In this document: in pieces, positions 1 through 64,000 of the stretch
Position numbering within the stretch: position 1 is the first letter of the stretch
Layout of the letters: every line of letters begins with the position of its first letter
From: Phoronis australis
Taxonomy: Eukaryota > Animalia > Phoronida
Length of the DNA: 64,000 nt
Assembly: GCA_002633005.1 (NCBI GenBank)
Contig: NMRA01000353.1
Location: forward strand, 257,625-321,624
Direction of reading: 5' to 3'
Position numbers and translations under genes: made by a program
Notes under the pieces: generated by a model
Database searches by the model: none
Seen by the model: only the letters and a program-made list of their open reading frames with translations
Told to the model about the DNA's origin: nothing

Positions 1-2289
1 AAATTATTTAAGTATTAAATTATTTTATGTAAGCTATACTGCCTCCGCCTCATNAAAAGGTTTAAAAAACGTGTGCTACTATGACCAGCCAGTGGGTACA
101 AGTGGGCACAAGTAAAAACTTTCAAATGCATTTGAAAGTTTTCTTGCCCGACAATACCTACTCCAAGTTTTAATGGAATTAACCACCACTGTCGTGGACA
201 TTTACAAAATTTTTGGACAAAGGCGGTTCCCTACAAATCAGTGCAAACAAGGTGCCTTTATTACGAGTCCACTCTATACAGGGAGATTCTTATTTCCAAG
301 TGCACCCCCTCCCCCCCCTCACCCCGTCAACTCTACTGGAGACTTGCGTATCTTAGGTCTTTACCCCATGCCTTTATGGCTCTATAATACGAAAGCTATT
401 CGAAAAAACACAACACTGGGTAGAGAGAATCTCGCCAAGTTTGAGACGCAACACCGATGCAGAATTTATGGTACGAATCGCAGAACTAATGCAAGCTCAC
501 GATGTTCAACACGAACAATGGAAATGGACCACGCATAGCCAGCGAATGGGATTAATGAGTTGGACACTGGCTAAAAAGTTTATCTACTACGTTTGTTTGA
601 ATGAGGTGAATTCACAAAACGACGTCTTACCTGCGATCACTAACCTTATGTCCTGTAACTAACACAGATTTTAGACAAAGGATGCCACCGCTATTGTTAC
701 AGTTCACAAGATATCATATAACACTCACTGACCAGACCATGTAAAACACTCACATGTGCTTAGAATGAGACATACTTGGCAATAGATGTCGCCTTCAACC
801 GAGGAAACGCAACGATTCGGCATTTCACCAGGTGGCGAGACCGTCTAGTCCAATGAGTAGGTCATTGGTCTCGTTCTCGAGTCATTTCATAAAGTACACA
901 CCAAAACCCATAAACAAAACACGCACCAGTAGATCAGCTAACGAATTGGAACACATGCAAACATGTTACATATTGTATTACATTGTATTCGTTTCCGTAG
1001 GTTTAATATTCTCTTAACGTATTTGGTGAATGTCTGGCATCTCAGACACCCTGATGAATTACAAAAACCGTGCACATCAAAATTTTAAGACAGTCATGCA
1101 CAAGAAGGAAGATTTATTTTTCATCAAACAATGTTTGACAGAAAGTGTGGGAGGGGTGTTTCGGTCCTCGGGTGTCTTGGCTGATGCCCGGGATTCCTGC
1201 TTTAAAGGTCGGGGTTCTTCGTGTTTTTCGGGCTCAGTGCACGGCTAGCTGTTTTGAAGGAGCGGGAGTCTGTTCGACTCTGGGATATCTCTTTTCATCG
1301 GCGTCCCTGTTTCGATGGAACACCCTGTGTTAAGTGTTTTGTAATACATTTATTGTTTGTTAATAACGGTTTTGTTTAATAGTGCCAAGTCCAATGTGTT
1401 TTTCGTAAAAGATAAGCTTGTTTGTGTTGGTAACGAATCTGCCGTAAAGACAAACTAGGCGGTCAAAATTTTACTTTCCATTTTCATGTTGTTTTTTGTG
1501 ATATTATATTTTGAATGCAAAAATATATTAAAAAACTGCCAGTAGCATTTCCACATTGACAACTATTAAAATTTTACTGCATGCTACAGACACTGACCGG
1601 TCCACAAGGACTAAGAGTAACGTCGTAAAACCGTTTTGTCAGGCTGACACGTTTTAACGTAAAACAGCTGACAAACTTAGAATTAGATGTATTGTGTGCG
1701 CGCAACCACGCCATGTTCAAAACACCACAGCGTCTACAGCGCCACTGATATGCGATATTCACTCAGGAACCAAACCGATGTCATTTTGCAGATAAAGACT
1801 TCAACTGCTTATGCTTGAAGTGCTCATGAACAGTTATTTTTAAATTTTCAAATCATATTTGAAAACACGTTGTGTCCATCCCTGGTAATGTCTTCCTGGA
1901 AGTATGAAAGAACCAGCAAGATGGCCTGTGGCTGCCTGTTTTGCATACACTAGGCGGGCGATAACTTTGTAAAAAAATGCTCACCCGTTATTTTCATTGA
2001 TAAAATAAAGTGTAATAAGCAGTATGTATGTAAACAGTTATCTGTAAATGATAGATTGGATATTAGTTCACTGCCAAAACTCAAATTATCTCCCTTGCAG
2101 TTTATCTTCCTAATATGCAAATTATAAATCATGAACCTGGCCAAAAAGTTGTGACCTGACCTTGATCGTAGGAAAACATGTTTGTCAACGGACGATTTTT
2201 AAAATGAAGACAAGTAAATTGCACCAGTGGTAACAAGACTGACTTTGTTCCAGACAAACTATTAGTAGTCATATGTGGTTGAGATTTTT

Positions 2290-2720
2290 GAGGGTTTCTG
2301 CCAGGTACCGAATCCAGAATGTATTTTGTCTGTCAGGGCATTTAGTGACCTTGCATGTATTGAACCTCATGGAATTGGTTTTGTGTGGTACCTCGAATGT
2401 ATGTGCTGGCTCATTTTTTTGGGGGGGAGGGACCTTTTTTGGTTTCTGCCTGACCCATTCCAGAGTGCAATTTGTCTGTCATGGGTCATTTGGTGTTCAG
2501 TGCGGTACTAGTGTTCGTTTAAAATCAGTTTTGGCCGGTATCTCGAAAATCTAGTCTAGCTCATTTTTGGGCGCTTTGTAAGGCCCCCAGGGGTCACACC
2601 CAGAGCGCAGACAACAGCAGACGTCCATTTCTGTACATACTGAGGTGGACTCTAAATGCTCCCGTGGTCAGATGTTGGTACCTCGTTCATCTATGCTAAG
2701 TGCTCTGGGCTGCCAGTCTA
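2290..2720. repeat. Dispersed repeat, inverted copy at about 42203-42628 just upstream of the THAP exon 1
   Basis: Reverse-complement match over about 430 bp, with an internal direct repeat (ggtttctgcc..tttgtctgtca). Confidence 0.85.
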
Positions 2721-4959
2721 TCAGTTGATCGACTAGTTCCTAACAAAGACTAGGCCTATCCGATCTATTTGGGTTCATAATTGATCTTAAAACGACGTTA
2801 GGTAACTCAGCAACTAAGAATGGCGCTCACTTGAAGGGCTGGCCTCGTGATCATACTAGCAGTCGTTCATTTTCAACGACAACAACCCAAAAGCTCACAC
2901 TCCGCATATAATAATATCAGGAAATCCACAGCACTGATACAAATTCGTTATGTACAGAATAACTACAAAATAAGAAACAAATGGTGTTTTATTTCTTCTC
3001 TACATTTTCTCATGTGAAAGTAACGACTCCTATTAGGCTCGTCAATTCACGTGACTTTTACAAGTAAGGAGGTCAATACAATGGAAACTTGACTGTATTT
3101 TGTGTTCGCACGTTGCGCTTTAAAGCCCGCAACGAGGCTAGCCAGCTAGCTTTATGCAGTAATTCAGCATCAAAAGTACAACTCCTGAGTAAAAATTTTA
3201 TTTATAACAGCGTTTTACAAAGGATACGATTCAGCCCGGGGGTTCAGTGGGCCTGTGTCAATTTTAAATAGGGTCAGCAGCAAGAAGCGGCGAGGAAGAG
3301 GGATGTGCCCCAATAATACGCAAGCGGAGGAAAAACCTTGGTAATGACGACCCGACATGTACTTGTTAGGCGGGGAGGCAGGGGCAGTTACCCCCCCTCC
3401 CCCCAACCGGAGGAAATGGTAAAAGACAGTGAAACATGTAGGAAAGAGAACTTAAGATTAAAAAGAGAACATTTGTTTACGGCGTAACAGTCCACTATTT
3501 ACCGGCCTTTGGCCACTTGCCGGGACCCTAGCTTTTTAAAAATGCATACTATGTTTCCCAACGGGTACTTTACGATTTTTCTTAATAGTCCGAGAAGTTA
3601 ATATGCAAGTCGTTTCCAGAGCAGATTCAGAGATTCAGACATGATTTATTTCATACTGACATTTTTAGAGAATGCAGAGTTGAGCTTCCTTTCTAGCAGG
3701 GAATAATAGATTCGGCCCCGTCTACGTGCGTCTACGTGCGTCTACGCCCCACTACACGGTTCCTCGTTGCAATTTTTAATCGTTTGACGTGACGCATGAA
3801 GGAGAAGGGTTCTGGTGATATGAATAATAGACACTCATCTCCAGTTTCTTGTCTCTGTACGTTCATCTTAGTCGTCGCTCTTGAAGGAAGGTCCCGATGG
3901 TGGAATCATTTGTCACCTTTTCTCTTTACTCATAGTTAGTAACTAATGAAACTGAAGAAAACAGTTGTAATGTCGGATTCCGAATGTTAAAAAAATATTG
4001 GCAACCACGACGGTAGTACCGTATGGAATCATTGATTTGTTCGTGACCGGTACGTACAGTATTACAGAAATCGGACCGAACGGCAAAAAACCGCGACACA
4101 GATGGTGAGGATTGTGAGGAAGAAGCTCGGCCACGTCACAAACCACAATTTATCGTCCTAATCAAGTCAGGATTGGCCTAGTGACGTTCACAGCGACATT
4201 TCGTTCGAAGAATCCTGAGACCCTGTAATGTCGGAGTCTGATGATTTCCAAAGTTTTAGATTTGAATAATTCAGTTCGACAATGGACTGCTCCAACAAAC
4301 GATTCAGAAGTTCCAGTGACACTGCTCTGATGACAACCCTTCCGTTAAAACGCCATCTGAACTCGAATGAGTAGATTTGTGGCATTCAACGAAATTATTC
4401 ACTAGCTACCTCTAAAGTATAAAAGTATAAAAACATTTTTGTACTCTAGATCTAGTTGTATGTCGCCTGTTCTGTATACCATAGGCGTAGGAAGGATTTG
4501 ATGGTGAAGGGGGGCGGGGGGAGTCCTCACGGACATTCCATCTGGCATCACAACTACGACACAGGGGTTGAGGGTCGATGTCATGAATGCAACTGCAATA
4601 AGAGCCGCATTTGTGTTTTGTTGTCTCCCTTGCTCCATAAGCTTGCATTGTATTATTGAATTACACTATAGTTAAAAGGAATTTTCAGTTAGGGAGAGGC
4701 GAAGTCAGAAAATGCTGAAGATTTGATGTCTAAAAACAGGAAATATTATCTCCAGGTGACATAAGTGTTACATTATGCTGACTGTTGTAACGTCTACTTT
4801 AACTCAGTGCGCATTGTCACTTACCGGATGAATTACGAAGAACAATAGGAAAGATGCTTTATTCCAAACTGCACATGAACAAAAGGCACCAACGCGTACT
4901 TAAGTACAGTACTCTAAGAAAAGTTGTCGAAAAACGCAGCCCTCCTGTCGTTAGCTGAA

Positions 4960-7270
4960 ACAAATTTTCATGCTGTCACCCAGTCAAAGTAAGTCTGTCG
5001 CTTCCTTATGGACATGAAGAAGCATCGCGTTGTTCAATCTCCCCTGTGTCATGGACAACCTCAGATATGACTCTAAGCGGATGAGTGACGAAAAGACTCT
5101 TTCATCTGTGGCTCTGGGATTTTTAGGTGCAATCTTACCAAAGTCACAACCTCACTTAGCATATTCGTGGCGACCGACAACTCTTGTCTAATGCTCACCA
5201 AAGTCCAAATACTAGTTAGTTTTCTCAATTTTCCAAACTGTGGATTAGCTTTTGCCATATCAACAAGATCAGGAGAAGATCGATCTGGTGACTTAACTTT
5301 CTCAGATCAACATCTGTTTCTGATCACATCAGGTAATAATCTTTTGTCGTCTCCTGACTAAGCTGCACGAAGAGATCAGTTCTTCAATGGCTTTCGTGTT
5401 ACTGAACCTCTCTAGGTAGAACCGCTTATCCATTCCTCCCATTACCTTGTCGAATAATTTCAGTACATCTGGTGAGAATATCCTTTGAGAGAAAAAACAG
5501 GTGACGAGTAGATAACCCTTCTTCAAATCTGTTTAGTGCTCGTAGGTATCTTGGCAGCACAGGTTCGTTGGTGAGATCTCTTACCTTCACACACAAAAAT
5601 CGCCGTAAAAGGAATCGAACTCTCCTTCCTTTCTTAGCTTCAGGAGGTGATGTTGTATCAACAGCTTCGCCAGTAAAACTTCTTGAACGGAGAAGTCCTT
5701 GCCTTGAATTATAGCGGACATTTACTGTGTCGAACTAAACTGCATATCCAAGTCGAATACTAAAATGTGTGAACATAGGCGAATTTAGTGGGGCAGCCCC
5801 CCCCCCTTGGCTGCCGCAAAAAATAAAACAGCAAAAAACGGAAATTCACATGCGGCTGACGGGGGTGGAGGGGGCAGACCCGATTGCAAGTGTCCGGCTC
5901 AGACGACCCACGCAATCGTTTTCCCGTTTTTTTTTTTAGTCCTCCGTTAGTCTTTAGTAGAAAGGTCTAACAATTCAGTAATTCGAGCCCCCCTATCTTT
6001 CAGGCTCGGTGCGCGCATGCAATAGTGCTTTGCGCAATTGCCCGAGACAAAACGTTGCACCCCCTTATGATATCCTAGAACCGCCGCTGGTGAACAATGG
6101 TTCCACCTGAGCTAGCACACCTCGAGCTTGCTTTTTGTCCATACTCATCGTGTTGTTCATTGTTGAATTGTTCCACAGTGCGTTGAAGTGCTTCATAGTT
6201 TTCTACCACGGCTTTAATAGTCCCTCCCGGGCAGTCCATCTGGTAGGGCACCAAGGTTTGATGTTCCCGTCACTATGAACTTTCTCCTTGCAGAGGCAGA
6301 AGAGAGGCGACCAGTTTATAAACTGAGATATTGCTTAAAATGTTAAGAGCATATCTCAAAGATTTGCTTTTGCGTGTCGCATCTTGCTACATAAGATTTA
6401 AGCAATGCACGAAACAAAACGAGAAGGTCCAACGGTGTAGCAACCCCATTCAGTCCCCGACCATATGTTGCTTGCTCCATCGTATGCCTGTCCACGACAA
6501 AGAGCTAAAGGCAACAAAAAGCGTAGCAACACGTCCTGAATAGCTGCTGCAATGGTGTCTGCGTGAGTCGATGGCACGTTCATCAATGTGAGGAGATTTT
6601 CATGAATTTCCAAGTTGTCGTCGACATGTCTTACGCAAAAGGGACAGCTGCTCCAGATTTGAAATGTCTCTCACTCCATCTGCAAAAATAACAAACTATT
6701 TACCATTACGAATGTTGCTCAATAGCTGCCGCAACAGGAATTGTCCCATCAGTTTTATGTGTTCGTTGTCTGTATCTGGCGACAAATAATTATCTCCCTC
6801 CAACCATGGCAGCAGATCTGATGGGTCTTCATTCTGAAGCTTCAATAAATGAAGGAAATTGCTTTCTTCCAGCTTGTGATCACGAATAGCTAGACTTTGA
6901 GGCAATAAAAATTTCAGACTTGACAACTGTTTCAGGAGCATGCATTTGTATAGTGCTTGATCTTTTTTTCGGACATCAAAACGGAACCGTGCTCAATGAA
7001 TGCTTATTCCGTTTTCTTGCTAAATGTTAACGGGTTTTGTCTAAGTGCTTTTCTACATGGAAATCAGTACACAGCAATTGTGATCACACAACGGTTCAAA
7101 AAGGGATGCAGTGGGGCACAAGGGAGCCATGACCGCACCTACTCAATTCAAAGAAGTATTTCAGCGCGCGTCTACATTGGCTTCTTAATTTGTTTCCGCC
7201 GTTTGGGAAGAAATTTCGCTTGCGCAGTCAGATCGAATGACGATTACCCGCCGAAATCGCAAAGACAAAT
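4960..7270 (-). pseudogene. Degenerate hAT transposase (ZMYM1/DUF4371-like with hATC dimerization region)
   Basis: Fragments: ESNFLHLLKL..YLSPDTDNEHIKLMG, LCRGQAYDGASN, and MLSEVVTLVRL..ESF followed by a frameshifted hATC-like segment. Multiple stops and frameshifts. Confidence 0.75.
5774..6089. mobile_element. MITE with CATAGGCG..CGCCGCTG termini and 5-bp TSD GTGAA (hAT5-like)
   Basis: TSD at 5769-5773 and 6090-6094. Ends are shared with 42955-43925. Confidence 0.8.
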
Positions 7271-7521
7271 CGTATGAAACAAACTTAAAAATAATAATAC
7301 ATATCTGCATTAATGTTTGTAATTAATTAAATAACAAAAATACAAAGTGGGAAATAATCGCTTCCCACATTTAGCCTCGTCGTCATTTCTGACTATGCCA
7401 TCGTGACTCTGTAGTGAAACTGACAAGCATGATGATGCTGTACTTATTTCATCTCTCGGAGAATTGCTGTAACTCTCGTTTTCTTTAGATTTTTTACTAT
7501 GGAATCAACATAATCGACTAT

Positions 7522-7894
7522 TGGAGAGTATGGTACTGGCCAGTTGAAGTTGGATGCAGGGGATTTGTTGGGGAGTCAGTATGGAGGGCATTTCGTGCCA
7601 GGGTGACAGGAAAGGAAAGGAAGAAGGCAGCGAGCGAGCGGAGAGGGCGTCACAGTGGATATGGAAAAAGAGGAACGAACAGTGGTGCAAGAAGTCTAGA
7701 GGACGTGGGCAGGCTCCTGATGCTTCATCAGTGAAGTACTAGAAGAGACGAGACGAGCCATACAGTCCTGGACCGAGCCTGATCAACTCGGTTGGCGCAC
7801 CTCCAAAGGTCATTGTGGACAGCGCCGAAACGGCTGAGGATGAAGACTATCCACCTGAAGACAGGACTGACGCCAATGACATCAGAGCGTTTAA
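7522..7894 (+). repeat. Direct-repeat copy of the HERO 3' end (matches 11388-11776) abutting the 5' end of the element
   Basis: High identity from tggagagtatggtactggcc to gacatcagagcgtttaa, with a few small indels. Confidence 0.95.
7763..7869 (+). ncRNA. Candidate structured RNA / hammerhead-like ribozyme in HERO 3' end (second copy 11645-11751)
   Basis: Perfect 8-bp closing helix CAGTCCTG/CAGGACTG, hairpin ACCGAG/CTCGGT and helix GGCG/CGCC. CTGAAGA and GAAA boxes are flanked by complementary stem I and stem III strands (see findings). Confidence 0.45.
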
Positions 7895-10800
7895 TTTCTT
7901 TATGGGGACAGTGAGTGCTAGGAAGGACTGGCTGACGACTGGGAACAGCACAGTGACAACCTGGAGAGACAGGAGGCAGCTGGGAGAGACCAGCATCTCA
8001 GGATGTGAAGGCTTGGTAGGCCGAAGCAAATCTCCCGCGAGGGGGAACCTGTTCATGATCGCTATAGGCAGATACTTTAAGAAATAGCCCCAGGGCCGCA
8101 CGAGAGTGGGGGAGGATGAGCGACCCAACAGACAGAATTAGACGGAATTGACACAGGACAAAACACGGAAAACGAGACAGAACACGGATACAGCTCCAAT
8201 AGTGACACGTGGATCAAGTCTGAGCTCAACGGCGTCAACACCAGGGAGGAGACAAAAGAGAAGGACTGTTAGACTGAACACACAACCTACTTGTGAACAA
8301 AGGGCGTTGAACAACCCAATTATCTGTATGTGCGGGAAAGTTTGCAAGAACCATAGGGGGTTGCGGATTCACCAGGGCAAAATGGGCTGCCGCGCAGAAC
8401 CGACAATGTCACAACGCACAGAGAAATCTGGTCAGACGGAGGAGGAGGTGGTTCAGGATGCAAACCACAGCGACCACAGCCTCCATATGACAGAGGAAGG
8501 CGACGGCGGGAGCAGAGAAAATGCAGCATCTGAAGGTAGAACAGCAGAAGTTGAGGAGAATAGAAAACAAGAAGAAAGGAGGAGAAGAGTTAAATGGCCA
8601 CCTAGCACCAGTACAAGAGCGTGGCAAGAATTCGAAGAAGACGTGAGCACCGTGATTAACACCACATCAGCAGGGGATGTTGATAAGAAGTTGACAGGTG
8701 TGACGAAATTTATCTACACAATGGGAGCAGGCCGCTTTGGATTAAAAGAAAACAGAACGCATTCATTGGGTCAAGGCAATGAAAACAGTAGCGAGACAGA
8801 GATCACGAAGATTAGGCAAGATTTGCGTAGGCTGAGCAGAAGATATCGTATAGCACAGGAGAATAAAAAGGAGGGCTTAGCTGAGCTGAGACGGGTGCAA
8901 AGAGACAGACTGAAGACCCTGCGAAGAGCCGAGAGATCACGGCGGCATCGGAAAGAAAGGGCCAGGAAACGGACACAATTTACAGCAAATCCGTACCAGT
9001 TCGTGGCAAAACTACTCTGGAAAAAGAACTCAGGCAGTTTGGAGTGTGAGAAAGAAGAAGTGGGAAAGTTTTTTGAAGGAGACTTACAGTGACAGCAAGA
9101 GGAATGAGGACCTCGGAGAATTTGCTTCATTGATTAACCCGAACGAACCGACTGTAGAATTGCACATGAGCCAACCAAGATTACATGAGGTTATGCAGAT
9201 AATAAAGAAGGCAAGATCATCGTCAGCACCAGGACCAGACGGGGTGCCATATAAGGTGTACAAGAGCTGTCCAAGATTAGCCAAGATTCTGTGGAAGCTG
9301 CTTAGAGTTGCGTGGAGAAGATGTAGGTTAGCTGAAAGTTTTCACCACGCAGAAGGATATTTCATTCCAAAGCAAGACAAGGCGAAAGGTCTGCACGAGT
9401 TCAGGACAATATCTTTGCTGAATGTTGAAGGAAAGAACTTTCTGGCGACGGTGGTGAGGAGAATGACAGAGTTCATGATGGCGAACAAGTATATCGACAT
9501 AACAGTGCAAAAAGGAGGCGTTTCAGGGTCTCAGGATGTATCAAGCATACAAGTGTGGTTACCCAGGTCATCGAGGAGGCTAAGGAAAGGAAGGGGAATC
9601 TGGATGTACTGTGGCTTGATCTGGAGAATGCATATGGTTCAATACCACAAAGGTGGTCATGTTGACATTAGACCGGTACCATGTACCAGAGGCGGTAAAA
9701 GGAACGTTACAGGGCTATTCTGACAACATCAAGATGAGGTTCTCTGTGGGTAACTATGTTACAGCGTGTCAAAGATTGGAGGTGGGGATAATAACAGGAT
9801 GTACAGTGTCGGTGATACTGTTCGCAGCAGCGATGAACCTACTTGTGAAGTCAGTAGGAGCGGAAAAGCAGAGGACCACTGTTGGAGTCAGGGGTCAGAC
9901 AACCACCGACGAGAGCATTTATGGATGACGTGACTGTGACTACCAAGTCTTACACAGAAGGGAAGTGGGCACTGGAAGACCTAGAGAGGATAATTGCATG
10001 GGCACGTATGAAGTTTAAATCGGCAAAGTCAAGGAGTTTACTGCTTAAGGACAGCAAGGTGGCAAATGAGAGATTCAGGCTAAGCGACGACGTAATACCA
10101 ACAGGGAAGGAAAAACCAGTGAAGAGTCTGCCGGGAAAATGGTTCGACAGTACTCTCAAAAATGTTGTCAGTGTGGCTGCAATCAAAGGCCAAGTAGAAG
10201 ACTGGATGTCAGCAGTGGATAAATTTGGATTGCCAGGCAAGTTTAAAAGCATGGATTTACCAGCATGGAGTGCTTCCTAGGGCACTGTGGCCGCTATTGG
10301 TGTACAATGTTCCAACGTCAACAGCAGAGACAGTGGAGCATCTAGTGAGTTCCTTTCTACGTAGGTGGTTGGGTGTACCAAGGAGTTTTAGCAGTGTAGG
10401 ATTATACAGCACTGGGTCCAAGCTGCAGTTACCCATCACATAGCTGGTGGAGGAGTTTAAAGTTGGGAAGGTGCGTCAAGTGTTAACTCTGAGGGACAGT
10501 GTCGACGAGAAAGTGCGAGGAGCCAGAGTCAGGGTCGATGTAGTAAGAAAGTGGCTTGCCTCACAGGCACTCAAGCAGGCAGAGGAAAGACTCAGGCACG
10601 AGGACATTGTAGGCACAGTTGCAGTGGGCAGACAAGGACTTGGTTTGTTTCCACAGGCACGTTGGGGAGAAGCGAGTCCTAAGGAGAGACGTAGCATGGG
10701 GCAGCAGCAAGTGAGAAGCATGTAAGAAGAAACAAGAAGAGCCAGAGCAGCAGACATGAGGCAGTAAGGCAGTTGAATGAATTGTCAGGGAGCTAGACAG

Positions 10801-11776
10801 AGGAGTTTGAAGAGGCAAGAGATCTGGACAATGCAGGGGAGCAGACTGAGGTTTTTGCTGAGGCCTGTGTATGATGTTTTGCCCAGCCCAACCAATTTGC
10901 GTGTGTGGGGTTAGTGGAAGACCCGACTTGTGTATTGTGTAAGAAACAAGCAAACCTGGAACACGTGCTGTCATCATGCTCATCAGCGTTATCAGACGGG
11001 CGATATACTTGGAGGCATGACCAGGTGCTGGAGGTGATCGCGGAGAGCCTCGAGAGGGAACGCAAGAAGGAACGAAAAGTGCTGAAGGGGCCTCAGTTTG
11101 TTACTTTTGTGCTGGCGGGTACGTCAACTCGGGGACATACAGGAGGAGAATGTGTACTGAACACGGCAAAAGACTGGAAAATGAACTTCGATCTGTACCG
11201 AAGGATGACCTTCCCAAGTGAGACAGCGGAGACAAGTCTGAGGCCATACATCGTGATGTGGTCACCGGCAACGAAGCAGGTAATATTGCTGGAGCTGACA
11301 GTGCCATGGGAAGAGCGGATAGAAGAAGCACATGAAACGAAGAAAGAAAAATATCAATAGTTGTGCGAGGAATGTCGAAGTAGGGGGTGGAGAGTATGGT
11401 ACTGGCCAGTTGAAGTTGGATGCTAGGGATTTGTTGGGCAGTCAGTATGGAGGGCATTTCGTGCATCAGAGGTGACAAGAAAGGAAAGGAAGAAGGCCAT
11501 CGGTGTTCTAAGCGAGCGAGCGGAGAGGGCGTCACAGTGGATATGGAAGAAGAGGAACGAACAGTGGTGCAAGAAGACTAGGGGAAGTGGGCAGGCTCCT
11601 GATGCTGCATCAGTGAAGTTGTACGAGAGACGAGACGAGCCATACAGTCCTGGACCGAGCCTGATCAACTCGGTTGGCGCACCTCCAAAGGTCAATGTGG
11701 GCAGCGCCGAAACGGCTGAGGATGGAGACTATCCACCTGAAGACAGGACTGACGCCAATGACATCAGAGCGTTTAA
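7895..11776 (+). mobile_element. HERO-like non-LTR retrotransposon (restriction-like endonuclease type), near full length, degenerate
   Basis: Frameshifted or stop-interrupted single ORF, about 8148-11600. Motifs: N-terminal CxCGKxCxNxRGLxIHxxxMxC finger; RT motifs SAPGPDG, RTISLLNVEGK, GIITGC, AFMDD, MKFKSAKSRSL; CCHC knuckle CVLC..HVLSSC; RYTWRHDQVL; LRP(Y)IV..LLELTVPWE endonuclease. No poly(A) tail or TSD seen. Confidence 0.85.
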
Positions 11777-13805
11777 AGGTAACTCAAAGAGTTAATTCGG
11801 CTATGGGTGCCTACTGGCGGACTGGGTAGAAGTAAGCAATAGACTACCTGGGCTACAACAAGTAACTAAGCATTAACTTACCCCAATTGATTTCAATAAA
11901 GTTGTAATACTTTATGCAAATTAATTAGGATACGTGTGCAAGCCACACCAGTGTAAGCGCTGTCAGACATCCCGTTAGCATAACGTTCTGAGCTTCACCG
12001 TGGATGTTGGCGATGATTTCAGTCGATGACGCACGTTGAATTTCAGCGACAATTCACCAAAACCATGCTTCAAACCATCATGCAACACTTCTTAGAAGAA
12101 CTGTTCAATTTTCAACTTTATTTCAAAACAAAGTTTGTGTGTCCAAACTTTTAACAACTATTTATTAACTGATTGATACCTATTACCACCCGGAACATTG
12201 AGGGGGGCAAACCTATTTTCGCCCCCACATTTTGATGGGGGGGGGGGTGCAGGGAGCGTCGCTCGCCCCTCAGCCCCCTTGTATTACGCCTATGTTATAT
12301 AACTTCTTGTATCTTGAAATGCCTAACCGTGGACCGTCTTAGTGGACGGTATGCAAGATATTTTGCTTGTGTCCCGTGTCTGAAACCAAAACCAAAAGAT
12401 AGACGATACTCATGAATAACCCCAAACCGCTGAAAGCTCGTGATTAGTACCTTACGGACTAATATGATAGCCCAAGATGGATGACTTCATGCTATAAGGC
12501 ATACACATCTTAATGAAGACAGACGCAAATGAGCTTGCTCATCGTTCTATTGAACTTGAAGAATAGATAAATGCGCGAACGCTGGCAGAAAACATCCGTC
12601 ACCAAGAGTGGCAGATTACGTGCCTTGAAAAAGGAGAGCTATCATCTCAAAAGGGTATTATTTTCAAACACTGACCGCATTCAAATACTTTATGCATCAT
12701 TGCTCTGGAAAACTATGTGTGTATGTTTTAAAATAAGCAACTCTTGCTGGAGGACTACAACAACAGGACTTTTAGTTAGTGATTTTTATGAAAAAATCAA
12801 ACGTGTAAAACGAAAACCAAATAATTTAGAAAACTGTAACATAGATTTTGAGATTTCATCTTGAACAATTACATCAAATGAAATTCGGTGAGGTTATTGA
12901 TGCCGTTGGTTTGCCATGCCTGTATCATTCTTTTTTGGTAAATTCTACTAAAATCCATGGCCACGTGACCCAACCAACCGGTAGATTGGTGTACATGCAA
13001 TAATCACATTCTAAAAGATTTTTACTTTCAGAGAACATTTACTTTTATTACTGTGCTACATTTTATAGTGTTGTAGATAGTTGTGAGAAGCGGCACACAT
13101 GCTCTTATCTGCGATTACCTCAGTGTAAGTTACACTGACAATAAAGATTGTCATTTGGAAGGAAATCTCGTAATGTAATGTAAAATAGGTAACAGGCAAT
13201 GATGGATGCGAAATGTTAAAAATCCCAGCTCCTGCAACTTGCAGTACTATAGTTCCAACCGTGCGGAGCTGCTTGGCTCCAGCTTGCTGTGGGATTGATG
13301 ACTGGTCAGGCCTCGAACTTGCGTCCACCTTGTCAGTCCTCGATCTGCCGACGTCCAGCACAGACTATAGAGTCATGGCCCAGGACCATATGTCAGGCAA
13401 CTTAAAACTGATCCCTCCGTGTCTCTTCTAAGAGGGGTCCCTGGTTTTCACCCAAATAGCCCCTCTGACACCCGCTCAAAACCAGAAATTCTCTGATGTG
13501 TCCACACAGTTCACGTCCGTTGGTATCTCACTGCTACCCAAACAATGCGGAGTTATCAACTCATTAAGGTAAAAATTTTAAACATAATCGTGTTTGACAA
13601 CTTCAAAAGTTGTGTATTTGAAGCGCACTTATTTAACATTCAAGATAACTCGTAACTAAGTTGTTTTTCGATTTCGTTGACCTACGCACACAAATGGGCT
13701 CACGTGACTATCACGTGGTTAAACACTAATGCATTAAGCGAGTCCTCGAGGACACACAACACGTCAGAAGCTCGTGACGGAAAACTGATTTGGAGCACTC
13801 AAAAT

Positions 13806-16800
13806 ATGTTCAACAAAGTCTTTTCCGTGCTGCGGCCCCACAAATCAAGAGGTTTGCGATTGCTGACCAATACGGCGGTAAGCAATAAACTAAAACTGGG
13901 GCTTAATTTCACGCATTCTGATACCGTGAACTTATCGGTGATGTTTCGCCGCCAAATTCGGTAGGGAATATGCCAGTGGACGCCGCATGCAGGTGTACAA
14001 CTATGCAGTCACTGAGTCTGGGGCTGCGTGTTGCCTACGGCAGAGGAGCTTATTGCGGAGTCTGTGGACTCAGTGGCGCGCAAGCATCGGATTACGTAAT
14101 GTCCCATAAACACAGTGCGATCTTGGGCTAGCCCGGCGCGGTCGGGTTCAGTAGTCGGATACATCGAGTTATAGACCTGGTCGGATGTGCCCTATTGCTC
14201 TGTGTGCACCTAGTTGAGTCTGAATTCGAAGATTAAACACAGGGACCTGACTATCAATGTTTACATGACCTATATTGTTATCATTGGTTAATACCATATG
14301 ATGGGGGCACTTACCGTGTCCGGAGATGTCCCGTAGGCCTACGGGACGTGTTGCCGGCTCAGACCCTTTCGTGGGCACTCCCTATACGAAAAGTGACTTT
14401 TCACATCCGCGCACTCAGCCTAAAATATGGGGGGCTCGAATTTTTCGGTATGCGGACCTTTTACTCAATAAAATCAACGAAGACTAGGACTAAAAAAAAC
14501 AAAAAATAACGGAGCCACTAGGTGCAGGCCTACGAATTGTGCATCCGCGCCGAATTCCTGTGGACTTTGTGGACTTCGGTCTCGTTTGCTGGGACTTTTT
14601 GTTTCATTGAGGCGGACCTTTTTGCCGAATTCGCCAAATCCAAATTGGGAGGCTCGTTCGAGCCCTCGATCCCCCCAGGCTGCGCCCATGTTTCATTCTT
14701 TGGGTTGGAACTCTTCGAAGCCTAGTCCATTTTTGTAACACTGTCGAATCTAAAACGGTGGGCACCTTAATTCCCCACTAGCACAAACGCACACCAACAA
14801 AGGTATAGTCGAGTACCGTACCTTCCCGGGTTCACATCAGCCCAGTGCCATCTATCCGGACACTAAACGCAGTAGGCCACGACCTACTACAGTTATACCG
14901 TTTCTATGTCCCAGAAAGCGCAAAGAAAAGATTCCTCAAGTCCCCTATATATGTTATATATTTTTGTTTTAGTGTTCCTGGTATTTTTATTGAAACTATT
15001 ATTAACGGCATGGAGCCACAGAATCATAAAAAGTCTTTTTGGAAAAATTAAGTGTCACGCATTCTGATCTTCACCCAGATGTCGCGTCGACTGAAACAGC
15101 TATTTATTATGTTACCACGTGGTGTTGCATGGACATTGATCGCTGAGGTGTACGTCCCTCAGGCTATGAAAACGTTCACATCGAACCATACAATCAATAT
15201 AGGCATACGCACAGGTAATCCGCCAAATTCCTGCTCGCTGAGTTCACAGCAATGTTTCACAATACAATGTTACACTCATTAGTTCCAACCCTAGAAACAT
15301 TGTCATAACCAAACCGTCACAAAACCGAATTTTATGAGAAATTCGCTACCCTCACCATCAGTTTTTCAAGCGATGAACCGCACGAGCCAAAATTGAAACA
15401 TTTACACTGCGCTGTATAGCCTGACAGGGGTACCATAGAATCATACTACGCACCAGCATGCAAATCATACGCACGAACCACCTACAGACCTATGAATCAT
15501 GCATACGAACCTATGAATCATGCACACGAACACAGAAATCATGCATACGAACAAAAATCATGCGCACTAACCACAAACATCACACATACGAACAATAATA
15601 ATACTCACGAGCATCCGAGTCATACGCACGAACCACCACACAATAAAGTGTTCGTCCGTGTGACTCGATGCTCGTGCGTATGGTTGTGTTCGTATGTGTG
15701 ATTTTTGTGGTTCGTGCGCATGAGTTTTGTTCGTATACCTGATTTTTGTTTTCGTATGCATGATTTATGGGTTCGTATGCATGATTCGTTGTTCGTAGGT
15801 GGTTCGTACGTAAGATGCGATGCTCGTGCGTATGATTCTATGATACCCCTGAATACAACTCACAGATGTCCAAAAGTCCGTGGGGACTCCTCACGTGTAA
15901 ACAATTAATGCCGGTCGATCAAGAGTCGAGAGATCTCCGAGAAAGTTTCACTTAGCGAAAAAAAAAACTAAAATGCAAGTGGAATTATGTGTGTAGCATG
16001 ATTTATTTCTTATCTCTTCTATGTTTCATGTTCCAGCGAGACTAGTGATCCGTAATTGGTGCATTCACAAACAGTCCTTACAGAAAGTATCACTGAGCCT
16101 TTTGAAGCCATATAATAGTATGGCTAACTGATTCGTGGCACTTTTATTTTGATGACATGGTTGGATGCGGTATTGCATTGCGAAACTGTCGGTGGAAAAT
16201 GGCTTCACTCGATTTAACGGCGTAAAATGTTGTTAAGGGCCCCACTGACATTCTGGTGCAAGGGAATAAAAATACGCAAGGCGTGTCAGCAGGGTACGGT
16301 TTCCACAAGTCACACGTGTCGCTACCCATTTATGTTTACATCAGATCCCAATAAAGAAAAGACAACATTTGCTACAAGCTTGGGAATGAATGTATTTCAC
16401 TTTCATTTCGGCTTGATCGTTTATTCTGACGCCTTTCCTGGGCGTATTTACAGCTGGTCGTGGCGTCTATCACGTACTTTGACTTCGTAAATCATTACAC
16501 TGCAATGGTTCCAGGCTCGTCGAAAAAGCAACTTTCGGCTTTCGATGGCAATGAGTATATGTGGGCCAAGATGAGGGCGATAGCAGTCTTCACATTTTAC
16601 CGTGCCCCGACTGACTGGAATTAAGAGCTTGATTGACATGTCGAAACTATCCGTTCCCCGTAGGTTAAACAACGGACCCGTTGTCGTGCTTGGAATGCTT
16701 CAGAACTCGATATTGCACGAGTATTTCCTGAAACAACTCGAGCTGATAATCAAAACATCGATTAATACTTTTGCGCTCTGCAGTAAAATTGAGACTTAAT

Positions 16801-19800
16801 TCAAGAGTTATCCTCCGTCTATATTTGAAGTTTGGATTGGAAAATTTAATATTAACTCAAACAAATCGTAACGTTGGCGTTTATGAACAAAATACCAGAC
16901 TTTCAAGGTAAACGCTTTCTGAAATATCAAGTGATATTTTTGTGATCTCCGTTTCAGATTTCTCAATTTACAACAGAGGGCGTTGTAGCGGCCCCATTCA
17001 CACCGTTTAAGTCAGATGGGTAAGCATTCATTTGTTACAACGATTGTACGACTTGTCGTCGAATTCGTAGCTGAAAAAACATCGAATCGAAATTCGAATT
17101 CCATTTCAAGATAGACACGAAAATCGATTCTTTAATCTCACTAAAAATTGAAAATTCTCGTAAATGAGTCGATATCTCCTCCAGGCATGCCCAGCTTCGC
17201 CTAGTATTGCTAAAAATTAAAGTCGCACTGATGAACAGCGCTAAATCACATCAGCCGTACACAAATATTCGTCTGGTAGCGAAGAGGGAGAGGGATGTCA
17301 TCTGGGGGCGGAGTCTAAATTTTTTACTCGAAATGGTGCTGGAGATTATTTTCGGATTTTCCGTTCTACTTTTTGTGCGAACTGGCTGTGATCGAGCACA
17401 TCGAGGTTTACGAATAGGAGTTTCTAGTCCAATTTTGCACTTGGTGATCGCTATATATGTGCTAAAACTGCAGTAAGAACTCGGTCGGGATATCGAGAAA
17501 AATTTGAAATTTCGAATTCAGACTCGAAATTTTAGCCTAAAGTTGGGACCATTAAGTGTAAACTAGGATTAGACAGTTATCTACGTAAGCCATTATGAAC
17601 TCGATCATAGAATAACGGTCACTTGTCTGGAATTAGCACATAAGTAGACTGGAATTTTAGGTTCGATTTCCCATAAACAGACCAGGCCACAGGTCCTGGT
17701 GTTCGCTAGAACTACAGAAACTCGGCGTTTTGATTAATTCTCATTGTCTATTTCATAGCGAACAGCCTTGACAATGTCACTAAAATCCAATTCAGAATGG
17801 AGCCTCGAATCGGATACGGATTCAAATTAATCAATTCTGAAAAAAATCTGATTGCCGCCACTAATTCATTGAAGATCCGGTATACACAGTATAAAAACTG
17901 AAAATGAGTTTAAGCTATAAAAAACAATTTTTAATTTGCTTATGGATATTAATATAAGGTGGTGAGAATAGAGACTAATAATGCATACTTGAATTGTTTT
18001 AATTCTAGTAATTTTAATGATTCATATTTACTTGTTATTGATACCATTGACCTGGACATAAATTTCCATGACTGATCCATTTATTTCCACACTTAGCTCG
18101 TATGTCTTTGTCGAATGTCCCTTTAGATATAGAGCTAAAATGCGTGTCAGTAACCTGATTAAAAAGTTACTTTCTTGTGTTTTTCAGAGAAATTGATTTC
18201 GAAAAATTCGGACCTTACATGGACCACTTAATTGAATATGAATGCAAAAATGTTTTTGGTAAGTTTCTCGAAGTCTCTCACCGAATGTCGGTAACGATGT
18301 ATTACCCAGCAGCTACATTGGGTACAGTTGTACACACTCTCCCCTCCACACACAAACTTACCCTAGAGTATTTTGCACGAGTAGAACTTGCTCCGCTTTA
18401 AGCGGTGCGACAACTAGTGCAAGGCGAAATCTGTCGCTCGGCGCATTCGCGGATACGTTGACAATGAACAGTGTGAAGTTCAATAGCTGTCTCGCGGCAA
18501 AAAAAATCTAACCAAAATCACGTTCTTTCTTTGAAAATACACGGCAACATCTTGCTTTTCTAGCGAGGCACTAGCGTTATTGAACTCGACAGGGGCGTTT
18601 TTTTCGTGGTCAGGTATTCGTGAACTTTCTCTACTTGGGTAAACCATCTTCTTTGCTGAACTATTGCATGGATGATAACTGCTCCTTTGAGAGCAAAAAT
18701 GTAAGTAAAAGAATGTTTCCCAATACGGAGAGGGTATAACAATCATTTCCTTTTCACCAGTTCTTAGTTTGTGGATACTTCCTCAATCGACTGTTTGGAA
18801 AAGGATCACCCTTGCTTCTCATCTAATGTGCCACTTGTAATTTAATGTCTTTCTGGACCACGTTGTATTATTTCCAACTTCAAGACATCTTAAATGGATT
18901 TCTTCAAATAGCCAAAATCGTTTCTTTGCGTACATGAGATAGAATCGTTCTCTTCTTCACGTGAATCATCACCGTCACCAATGACACTGGGAGATACAGG
19001 TATTATATTCTGACTAAATTGATCTCGTATTAGAAGAAGCCACCGCTATATTCAGACCAACGTTTACCGCTCTTTCTTTTTTGCTTGCTTCATTTTATCC
19101 ACAGAGCTCTGGACCTAGAATGACAACTTCGATCTCGCGTTGCTGCGGTTGCGCCGCGTATGCATGGAACTTGTTTGCATTCGTTTGTTCCGGTGTTGGT
19201 TCTTATTATGGTATTTACTGTCACTAAAACGTTTTGCAACTCCGTCGTTTTTCAGCTGAATTACACAACTATCATATCACTAGAAAGCCCTTTATCAGCA
19301 AAAGATAAATAATTTAATTCATAAAGGATCATTATTTCACATACCCGACCGACTTAAAATATTTTTTAATTCTTAAAACAAAGAGTGTTGCGGGGCCCGA
19401 TTTTTGTTCTGTGGATTTTTAAAAAGTATTTTTTGATTATTTATCAGTCTTTTTAATAAGCCCACTTAATGGTAGTTTTCTAAAGGGCTTTACCGGCCAG
19501 TCAAGACCAGGAGGTCATTTCTGTTCTCCCAAAGGGCAAGAAATTTACATAAAATTTGGGCAGCTGGCGACCTATCTGATTGTTCAATACAATTTTATCG
19601 GGCTGTGTTGCTCAACGTTTTAAGAGTGTCAGACTCCCTGATAAGCAACACTCAAACAGGTTTTGTAAACGGTAGATTCATAGGTGAAAATACTGCAACT
19701 ATTTACGATCTTATGCATTATACTGGAAGTCATGAGATTACCGCTCTCTTCTTGGTGGATTGTGAGAAAGCTTTCGACTCTGTGTCTTGGAACTTTATTT

Positions 19801-21575
19801 ACAACGTTTTATCGTTTTCTTCAATTTTGGGTACCGTTTGATTCAATCGGTCGTCTTCTAAATAACGATGCTCGTCTTGGTGTTATTCAACACAGTTTCA
19901 CATCGGAATATTTTCCCGTTAGCCGAGGTTGTCGTCAGGGTGATCTTGTTTCACCACATTTATTTTTTTTGTGCGGAGATAATGTCTATTATGTTCAGGA
20001 ATAACAGGAATGTTAAAGATTTAAAATTAGTGACAAAGAACTATGAATTCTACAATATGCAGACGACACAGTACTCTGTCTAGACGGCTCTAACGAGTCT
20101 CTAAAAAGGTCCTTGACCTTGTGGATCAATTCATAAAGTCTCAGGTCTTAAACCAAACATAGGAAAGACACATTGTGTTTGGATTGACGCTAATAAATTT
20201 AATAATTTTCGTGTTTGTTCAAATATTAATGTTTCTTGGCCAGTGTCACACTGGGGATTAGGTTTATGGCTGCACTTTATGAAATTGTCAGATTGAACTT
20301 TTATGACACTATAAGAAAGTGGAAAAAGAAATACTCACCTGGTCCAGAAAATCATTAACTCCCTTTGGAATAATTAAAGTGATTAAATCTCTCTTGCTGC
20401 CAAAATTGGTCTATTTGTTTTTTGCTTTGACATTGAATCCCAGGCAAATAAATAAAAGTCTTGAACAAATTTTCTTCCAGTTTGCTTGGAATGGCACAAT
20501 GATAAAACGAAAAGAATTGAAATGATTCAAAACTTTTCACTAGGAGGATGTACAATGGTGTACATCGAATCCTTTATCAATTCTCTAAAGCAGTCTAGGT
20601 TCAATAGACTAATTTCGACAAGAGGTATTTTTGGAAAAAGTTATTGTTGCAACACTACTTATTGAATGGACGCAACTCTTTACATTTTGGAGGTACATTT
20701 TACGACAAGTGTTCAAAGAAAATTACTAATTTATTTTGGTTTGAAGTATTTGGTTATTTTCTCCAATTTTGAGACATTTTTGTGATTAAGCTAATTTGGT
20801 ATAATACCAACATAACTATGAACAAAACAAGTCTTTTATAAGAGGTAGTATGAAAAAGGTGTTACTTATAATTATTTACGATTTGCTCTTCCCAGGCGGT
20901 TAGTTTATGTCTGATGAATAATTTTGTATTAGGTAGGATTGATCTCCACCGTTTAGGGTTTTTTAAAGGTCACCGTCTGATGTGCGCAAGTTTTTAATTT
21001 TGAAAACAAAGATTCCAGAAATGCGAAATTTACGATAAGCCTTCCAAGCTTCTTCAAAGTGTTGGGAATGTTTTGCGAACAATGGTATATATTCCCGCTT
21101 AATTGAATGCCTTTACAAAAAAGCCCATGAGCTGAAGTGGGAATCGCTTGTCAACGTTACTGATTCACGCACATTGTGGAGAAAGGTGTATACATGTTCC
21201 CTTCATTTTACTTGTGGCACGAGATTAAAGTGGTTCCAGATGAGGTTCCTTCATAAAATTGTGGCAATAAATGCATTTCTTCTCGAGGTTGGTGTCAAGC
21301 AATCAGATCTCTGTACATTTTGTAAAAAGGAGCCAAAAATATGTCCCATCTCTACTAGAATTGTATTGTGACCAACATTTTCTGGTCTGCAATCAGTCAT
21401 TGGTTATTTGCTAAACACAGTCTTTACTTATTCTCTCGTCTTTAACATTTTTTTGGTAAATTCCACAATTCAGGTATAATTAACTTACTCATGTGTGGTA
21501 AAATATCGCATCTACCGCCGAAGACTTCTTCCTCAATCGAAATGTTCAAGGAGGTGGTTCAGTATGTGCAGATGG

Positions 21576-21622
<47 letters not shown>

Positions 21623-24600
21623 AACAGGTGGTCCTCTCTGGCTCTTTTGTTTCTTAAGTATGTTGTGCATGTTACCCTAAACAAGAGACATTGGAACAAA
21701 ATGTTACGTGGACACTGGAAAATAATAATATTCATAACAAGGAGACAGTGTCATTGTGATAACCGGCCTCCCATTCAGTAACGCTAGGACCTCGCTAAAA
21801 ACCAAGACTTCGCGAGATAATGTGAGACATTGTCGTGTATTTCAAATGAAAACACGTGATTTTGGCTAGATTTAAGCTAGGTCCAACGTAGGTCCTAGCG
21901 TTACTGAACACAAGCCGACTGTATAATTGTCACAGTCATCATATTCAAGAATGAAAAACGCGACAACTGGATTGAAAAGCACAAAAAACGTCCCGACAGC
22001 GGTTTTTGTCGAACAGGAGACGTAACACCCAAAAGTGCACGATGGCGGTTTTTTTAGCCGAATGGGAAATTGCGGGCGACGTCCCGTTTTTTTCTTTTTT
22101 GTCGAACATTTTTCATAAAAGTAGTCAGATGTGCTTGGGTATGCCAAAGAAGTTTCAATTCGGAAATATTTGTAAGTCAAATTAAAATTACTTAGTGGTA
22201 CTTTGCGTAACATTTCCAACAAGCTACAGTAAATTAAAATGTTAACTTGCTATACAAAATGTTTTCTGTTGTAAGAATGGGCAGTTTTTTATAAAAAAGG
22301 ATGTTCATGAATACACTAGACCAGGAGTTCCATAAACATCCATGAGTTACTTAATTTTGGTAGTGGCAGGATTCACCGATAAATGAAATATTTTTATGAC
22401 ATGTTCCAATTTATGCGCTTTACTAAATTATCAAATGGTATTTATATCGGTTTTTGAAAAGTGACGTAGTTTTTGAAACTGGAAATTGCGCTTGTGCAAC
22501 GAAATTGATACAATTACAATTTTCAAAAATGTAAGTATTCATTTATAGTGATAGGATGCCCCCCCGATTTGGATGGCCTACGGCGTCGCCCCGGCATCTC
22601 CCCCCCTTCTGTACGCTAATGCATCCAAGTTATCGCTCCAGTTACTTTTCTTCTTTATTTGCGCACATTTAGTACTGGGCACTACTGGAGAAGGTCTCAA
22701 CATGACGGTGGAAGAGAGGAAGCTAGTTACAGAAGAATGGATGAAGGCAAAGTCACGGTAAGGTGTCCCAGAAACTGCACGGATTTTTTTTTCAAATAAA
22801 GTTTGCTCAAGTGATTCGATTGTAAGCGCACGCTTCTGAGCTAAAGTTCAGTTACATTACAATGGAATTGCTGGTCTCCCCGCTACAAGTTGCATTTCTT
22901 AAACTTTTAAAAACATATGTCACAGTCAATAATACCACATGCAGAAAATACAAGTGGAGAAAAGCATGACTGAAAAGTCATTGAAGATAAAGACAAGTTG
23001 CCCAGTTGGCTGTCGAACTAAAAGTGTATTCATATCAACAAATAATAGAATATATGTACAGAAATGTACAGGAAGTCAATAGGTTCTAGGAATATATGAC
23101 TAATACAATACTGACTACTACAAAACAGGAACCAGTAAACCATAAACAACAACAGGATAGAATATTATGTACTACAGGATATAAACACATTCCAATACAG
23201 TTATTATGACTATTTGAAATATACACGCACGCGCACACACACACAGATTAACAGTATCTAGTATTCAAAGAAACAAAAGCGCCAAAAGGGATCACCTTCA
23301 ACCGATCTTTTCATATTCGCAGTTACCGAAATGAAGACATTTTTCCACTTGAAAATATTGTAACACATCTTTCTTGAAGAGTTCAATTGAAGGAGTAACA
23401 TTTCTGAGTCTTTGGTGGTAAATGTAATATTTCCAAAAACAAATTAATTATATCTGATTGTGTAATTTACCAAAGAAAACATCTGGTGCTTACAAATTAG
23501 GTCAGATTTGAGTTTTTGAAAATAACCGTGGACTCGTTGCAGACCGGAACGTTTTCCTCACAATGCAATCCTAGTAAAAATGGGTTATACCTTCTGCCTC
23601 TTTTTACATAATGTGCAAAGATTTGGGTGTTGGACTATAGTTTTGCCTATAAACTCATTTGTGGTGACAATTCGATTAAGAAAACTTATCCACAAATTAA
23701 ATGGCGTGTATTCCCACTTCAGCTTATGTGCTGCTTTTTGTAAATGCCATCATTTAAGTGGGAATATGTATGTGGCTTATGGCATGATAAAGAACGGCGA
23801 GGCGTCGCATTTATGGTGGTTGTGGCAATTTAGTATTTGACCACACTGTGACTCTATTTGACCACACTGTGACTCTATATGACCACACTGTGACTCTATT
23901 TGACCACACTGTGACTCTTTTCGCTTTCCCACGGGACATCGGAGAAGCGCGGATACGGCACACGTTTTTACAAGAAACTCACGTGTTGGTGGACGTGACG
24001 TGGTGGTGCTGGGAACGTTCATACGTCACACTCATGTCCGTGGAGCTAAGAAACCTTCAGCTGAAGTCGCTTTTTTCTATTTTCTCTCTTTTGGGATATT
24101 GAATTTACGAATGTGATATTCAGCGCTATAAAGGAAGGTTTAAGGATGCTGACAAGGTAGTCACTTGTCAAAACAATGTAAATGGCGACTTTAGGTACTT
24201 TAAGAGATTTGATAATGGATTCAACTAATGAATCATTTGCAACAACCTTGTGAAAAGTTGTATCATTTAAGTTTTCTTTTTCTATCATTTTGCCACTGCA
24301 AACACACCTGACTAACATTTATTGAAGGCGTTTTATTGGTTGTCTGGATGACGATGGCATAGTAAGCAATACATGAAGCAGATACAACAACGCGTGAGAC
24401 TTAAATTACAGTGATTCTGCCGAGGGTATAGAACAGGTCAATATTTCTGTTTTGATTTCATTATTTTTTACTTATAGTTAATTTCTAATAGATCAACGCA
24501 TAAGTTAATTCCAAAAAAGGTAAATTGGAACATTAGCCATGAAAGATTGATATTTGACGAAAGACGAGTATTTCATTTTTTGCACTAATCCAAACACAAT

Positions 24601-27600
24601 GTCTTTCCCATATTTGGTTTGAGCCCAGAAAATTTTGAAATCAATAAGCACTTTTAAAGGCTAATTTGAGCCCTCTAGACACAGTACTGTGTCATCATGT
24701 CTTCGTTCTATCCATGCAGGTTTTCGAAAATAGTGATACAAATCGGCGCAGGAAACATGAAAGATAGCATGGAATTAGTAAGTAAAATGTCTTTTGTAAT
24801 ATGTGATTTTTGCTTCAGTTATTCCAATCCCGACTTTAACATGCTTTAATAACATGATTATTTTTGCAAACGGGGTCTCTAGTTTGACTTAAAGAGACGT
24901 GAACCACACTTCTGTGTTTTTAGATTCAAGTAATTAGAAGGAATGTACTATGAGTCGCGGATAACCTTTATGGCATTGAATACGAAAATAGAAGCAAGCT
25001 CTACCGTAAAGCATGTGTAAAACTATGTGAGCTGCTTGAGTGCGATGGTGAAGAATGGACACGGTGATCATAATCCGTGTTTATCATATCCCAGTTATGT
25101 AATTATTAATTATCATACCCCAGTTATGACCCGAACAGAGGCCTGGTCTTTATATCTAGTGACCCAAGTTTTGCCAGTTCAATTGTTAAAAGTATTTTTT
25201 TTATGTTCGGCTTATATAATGCATCGACTACATCCCATCGATTGACTACATCCCATCGATTGACCACATCCCATCGATTGACCACATCCCATCTATTGAC
25301 TACATCCCATCTATTGACTAAGTCCCATCTATTGACTAAGTCCCATCTATTGACCACATCCCATCGACTGACTACATCCCATCGACTGACTACATCCCAT
25401 CTATTGACCACATCCCATCGATTGACCACATCCCATCTATTGACCACATCCCATCTATTGACCACATCCCATCTATTGACCACATCCCATCTATTGACCA
25501 CATCCCATCTATTGACCACATCCCATCTATTGACCACATCCCATCTATTGACCACATCCCATCTATTGACTACATCCCATCGATTGACTACATCCTTGAT
25601 TTACCAACAAAGAACCACGTGTCCGAGTCACTGTTAACCAGGCTAATGGTCTTAGAGCTGGACGAGAGACTAAACTATGCTAGTTTCCAGCACAACTGGC
25701 GCAGACATTGGTATATAGATCAGATATGCAACTCGCACGATCTATGACAGCACTCCTCACTAGTTCTCGCCCATCTTAACTCGATTTTAGTGGCAGGTGT
25801 TCAGTAATAGATCCTTCTTTTACTCGTTAAAGGCGCAGCACGCCCAGGCTCTAGGCGCAGATGCTATCTCATGTGTGGCTCCTTCATATTACCGACCGGA
25901 ATCAGAAGGTACTTGCAAAGTTAATTCTATTATAGATTAAATACTAGGGAGTCTGCATACTTAGCAGAAGGTCTCGGATTGGAGTCACCGTCGGGGCAAA
26001 AATCTTTTCTGACGTACATATGTTCATTAGGTCACTTGAAGTGACCAACCGGTGGCGTGCGGGCCAGACTTAAAAATGTTTGAGATCTATATTTCCTCGC
26101 CAGTTCAATGCTAACATATTCAATTCAAGTTTTGTTTTTATGACATGACATGTTGACGAAAGTGATTACGTTTGAACTTGGCTTAATAAGAACAGACATT
26201 TGACGCCATTTTATTTGTTGATGTAATTTTTGTGTTTTGTGTATTGTTGTCGATGCCATTTGGTGGTTCAAGGATTTCGTCACTTAAAGTGGCCACTGAC
26301 AAATGTTCCACCCAAAATTGCGCACTTCTGATTAAGATCACTTATAATTACCCACCGTGACAAGCCGGCTCCTAGACTACCCGGTCCCACAGCGATCTAA
26401 TGAAAAGTTAGTTCTTTCAAAAAATCCCAAAATCTTTTCCATTTTCACTAAGAAACAACTTCATTACAGCATATGGCCTAATCAAAAGTTTTGTCATGCC
26501 AAAGACGCGTTTATAGCCGTTTCAAAAGTTTATTCAATAAAATGCGACTATTTCAGAACAGCTGGTAGACTACATGCAGAACGTTGCTTCGTGTGCACCG
26601 ACTACGCCATTCTACCTGTATGACATCGATTTTATGACCAATATTAAGCGTGAGTGCTATTTCGGCTAGGTAACCGTCATCAGTGCTAATTGGCTACAAT
26701 TTGAAAGTTTTTAGACGTAATACCTATCACTGAGCATTGCGTACGCACCTATTATTATCAGGCCCCTTTGCTATTATTTCCATATATCAGACACTACCAA
26801 GCCACTGAATAATGTGTTACCATCAGACACTACCAAGCCATTGCATAATGTGTTACCCTCAGACACTACCAAGCCATTGAATAATGTGTTACCCTCAGAC
26901 ACTACCAAGCCATTGAATAATGTGTTACCCTCAGACACTACCAAGCCATTGAATAATGTGTTACCATCAGACACTACCAAGCCATTGAATAATGTGTTAC
27001 CCTCAGACACTGCCCAGCCACTGAATAATGTGTTACCCTCAGACACTACCAAGCCATTGAATAATGTGTTACCTTCAGACACTACCAAGAGATTGAATAA
27101 TGTGTTACCCTCAGACACTACCAAGAGATTGGATAATGTGTTACCCTCAGACACTGCCCAGCCATTGAATAATGTGTTACCATCAGGCACTACCAAGCCT
27201 CTGAATAATGTGTTACCCTCAGACACTGCCCAGCCATTAAATAATGTGTTACCATCAGACACTACCAAGCCTCTGAATAATGTGTTACCCTGAGACACTG
27301 CCCAGCCACTGAATAATGTGTTACCATCAGACACTGCCCAGCCACTGAATCTGATGGGGTCCAATCCGTCGTCAGTTTCATCTCACCTACACAATATCGT
27401 CACTGAGAGCGACACTTTATTTTTGTGCAAAACCCTAGAAAGTGGCCAAATTTAGCCAATTTTGGAACATCATGTCTCAGAAATGGGTGATGGATTCATG
27501 TGAAACGTTCAGACACAAAATGCACTGTTCTCCAACAGGCTTTAGGAATTTCCAAATTTTTCCACTTTTGCATGAGAGGCTATCAGTAATAGGAACTTTA

Positions 27601-30600
27601 TGACTTTCATAAAAATCAAAAGTGGCTAAAAACGAAAATCAAATAATAGTTTAGAAAATCGTTTTTGAGGTTTCATCTTGTACATTGATATCAAACATGC
27701 TATTGATACCGTTGTGTTTCTATGGATTGCACCTTTCTCTTTTGCTAAATTTTACTAAAAGACATGGTCACCTGACCCAATTGATAATACATTTGTATAA
27801 AGTCAAACATCAAATTCTACACACACTTTAACTGAGTTAAAATCAGTAGTTTTGTAGATAATTGGCTAAGTACACAGACAATTCCATAAGTTCTTACCTA
27901 ACGTTAAAGGAGAATGCCACCCGATTTAATTAGTCTTTTTACCTTCTTAATCGGTCTATATCCACATCACCTCTTATACGGTCGACCTCACCTTGCCGAG
28001 AGGTATCGCGTTGATCTGTGAGGAAAGTGAGAAACGACGCAGCGACGTCAGTGGTTCGTCTTCAGAGTGAATGCCGCTATATTGCGGTGTATCGTTCTCG
28101 CTTGTCCGAACTATGAAGCTGCGAAGAAAGCGCTTTTTCGACTTCCTCGAGAGCCCGAAATGCTTAGGAAGTGGCTCGCGGTAGTTAAGAATGAAAGGTA
28201 CGCTGTTAATAGCAAGTATAAGGCCGTGAAACATCTCCGTGTCTGTGGCCGGCATTTCGTCGACAGTGATTTCTCTGACGAATTACGGCTTACAAAAGAA
28301 CTATCCATACGTTCCGTTGCCTGTGCATGTTCACGGCGCCTCTCTAGTATTTCTTGATTAGTGTATTCCGGTTCGAAGTGATATCCTGTGAAACCTATCC
28401 GACCCGTGAAGTCTTCGTCGGGTGAGCTCTTGACTAAGTCGGTATTGGCGCCGGGCGAGTTGCCATGTAGACGTTTATTATTCTGCGTTCTGTTTCAAAA
28501 TGAATTATTCTCATCCTAACCAATGCTTATATGACACTGAAACAAGGTCTGTCTCTTTAGATACAATTTGTAATGGGTTGGGGTGCTCGTGAGTGCAAAT
28601 GTTTTGAGAAGCCAGCAATGAATAAACCACTGCTTTACCGGCTTTTGATGCGGCAACAAAGGTAACTAACCGGGCACCGAGGCCGTTTGAGCGCATGCTA
28701 ATTCGGTGTTTGCTGACAGAAAGCTGTTGTGAAACAATTACTCGATTTTATATGCTATGGTCACATGTTAGGGGAATCTTTATTTAGAAATACAAATACA
28801 TTATTCAAATCATTGTTGCTGTACAACCTTTGCCCTGACGGTCTGTGGAAGGGAAACCCGACTTCGCGGCCCCCGACAAGTAAGTAGATTTTGAGTTTCG
28901 TGGCTAATTCACATAAATAATTACGTGCACATTATTTCGTGACTGGAGGTTTAGTTTCCAACTCAAGCTGGTTTATGTTCGTGCCAGTCCCGGCGGCTGC
29001 GACAGGCCTCATCGGGTTTCGAGCCACTGGCCGGGATAACGATTCAGTCCGGCCGCGACGCCGAGCCTAGTGATCGCCGGTTCCGAGCCACTGGCCGGGT
29101 TAACAAGCGTTTTGTGTGTTTAGAACTCAAAAAATCACAAGTATAAACAACAAAGATCTAGGTTCTCCTGTCTGTATTTCACGGAAGATTACTTCGAATT
29201 TATCTCCGAACAGACCCCAAACTCCTGCTACGGACTTTGTAAATTGGCCTGCTACGGTGTGTCCAAATACCAGTAAATCCGTAACAGCGAAATAAAACAA
29301 CACGTTTTTATAAGAACTCGGTGTATTTTTAATGGTTTTACATCGATGTTTGATGATTTATTGGTGTTAAACGATGAATTCAAGCGATAAGCTGACACCA
29401 CTAACCTGTGTTGTGAACTGCTAAACAGACTGCGTGTGAAACCAATTACGTCATTGGATAATTTCAACACCTCCGTCAGGTGTCAGGTAACGCAACTGAA
29501 CCTGCCGTTGTCGAGTAGAACTACTCAATCTAAATTGATACAAAATAGGTTATTTTTGGGTGGCATTCTCCTTTAACGCAACATTCCTGATATCCAGCGC
29601 AGACAGGAATACCGAAGTTGAAAATAAAATAGCCAGAGTGGATTGCCGACCCGTTAACTCGCTCGTTAGACTAGAACTGAACTGACGTTGCGCGTGCTTG
29701 ACGTAAAAACTACCATAACACCCTGCATACAAGCCATAACGACTGGATTACAAAGTGGAGCAGCACATCGGATCTAGACACCACGAAAAAGGCGTGTAGG
29801 GAGCGACGTCTTTTTGTATTCCCCCAAATTAGCCGAATGTGGTGTTTTGTTTATTTTTAGACACGTGTAATTCTGTAAGACCAACCACAAAAACGAGAAT
29901 GGGAAACATAAATCGTGAATGGGGGTTCCTCGTGGCAAGAGTTGGACAGTGTTATAATGCTTAAAACATTGAATACCGACAAACACCCTCTGGCTGACTT
30001 GCCGGTACTGCACATGTCGAAGTGGCGGACTAGTAGTCTCTGACCACGGTGGTGAAAATATTAGCAACTTTAGACAAAACAAATGGAAAGTCGTGAGTTC
30101 CTCTCAACTTTACGGCAAAAACCTTGTGCCAATTACATTGCCGAGTTGTGGTTTAAGTAACAGTATATTTATAATACCAAATTTTTATCATTCACCGTGA
30201 AAATAGTCAGTTTTTAACACTAATTGTTAGCTTTCGCCGTAACTAAGGCTCTGCCTTCCATCATATTAAAATTTTTGTGGTCTGTCCAATAACAACATTC
30301 ACCGGCAACGCCAACACTTTAGTAACTTCTTGAAATAACGAGGAATGTATGACAAATAATGAAAGATTTAACTTCTTATGATATCTTTCTCAATCGTAGT
30401 TACCCTCCAATAAAACAGAAAGTTATGTCAATGTATTATATGAAATCTCACTCCTTCCAACACCATAGCTAGAGCGTTATTACTTTAGTAGAAAATCACG
30501 GAGGAGACACGTCCCTCTTTGAAAAAAGTAAGGGAAGAACGTTCCCTCTGGTTTCATATTCATTGCTTGTAAAGCCATCAGTTACATGAAAAATGCTTGT

Positions 30601-31577
30601 GTTCGTGAGTTAAATGTATGCGTGTTTATATTAATTTTAATTAACCCTTTTTAGTGGACATGGAACGATTTTTTGACCTATCGGATCAGAGAATTCCCAC
30701 ACTGAGGGGAATCAAATACTCGTCACCACACTTAGCAGGATTGACACGATGCGTCAATCACAGAGGTGGGAAATGGCACGTCATGATAGGCACCGACGAC
30801 GTAAGTGAAATCTTAGTTTGAAAATAACGATTTTTTATAACTAGCGCGAAAAGCATGGTTGGGCGGGTTTGAGTCTAATGTGAGACACTGTGAAATCAAT
30901 GTATGACAAAACAACTTCTGTACCTGATTTAACAAATATGTTGCCATATCTTCAGCAATACTTGATGGGACTGGTGATCGGTTGTGAGACAAGCGTGCCG
31001 TGTTCGTATCTTACTCCCACTCATCATCGAATGCACAAGGCCTTCAAGGAGGGTGACATGGACGAGGCTCGCTTGCAACAGGTAGGTCAGTTGAAGTTTT
31101 GCTGATTTGCTCAGCAATGTTCCAAAATAATTATTTTCGAGTTTTGTAATAATGTCGTCGTAATCATGTGTTCGTATAGAAAGGCATAGGCCTGCGGCAC
31201 TTCTTGCTAAATTCATGACTAACGAAATTCATCAGAGTAGATCTATATGAGAGGGAGCCCGTGATAATAGGCAATAACTTAAACACACTTTTCATATACA
31301 ACGCTATATACAATACGTAATATGCATATTTACCATACGTTGTCCTTTCATAACCGTTCTATCGTTGTAGGACCGTTGTTTAAAAGTCAGCAAACTGCGC
31401 TCGAAGCACGGTACAGCAGTCGGTGGATTCGCCGTTTCTCGGAGTGTACTGCCTATGTTAGGCATAGATATCGGGCCGCCTCGTCTACCGTTATCAAAAC
31501 TTAGCTCGGTGGCAGCTAGTATGCTGGAGAAGGATTTAGAAGAAATAGGTTTTTTTGACTGGGCGAAGCCTACATAA
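13806..31577 (+). CDS. NPL: N-acetylneuraminate lyase (NPL/NanA)-like class I aldolase, DHDPS/NAL family; 10 coding exons: 13806-13877, 16958-17019, 18188-18258, 22673-22757, 24720-24777, 25833-25908, 26557-26649, 30655-30800, 30956-31081, 31371-31577 (996 nt, 331 aa + TAA)
   Basis: Hand-spliced with GT..AG at every intron, matching phases and no internal stop. The protein has VVAAPFTPF, VLGTTGEG..MTVEERK, IQIGA, AQHAQALGADAI, PFYLY (catalytic Tyr), GIKYS (Schiff-base Lys), GTDD and the C-terminal GIDIGPPRLPL..LEKDLEEIGFFDWA typical of animal NPL. Exon 1 assignment rests on its phase-0 GTAAG donor and its conservation in the duplicate at 51974. Confidence 0.9.
15426..15851. mobile_element. 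Foldback MITE built of short catacgaac/gttcgtatg repeats (second copy about 36457-37007)
   Basis: Termini caggggtaccatagaatc..gattctatgatacccctg. The left half is the approximate reverse complement of the right half. Confidence 0.75.
19480..21577 (+). mobile_element. 5'-truncated, decayed L1/Tx1-clade ORF2 (RT to zf-RVT) in NPL intron 3, ending at (TA)n 21578-21616
   Basis: QTGFVNGRFIGEN, VDCEKAFDSVSW, SRGCRQGD, QYADDT, IKSLLLPKL, LKWFQMRFLHKI..CTFCK. Many frameshifts. Confidence 0.85.
21765..21916. mobile_element. Short MITE (inverted copy about 51632-51786; partial copy about 18530-18590)
   Basis: ttcagtaacgctaggacc..ggtcctagcgttactgaa inverted ends. The empty site is in the duplicate at about 63172. 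Confidence 0.7.
23000..24700 (-). mobile_element. Decayed L1/Tx1 ORF2 3' fragment, antisense in NPL intron 4
   Basis: Reverse strand gives DDTVLCLEG near 24690, a GLKPNxxKT-like segment, and RIVTNEF..NLCTLCKK near 23600-23680. The 3' boundary is approximate. Confidence 0.6.
23836..23918. repeat. 21-bp tandem repeat (TTTGACCACACTGTGACTCTA) x4
   Basis: Directly visible. Confidence 0.9.
25223..25596. repeat. 18-bp minisatellite (TGACCACATCCCATCTAT), about 20 copies, NPL intron 5
   Basis: Directly visible tandem array. Confidence 0.95.
26787..27349. repeat. 36-bp minisatellite (TCAGACACTACCAAGCCATTGAATAATGTGTTACCC), about 15-16 copies, NPL intron 7
   Basis: Directly visible tandem array with variant units. 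Confidence 0.95.
27908..29572. mobile_element. Kolobok-like non-autonomous DNA transposon in NPL intron 7, carrying a THAP remnant
   Basis: Perfect 15-bp TIR aggagaatgccaccc/gggtggcattctcct, flanked by TTAA at 27904-27907 and 29573-29576. Confidence 0.85.
28071..28330 (+). pseudogene. THAP zinc-finger remnant
   Basis: CIVLACPN..LFRLPREPEMLRKWL..RVCGRHFVDSDF (C2CH THAP pattern). The nearest ATG is out of frame. Confidence 0.75.
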
Positions 31578-32733
31578 GCGTCAAACTGCAAAGAGGACCA
31601 AAGCGAAGCTAGTTCTCATTGGTGACGGTCGTACAATTTGTGTATTTTCGACGTCGTACTTTTGAAGAAATTTTAAAATTTGGCAAGGAAGAGAGCTTTA
31701 AAAGCCTTTCTTTCTTACCCTGGCTGAATCTTAATATTTTTCTGAAGGAAGGTCATTATTTTTTGTTAATGGTGTGCATTATCACTGATCACCTGGAACC
31801 ATTTTATGCTCCTATATAGTTGAAACCGAGTTGAGGAGTTAGAGACCTGTCACAAGGGTCCCAGTGGTGTGTCCCAGTGGAACTCGAACACACGGTCTCG
31901 AGTATAGGAAGCGGACACTGCCTTTTCAAAACATCCCCACTAGAAGGAGCTATACTAATAAACTAAATATAGCCTCTAGGGTGCACCATGCATATCTGAA
32001 ATGCTCTCTTCAATAAGATTCACCTGATATTTTTCATCGTGATTCCTCAAGCAGTTTGACGGATAGGGAGGCAGACGATGAAGACGAATAATAATCAAAT
32101 CCATTAGGGTCTGAATCGGCGCAGGTGTTGTCGTCTCTACTTGTTTACCAAATTTCATGAACACCCATCAAGCAACTGTTGTAAGACGACAAAGAAAACC
32201 AAAGTTGCCAGGGGGACTCAAAATCTGTCAATTGCACGTCCACTTTTCTCGTAAGGAACACTGAGCGAGTTTCATGAAGATTGATATTGAGCTACAGACA
32301 AGAAAATAAAATTGCCGTTAGGGGTTGCTATAGTACACGGACCCTTCCGAAATTATCGTCGGCCATGCTCTTCTAATGGTGCTGAATTTGATTGATAGAG
32401 GCATAAATAATAAAATTAGCCACTAGGTGACACAAGATTTGTCTTATCCATCCGAAAACGGGAAGGCGTCGCAGCCATCTTAATAGGTAACTATCTTGCC
32501 AAATTTCATGGTAATCTGTCAAGTAACTTCAAGGATACAAAGGTAAAAATTGCCACCAGAGGGCACAACAGTATTCGCATGTCGTCATCCATTGTCACGG
32601 TCATAGGAATTTCATAACAATCCTACAAGACGTTTAGGACTGAAGATGTTAGAGTGTTTACACTTGTTGTGAAGCTTGTGACGACACTTTCAGTCAGATA
32701 AAGCCTCTCTAAGTCGCTTCTTAAGCAGCAATT

Positions 32734-32803
32734 GCCTCTTGGCCGAATGGTTTAGACTCTTGGTCGTCGCACGTGCAACCTGGATTCAAGTCCCACAGGA
32801 GAC
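32734..32803 (+). other. tRNA-derived SINE head / tRNA pseudogene
   Basis: A-box TGGCCGAATGGT and B-box GGATTCAAGTCC, but no intact anticodon stem. Similar heads at about 43612, 63425 and (minus) 50415. Confidence 0.45.
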
Positions 32804-33059
32804 ACTGAAATTTTCTACACACGTCATCAGTAAACGGAAATGTGCCATGATGGAGGACAAACAATGGCGGTGGTCATTCGTAGCAAACCGAGTTATCGCG
32901 AATTGCTAACTGCTGGTGATCGGCTTACGTACGACAACTACTGACATATATACGGGTTTTCCGTAGATAAGCCCATCCGATGTAACTCCCATGGGGGTTT
33001 ATTCGGAAAATTATGCCGAATAAACGCCCATGGGTGTTGATTTGATGTTACAACTTCTG

Positions 33060-34974
33060 GGACCGGTTGCATAAAACTTGCTATCCGGCGTATAAGGCCT
33101 TATGCGCCGGATAAGTCCTTATCCGGCGTATTACTTTTTATTACTTATTATAAGTTGGATTGCATAAAAATCGTATAGAGTTATCCGCCGTATAACTCAC
33201 ACTATCCGCCGTATAAAGTTACCCGACCATCAGACCTTAGATAACCCAATCAAAATGAATGCAGTGTATAGATTTAGACCAAGACAGAGGCAATTTGAAA
33301 GAGAAGTTACTGATCCCCTCAACAAGTACACGGATGAAGAGCTGAGAGGGAAGTTTCGTTTTATTTGTGGGCTAGTAGACCAAAATGTTAAGCCTGCCCA
33401 TAAGAAGAAATTTCTCAGTGTCAACCCTGATTCAAGTGTTGGTGCGCCTGAGGTACCTCGCAACTGGCAGCTTCATGAACGTTGTCGGCGACACGTTCCA
33501 CAGCCTGCCCAAGTCAGCTGTCAGTCGAATTGCGTCTCTCGTCACATCCGCAATAGTTCAACATTTAAACAGATTTGTAACATTCCCCACAACCCCACAG
33601 AGGCTCAACGAGATAAAGGCTGGTTTCTACAGAATGGCTCGATTTCCCGGGGTAATAGGTTGTGTTGATGGAACACATGTCTAGATAATTGCACCAAATG
33701 AGAACGAGCCCGACTTCGTGAACAGCCAGAACGATCACAGTCTCAACGTCATGTTGATCTGCGACGAAAAAGGTATTGACAAACTTACGCAACTTTATCA
33801 GCTACTTCTTATCTGGGAATTGGCTTTTGGTTTGACAAATCTCGACGAGTCTTGCATTGTTTTCGAACTTGACCCATTCTACCGATAAAACTGCTAGACT
33901 AGTTGTGACTAATACTGCTGGTTACACGTGACAGATGAAATCATGAATTTGTCCATGTTCCCAGCCCCCGGGATTTGATCAATCAACATAGGGCCATAGC
34001 TTCTATGTTTAAGGAATGGAAAAAATGTTGGTTCTTTAATTATGCAAAAATTGTGTCGTATCGCTGCGGCGGGATTTTTGGTTCACGTAGGCCTACTTGT
34101 AGCTACGTTCGTGCAATGTGTCTGTTCCGTTGACATCTGTAACCCTGTGACCTTGATTCCAAACTTGGTTGACCTATTTTTAAAAACAGTGAATGCCACG
34201 TAGCAAATAATTATTGAACACCTAAGGGAGTTGCACGTTTCAATTTTGAAGAAAAGTGAAAATAGAGAGCATTCTGATGAAAGTGTTGTTAATAATGTAT
34301 CATAAACCGTGCAATATTCTTATGCCTCACTTGATTAATTCATACCTGATTCAATTGGAGCTTCCAGTCCACTGAAACTGGGTGTGTCTGTAAACAATGC
34401 AACGATTTTTTTCTCAGCTTCCTCCATGGGTTTGGGGCGAGAGCCTCCTCCCGTTTTCTTCACTTCTCTTTGCAGTTGGTTCTGTGAGGCTCTCGCCCCA
34501 GACACCATGTGCCTCCACTTTTCCTTTGCGTCATACGCTGTTCTGTTTGCTGTTCCCAGACTTGTGATTTGGGAAGCTATATCTTCCAGACAGAGTTCTT
34601 TTCGGCCTTCGTCACCTTCTGATTGAACTTGCTGTTAATTACTTGCAAGTTCGACTCGGCAAGTTCAGTCAGAAGGTTGATTTCGTGCTTTGTCTAATTA
34701 CAAGATATTTTCCTTTCAGCCATTTTGTCTGTGCCATGGTAACAGGAATTATGGGTATTGCCTTATATGGTATCCAATTTGGCTATCCACCGACATAGAT
34801 ATCCGCCAAATAGTTAACCGAACCTTATCCAAGCTTTGTGCCACCCAAATTTATACGCCGGATAACTATCCGGCGTATAAATCTTATCCGGCGTATTTAT
34901 ACGCCGGATAAGATTTATACGCTTATAAGCTCTTATCCGCCGGATAGTTATACAGACTTTTATGCAACCGGGCC
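33060..34974. mobile_element. PIF/Harbinger element, internally deleted (HARBI1-type transposase on +, Myb/SANT-like remnant on -)
   Basis: TIR ggaccggttgcataaaa/ttttatgcaaccgggcc and 3-bp TSD CTG. 33385-33780 gives LRYLATGSF..FPGVIGCVDGTHV..HSLNVMLICD. Convergent acidic/basic Myb-like fragment at about 34340-34720. Confidence 0.9.
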
Positions 34975-35619
34975 CTGGTGTCAAGTGTCCAGAGAGTGGG
35001 GCGTTTATTCGGAAAGTTTCCTCTTGGAAGCCCACCCAGCGTCAACTTTTAGTCACAAATCTAGTTTTTTGGAGCATTCGTTATTTATAAAAACGAACAA
35101 AGTGTTAGCAAACTATGCATTTATTAACAAAAAATTTAAAAACACTGTTTTAAGTATAAATATCAAACTATGACTTTCCGATTACATGCCCCCTTTTCCG
35201 AATAAACGTCCGGGCGTTTATTTGGTGTTATTAAAATGCCTGAAAATTTTAATTTTCCGAATACACGCCCATGGTTTTATCGATGGAAAATCCCGCTAGG
35301 AGGAATGGAACCTTATGTCATTCCGTAATTGGAACGGGGGAAATCGAGACGGAGGAAAATACAGACAGGGGAAGAAAATAGAAGGGGAACGTACCGTTTT
35401 TGGATCAGTGGTATTCCAACTGCATGGGCAATTTACAGTGAAATAGCATAAAACCAGAAAATAACACATCGTTGCTTTTTATAAGAGCATTTACCAAAAT
35501 GTATCGTAGTTAAATCTTCACGGATTACAAAGTAGCCGTTTGAGCATGCTTTTCAGCTCAGCACAATTCGCCATGTTGCCGATGTCGGAGTTGTAAGCTT
35601 TTCATCACTCAATAAGTAA

Positions 35620-36160
35620 AAAAAACAATGCAGGTGGCCTGATGTCATTTGCAGCAGACGTGCGCAGGCCTTATGGTTGGGCCCACTGCACCAAACACGT
35701 GAGCTAAAGAGAGCACCGTTATGGTTCTTAGTGAAGGATGTTTTCAAGTCTGCCTTATACTTTAAGAAAACAAGACAGACGTTTCCATTTGTTGCCATAT
35801 GTTGTAGGCATGTTGCAGTGTCATCCACTAGGTTGCTCCTTAGTCTATAGAAAGCTGGACAAGATTCTACCAGGTGTTTAGGAGTTTCAACGTCAGTACC
35901 ACACTCGGGACACACTGGGCTCCCCATATGCCCAGAAATGTGTCTGTGGCCCGTCAAAATTTGAATGACGTGTCTTATGCCCAATGTATCAAGACTCAGA
36001 AAGTTTTTTGAACCTTTTGGTTCGATTACGTTGGGAAAGTTCTCCTTGATCTCTCTGTAGGAGTTAAGTGATGCCCACTGGGCTGCTGACAGGGTATACA
36101 CCCAGTTGCGTATACTCATCGTGAAGCATCCGTAAGATACCGGGATATCATGTTCAGGCA
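35620..36160 (-). mobile_element. 3' fragment of an APE-type (LOA/I/R1-like) non-LTR retrotransposon
   Basis: ILTGH..CPECGTDVETPKHLVESCPAF zinc knuckle. The adjacent 3' sequence recurs at about 50085 and 61935. Confidence 0.65.
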
Positions 36161-36764
36161 CACCGAAATCGAAATCGGTCTAGGCTAAGACCGAAAGTAT
36201 AGCAAGGTACAAAGTAGGCTTAAGATTGGACTCGTGGTCTAAAGGATTAAAATGTAGGACCGCCATCACTATAAACTCGGCTGTTGAGGAACAAACTTCG
36301 TTGATATTTTTCGCAATCTAATGTCCCTATACAGTGTCGAATTGAAGACCGCGTGTTTTCAGTTCGAAAACCGCAAAGGTCGCAGAGACAATTTTACACG
36401 CGACCATAGACTATAGTATATGGATAGCCAACTCCGTATATTTTCAGTGGATCAAAGATACCATAGAATAATACCCACGAGCATGGCATCTTACGCACGA
36501 ACCTATGAATCATTTATACGAACCCATGAATCATGCATACGAAGCCAAAAATCACGGATAGGAACAAAAATCATGCACACGAACCACAAAAATCACGCAT
36601 ACGAACATAAATCATACGCACGAGCATCCGAATCACGCGCACAAACCACCAAACGATTAAGGGTTCTTGCGTGTGATTCGATGTTCTTATGTTTGTGGGG
36701 GCGCATGATTTTATTTTTTCAGGCACATGTTTTTTGTTCGTATGCGTGACTTTTGGGTTCGTGT

Positions 36765-36922
36765 CAGTGGCGGATTTAGAGGGGGGCCAAGGGGGCCATG
36801 GCTCCCCCTAAAACTCTCCCAGATTCCATTTGGCAGTTCAGGGGTGCGCCGTCTGACGGGCAAAATCCTGGTTAATACTCTGCCCTGGCCCCCCCTAAAT
36901 AAAAATCCTGGATCCGCCCCTG
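36765..36922. mobile_element. MITE CAGTGGCGGAT..ATCCGCCCCTG with 5-bp TSD CGTGT
   Basis: TSD at 36760-36764 and 36923-36927. It interrupts a foldback MITE whose uninterrupted copy is at 15426-15851. Confidence 0.85.
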
Positions 36923-38726
36923 CGTGTGCATTATTCATAAGTTCGTAGATGGTTCATGCGTACGATCTGATGCGATGCTCACTGCGTATGATTCTGTGGC
37001 AACCCTGTGAATGAAATCTGTGATCATAGACCTAACTCACGCGGCGGACATTAAAATCCAAAGCGATCAGGCTCACTGCGATAAACAAAGCGGAAATTTA
37101 CATTGTGTGAGTTGAATGGCCTGTCTTTGGAGTCCAACCTGGACATTAAATCTTAAAAATGTGTCGATAATTAACCACAGAGACGTAGAAAAATACATTA
37201 GAGAACAAGTCAATGCACCAAAGAGTTGCCTGACGAAAGGGTATAAGTTTTTTTTCGGAAAAATAGGTTCGAAACATGAAAAGTAAATATGACCAAACTG
37301 CGGCGATCGTCACGGTAGTGTTACGGATTAGGTAGTATGCTAATTGCAGGGTTACGTTTCTTCTTGTAAATTGTTGATAAAAATTCTTTCTACACGACCC
37401 AGGTCATCTGCTAGTATTTTTGACGAGTTGAAGATATATTCGACAATGGTGGCTCATCACGTTTTGCCGTCGTGTGCAATTAGTCACAACTGGTTTAATT
37501 TGTTGATCAAAAGTATTAACATCAAGCATATAGCCTATGTCCTGGTGAACTAGGGACTACCGGGACTGACAAGTGATTTGTCATTGATCTGAAAGAACAA
37601 CTGATGTTTTTAAATATATTTTTATTAAAACAAAAAACCAGGCTCGTAATTGAAAATAAAAATTATTTGACCGGTTTTTAAATTTTGAAAAAATATAAAA
37701 AACGAGCACAGCCTCAAAAATAGCTTTCGCATTATATCCAGGTTCTCATTCACTCCCTTGCACACATTCACAAGTAATGATTTGACCATCAATTCTGTTT
37801 TCTTGGTTTTAATAATTCTTACATACGTCTATTTCATGTGTTAGGTTTCAAATATGGATAAAGTTGAATTTTAAAATTAAAACACCTAACTCGTTCGTCC
37901 AAAGCATTACCTTGTTTTTGAGCTCAATTTCAGTTAACTGCACAGACACAGCAAACGTTTCTTCAGGGCGGCCTCGTTCATCCGGGGACTGGTGCTTGTC
38001 TGTCTTCGTGAGAGGGTCATTTTTTCGCCGAGTGAGGGAAAAATCTACCTCCAGATCATCATCAATAGCACACCCGTCCTGTGCTTTTTCAAATTGTCAC
38101 CTGTGTTAATACAAAACTTCGGAGAGAACTTTTCAATCACTAGGGGAAATTTTAGGGCCTCGTGGGGGGGGGGGGATTTCGGGGGATTTGTCAATATTTT
38201 TGAGAGGGGATTAGGGCTGATATTCGGCCCAAAAATCGAGGGATTGAAGGCCCTATCTTTTTTGGAAAGAAACATGCATCATCTTTCAACTCGTAGTCAT
38301 GAAAACACAGTCTGGCTGACCGAAGATTCTCCGGTCGTTGCTATGACGCTCGGCAACCGAGATACGACAAAATATGATCTAACCAAGGAGTGTACTAGTA
38401 CAGGAGAGTTCACTCCGCCATTTTACCATTCGCCGCAATGGTTACCGATCGAAACACAAGCGCCCCAAGCGCTGAATAATCAACACTTAGTTAGGAGCGC
38501 AGTCCGAACAATGTAAACACTGATAAATTCATACTTTAATGACATTCAACGTGCAATAAAATTACTGTGTGATTGAAAATGGTTGGAATACATAAACTAA
38601 CATCCACTTACAATAGAATGATAAAGAAAATGTGTATTTTAATCAATATTAAAGTGAATTTGTTTTTATTCTCTTGAAGTTCTCTTCAAAATCCACCACG
38701 GTTTTGTTTCATGTTTGAGTTCTTAA

Positions 38727-39350
38727 AGGCGAAGGCAACCTTTTTCCATGTCATTTTGAGCTAAAATAAGGTTGGCTGGTTATCCTAGACATATTTTTCA
38801 CTTAATTACAGCTTTTCGTAATTTTATTACTTACTCGTCCGCTTTTCCGGAAGTGACGTTTTAGGAGGCAAGCGCTTCCCGCCACTTGGTTTTGCGTTGA
38901 GCTTACTGTGCGAATCTGTTCTATTCTACTTTTGTTTTGTGCTATTTTTCACCAATTGTCGCCACCACTTTCCATCGGCGAGTATTCTGCGGCAAGATAG
39001 GTTAGTAGAGAACTCAACTGCGTTGGATTTAGGGATTGTTTAGTGTGTTGTAAGCTGAAAATGGCTGGAGTCGGTGACCCGTATCACAGTGACAGTAGTG
39101 TGAGTGACGGAGACCTTGTTCACAGCAGTGGTGACGAGGAATTTTTTCACGGACATTCAGTGGGTGGGTACATGTTTGAGCCCGAGTACAACGAGGCAGA
39201 GTACACACAGGCACAGGCAGCTGTTGAGAGAAACGAGGCGGCTACTGAAGACAGACGTGGTGACACATCTTGGTGCAAATGCACTGTGTGCGTTGTTATG
39301 CCTACCTCAATTGAATGCTTGTGCTGTTCCGAGTTCCACATCAATTATCT
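38727..39350 (+). mobile_element. Left end of a Kolobok-like element encoding a KolX / P2X7-C-terminal-like Cys-rich protein (runs into gap)
   Basis: Starts TTAA|AGG exactly where homology to the inverted paralog (61499-61843) breaks. ORF from ATG 39061: acidic N-terminus, GYMFEPE, WCKCTVCVVMPTSIECLCCSE. Confidence 0.7.
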
Positions 39351-41249
39351 NNNNNNNNNNNNNNNNNNNNNNNNNNNNNNNNNNNNNNNNNNNNNNNNNN
39401 NNNNNNNNNNNNNNNNNNNNNNNNNNNNNNNNNNNNNNNNNNNNNNNNNNNNNNNNNNNNNNNNNNNNNNNNNNNNNNNNNNNNNNNNNNNNNNNNNNNN
39501 NNNNNNNNNNNNNNNNNNNNNNNNNNNNNNNNNNNNNNNNNNNNNNNNNNNNNNNNNNNNNNNNNNNNNNNNNNNNNNNNNNNNNNNNNNNNNNNNNNNN
39601 NNNNNNNNNNNNNNNNNNNNNNNNNNNNNNNNNNNNNNNNNNNNNNNNNNNNNNNNNNNNNNNNNNNNNNNNNNNNNNNNNNNNNNNNNNNNNNNNNNNN
39701 NNNNNNNNNNNNNNNNNNNNNNNNNNNNNNNNNNNNNNNNNNNNNNNNNNNNNNNNNNNNNNNNNNNNNNNNNNNNNNNNNNNNNNNNNNNNNNNNNNNN
39801 NNNNNNNNNNNNNNNNNNNNNNNNNNNNNNNNNNNNNNNNNNNNNNNNNNNNNNNNNNNNNNNNNNNNNNNNNNNNNNNNNNNNNNNNNNNNNNNNNNNN
39901 NNNNNNNNNNNNNNNNNNNNNNNNNNNNNNNNNNNNNNNNNNNNNNNNNNNNNNNNNNNNNNNNNNNNNNNNNNNNNNNNNNNNNNNNNNNNNNNNNNNN
40001 NNNNNNNNNNNNNNNNNNNNNNNNNNNNNNNNNNNNNNNNNNNNNNNNNNNNNNNNNNNNNNNNNNNNNNNNNNNNNNNNNNNNNNNNNNNNNNNNNNNN
40101 NNNNNNNNNNNNNNNNNNNNNNNNNNNNNNNNNNNNNNNNNNNNNNNNNNNNAGGAGTGCTAAACAGGTAAAAACCAATGGGTATGTATGCCACATGGGT
40201 GTTGAGCCCCTCCCATCGTCACACATTTTGGTTGCTCCCCTGACCATTGACAAACATGTTGCTCCCAGCTCACTGCTGGTTTCATCTCCACCCAACAATT
40301 CTGCATGTGTTCCCTATTCAATGCACCTGGATACTAGCAATGCGAACAATTGTTTTGTGCAGTGGGTGTTACACAAGTGAGAAGAAGAAAGCAAGGCAAT
40401 TCATCAGTACCACAAAATCGTAATACAATTTTAGAACATTCCATTATTTCTTAGACATGCCAGTATAGGGCTCAATCCCACTCTCCCACTCACCAACAGT
40501 TACAAGTCACTTGCTAATCTGTAGAATAGCTCATAACTTACAAAATGAAGTAACATTGAGTATATCATCACTCATAACTAGTCAAAGTTCAAATGTCATG
40601 ACAAAAAAATTAAGAGGTACTGAACAGCAATCAAAATATTCACTACCCACACAGCTTCATACAAAACTAAATTAAAAAGACTTGGATGATAAAACCAAAA
40701 TTTTATTTTATACACCCACTGTTCCTATTAGTAAATATTTCAGGTAAGTTAAAGCCAGACCACAAGGTCATATCTGATACCTAGCCACAACTGGGGCTTA
40801 AATTAATCACAATCTACAAAAACGTACAAAATAGGAAACACATACACCATCCAATACAACAAGAAAATCTGACCAACCTTGTCACTCTCTATTAATTCAC
40901 TAGTAAACAACAGCAATTTTCGCCAAAGAAATGCGTTATAAATAAAGCTGAAAACTAATTTGCTCACAGAGGTGTTTGTCATCGAGAAGCAAAATGATAT
41001 GGATAGCTTTGATTTAACAAATTTTCAGCCCACCATTCAGACTCTGAATGATCCATCAGTTTCACTTTGGCTCTCTCCAAATCATCTTCATTCATAAAAT
41101 CTTTCAATCTGATCAACCTTAGTAAAGTACGAAAACCAGATTTTGACTAATTGTCCTTTCTACAAGTGATGTTCCAGTAAATGCAAAATAGCCTATTCCA
41201 GAACTGTAATATAATTTCCGGAGAACTTTTTGACCCCGACATCTTCATT

Positions 41250-42184
41250 TTTGGTGGATTCCGGACATCAAATATTATTCGGGCACTGCAGTCAATACCA
41301 GCTTGTTCTTCATTCATGAACATGGACTCCTCGAAGTGATGAGAGCATAACTTGCAGTTCTTGGACAAATAGGCTGCATCTCTATTCATAAGGTCAGCTC
41401 CCAGCGCTTGCATCTGAACAGAAATGAATGGCTGAGAGACTCGGGAACAAACCTCATACTCACTAGGTTCAAAGAAGACTGGTAGCCTACACTAAAGTAC
41501 TGACACTACACTACAGAATTCCTGTCGTACTGTGATTGTGATAGAGACAAGAGCGTTTTGGTTTCAACTGAAAAAAAAAACTCGAACTCAAGCGTCGATC
41601 CACGGATATTTTAACAGGGCCGCGCCCCCGCATCATTGACACATAGAATTAAGTTTTCAATGACGCACTGCTTAACTTAAGTGGTTCAACTGGCACATTA
41701 AAATTATGTTGATTTTTTCACCTTTTCCCCGAGACCCACAGATTCTCTAACTTGACTCATGACAGACTTGTGACCCTACAGTGGCTTTGATTGTGCCATG
41801 GCCATGTCACCAGTCATATTACCCATGGGCATGGGCATGGGTATGTTTTCCTAAATTATCCTTGCGATCGTACGGGTGACATTTTGATTTGTAATTCATG
41901 GACTGCAAGTATCCAAAAAGCTGACGATCACATCGTACGTTCCTCATAGTCCTTCCGCCGGCAGCCTAGCCTACACTGCAAACCGAACTGTGGGAACGGG
42001 ACTGCGATCGACTTGTCTAACAACCGTGAACAACGGACAAAATGAAAGACAATGTATCATATTATTGAATAACAGATAACCCTTACCTTTCTGGATCCTT
42101 AGGAAACCTAAAAAATGACACGTCTGGGGTTTTCGTGGATGAATTCATGCAATTTATCGCATTGCAAAATGCGTCCTTCCCCAT
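41250..42184 (-). pseudogene. Two-exon THAP-domain gene remnant (THAP12/PRKRIR-like or transposase N-terminus)
   Basis: Exon 1 (42184 to about 42087) MGKDAFCNAINCMNSSTKTPDVSFFRFPKDPE(R)|GTAAG. Exon 2 from 41413 CKRW, then after a frameshift ADL..CKLCSHHFEESMF..IFDV. Confidence 0.7.
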
Positions 42185-42637
42185 TGTTTTGGCGCTTCCT
42201 GGTAGACCGGCAGCCCAGAGCACTTAGCATAGATGAACGAGGTACCAACATCTGACCACGGGAGCATTTAAAGTCCACCTCAGTATGTACAGAAATGGAC
42301 GTCTGCCGTTGTCTGCACTCTGGGTGTGACCCCTGGGGGCCTTACAAAGACCCCAAAAAATGAGCTAGACTAGATGTTCGAGGTACCAACCAAAACTGAT
42401 TTAAAACGAACAATAATACCGCACTGAACACCGAATGACCCATGACAGACAAATTGCACTCTGGAATGGGTCCGGCAGAAACCAAAAAAGGACCCCCCAA
42501 AAATGAGCTAGCACATACATTCGAGGTACCACACAAAACCAATTCCATATGATTCAATACATGTCACAGATCACTAAAACACCTATGACAGACAAAATAC
42601 ACTCTGGGTTGTGCCCGGCAGAAANCCTCGTTTTGGA

Positions 42638-44198
42638 CTCGCTGGTTCCCTGCGTGGCGCTAGGTGGGGCGGTAGCCGCGCCAGCACGCAGGTATCACTT
42701 AATTTTCCTCGGTAAAATTTTTTACAGCGGCGTTTCTGATTGGCTAGTCGAATTCTCAACAGGCTGCGCTTTATGCAAACTGGCATGACTGATGGACTGA
42801 AATGTGAATGTGGTCTGTTGTACAGAAAAATTGGTGCTTAAAATTTATGTTCAGGAAATGTGAAGCCTAGTTGTGATTGCGACTTTTTGGAATGCATCTT
42901 TCTACTGTGAATGACTTTTGTTTACGATAGTGTCATGTATTCATACAGTATGAACATAGGCGGATTTAGGGGGGGGGGNNNNNNNCCCCTTGGCTGCCGC
43001 AAAAAAATAAAACAGTAAGAGCGTAGGGAAATGTTGAGTTTATTAATTAACCCCGGTAATTAAAATTATACGGATGAAAAAAGATTTAAATGTGTGCAGT
43101 TTTAGTGTTGGGGGTGTCAAATTCGGAACACGGCGCATTCTTAATTGAACTATGGCTAAGTATAGGCTCTCCCGCGATATCCCAGGCGACCGGCAGTGGC
43201 GCTGCGCACTACGACTCCTTTTCCGTCGTCTGCTCCACTGTGCAGTGAAGAAAATTTACTTCATTTTTTAAAGAAAATGGAACCTGAGTGACGATGAAAA
43301 AACAGAAGCTGCTGGTAATATGTGAATTTTAATCGAAGCCTTAGTGAATCACTCAGAAAGTCGCAATACTCTCTTTGTCAAACCTTATCTTAAGACGATT
43401 TCCAAAGCAATCCCGTCATTATTGCCAACACGAAAAACGGATTTGGTCTTTTGGGCATTTGAAGACTATTTTAAATACGACAAGTTTGTTAAGAATTGAC
43501 GGCACAAAATATAAAACGTGTAATAAGCATTGCAAAAAGAAGTAGGTTTCGCGCGCAAACGCTGTGGACCATAAACAAGTAGGTGTCTTAGTGTGAGATT
43601 AGTTGTTAAGTCGTGGTGGTGTAGTGGTAACGCACGCGCGCTCTATCCGCCAGGTCGCGATTTCGAGTCTTTGGTATTTGCAAATTTTCCAGTGTGACAC
43701 GTTCTCCGTGTTTTTTTTTTCTTTGATGATACTTCAGGAATCAAGGAAATGCTTGATTTTAGAGGTAAAAACAGAAAAATTTCCTGGGCGGGAGGGGGCA
43801 ACCCCCCTCCCGACCTCCCCCCATTCGGTGCCATGCGCATCTACAATCGTGGTTCTGTTTGCGCAAATGCTTACAGCCGGACAAAAATGTTGGCCCCCCC
43901 TTGTGATATCCTAGATCCGCCACTGATGAATAACACACCGGTTAAATCCCCCAGATATGTGTTTATTGTACATGTATGTGCTTCAAGCACACGACTATTA
44001 AACATCACTGCAGAAACGAAATAGTTGCTGCGACGCCACTTGCATGACAAGGCTAAAAAACGTTCACAATCCGCCATTTTTTCACGGTGTTGTAAAGCTA
44101 ACCAATGACTGCCGAGGTTACATCGACCAATGATAAAGCGCGTGCCACTGCGTGATACCTGCGTGCTGGCTGGGCTAAGCCGGCAGGGAACCAGCGAT
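42638..44198. mobile_element. Mutator/MULE-like MITE copy 1 (imperfect TIRs about 60 bp, 9-bp TSD)
   Basis: Termini ctcgctggttccctgc..gcagggaaccagcgat. Flanks cgttttgga/tgttttgga. Paralog at 57209. Confidence 0.75.
42955..43925. mobile_element. Non-autonomous TIR element, 5-bp TSD ATGAA (hAT5-like), nested in a MULE-like MITE
   Basis: TSD at 42950-42954 and 43926-43930. The empty site is visible in the paralogous host at about 57520. Confidence 0.85.
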
Positions 44199-45141
44199 TG
44201 TTTTGGAACGCGCCTCCTGTCGGCGTGAGTTAGGTTTATACGCGCAAGCCGTGACTTCACTATTCACTAGCGGCGCCTGGAGTGTTACCAAGTCTTACTT
44301 CCCGAAAGTACGTCGTCTGCTGTTCATACTTATCGGAAGCGACTTAAACGTACAAATTCCAATTTGTAATATTTTATTTGAAAGGGATTTCCCAACTTTC
44401 AACCATTGGGAATGACTGAATGTTATGACGTCCGTTTTATTACTTTAAACAGTACACACCATGGATTTTTGCACATTTTGAATTACCGGTGGCCACAGAA
44501 TAAATGTATGACGTAAAATTTAGCTAAACCCATGTTTATTTTGTGTAATTAGCTCGAAATTTTTATTTTTCTTTCAATTTTGCCAATTTTCACATTTCCC
44601 GCCATGTGACGTCATGGGTTGAACGCAAGAGATCAGTGACTAGCATTGAACAATGGCGGAGAGCAGTGAATTTGAAAGCGACAACGATTATGAGCAAGAA
44701 TTGAATGAATACTATGAAGAAACGTACGGGAATGGTAGCCAGGATGAGGGAATGGGGTTGCACGAAAGCGAAAACAAGTTTGATGTGCTTCCGGCTGCGT
44801 ACTTTTCTACTTTGAGCCTTACGAACTGGATCCGCCCGCGAGAGAAGCGGCTTCGGGCTCGGCGAGTCAACCCAGTCATCCAACAGACGATCCTGAATTA
44901 AGAGCTGACGTTTCTGAATGATAAATATTGTCCTTTATTGAACCAGGCCTTCATCGTAACATCTCCTGTGACTGGAGTCGAAACACGAGTCCTCAAAGTG
45001 GGCAGAACACAGAGTGGCCCCGGACAGAATCGCTTGGTTCACGATGAGGTCCCACACTCTTGTTCGGCGCACGAAGCGATGCCACTTCTGCGCAACTTTG
45101 GTGTCCTTCGGAACACCGAGACGGTCTCCGCCTGGCTGCTG

Positions 45142-48038
45142 TTAACTGCAGAGGGAAATTGCACTGATTTATCATCCATGTTCTTAAACATCCCCAAAAC
45201 TTCTGAACAAGTGAACATTCCCAATACAAATGTAGAATTGTTTCTTCATGTTGCTCACAGAAAGAACATAAAGACGATTCACTAACACCTATTTTCTTTA
45301 AATAAGAGTTTGTACCAATAATTCTGTGGTTGATGCGGAATTGAAACCATCTGAGTCTGACATCAGAAGTACAATGATAAATTACAGAATGAATTTTTTT
45401 CCAAGATTGAGTATCATCGCATAAGTTAATTTCCCTCTCCCACTTCAATTCTGCGACAGGTTTTACATATAATTTAGAAATGAATACTTCATAGATTTTC
45501 CCAGTCCCTTTATTTTCCGAGGAGATTCGAAAAATATGTTCTGGAAAAAGTGGAGTGACAATAGTACTCTTGTCTCTTAGATGATTCCAAGAACGAAGTA
45601 TTGAACTTCGAATTCCATAAAAATGAGTAATACAAGGACAAAATTGAAAACGTGTACAAAAGGTATGATAATCATAAATATATCCCTTATCAGGGTCAAT
45701 TAAATCGTATACGTACCGTATACCCTTTTGAAACCACTCGTTCCAAAAAATTGGATTACTGTCTATACAAATTTTGGGGTTATACCACAAAGGTTGGTAC
45801 AAAGGATCCTCTATCTCACAAAGATTGATAAATTCGTATAACATATAAAAAATATCCTTCCAAAAAATATTCTTAGGACGGTTAGATACTTCAAGGAAAA
45901 AAACAAGAACCTAACTGAAAAGAGTTATTTTTTATATTAGGAATAATTTCACATAAAATATTTATCCAAGGAGAAGTATTGTTATAATAATTTTTGAAGA
46001 ATCTTCGAATCCAAGTCAGTTTAATAGCTTTGACAAATGACGCAATATGAACCATATTCCCACCTCCAACTTCAGATTTCTGCACCATGGTTTTTCTAGT
46101 GATTCTATCAGAAGATGTACCCCATATAAAATTAAAGAATAGTTTTTCAATGTCCTTAAAAAAGTAGCACTTGGAAGAGGAAGTGTGTAAAAGAGGTGAA
46201 TCAGTTTTGGTAATAAGAAAGATTTGACAACCGTTATCTTACCAAAGGTAGACAAATTTCTTTTTGACCAATTTCCAATGCCTTTTCTAACCTCATTTAA
46301 TTTTACATCGTAGTTTAAGGGAATCATGTCCTGTAAGTTGACAGAGAAGGTAATTCCAAGAGATTTGAACTGGGAACTTTCCCATTTTAAATCTTTTTCA
46401 CAACAAAGCCTATCACCACAACATATCTTAGAACCAATCCATATACAAACAGTTTTATCGATATTGGGTGTCAAACCAGAATACTTAGCAAACTGATCAA
46501 GAAGGTTGAGTGAAGATTTTAAAGAGGTTTCTGAACCATCTAGAAAGAGGACCGTGTCGTCTGCATATTGCATTAATTTATACTCTAAAGAGCCTACTTT
46601 TATCCCTTTAACATTCTCGCATTGCCTCAACATAGATGCCATAATTTCGGCACACAACAAAACAATGAGGTGAAAGGGGATCCCCTTGTCTGCAACCTCG
46701 GCAAATGTTAAAGTAGTTGGACGTAAAGCCATACTGAATGACCGAAAGTTGGACACTTTCATTGAGTATAATAATATCGTCACCAAAATTGAAATAGTGT
46801 AGAACTTTCTTAAGAAATCTCCAGGACACAGAATCAAAGGCTTTTTCAAAATCAATTAATACCAGAAGTCCGGGAATATCCTTAACTTGAGTATATTGTA
46901 AGATGTCATAAATCACTCTGGTGTTCTCTCCCATAAAGCGACCTGGGAGAAACCCAGTTTGATTAGGATGAATTAACTTATTTAAAACAGATTTTATCCT
47001 TTGTGCAATACATGCTGATAATAGTTTATAACTTGAATTTAGTAAGGAGATTGGTCTCCAATTTTTAATGTATTCANNNNNNNNNNNNNNNNNNNNNNNN
47101 NNNNNNNNNNNNNNNNNNNNNNNNNNNNNNNNNNNNNNNNNNNNNNNNNNNNNNNNNNNNNNNNNNNNNNNNNNNNNNNNNNNNNNNNNNNNNNNNNNNN
47201 NNNNNNNNNNNNNNNNNNNNNNNNNNNNNNNNNNNNNNNNNNNNNNNNNNNNNNNNNNNNNNNNNNNNNNNNCACGTAATAAGGATTTGTTAAGTCGCCA
47301 TAGACCTTTACCTCTAACAAATTTAGAGACCAGAATAGTAGTCACGACACAATGATGGTCGGTTCTATAACCTGGGGACGTTTCAATATTTTCTATCCAA
47401 GAGGAAAATTCGTCGGACACTAGAAAAAAGTCCAGACGGGCTTGCTTACAAGGGTTAATTCTGAACCTAGTATAGCTTGTTGTATTTGGGTTACGTAACC
47501 GCCACGGGTCGATCAAATTTAACTGCGACATCAGACTGATAACTTGTTTTCTTGCAGCCGGACTGTTTTGGTGTTTGTATCCTAAACAGTCAAGATTGAA
47601 ATCCTGAACCAGATTCCAGTCGCCGCAAATGATTATGAACTCTGAATTGTAGTCATTGACTACTTGAAGCAGGGTTCTAAAAAATTCAGGGTCATCCTTC
47701 TTGGGACCATAAATATTAGCTAACGTAATTGAGACTCGATTTTCAATAAGTAATTCGATGACAACAAGGTTTCCTTGATCATCAAGATGGATTTTACCAA
47801 CTTCACATTCAAAGTTATTATTTAGCAATATGCAGACACCTCTCGATTCTCTTGTTCCAGGGCTCATGAAAACATCATATCCCCACTGGGCTCTAATAAC
47901 AGAAATTTCTGATTCAATAAAATGAGTTTCTTGCAAGCAATAGATATTACAACACTTCCGTCTCAAAAATTCAAAGACATCCTTTCTCTTAATTGTGTCC
48001 CTTAGCCCTCTGCAGTTTAAAGATAAGATACTAACCAT
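45142..48038 (-). pseudogene. L1/Tx1 ORF2p (APE endonuclease, RT, zinc finger)
   Basis: SLNCRGL, LQETH, NIYGP, GDWN, RLDFFL, TDH; WRPISLLN, DFEKAFDSV, GCRQGDPLSP, QYADDT; RWFQFRINHRI..CSFC..ETILHLYWEC. Confidence 0.9.
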
Positions 48039-48632
48039 GTTCCGACAAAAGACATGACAAATCGGGTCTATCAATTAAAATACTAAGTGTGATGTATATA
48101 GAACGTACACAAGTTGGTGAATCAACAAAAATCTCGCCCAGAAATATGTAAAAACAAAAAACAAAAAGGGAGTGGCTAAAATGTACTTCACCACCTCCAT
48201 GATACACACTGGACATCAGCTAAGGCAATACCCGCATTCATATACCTGTGTTGATATGCAAATCAGTTTTAGACATTATGAAAGACTCAACTGAATAGAA
48301 CACTGCCCACATCAGTCAACTTTACATGCAGATGTAATGGGCCGATGCCTAAAAACAAGCAAAAAAGGACTGGCAGTGTTCTATCTGTTACAAAGCCAAG
48401 TCAATAGTTATCATACCGTAGAAAAGAAACGAAAAACATACATACCGTCAGCAAAAAACTGTGTAAGCATATCATATGAGCAATAAAGCAAACAATATTT
48501 TGCAGTCTTTAATTAATGAAATTTTGGAAACACTATCTACACTCACACGCAGCCACTGGACTTGTTTAACCTGACGACTCTCGCAAGTACGCAGGAATGT
48601 CGTGAAAATTATCCACAGAATACGACTTACGA

Positions 48633-49301
48633 TCAACATGAAGTGTGTCTCTGGTTAGGAAAACAGAATTTTACTGAAGGACACGCCTTTGCAGCTTTCA
48701 AAATCGGGATGAGCGGCTTTCTCCTCTGTACCATTAGCCAGGGGAGATCTTCATTCACAAAGAATTCTGTACCTTTGAAATTCTTGCGCCCCGACCAAAT
48801 TTTCTCTCTTTGTTCGAAAAAGGTGAATTTTGCAATTATTGCCCGAGGTTTTCCATTCTTTTTCACTCCTGTTCTATGCACTCGCTCGAATGAGATGTCT
48901 GTTATGTTGAAAACCGTTTTCAAAACGGAGCATAACTTTTCTTTACAGGACTCCCCGTCGCTTTCTTGTATGCCACCGAATCTAAGGTTTGAACGGCGTG
49001 ATTGAAACTCGATGTTACATAGTTGTTTTTTCAGCTTTTCATTTTCTTCCGTCAGCGCCCTTATATTTGTTTCATTGTTTTTAGAGCGTTCGCTACTTTC
49101 CCCCGCCAATGAGTGAGTTATTGCAATAGAATTCTTGATTTCCGACAGAGTTGAGCTCATACCTGCTAACTGTTCCTTGATAGATGAAAGCCACGCGGGC
49201 TCTGTCTCCGGTACGGTACGAGTTTCGCTACTCATTGAAACTGACCTCGTAGCCACAGAATAATCAGCAATAGTCTTCTTCTGTTTGGAGAGACCCATCA
49301 T
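48633..49301 (-). CDS. L1-type ORF1p (coiled coil + RRM), C-terminally frameshifted
   Basis: QSRRSNLRFGGIQE, FERVHRTG, PRAIIAKF, FVNEDLP. Confidence 0.8.
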   Translation of the reverse strand: MMGLSKQKKTIADYSVATRSVSMSSETRTVPETEPAWLSSIKEQLAGMSSTLSEIKNSIAITHSLAGESSERSKNNETNIRALTEENEKLKKQLCNIEFQSRRSNLRFGGIQESDGESCKEKLCSVLKTVFNITDISFERVHRTGVKKNGKPRAIIAKFTFFEQREKIWSGRKNFKGTEFFVNEDLPWLMVQRRKPLIPILKAAKACPSVKFCFPNQRHTSC

Positions 49302-51973
49302 TCAAAAACGTGCAAGCAGAAATACAACTACGGTATGAAAAATTTGAATTTCGCGGGGCGTCTCAGCAGAGCTCCTCAAAACACGTCTTCTCGCTCCGCC
49401 ATTTTAACCGGAAGTCGATTTTTCTAATGTTGATAGAACATAACTTGTGGTTTTTGCAATGCATTAATCATGTTGAATGCATTTATATTAAGTGGCCTCA
49501 TTGAGTTGAACAGAAAACAAATTAAACGTAACACAATAATGTTTCGAAAATAAATAGAGCAGTAACAGGACTCCCTAAGAATCAAGCTTGTTTTCGAAAA
49601 CTGCGCCATTGATGATTTGATTGGTTCATGCACTTACGGCGAGAAAATGATAGATCAAGTATCGTGCACGTGTGCACTGTAGCAACACTTTGTATCTTAT
49701 TCATATTTGGCCAATCTGTTGATACAGTAAAATTCCTTATTTATGCCCATCCTGATTTGACCGCAACTTGAACTGAGTTGGGTTCTACCATATTGTGGTT
49801 GGTATAGGGACCCACATGGTGATTACTCGAATGGGCTTCATTTTGCCGGCTATTTCAAATTGCGTAGCGGAAGTAAATGAACAAAGTGGATGATTGTCAT
49901 CACCGGAATTTCATCATCAGTATCTTTCGCCAGGTGCTCAAATTTTCTGAGACTAGGGATTGTCACATTTGAAAGGTAGAAGTGTTTCGCTGGATTTCCA
50001 GGTCTGTGGCGTTATTTACACCGGACCAAACTTAAAAAAATGAGGACCTTGTTTTTAAAAATCGGGAGCCGCATAAAAAATTGCAGGTGGCCTGATACAC
50101 TTTGTACTAGACGTGCGCAGGCAGTGCATGTGGGCCTATTGCAGTGATCAATTGGAACCATTTTTATACTTTATTAATATATAGTTACACCGAGCTGAGG
50201 AACTTGAACTCTCACTCACGCATGCGCGCACCCAGCCTGAAATATAGCAGGGCTCGAATTTTTGAGAGTATGGACTACAAAATAAGAAAGGGGTAATACG
50301 TTCAGGGCTATGAATTGTGCCGAATTCTTGCCGTTTTAGTGGACTTTTGTCTCTTTTTCTTTGGACTTTTTGTTTCCCAAAAGCGGACCTTTTTTGCCCA
50401 TTTCGCCAAATAGAATTCGAACCCACGACCTCGAGTAAAGAAAGTAGGCACCTACCACACTAAACCAGACGGCCTCCACCAGGAGCTACATAGGCTATAG
50501 GGTATAATTTGTGTAGACGTTTCTCTGCGTTGCGAGTTTTGATAGAAATGGGCCAGTCTGTAGCCAACTACGGTAAATTTATAATTGATTGCGTGCAGTG
50601 TAACTGAAATTCATAAAAAGTAAAGCTGGACTTCCAAAGCGCTTGATCTGATTTGACATTTCACATAATACTCAGTATATTTTACGTACGGGACCCTTTT
50701 GTTAAATTAGGAGTAGGATTGGTTCATTATGTACCCTTGAGGTGGTATAGGACTTTACAAAACCGGTTGAAGAATTTTGTTTTTGTCATAAACGTTTATT
50801 TGAAAGGCTTAAGTTTATAAATGTTTAGGACTTAAGGCGGAAATTAAAAAATCATTTGTCCGCTTACAAAAAATTAATATTGAAGAATAAAAACAGCCTT
50901 CACACCCCTCCATGTTTTCAAAAAAGTTGAAACTCGGGTTAGTTGGTTGAATTTTCATAGACTGCAATGTACTTGGCTAAGAAGTGAGGCATACATTCGA
51001 CATGAAATGATTGTTTAACCTGCTGTTGAATTGCGAGATAGGTTTTGAGAAGGCCAGTTGGTTATTTCTGGATTATGTGATCTTTATTTATGTTAAATGT
51101 TTTACAAGCATTCAATCGGCGAAATCGGTGATCCAAATCCCGACGAAATGTGCGCATTCTGTTAAGATAGTAACCGCCTGATAAGTGCTAGCGAAGATGA
51201 CTAATTTGGTTAATTCGCCTACTAGACTATGGCTGAAGTTCCTCGTAAGGACAGGAGTTCGTGAATCGTTATCTTTTGAAAGAATTTAGCGGACAATTTT
51301 CGTCAAAAAATTACCAGGTAACGTTCATCAAAAAGGAGTAAAGAACAATGGATATGTGAGATAGAATTAAGTCAGTAGTAGGCCAACCAGTAGCCAGCCA
51401 GCTAGCTGTATGAAGACTATTATTTAGTATACAGCTTTGTACTGACCAAGGCTGGCCTACCAGAAGTTCTTAAAAACATCCATCATCAAAATGTCTTGAA
51501 CATATATGTAAAGTACTATTTTCATTAACATTTATACAAGACATAAGGTTTTTCTCCCACAGCCGATTATGGGGTCTCCGTACGCTATGGAAGCTAACGC
51601 CTTTGCATTTCGCTTGTGTAGCCGAACACCCGGCGTGCGTTCAGTAGACGCTAGGACCTACGCTAGGACCTAGCTAAAACCTAGTCAAAGTCACGTGTTC
51701 GTATTTAAAATACACGGCAACATCTCACGTAATCTCGCGAAGTCTTGCTTTTTAGCGAGGTCCTAGCGTTAATGAACGGGAGGCCGGCCACACAGCAACA
51801 CAAAAGGTAGCCACAGCAACCGACCATGATTAGCAGACGACGTACTTGCCGGAAATAATACCAGATAATTTAGCCAGGTGACGCTAGTGAATAATGACGT
51901 AACGGCTTGTGCGAAACAGCACAGATTTCGTCCACTGAGTTGGCAGTCGATGTACTATAGTAAGCACGCAAAT

Positions 51974-52045
51974 ATGTTCAGCAAAGTACATTCCGTGTTG
52001 CGGACGCACAAATCAAGATGTCTGCGACTACTGACAAATATGGCG
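51974..52045 (+). CDS. Exon 1 of a second NPL-like paralog (MFSKVHSVLRTHKSRCLRLLTNMA)
   Basis: Colinear with 13806-13877: same 72-nt length and GTAAG donor. The downstream intron sequence (52046-56750) aligns in blocks with 13878-16660. Confidence 0.7.
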
Positions 52046-52759
52046 GTAAGAAATGAACGAAAACAGGGGCATAGTTTGCGACGCATTTGAAGACCATGAG
52101 CTTGTCGGTGAGTGATATTTCGCCAACAATTCACCGGAATTCATGGCCTGTGGACGCCACAGACTTGCACCTATATTGCAGACACTCAGCCGAGTGTTGC
52201 CTACGGCCGATGAGCTCATTGTGGACTCAGTAGCGCGCAATCATCTGATTATGGACTATCTCACAATAGCAGTCGGGTTAGGTGTCCAGTAGTCGGGCAA
52301 ATGGGTTACAGACCTGCTCGTATATTGCTCTGTGGTAACCTGATCAGCAGCTGTTTACTTGCCCTATTTTCTTTTGTGGTTGGTTAATACCACTGGGGCT
52401 CTTACATCGGGGAGGTGTCCCTCTAGTACAGAACGTGGCGCTCAGAAGCCATCCAATGGATGACATATTCACCACCACTCTCTACAAAAGGGCGCCTTTT
52501 CACTCTTTGAGTTTGAATTCTGCAAAACGGGGTCAGTCTTTGCAACACTGTCGGATCTCTAAAAGCATGGGCAATTAACCTATACTATTCTCTGTCTGGT
52601 AGCATACAAAATTTAAATATAGTCGAGTACCCTCCGCGGGTTTAGTACCGTAGCCCAGTGGATTATCTCAACACTGAATGCAGTAGGCCACGACCACCGT
52701 ACTTATTTTGTTGCTTTGTCCCAGACAAGCGCATGTATTATAACAACAGATATTTGTTT

Positions 52760-55444
52760 CACCCCGGCCAGCCCGCGACCAAGAACGCCCGGAAGGCGAC
52801 CGAGAACAAAATGTGGCGTGAGAAGCGAAGCCATACAAGGTGAGTAAATTTGATGAATTTCCGTTGCTTTTACTTTCAATGTCAAAACACTTGAGAGACG
52901 TGAGGAAGGACAGGTAGAGGTTTAGGCCGGTGTCTCTTCCAATTATTGGAGACAAGTTACGTTAATCGAAACATCGCATGAGCCGAAGGTGATTTGTATG
53001 TTATTGTTTGTGTGGCAAATGGCAGTTATTTTTGGAACTAAATCAGTAAATTAATCATGGTGTTATGAAGAAATGACGTGTGAAAATATAACGCAACTCT
53101 TGTTTTTCGTGGTTTTGTCAGGATCTCTGATAGTTCGACACTTTTGTGTTGAAAGAACCCAATGTTAAGCGATCGGGAACGCAAATTTGTGTTTTTTTTG
53201 ATGGCGATCGGGAACGCATCGTGGTGTGTCGAACAATAATGAACTTTTACTTATAAAACGCGAACAAAAAGGTTACAAAATAAGTGTGGTGCAAGGAATT
53301 AATCACATTTTGATATTTAAACAATAGCATAGCATATTATTATTAAATCGCCATGAGCATTACATGTATATCAAGCATTCTATTTTAGTTATAAATATTT
53401 TCACAAATTATTTTATTTTCATTTCAGGAAACAAGTTCAATTATTGTGAGGCGAGCTTCAACTTTACGAACATGTTACCAACGGCGTGAAGGTACACCCT
53501 ACCAGGGTTTTGAAATCTACTTAAGACGAAACCACTGGGAACAAGGGGCTCTAAACTATGAATCACCTAGGAGTTGTTCTTTGTGGCGTGTCAGCCAGGG
53601 GTAAACAAATTGTTGCTGCAGATCAAAGCGAGTGTCGAATCTTCTTGTAAAATTTTGACAGCAAAAGGAAAAAAAGAACAAACACACCAGTGAAGTCAAA
53701 GAATGGTGATGAGCTTGCCCATAGGAAGAGAGAGGATTGCGGAAACACCATTCATGAGATCAGTGATTCAAAGATTCCCGCTCATGAACGACTTGGATTT
53801 AAAAAAAAAATGCCAGAAGTTGTGTAAACTGCTGTGCTGATAAGACGGGTGGGATTTTGTTTGGTGTTTAACTGATAACATCGATACAGACATGAACAGA
53901 TTGGATGTACATTTTGTTTGACTCTTTTGTTTTGTAGTCTTGGTCCTGAGTTCACCGTGTATGTTCAGTTCATGATCACCAGTTGACATTGAAAAAGAGC
54001 GAGACGAGTTATAATACACGTGCTTTATCCCATAGGCGTTGAATCTGTCGAGGGAAATACGGCCATGTAATAAAATTTTCGGTATTCACCTCCCGCACTA
54101 CTTCAACAATGACCTCTGACATGGAAAGTTCAAAAGGTAGGCCAATGTCGACTCAACGTCGTTAGCCCCTTCGATCACCAAACTTTCGGAAAATAGGTTA
54201 AAGTAATACAATTATAGGAGTGTAAATAACGCTCAACATACAACCAGGTCTCAATCGTAACATCTGAAATAGGACTGCTATTGTATGACAGTTTTGTCTC
54301 AGTTTCATTTGCTAACTATTTTATCGTCTGCAACTCAGACGCCGATTCCTTGGTAACTACAATATCAAATGTTGTAATTTAACTATTTTCAGGAGATGTT
54401 ACAAGTTCAGAGAAAAGTTACCCTTGTTTTCATCTTTGTTATCTCTTTTCAAGTAATAAATCGTCACATTTAAAACTGTTTCTTTTACTACAGAAACATG
54501 CAGCCTAACGCGCAAGTACATACACGATGTTTCATGTTGTGTTTTCTTATATTGGTAAAAAAAACTTGCCCCATGCATCACATCAATCACGGGGCTGGTA
54601 AAGGTCTTGCTTGCTGTAGTGTCACTGTTTGATTGCCACGTGGTCATACAAAGTCGATTTCTTCCTGAACGAAACTCCGCTACACTCACTGTTTTGTCAC
54701 ATGCAGCAGCTGTACTACTCTTTTTTGAAGGCGTGGACGTTAACCCCATAAAGGACTGGTCGTGTGGCTACAGTTCAACTGAAAAATTAAACGCATTTAG
54801 TTATATTTGTTAGGCTAAATCTCACAAAGAAATCATGAAAAACGGTGAAATGTAGTTAACAATCAACCCATCAGCTAATTCAGGGTCCTTATCTATTCTA
54901 GAATTATTCACATGACACGGTAACTTGAACGACTATTCAGGTCAATGCTAAGAAAAAAAGTGGGTTCACCATCGCTTTTTGCGTTTGTGATCGCCATAGA
55001 GAATTAACGACTTCATTCCTGATAGCTGTCTCACACAAGTAACTGCTCGTATTAGTAAATATCTCGAATTGTTTCACAAATCATAACTAACAAAGGTGTC
55101 ACCAGGGACGAATAAACTATAAACGTCACACGTTTTTACTTAAGAACCCTTGATTTGTAGAAATTGTCGATTTTACAAAGCGCGAGGCATTTTACTGAAA
55201 GCCATTGCATTCTGCGCTCTTTATTTTAAAAAAATAAGCAAAAGCCAAATATTATTTCAGATCCACAACAAAGACTAAACTCTGACGCTTTTCTGTCTGT
55301 CGCATTCGTGCCAAAATAGCATCTATTTAAGAAGAAAATGGCACTTAAACTCACCGCGTACGCCACTGTCGTCTGCAATTTTTGGTGCAAGGTCTCGTTC
55401 TCGATCGCCTTCCTGGCGTTCTTGATCGCGGGTTGGCCGTGGTG
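52760..55444. mobile_element. About 2.7-kb TIR DNA transposon with CAC..GTG termini inserted in intron 1 of the NPL duplicate
   Basis: About 48-bp imperfect TIR (caccccggccagcccgcgaccaagaacgcc..). TTGTTT on both flanks. Absent from the homologous intron of copy 1 (about 14960). Confidence 0.75.
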
Positions 55445-57208
55445 TTGTTTGTGTTCCTGGTATTTTATTGAAATTATTATAACGGCATGGAGCCACACAA
55501 TCAGGAAAGGCGCCTTGTTGGATTTTAAGTTATTGAGTCCATTCATAAATTACTGTAACCTATTCACGTCTCCTGAACTTCACCCAGATGCTGCGTAGAT
55601 ATAAAAATGTACCCTCATTTACCGCTCGGATGTACGTCAATCAGGCTATGAGATAGTCCAGTACATCAGATAAGTATTCGCATAGCTAACACGACAGATT
55701 CCTCCTGAGTCCACATAAATATTTTACAAAAAATAATGACACACATTTGTGCCATGCCTTGAAACTTTGTTATTACAAAAAGCCGTAGAAACCGGCTTTG
55801 GTGAGAAATTCGGTGCCGACCTGACACCAAACTTTTGAAATGATGAACCCCATGAGCCAATTGCTGAATAGTCGATGATAGGGTTGATGTAACATTACAA
55901 CTCACAGACCTTCACAAGTCCACGAGAACACCTCAGGTGAAAACAAAATTGGCCAGAAGTCTAGAGATCTCCAAGAGTGATCTGCTATATGTTGCAAAGT
56001 TACGAGTTCGCGAGAAAAATAGCAACAAGGCAAGTGGAAATATGTATGAAGTATCATTTATTTCATGTCTCCTCTAAGTTTTATGTTCCAGGGATACTAG
56101 AAATCTATGATTCGTGTAGTCATAAGTTGTATTAATAGAATGTATGGCGGAGCTTGTCGAAGCCATATACCAGCCACTCTAATAGTCGTCTCAGAGAATT
56201 GTATGCTTAAGTGTTACATTGCACCTTTAAGTTCGATGACATGATTGGTGCTCTGTTCCGTTGCACAACTGACGATGGAAAAATTATCTGTACCTGATTA
56301 ATACAGCGTAAAGTTTTGTTAGGGTCCCCACTGGTATTGTGGTGCAAGGAAAAAAAAATACATGAGGCTTGTCGGTAGTGCGGTTTCCGCAAGTCACATG
56401 CGTTGCTACTCACAAATGTTCCGCATTTATGATTGGTAGCATAATTTACACCAGATCCCAATAAAGAAAAGAAACACCGGCTTCGTATTCTGACGTCTTT
56501 CCCGGGCGCATTTTCAGCCGATCGTGACGTATATCACGTGCTTTGATGTCCTGCAAGCACTCTTCTCCGTAAGTCGTTGATCTGCGCTGTAAGGGTCCCA
56601 AGGTCATTGAAAATACATCTTTTGGCTTTCGATGTAAACGAATATATGTAGGCCAATATGAAGGCGGTCGCGTTGTTTACATTGCTCGCTCCCTGGTTAG
56701 TTGAAATTAACATGTTCATTGACATGCCGGAACTATACCTTCCCCGTACCAAATGCAGATCTCTGTTAAAGATGCTATGTCTCATTAAATTGTGAATATG
56801 CAAATGAAGTACTAGTTTACAAACAACCAGGGTCTTCCGGTGTGCCGGAAACCATCCGAGAACCAGTTACAATTACAATATCGGAAAAGTCTCGTTTTGC
56901 GAGACTATTTTTATGTAAATGAGTATGGTAATATGTCATCGTTACCCTAATGAAACAAGGCCCAGTTTTTATTATTTGTCAATTTCACTATCAAAGAACG
57001 ATTGTGTAATATTCCTAATTACCTGGGTTTTTGTATTTTCTCACTTGTTTTTCAGTGTATCAGTTGTGGTGTTTTGTTTAAAACTGTAATTTATTATGAA
57101 TTGTTTCTTTTCCTGATGATACTTGTACACACAATTCTCCAGGAAGTCACAAGGTGGCGCTTGTTACAAATTTAAATATTCACGGTTTTATGAGACCTAG
57201 CATCTTTA

Positions 57209-58108
57209 CTTGCTGGTTCCCTGCGTGCCGCTAGGTGGTCAGAGCCAGCACGCAGGTATCACTTAATTTTCCTCGGGAAATTTTTGCACACCGGCGTTTC
57301 TGATTGGCTAGTGGAATTCTCAACAGACAGCGCTTTACGCAAACAAACTGGCATGAGTGATGGACTGAAGGGTAAAATGTGGTCTATTGTCCGACAAATC
57401 GGTGCTTAAAATTTCTGTTCGGGAAATGTGAATCCTAGAAATTGTGGTTGCGCCTTTTCGGAGTGCATCTTTTTACTGTCGCTGACTTTTGTTTACGATG
57501 CTGTCCTGTATTCATATAGTATGAATACATAACACACCGGTTAAATTGGTCAGATATGTGTTTATTGTACCTGTATGTGCTTCAAGCACGCGGCTGTTAA
57601 ACATCACTCAGGGGCGGATCCAGGATTTTGAGTTGGGGGGGGGCCAGGCACAGGAATAAGCAACATTCCGGCAGATGTACGCCCCCAGCCTAAAATCCGG
57701 GGATGCAGGGGTCTTGAATTCTTGGGTTTTGCGGACCTGTTGACTAAAAAAAACGGTAAACGGGGTTTATTCAGGGCTTATGCGTTGTTTATTCACCCGC
57801 CAAGACCCCCTGGTTGCGCATGTGCTAGTCAGTAATTCGCACCCGAACTCACAAATGGGATCTGGTACAATTTTAGAGGGGGCCATAGCCCCCTGGCCCC
57901 CTCTCTAAATCCGCCACTGTCACTGCAGAAACGAAATAGTTGCTGCGACGCCACTTGCATGACAAGGCTAAAAATCGATCATAGTCAGCCATTTTTCCAC
58001 GGTGTTGTAAAGGTAACCATTGACTGCTGAGGTTACATCAACTAATGCTAAAGCGCGTGCCACTGCGTCATACCTGCTTGCTGGCTAGGCACGCAGGGTA
58101 CCAGCGAG
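57209..58108. mobile_element. Mutator/MULE-like MITE copy 2 (10-bp TSD AGCATCTTTA)
   Basis: TSD at 57199-57208 and 58109-58118. Colinear with 42638-44198. Confidence 0.8.
57609..57919. mobile_element. MITE CAGGGGCGGAT..ATCCGCCACTG with 5-bp TSD TCACT
   Basis: TSD at 57604-57608 and 57920-57924. The empty site aacatcactgcagaaacg is present at about 44001. Confidence 0.9.
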
Positions 58109-59174
58109 AGCATCTTTAAACCCTTCACACCATGGTCATAAATGGTTGAATTCGGTTACCAACAATTTTGGTATCTTATTTTAAGTATTTCTTCTTCAGT
58201 TTGCGTACTTTTAATCTAGAAATAAACGCTAAAATTAAATAATTATTTTTGTGTAACGTCATCAGTGAATCCGGTCTCCACCATTGTCTTGTTGTACACC
58301 ACTCACGAGCCGAAGTGGCCTCGAAAACTGAGTTCGACTGTGTATTATGAAAAGTTGGATGTAGGGAGGATGCATTAAGAGCATTCGGACAGGCAATATT
58401 TCAATTTTTGCGTTTCCAAAATACCCTAATATCGCCTAGGCACAGGGTCGTGCGTCGGAAAGTACACGGTGGAGCAAGCGAAAAGTTCCGGGGCCACGCT
58501 GTTCTCAGCCCATTATGAAGAATCGTGCTTCGATCTCTTGCAGAAGCAGAGATTTGACGAAGGTTTCTCCAACGTGTAGGTGTATTTTTCGAGAAATGGT
58601 GTATTGTTTTGTACCATTGGTGCCGCAGTTGTCAGGGACATATTGAGTATGAGCCTCACCATCAAATTGTGACTGAGGCAATGAATATGATTGCAGAAAG
58701 TTTCCATCAATCTGTTCTTGTTCATGATTTTGTGGGAATGCATGCTTGCCAAATTTAAGTCAATGCCTAATAGTAGAAAATGGGATGTAGATGCCACGCA
58801 AGTAGTTAGAGCTGATAACAACAGCTGACACAGAGGCCGGAGTCGGACACTGGACCGAAATAATCGACGAATCACAACGGTACAAAACGTTCATGATTTT
58901 GGAACATATAGGACAGAAATTGTTGCCTTGTTTGGAATGTTACAGAACTCCAAGAGTACCAACTGTAACAACACTGATGTTGATATTCGAAACGTCGATT
59001 AATAAATACTTTTGAGCTCTACAGTAAAGTTGAGATTTAATTCAAGAGTTTTCTTTCTTGTGTATTTGAAGTTTGGGTTGACGAAATTTAAAACTAACTT
59101 AGACAAATCGCAACATTGGCGTTTATTAACAAGACACGTGTCTGACTTTCAATGCAAACACTTTCAAAAGTATG

Positions 59175-59218
<44 letters not shown>

Positions 59219-59223
<5 letters not shown>

Positions 59224-60955
59224 CATTGAAAAGTAAGCTGTTCTTTGCTTTAATTAGTTTGTACAACAAACTTTCGTAGTGTCTACACAAGTGTCTTTCA
59301 TCGGATGGTAGTTGATATAATAGATCGCCCAGTGTAAGTGGCATCACGAACACATATATATGAGTAAATATATAATAAAACTCTGTACAAAACATATCAT
59401 AATAAAACAGTAGCGGTACTTCGACTATACATCAGTCATCAAAGGCAAATAAATTTAAAAATCATAAACGCTATCGTGTAAGATACATGAAACAAGAACA
59501 ATGACATTAAACACAAATATAAGGTTGCATACATAAGAGCGCAATTACAGAAGGAATTGTCATGGAAACTAAATTAAATGTACACTGTACTATGTAACGT
59601 AGTAAAATTTAATAAAATNNNNNNNNNNNNNNNNNNNNNNNNNNNNNNNNNNNNNNNNNNNNNNNNNNNNNNNNNNNNNNNNNNNNNNNNNNNNNNNNNN
59701 NNNNNNNNNNNNNNNNNNNNNNNNNNNNNNNNNNNNNNNNNNNNNNNNNNNNNNNNNNNNNNNNNNNNNNNNNNNNNNNNNNNNNNNNNNNNNNNNNNNN
59801 NNNNNNNNNNNNNNNNNNNNNNNNNNNNNNNNNNNNNNNNNNNNNNNNNNNNNNNNNNNNNNNNNNNNNNNNNNNNNNNNNNNNNNNNNNNNNNNNNNNN
59901 NNNNNNNNNNNNNNNNNNNNNNNNNNNNNNNNNNNNNNNNNNNNNNNNNNNNNNNNNNNNNNNNNNNNNNNNNNNNNNNNNNNNNNNNNNNNNNNNNNNN
60001 NNNNNNNNNNNNNNNNNNNNNNNNNNNNNNNNNNNNNNNNNNNNNNNNNNNNNNNNNNNNNNNNNNNNNNNNNNNNNNNNNNNNNNNNNNNNNNNNNNNN
60101 NNNNNNNNNNNNNNNNNNNNNNNNNNNNNNNNNNNNNNNNNNNNNNNNNNNNNNNNNNNNNNNNNNNNNNNNNNNNNNNNNNNNNNNNNNNNNNNNNNNN
60201 NNNNNNNNNNNNNNNNNNNNNNNNNNNNNNNNNNNNNNNNNNNNNNNNNNNNNNNNNNNNTTAGCTTCAATGTTGCACATGTAAAAATCAGCAAAAGTTG
60301 GTCCAAGAGGTGATCCCATGGATACACCATTGGTTTGTAAATACAGTTTGCCATCGATGTTCCTAAAAGGTACTTTTGTAGTGCAAAGTAACAACAAATC
60401 TCGAATTACCTCTTTGGGAATACTGGGAGGAGCCATTGATACATGGTTGTACATAGCAGATATTATTATTTCTACAGTTTCAACAACGGGGACGTTAGTA
60501 AATAAACTTTCAACGTCAAGAGATACAGGATAGGAATTTGGTGTTGCGTCAATAGATCTCAATAAATCTAAAAATTCATCACGAGATTTCACATTGTACT
60601 TATAGGGTAGGTATTGTTTAATAAGTTTATCTAATGTTTTAGCAATTTCATAGGTAGGGGTTAACACTTGGGAAATGATGGGTTTTAGTGGGTACCCTTG
60701 CTTGTGTGTTTTAGGGTTACCGTACAAGTATCCTTCTGAAAAATCACCCTCAACAATTTTGAAATACTGTTTATGAACATTAGCTAGTTTAATTAAACTC
60801 TTTCTTAAGATTATTTATGGGGTTACGATTTATACTCTCAAACTTTGACTTGTCAGCGATGATATTATTCAGCTTCTCTTTGTACTCATTCTTATTCATT
60901 ATGACGTACGCAGTTGTCTTATCGGACTTCCTAATAACGATGTCATCATAATTTT
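59219..60955 (-). mobile_element. Penelope-like element (RT, gap, then a 3' pLTR-like segment with an ORF N-terminus) ending in (TA)n 59179-59218
   Basis: IRKSDK, YGNPKTHK..PLKPIIS, SLDVESLFTNVP, QTNGVSMGSPLGPTFADFYM. The downstream MPLTLGDLL..KLIKAKNSLLFN resembles a PLE ORF start. Confidence 0.85.
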
Positions 60956-61019
60956 TTGTCATTGGGAATGAATGTACACCTTAAACCTCGATTTGATTTG
61001 TACAAAAAACGTGCTGCCA

Positions 61020-61843
61020 TGTCAAAGAAATAATGGAATGTTCTAAAATTATATTACGATTTTGTGGTAGTGATGAATTGCTTTCTTCTTCTTACATGTG
61101 TAACACCCACTACACCAAGCAATTGTTCGCATTGCTAGTATCCTGGTGCATTGAATAGAGAACACCGGCATGCAAAATTCAGTGTTGGGTGGAGGTGAAA
61201 CTAGCAGTGAGCTGGGAGCAACATGTTTGTCAATGGTCAGGGGAGCAACCAAAATTTGTGACGATGGGAGGGGCTCAACACCCATGTGACATACCCCATT
61301 GGTTTACCTATTTAGCACTCCTCCCATGTAACCCCCCTGGGAGGGGGTCAACACACATTTGGCGCCCACCTGGTTTATGCCTGGTACCCCCTTAGCTGTC
61401 ACCTGGGGGGAATTACCCTCTGAACCCTCAGGAGCAATCATTCAAATTTTGTAGTTCGTGGAGGTATGAACTGTTATAAGGAAAGATAATTTGCCTTGTT
61501 AAGAACTCAAACATGAAACAAAACCGTGATAGATTTTGAAGGGAGCTTCAAGAGAATAAAAACAAATACACTTTAATATTGATTAAAATACACATTTTCT
61601 TTCTCATTCGATTATAAGTGGATGTTAGTTTACGTATTCTATCCATTTTCAATAACACAGTAATTTTATTGCACGTTGAACGTCATTAAAGTATGAATTC
61701 GTCAGTGTTTACATTGTTCGGACTGCGCTCCTAAGTAAGTGTTGATTATTCACCGCTTGGAGCGCTAGTGTTTCGACCGGTAACCATTGCGGCGAATGGT
61801 AAAATGGCGGAGTGAACTCTCCTATACTCGTACACTCCTTGGT
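61020..61843 (-). repeat. Inverted paralog of 38382-38726 plus 40153-40460
   Basis: Reverse-complement similarity of both blocks. The 38-40 kb copy is interrupted at TTAA by the KolX element and the gap. Confidence 0.85.
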
Positions 61844-63339
61844 AGAAGTGTTTCGCTGGATTTCCAGGTCTGTGGCGTTATTTATACCGGACCAAAATTA
61901 AAAAAACAGACCTTTGTTTAAATCAGGAGCTGCATGATACACATTTATTAGACGTGCGCAGGCATTGCACTGATCACTTGGAACCATTTTTATGGTTTAT
62001 TAATATATAGTTAAACCAAGCTGAGGAGCTTGAAACCTGCTTTACGGCAATTTTTGGCAGTCGTATTTTCTGAAAAATGCTCGTAAGTTGACAACAAAGT
62101 TTGATAGCAATGCACTGCAGTTTTGTAGAAACTCTGTTCATAGGTTACAGATGCGTCGCAGAGCGTAACTTTGATGAATTCTAGCTTACGATTTCACCTG
62201 TTTCGGAGACCGGGTTTCAACCACTTTTAGGCTATAATAAGCACCCCCTTCCTGAAGCGGATTTTTCTAAGCACCCTGGCCGCTTATTAGGGCGCATACG
62301 GTAATATTTCATGTTACAATAGGAGTGGGATTGGCTCATTATGTACCCTACAGGTGGCATAGGACTTTACAAAACTGGTTGAAGAATTTTGTTTTCGTCA
62401 TAAACGTTCGTTTGAAAGGCTTAAGTTTAGAAATGTTAGGACTTAAGGCGGAAATTTAAAAAAAACATATGTCTGCTTACAAAAAATTTAACATTGAATA
62501 ATAAAAACAACCTTTACACCCCTCTGGTGTTCCTGTTCCATGTTTTCAAAGAAGTTGGTTGCATTTTCATAGACTGCAGTCGAGAGATTTTGTGCGGCAT
62601 ATATTCGACATGAAATGAGTGTGTAACCTGCTGTTGAATTGCGAGATAGATTTTGACTGGTCCGGGTGGTTATTTATGAAGTATTATTGTAATTTTTATT
62701 TATGTTAAAGGTTTTATCAGCGTTCTATTTATTTGTACACGAATGTGAATTTGTTGAAATCGCTGATCCAAATCCTGGCCAAATGTGCGCATTCTGCTGA
62801 GACCAACCGTCTGATCAGGGCCAGCGAAGAGTAATTTGGTTAATTCGCTCACTAGGCTATGGCTGAACTTCCTCGTAAGGACAAGAGTTTACGAAGAAAT
62901 TTAGCGGATAATTTTCGTCAAAAAGTTTACCAGATAGTTTTCATCAAAACGGAGAAAACAAAAATGCATTTGTGAAGACAGGATTAAGTAGTAGAGTCTC
63001 TTAAAAACATTCAACTTCGAAGTGCCTTGAACAAATGTATAAAGTCTTATTGCTGAAACAACTGCCATTCACCTTGACTCAAGAAGTAAGGTTTTCTTCC
63101 CACTGCCGATTATGGGGTCTTCGGATGCTATTGAAGCTAATTCCTTTGCATTTCGCTTGTGTGGCCGAACAACCGGCCACACAGTACCGACCATAATTAG
63201 CAGACGACGTACTTGCCGGAAATTGCACCAGATAATTTAGCCAGGTGTCGCCAGTGAATAATGACGTAAGGGCTTGTGCGTAAGGTCACAGATTTCGTCC
63301 ATTGAAAGTATACGGAGTTGGCGGTCCTTGTACTATAGT
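61841..63339 (+). repeat. Direct duplicate of 49975-51961 (the region immediately upstream of paralog exon 1)
   Basis: Colinear similarity from ggtagaagtgtttcgctgg to gtactatagt, with different MITE insertions in each copy. Confidence 0.9.
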
Positions 63340-63572
63340 CTATGGTGCAATGCCCTTTGCTGTACATGCGATTGTTGCGCGTGCTCATTTAAGTATGCTA
63401 TTTTCACGTACTATGACGTCAGCCGCTGAGTGGTGTAGTGGTAAAGTCGGCGACTCGAAACTCTAACGCTCCTCGGGCGATAATTCTCCAAAATCCACTC
63501 GGGCTCTAGATAACGGGGGATAACGACTTCGCCATGTAATAATCTATATTTTATTTGTTATCTTTGTTTCAG

Positions 63573-63637
63573 AAGATTTCTCAGTTTACAACAGAGGGCG
63601 TTGTAGCGGCCCCGTTTACACCGTTTACGTCGGATGG
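63573..63637 (+). CDS. Exon 2 of an NPL-like paralog (KISQFTTEGVVAAPFTPFTSDG); gene probably continues beyond the window
   Basis: Near-identical to 16958-17019, with a CAGAAG acceptor and GTAAG donor. The following intron sequence resembles 17020-17800. Confidence 0.8.
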
Positions 63638-64000
63638 GTAAGTATTCACTTTAGTGTTATGAGGATTCTACGACTTGTCGTAGCTAAAAGCATCGGATAG
63701 AAACCCATTCCAAGACGGATAGTAAAACTGATTCTGTGATCTCACCTAAAGTTCGAAACTTCAAGTAAGTGAGACGAAGTCTCCTCGTCCGCACACATAT
63801 TTGTCTAGTATTTCTTAAAAAAATTAAGTCACGAAAACTGCGCAAAGTCACCTCAGCAAATCTTTGCCTGGTAGTGAAGGGCAGTGGCATCTGATATTCA
63901 CTAGATAAAAAGAACCTCGTTTTCATTACCTATCATAGCGGATAGCCTTGCCAATATTCAGCGACAATGTCATCGTGCTTCAAACCCATTCAGAATCGAG

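Follow-up and report, generated by a model that had tools for sequence, protein, structure and literature searches.

How might a retrotransposon come to carry, near the end of each of two head-to-tail repeats, what looks like a hammerhead ribozyme with its strands in reversed order, and what could such an RNA be doing there? The question is raised by one decayed element of Phoronis australis, in a 64,000-nt stretch of DNA that we call the window and number from its first letter. A first-pass annotation had proposed that the 3′ end of a HERO-type element there holds a hammerhead-like core in reversed order. That proposal has held up: the core is conserved and covaries across homologues of the element, although its wiring is not quite the one first drawn.

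The Element and Its Two Copies of the Motif

The host of the motif is a decayed HERO/Zebulon-type non-LTR retrotransposon, and both copies of the motif lie within its 3′ UTR. All of the element's features are on the plus strand. The insertion opens with a 5′-truncated partial copy (7522..7894), recognized from direct repeats D4 and D19 and from its translation, which holds the end of the ORF, a stop codon near 7740-7742 and then 3′ UTR; it is 91% identical to 11430-11776 and extends 292 nt 5′ of the predicted cut (7814). A full-length copy (7895 to ~11784) abuts it directly. This copy starts with a conserved 5′ UTR (7895..8080; nhmmer, alignment and folds), in which short hairpins spaced by TGAC are followed by a longer stem-loop, and continues with a broken ORF (8325..11624) that is interrupted by several stops and frameshifts. 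Its translation, which includes an RVT_1 piece, gives an N-terminal zinc finger and then the HERO-type layout, a single ORF with reverse transcriptase (RT) followed by a CCHC finger and a restriction-like endonuclease (RLE). The first copy of the motif occupies 7763..7869, and the second (11645..11751) lies 3882 nt downstream. What remains is a 3′ tail (11752..11784) that runs to the free 3′ end, 80-88 nt beyond the predicted cut; neither a poly(A) nor a target-site duplication was seen there.

In pieces, the window ORF is 40-64% identical to the Tetraodon protein AAN12398.1, which forms one 90% cluster with BAC82599.1; we take these two to be Zebulon and HEROTn, of the HERO clade. The Tetraodon element likewise has a single ORF with RT and C-terminal RLE and a partial tandem layout, reportedly called a “partial tandem array” by Bouneau et al. 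in 2003. The best solved relatives of the Tetraodon protein are R2 proteins.

Elsewhere, the window holds an unrelated LINE on the minus strand (44993-48074), with AP endonuclease, RT and zf-RVT domains across three frames, and tandem arrays with 18-nt and 36-nt units (25151-25672 and 26679-27458).

A Family of Homologous Loci

The C-terminal part of the window ORF drew 112 protein matches; those that are named come from fish, molluscs and lancelets. An alignment of 26 C-terminal proteins served as the query for further relatives. Metagenome contigs gave 79 loci, drawn from the best 80 of 506, and prokaryote assemblies gave 7 more; the 82 loci that we assessed are the 79 together with the 3 prokaryote-assembly loci that reach the protein C-terminus. 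Their proteins are 26-72% identical to the query. A strict core is present at 54 loci and a degenerate or contig-cut one at 10, always in the same place and on the same strand; a further 10 contigs end too early, and 8 have no motif by the search, one of which (L049) holds a degenerate copy visible by eye. In a tree without named R2, R4, NeSL or CRE references, the Tetraodon proteins nest among the motif-bearing loci (SH-aLRT of the shared fork, 82).

A four-part descriptor of the core was run over 757,470 bases, made up of both strands of the window plus all 86 loci. It matched sense-strand 3′ UTRs and nothing else, and it found 0 matches in reversed and complement-only controls. Chance matching is thus far from sufficient to account for the motif. 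Rfam gave nothing relevant in window 7000-12500 and, across 20 loci, two unrelated weak matches only (E ≤ 5 in both searches). The viral collection that we searched yielded no relative. Loci L080-L086 are pieces of HERO-like proteins found in GTDB prokaryote assemblies; most lie on short contigs, and they are probably eukaryotic contamination; the motif is absent from the three that reach the C-terminus (L082, L084 and L085), a weak core call in L085 having been put aside as chance.

For counting, we used 45 sequences, namely window copy 1 and 44 loci; 9 near-duplicate loci were dropped, as was L009, whose contig stops just past the box.

The Hammerhead Core

Which letters make up the core? 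In copy 1, the cleavage block (7808..7819) holds the 5′ strand of stem III (7808-7813), the unpaired H17 (7814) and the 5′ strand of stem I (7815-7819), with the cut predicted between 7814 and 7815. The GAAA block (7822..7835) consists of the 3′ strand of stem II (7822-7826), GAAA (7827-7830) and the 3′ strand of stem III (7830-7835), and the third block (7850..7869) of the 3′ strand of stem I (7850-7854), the CUGAAGA box (7855-7861) and a strand (7862-7869) that starts immediately after A9 and belongs to a helix that we call P1. The first-pass annotation had placed CTGAAGA, GAAA and T7814 at these same positions, and the pairings that it drew were all found again: GTGGACAG with CTATCCAC at 7/8, GGTCAT with ACGGCT at 5/6, CAGTCCTG with CAGGACTG at 8/8, GGCG with CGCC at 4/4 and ACCGAG with CTCGGT at 6/6. 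Some of its boundaries have moved. Stem I was correctly located, but it is 5 bp long (7815-7819/7850-7854) rather than 8, since G7822 belongs to stem II; and stem II, rightly recognized from GGCG/CGCC, is a 5-bp helix (7794-7798/7822-7826) that opens with the canonical pair G10.1-C11.1 (7794 and 7826).

The CUGANGA box varies at N7 alone, where all four letters occur among the 45 copies. Because this box and GAAA were both required by the strict search, their constancy is in effect the figure of 54 loci in 82. Constancy of the core letters had been suggested as a check, and it was found throughout the 45 copies for the two (required) boxes and for U16.1, which pairs with A15.1 in 45 of 45. A C directly follows GAAA in 43 of 45, the pair 10.1-11.1 is G-C in 37 and G-U in 4 of the 45, and the unpaired H17 is U, C or A in all copies except one, which has G (44/45). 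The cleavage triplet reads GUU in 19, GUC in 14, GUA in 8 and something else in 4, which makes it GUH in 41 of 45.

Covariation across aligned homologous 3′ ends, the other check suggested, was found for stems I, II and III as well as for P1. In a MAFFT alignment built from sequence only, pairing holds in 94% of the cells of stem II, 87% of those of stem III and 89% of those of stem I. A single pair shows as many as 24 double changes, and 0 of 500 shuffles reach the covariation score. This count is the unbiased one; in the anchored counts, the registers of H17 and of P1, P2 and stem II were picked by best pairing and are inflated to that extent. On the protein tree, the pairs that vary in stems I, II and III as well as in P1 (its first 8 pairs) change together on 73-100% of the branches where they could; in 1250 column pairs that are not partners, the mean is 39% and the 99th percentile 78%. 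The outer helices P1, P2 and P4 (described below) are just 40-53% paired in the MAFFT alignment because length variation misregisters them, and co-change of P2 on the tree is weak. Energy folding of the window copies, which excludes pseudoknots, yields P1, P2 and stem II.

From this conservation we are all but certain that the fold is a conserved hammerhead core, and it is very probable that the RNA would cleave itself at a specific site. Two other identifications fell away. A second CTGAGGA (7834-7840) was rejected as the box because of its overlap with both stem III and the kink-turn and because most homologues lack it, and HDV-like and twister folds, which we also weighed, were dropped once the hammerhead boxes proved constant.

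How the Core Is Wired

The strands follow one another as P1, P2, stem II, P4, kink-turn, stem III, GUH, stem I, stem II′, GAAA, stem III′, P4′, stem I′, CUGANGA and P1′, and in blocks the order is S-G-C, the order of Eckert's type SGC. The linker from the 5′ strand of stem I to the 3′ strand of stem II is 1-8 nt long. The classical type I/II/III order, C-G-S with a nested three-way junction, is absent here and Rfam has no relevant match, and standard descriptors do miss the motif, as had been foreseen.

Where, then, is stem II? The textbook partner of the strand before GAAA is the strand after CUGANGA, and those two do not pair: the first pair forms in 4 of 45 copies (the shuffle mean is 5.4), and co-change of such a direct stem II, 0.20-0.58, falls inside the null. 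The true 5′ strand of stem II lies 20-24 nt upstream of the cut. That is, the box adjoins stem I directly, and it reaches stem II solely through a junction of two extra helices, P1 and P2. By its pairing pattern, the hammerhead backbone is broken between A9 and G10.1, and these helices occupy the break.

The strand after A9 closes the whole domain as P1, whose 5′ strand in copy 1 is 7763..7770 and pairs at 8/8 with 7862-7869. Scored against partners swapped between copies, P1 pairs far better with its own (17.5 vs. 8.9), and 33 of 44 copies exceed the 95th percentile of the control. The P2 hairpin (7771..7793, with the palindrome TGATCA in its loop at 7780-7785) then bridges P1 to the 5′ strand of stem II (7794..7798), and the P1/P2/stem II junction has zero spacer in 33 of the 35 copies with a strong P1.

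Two further parts had been overlooked when the core was first recognized. One is P4, a helix that links the distal ends of stems II and I (7801..7805 with 7841-7845 in copy 1, mismatched at A7843, where most family copies have G). It is seen in homologues and in the swap control, with a mean score of 15.2 for own partners vs. 9.6 for swapped ones and 29 of 45 copies at or above the control's 95th percentile. It makes the right connections for the tertiary contact of stem I with stem II, and we assign it that role putatively. The other is the kink-turn. A kink-turn consists of a canonical helix, a 3-nt bulge, tandem G-A and A-G pairs and a second helix, and the pattern is found between P4 and stem III, with a 3-nt bulge, in 32 of 45 copies; other bulge sizes give 1, 0, 0 and 0 (bulges of 1, 2, 4 and 5) and 9 (bulge of 0), and the strict form is missing in 13 of 45. 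In copy 1, the strand 7806..7807 (AA here and GA in most family copies) faces the bulge at 7836-7838 and the GA at 7839-7840. The kinked geometry of this pattern and any binding of L7Ae are putative. At two loci (L034, 1687-1770, and L075, 3808-3888), the distance from GAAA to the box is 21-22 nt instead of the usual 26-29, and the kink-turn is missing.

Dimer assembly of the core, which had been considered at the outset, is unnecessary: every helix pairs and covaries within one copy. The sole pointer to a contact between two RNAs is the P2 loop, where a self-complementary hexamer occurs in 30 of 45 copies (6.4 in shuffles) and is absent from the other 15. Seven different hexamers are used, implying at least 8 changes on the tree, and in 30 of 30 hairpin folds they are mostly unpaired. 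Whether these palindromes make a kissing-loop contact seems to us an even question.

Decay of the Window Copies

Both copies in the window are decayed, and the family tells us how. In same-species contigs, most copies have G at 7806, 7812 and 7843, where copy 1 has A; with G at these three positions, the kink-turn, the 16.2-15.2 pairing and P4, respectively, are whole again. At 7812, reads with G from other copies account for a depth of 30.7 of 63, 36.8 of 53 and 28.4 of 40.9 in three DNA runs of one sample, which fits the earlier suggestion that the single mismatch in stem III arose by CpG decay. Copy 1 is probably impaired. Copy 2 (H17 = 11696) had been suspected of being dead, and we likewise predict that it is inactive: it has G11701, and a private A11695 at U16.1 breaks the pair with A15.1, where all other same-species copies (63 of 63) have T. 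In neither window copy is the kink-turn strict (AA in both).

RNA reads from three same-species raw runs (19, 11 and 4, plus 16 in a further comparison) showed no pile-up of ends; they fall on both strands, are less than 95% alike and are too few to show a cut.

Layout of the Insertions

How are the tails arranged relative to the rest of the element? The hairpin-array 5′ UTR is conserved, with 26 nhmmer matches and 3 weak ones put aside, and 12 of the 54 strict loci pass from tail directly into such a 5′ UTR. Counted from the other side, 8 of these 5′ UTRs stand ahead of their own ORF. What precedes them is a tail of the same element in 6, a degenerate copy in 1 and neither in 1; four of those six (L002, L008, L010 and L032) may be collapsed-repeat contigs. 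The 5′ UTRs without a preceding tail are at L025, L028 and L049. The last two (at 2582 and 2597) are related and follow the same non-element DNA with no ribozyme tail, and they are exceptions to the head-to-tail layout. At L025 (minus strand, ~1616-1870), a second element lies in inverted orientation; its upstream piece begins within the 3′ cleavage product, only ~13 nt ahead of the CUGANGA box, and is followed by tail and 5′ UTR.

In the 5′ UTR itself, short hairpins, three to five in number and purine-rich in their loops, are spaced by TGAC or TGGC; a longer stem-loop and a GCTAC-like motif follow ahead of the ORF (e.g., window 7895-8080; L005, 2290-2480; L012, 3184-3370; and L017, 1978-2160). 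Such a structure could serve for internal ribosome entry or as a binding site that sets the point of priming.

The tail-to-5′ UTR junction is identical between copies of one family (L012 and L041, and the window family), and other same-species copies span the same junction as the window. Upstream partial copies cross the cut by 292 nt in the window and by at least 250 nt in L014. Across copies, the insertion continues for 80-97 nt beyond the predicted cut before its free 3′ end; in five comparisons (L002, L008, L045, L073 and L074), that end is at H17+91 to +97, a few bases short of the first 5′ UTR hairpin. These ends, and those of the window family, run into the linker that junction copies continue into the 5′ UTR. 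No target-site duplication was seen at the insertions examined.

A Possible Route Through Circular RNA

What might the motif do for its element? We propose that the fold cuts RNA after the GUH triplet (7814 in the window) and that a head-to-tail read-through transcript cut twice in this way would free a unit-length RNA, which would likely close into a circle and serve as the template. Cut at both window copies, such an RNA would run from 7815 to 11696, or 3882 nt. We infer that P1 and P2 would stack and, as a four-way junction, bulge out at the A9/G10.1 step without disturbing the core, that the kink-turn would fold P4 back to tie stems I and II together, and that the palindromic P2 loop could form a kissing dimer. 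The cut ends of one unit RNA would be held by P1, stem II, stem III and P4 and then joined, by the ribozyme or by a host ligase. The element's protein would prime internally, just ahead of the first 5′ UTR hairpin, and reverse transcription through more than one round of the circle would rebuild the upstream ribozyme.

Two sets of observations fit such a route. Insertions end ~80-97 nt past the cut, and their starts vary and include starts upstream of it, which would imply a continuous, internally primed template, most simply a circle. As for the fold, it has four helices across the cut, with median duplex energies of −13.2, −7.1, −6.4 and −9.7 kcal/mol, so that the ends of a unit RNA could rebuild the whole ribozyme and would be placed for ligation. 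There is precedent for the circle in the model proposed for Penelope elements, and for cleavage in the reversed-order cores that cleave in vitro (PMC10085705). Other points count against it. The break at A9/G10.1 is without tested precedent in the literature that we searched, and template jumping would likewise produce partial tandems. The commonest triplet, in 19 of 45 copies, is GUU, a slower hammerhead triplet. On balance, we lean moderately toward a route through circular RNA. The fuller picture is more tentative, and we hold it at a little less than even: HERO elements would be LINEs that travel as circular RNA, a four-strand-wired, kink-turn-braced, kissing-loop-dimerizing hammerhead would cut and rejoin a coding RNA of 3.7-3.9 kb, and the uncapped circle would be translated via its hairpin-array 5′ UTR and copied by rolling-circle target-primed reverse transcription from an internal site.

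Could the ribozyme cut and the template nonetheless stay linear? The RT might jump between templates, whether paired cleavage products or RNAs dimerized by their palindromes, and so produce the partial tandems. R2 RT reportedly synthesizes across non-continuous templates, the four helices that bridge the cut could hold the products together without ligation, and the palindromic loop is there in 30 of 45 copies. Still, the shared junctions within families, together with the staggered free 3′ ends in the linker, fit internal priming on a continuous template better, and the window copies share four family-minority alleles (7806, 7812, 7841 and 7870), which weakly favors one template. We consider jumping on linear RNA unlikely, though it is a serious rival.

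We find it more doubtful again that the upstream ribozyme merely makes a 5′ end from host read-through, as HDV-like ribozymes do in R2, with the downstream copy mostly uncut and the linear RNA copied once. A single pass cannot yield upstream copies that begin 22-292 nt 5′ of the cut (L008, L010, L014 and the window), and daughters would lose the upstream ribozyme; such a scheme would, for its part, explain free 3′ ends beyond the downstream cut and sit well with a common slow site, GUU, and with the upstream copy of L002 (1-90), which begins at H17+2, a start that equals the contig end and may be chance.

Nor do we give much weight to a noncatalytic fold, a protein-binding or packaging structure for the element's RT that happens to retain hammerhead-like boxes. 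The break at A9/G10.1 would suit such a structure, as would the A16.2 that faces C15.2 in both window copies, which might mean that an impaired copy could be mobilized all the same; yet the shared A7812 sits at a CpG and may have decayed twice. The unpaired H17, GUH in 41 of 45, G-C or G-U at 10.1-11.1 in 41 of 45 and variation at N7 only match hammerhead chemistry exactly, and this reading is very improbable. As for a chance match in a decayed repeat, the mismatches in each window copy and the lack of an Rfam match might suggest it. It is scarcely credible: of the 82 loci, 54 carry a strict match and 10 a relaxed one, constant in place and strand, against 0 in controls, and the MAFFT covariation, tree co-change and descriptor controls had already refuted it.

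Relation to Known Ribozymes

How much of this is new? The reversed strand order, of which the first-pass annotation knew no description, is already in print: type SGC (HRIMA-1 and variants), CSG and GCS are the non-circularly permuted hammerheads of Eckert et al. 2023 (PMC10085705). Like type SGC, the HERO motif has the S-G-C order, the same core letters, a short linker from the 5′ strand of stem I to the 3′ strand of stem II and a Watson-Crick helix between the distal ends of these two stems; reversed-order cores with that same helix cleave in vitro, according to Eckert et al. In type SGC, stem II directly follows CUGANGA(U), as the descriptors demand, whereas in the HERO motif those strands pair in 4 of 45 copies, the 5′ strand of stem II lies upstream of the cut, P1 and P2 sit at the break and a kink-turn lies between P4 and stem III. 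The CUGANGA-stem II block was in fact assumed to be uninterruptible, with no insertion of more than 1-2 nt known there (PMC10085705), and the portion of Perreault 2011 available to us describes small core insertions only. Hosts differ as well: the HERO motif sits in animal-type LINEs, and type SGC came from metatranscriptomes and metagenomes, with no known genome save that of one bacterial GCS candidate in what we consulted of that paper.

The nearest functional parallel is with Penelope-like elements, for which Cervera and de la Peña 2014 (PMC4209133) proposed a cut, a circle and more-than-unit reverse transcription. There too, each flanking repeat of a partial head-to-tail retroelement carries one hammerhead, and one extra nucleotide is tolerated between positions 9 and 10.1. 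The Penelope ribozymes are minimal type I cores of classical order that need a dimer for stem III, in a GIY-YIG element (PMC4209133); the HERO core is complete in one copy, reversed in order and hosted by an RLE element. R2 and L1Tc with their HDV-like ribozymes, as well as retrozymes, likewise use self-cleaving RNA to free retroelement RNA from a longer transcript, but R2 and L1Tc do so with another class of ribozyme in a 5′ position, and retrozymes are noncoding and carry classical hammerheads (PMC6765202).

HERO goes unmentioned in the parts available to us of that 2019 review of retrotransposon ribozymes (PMC6765202), and those of a 2026 review of R2 draw no link between HERO and a ribozyme. 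In the literature that we searched, which lay outside subscription journals and Repbase, we found no description of a ribozyme in the HERO clade and no paper on a hammerhead with a kink-turn in a retrotransposon. Nor did we find the A9/G10.1 break with its added helices in print, although the supplement of Eckert et al. was mostly searched by terms and may hold a prior description. What is already known, then, is the reversed strand order; what we could not find described, and what appears to be new, is the split CUGANGA-stem II block, the added helices and the LINE host.

What the Motif Would Mean

The motif breaks a design rule stated for hammerheads, at least as it reads in the parts of the literature available to us, namely, that the CUGANGA-stem II block cannot be interrupted. 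A large natural family of ribozymes, in elements of the fish, mollusc and lancelet type, would have been invisible to descriptors and to Rfam, and a reversed-order hammerhead now has a clear host element, in animal-type genomic DNA. With its putative kink-turn and kissing loop, a small ribozyme would offer two natural points at which to regulate it. An old puzzle can now be put directly to the test, namely, why insertions of this clade form partial head-to-tail arrays and lack a poly(A) tail. And if the circle is true, an R2-family enzyme would prime internally on circular RNA, which would bear on the evolution of LINEs and on tools for RNA-templated gene insertion.
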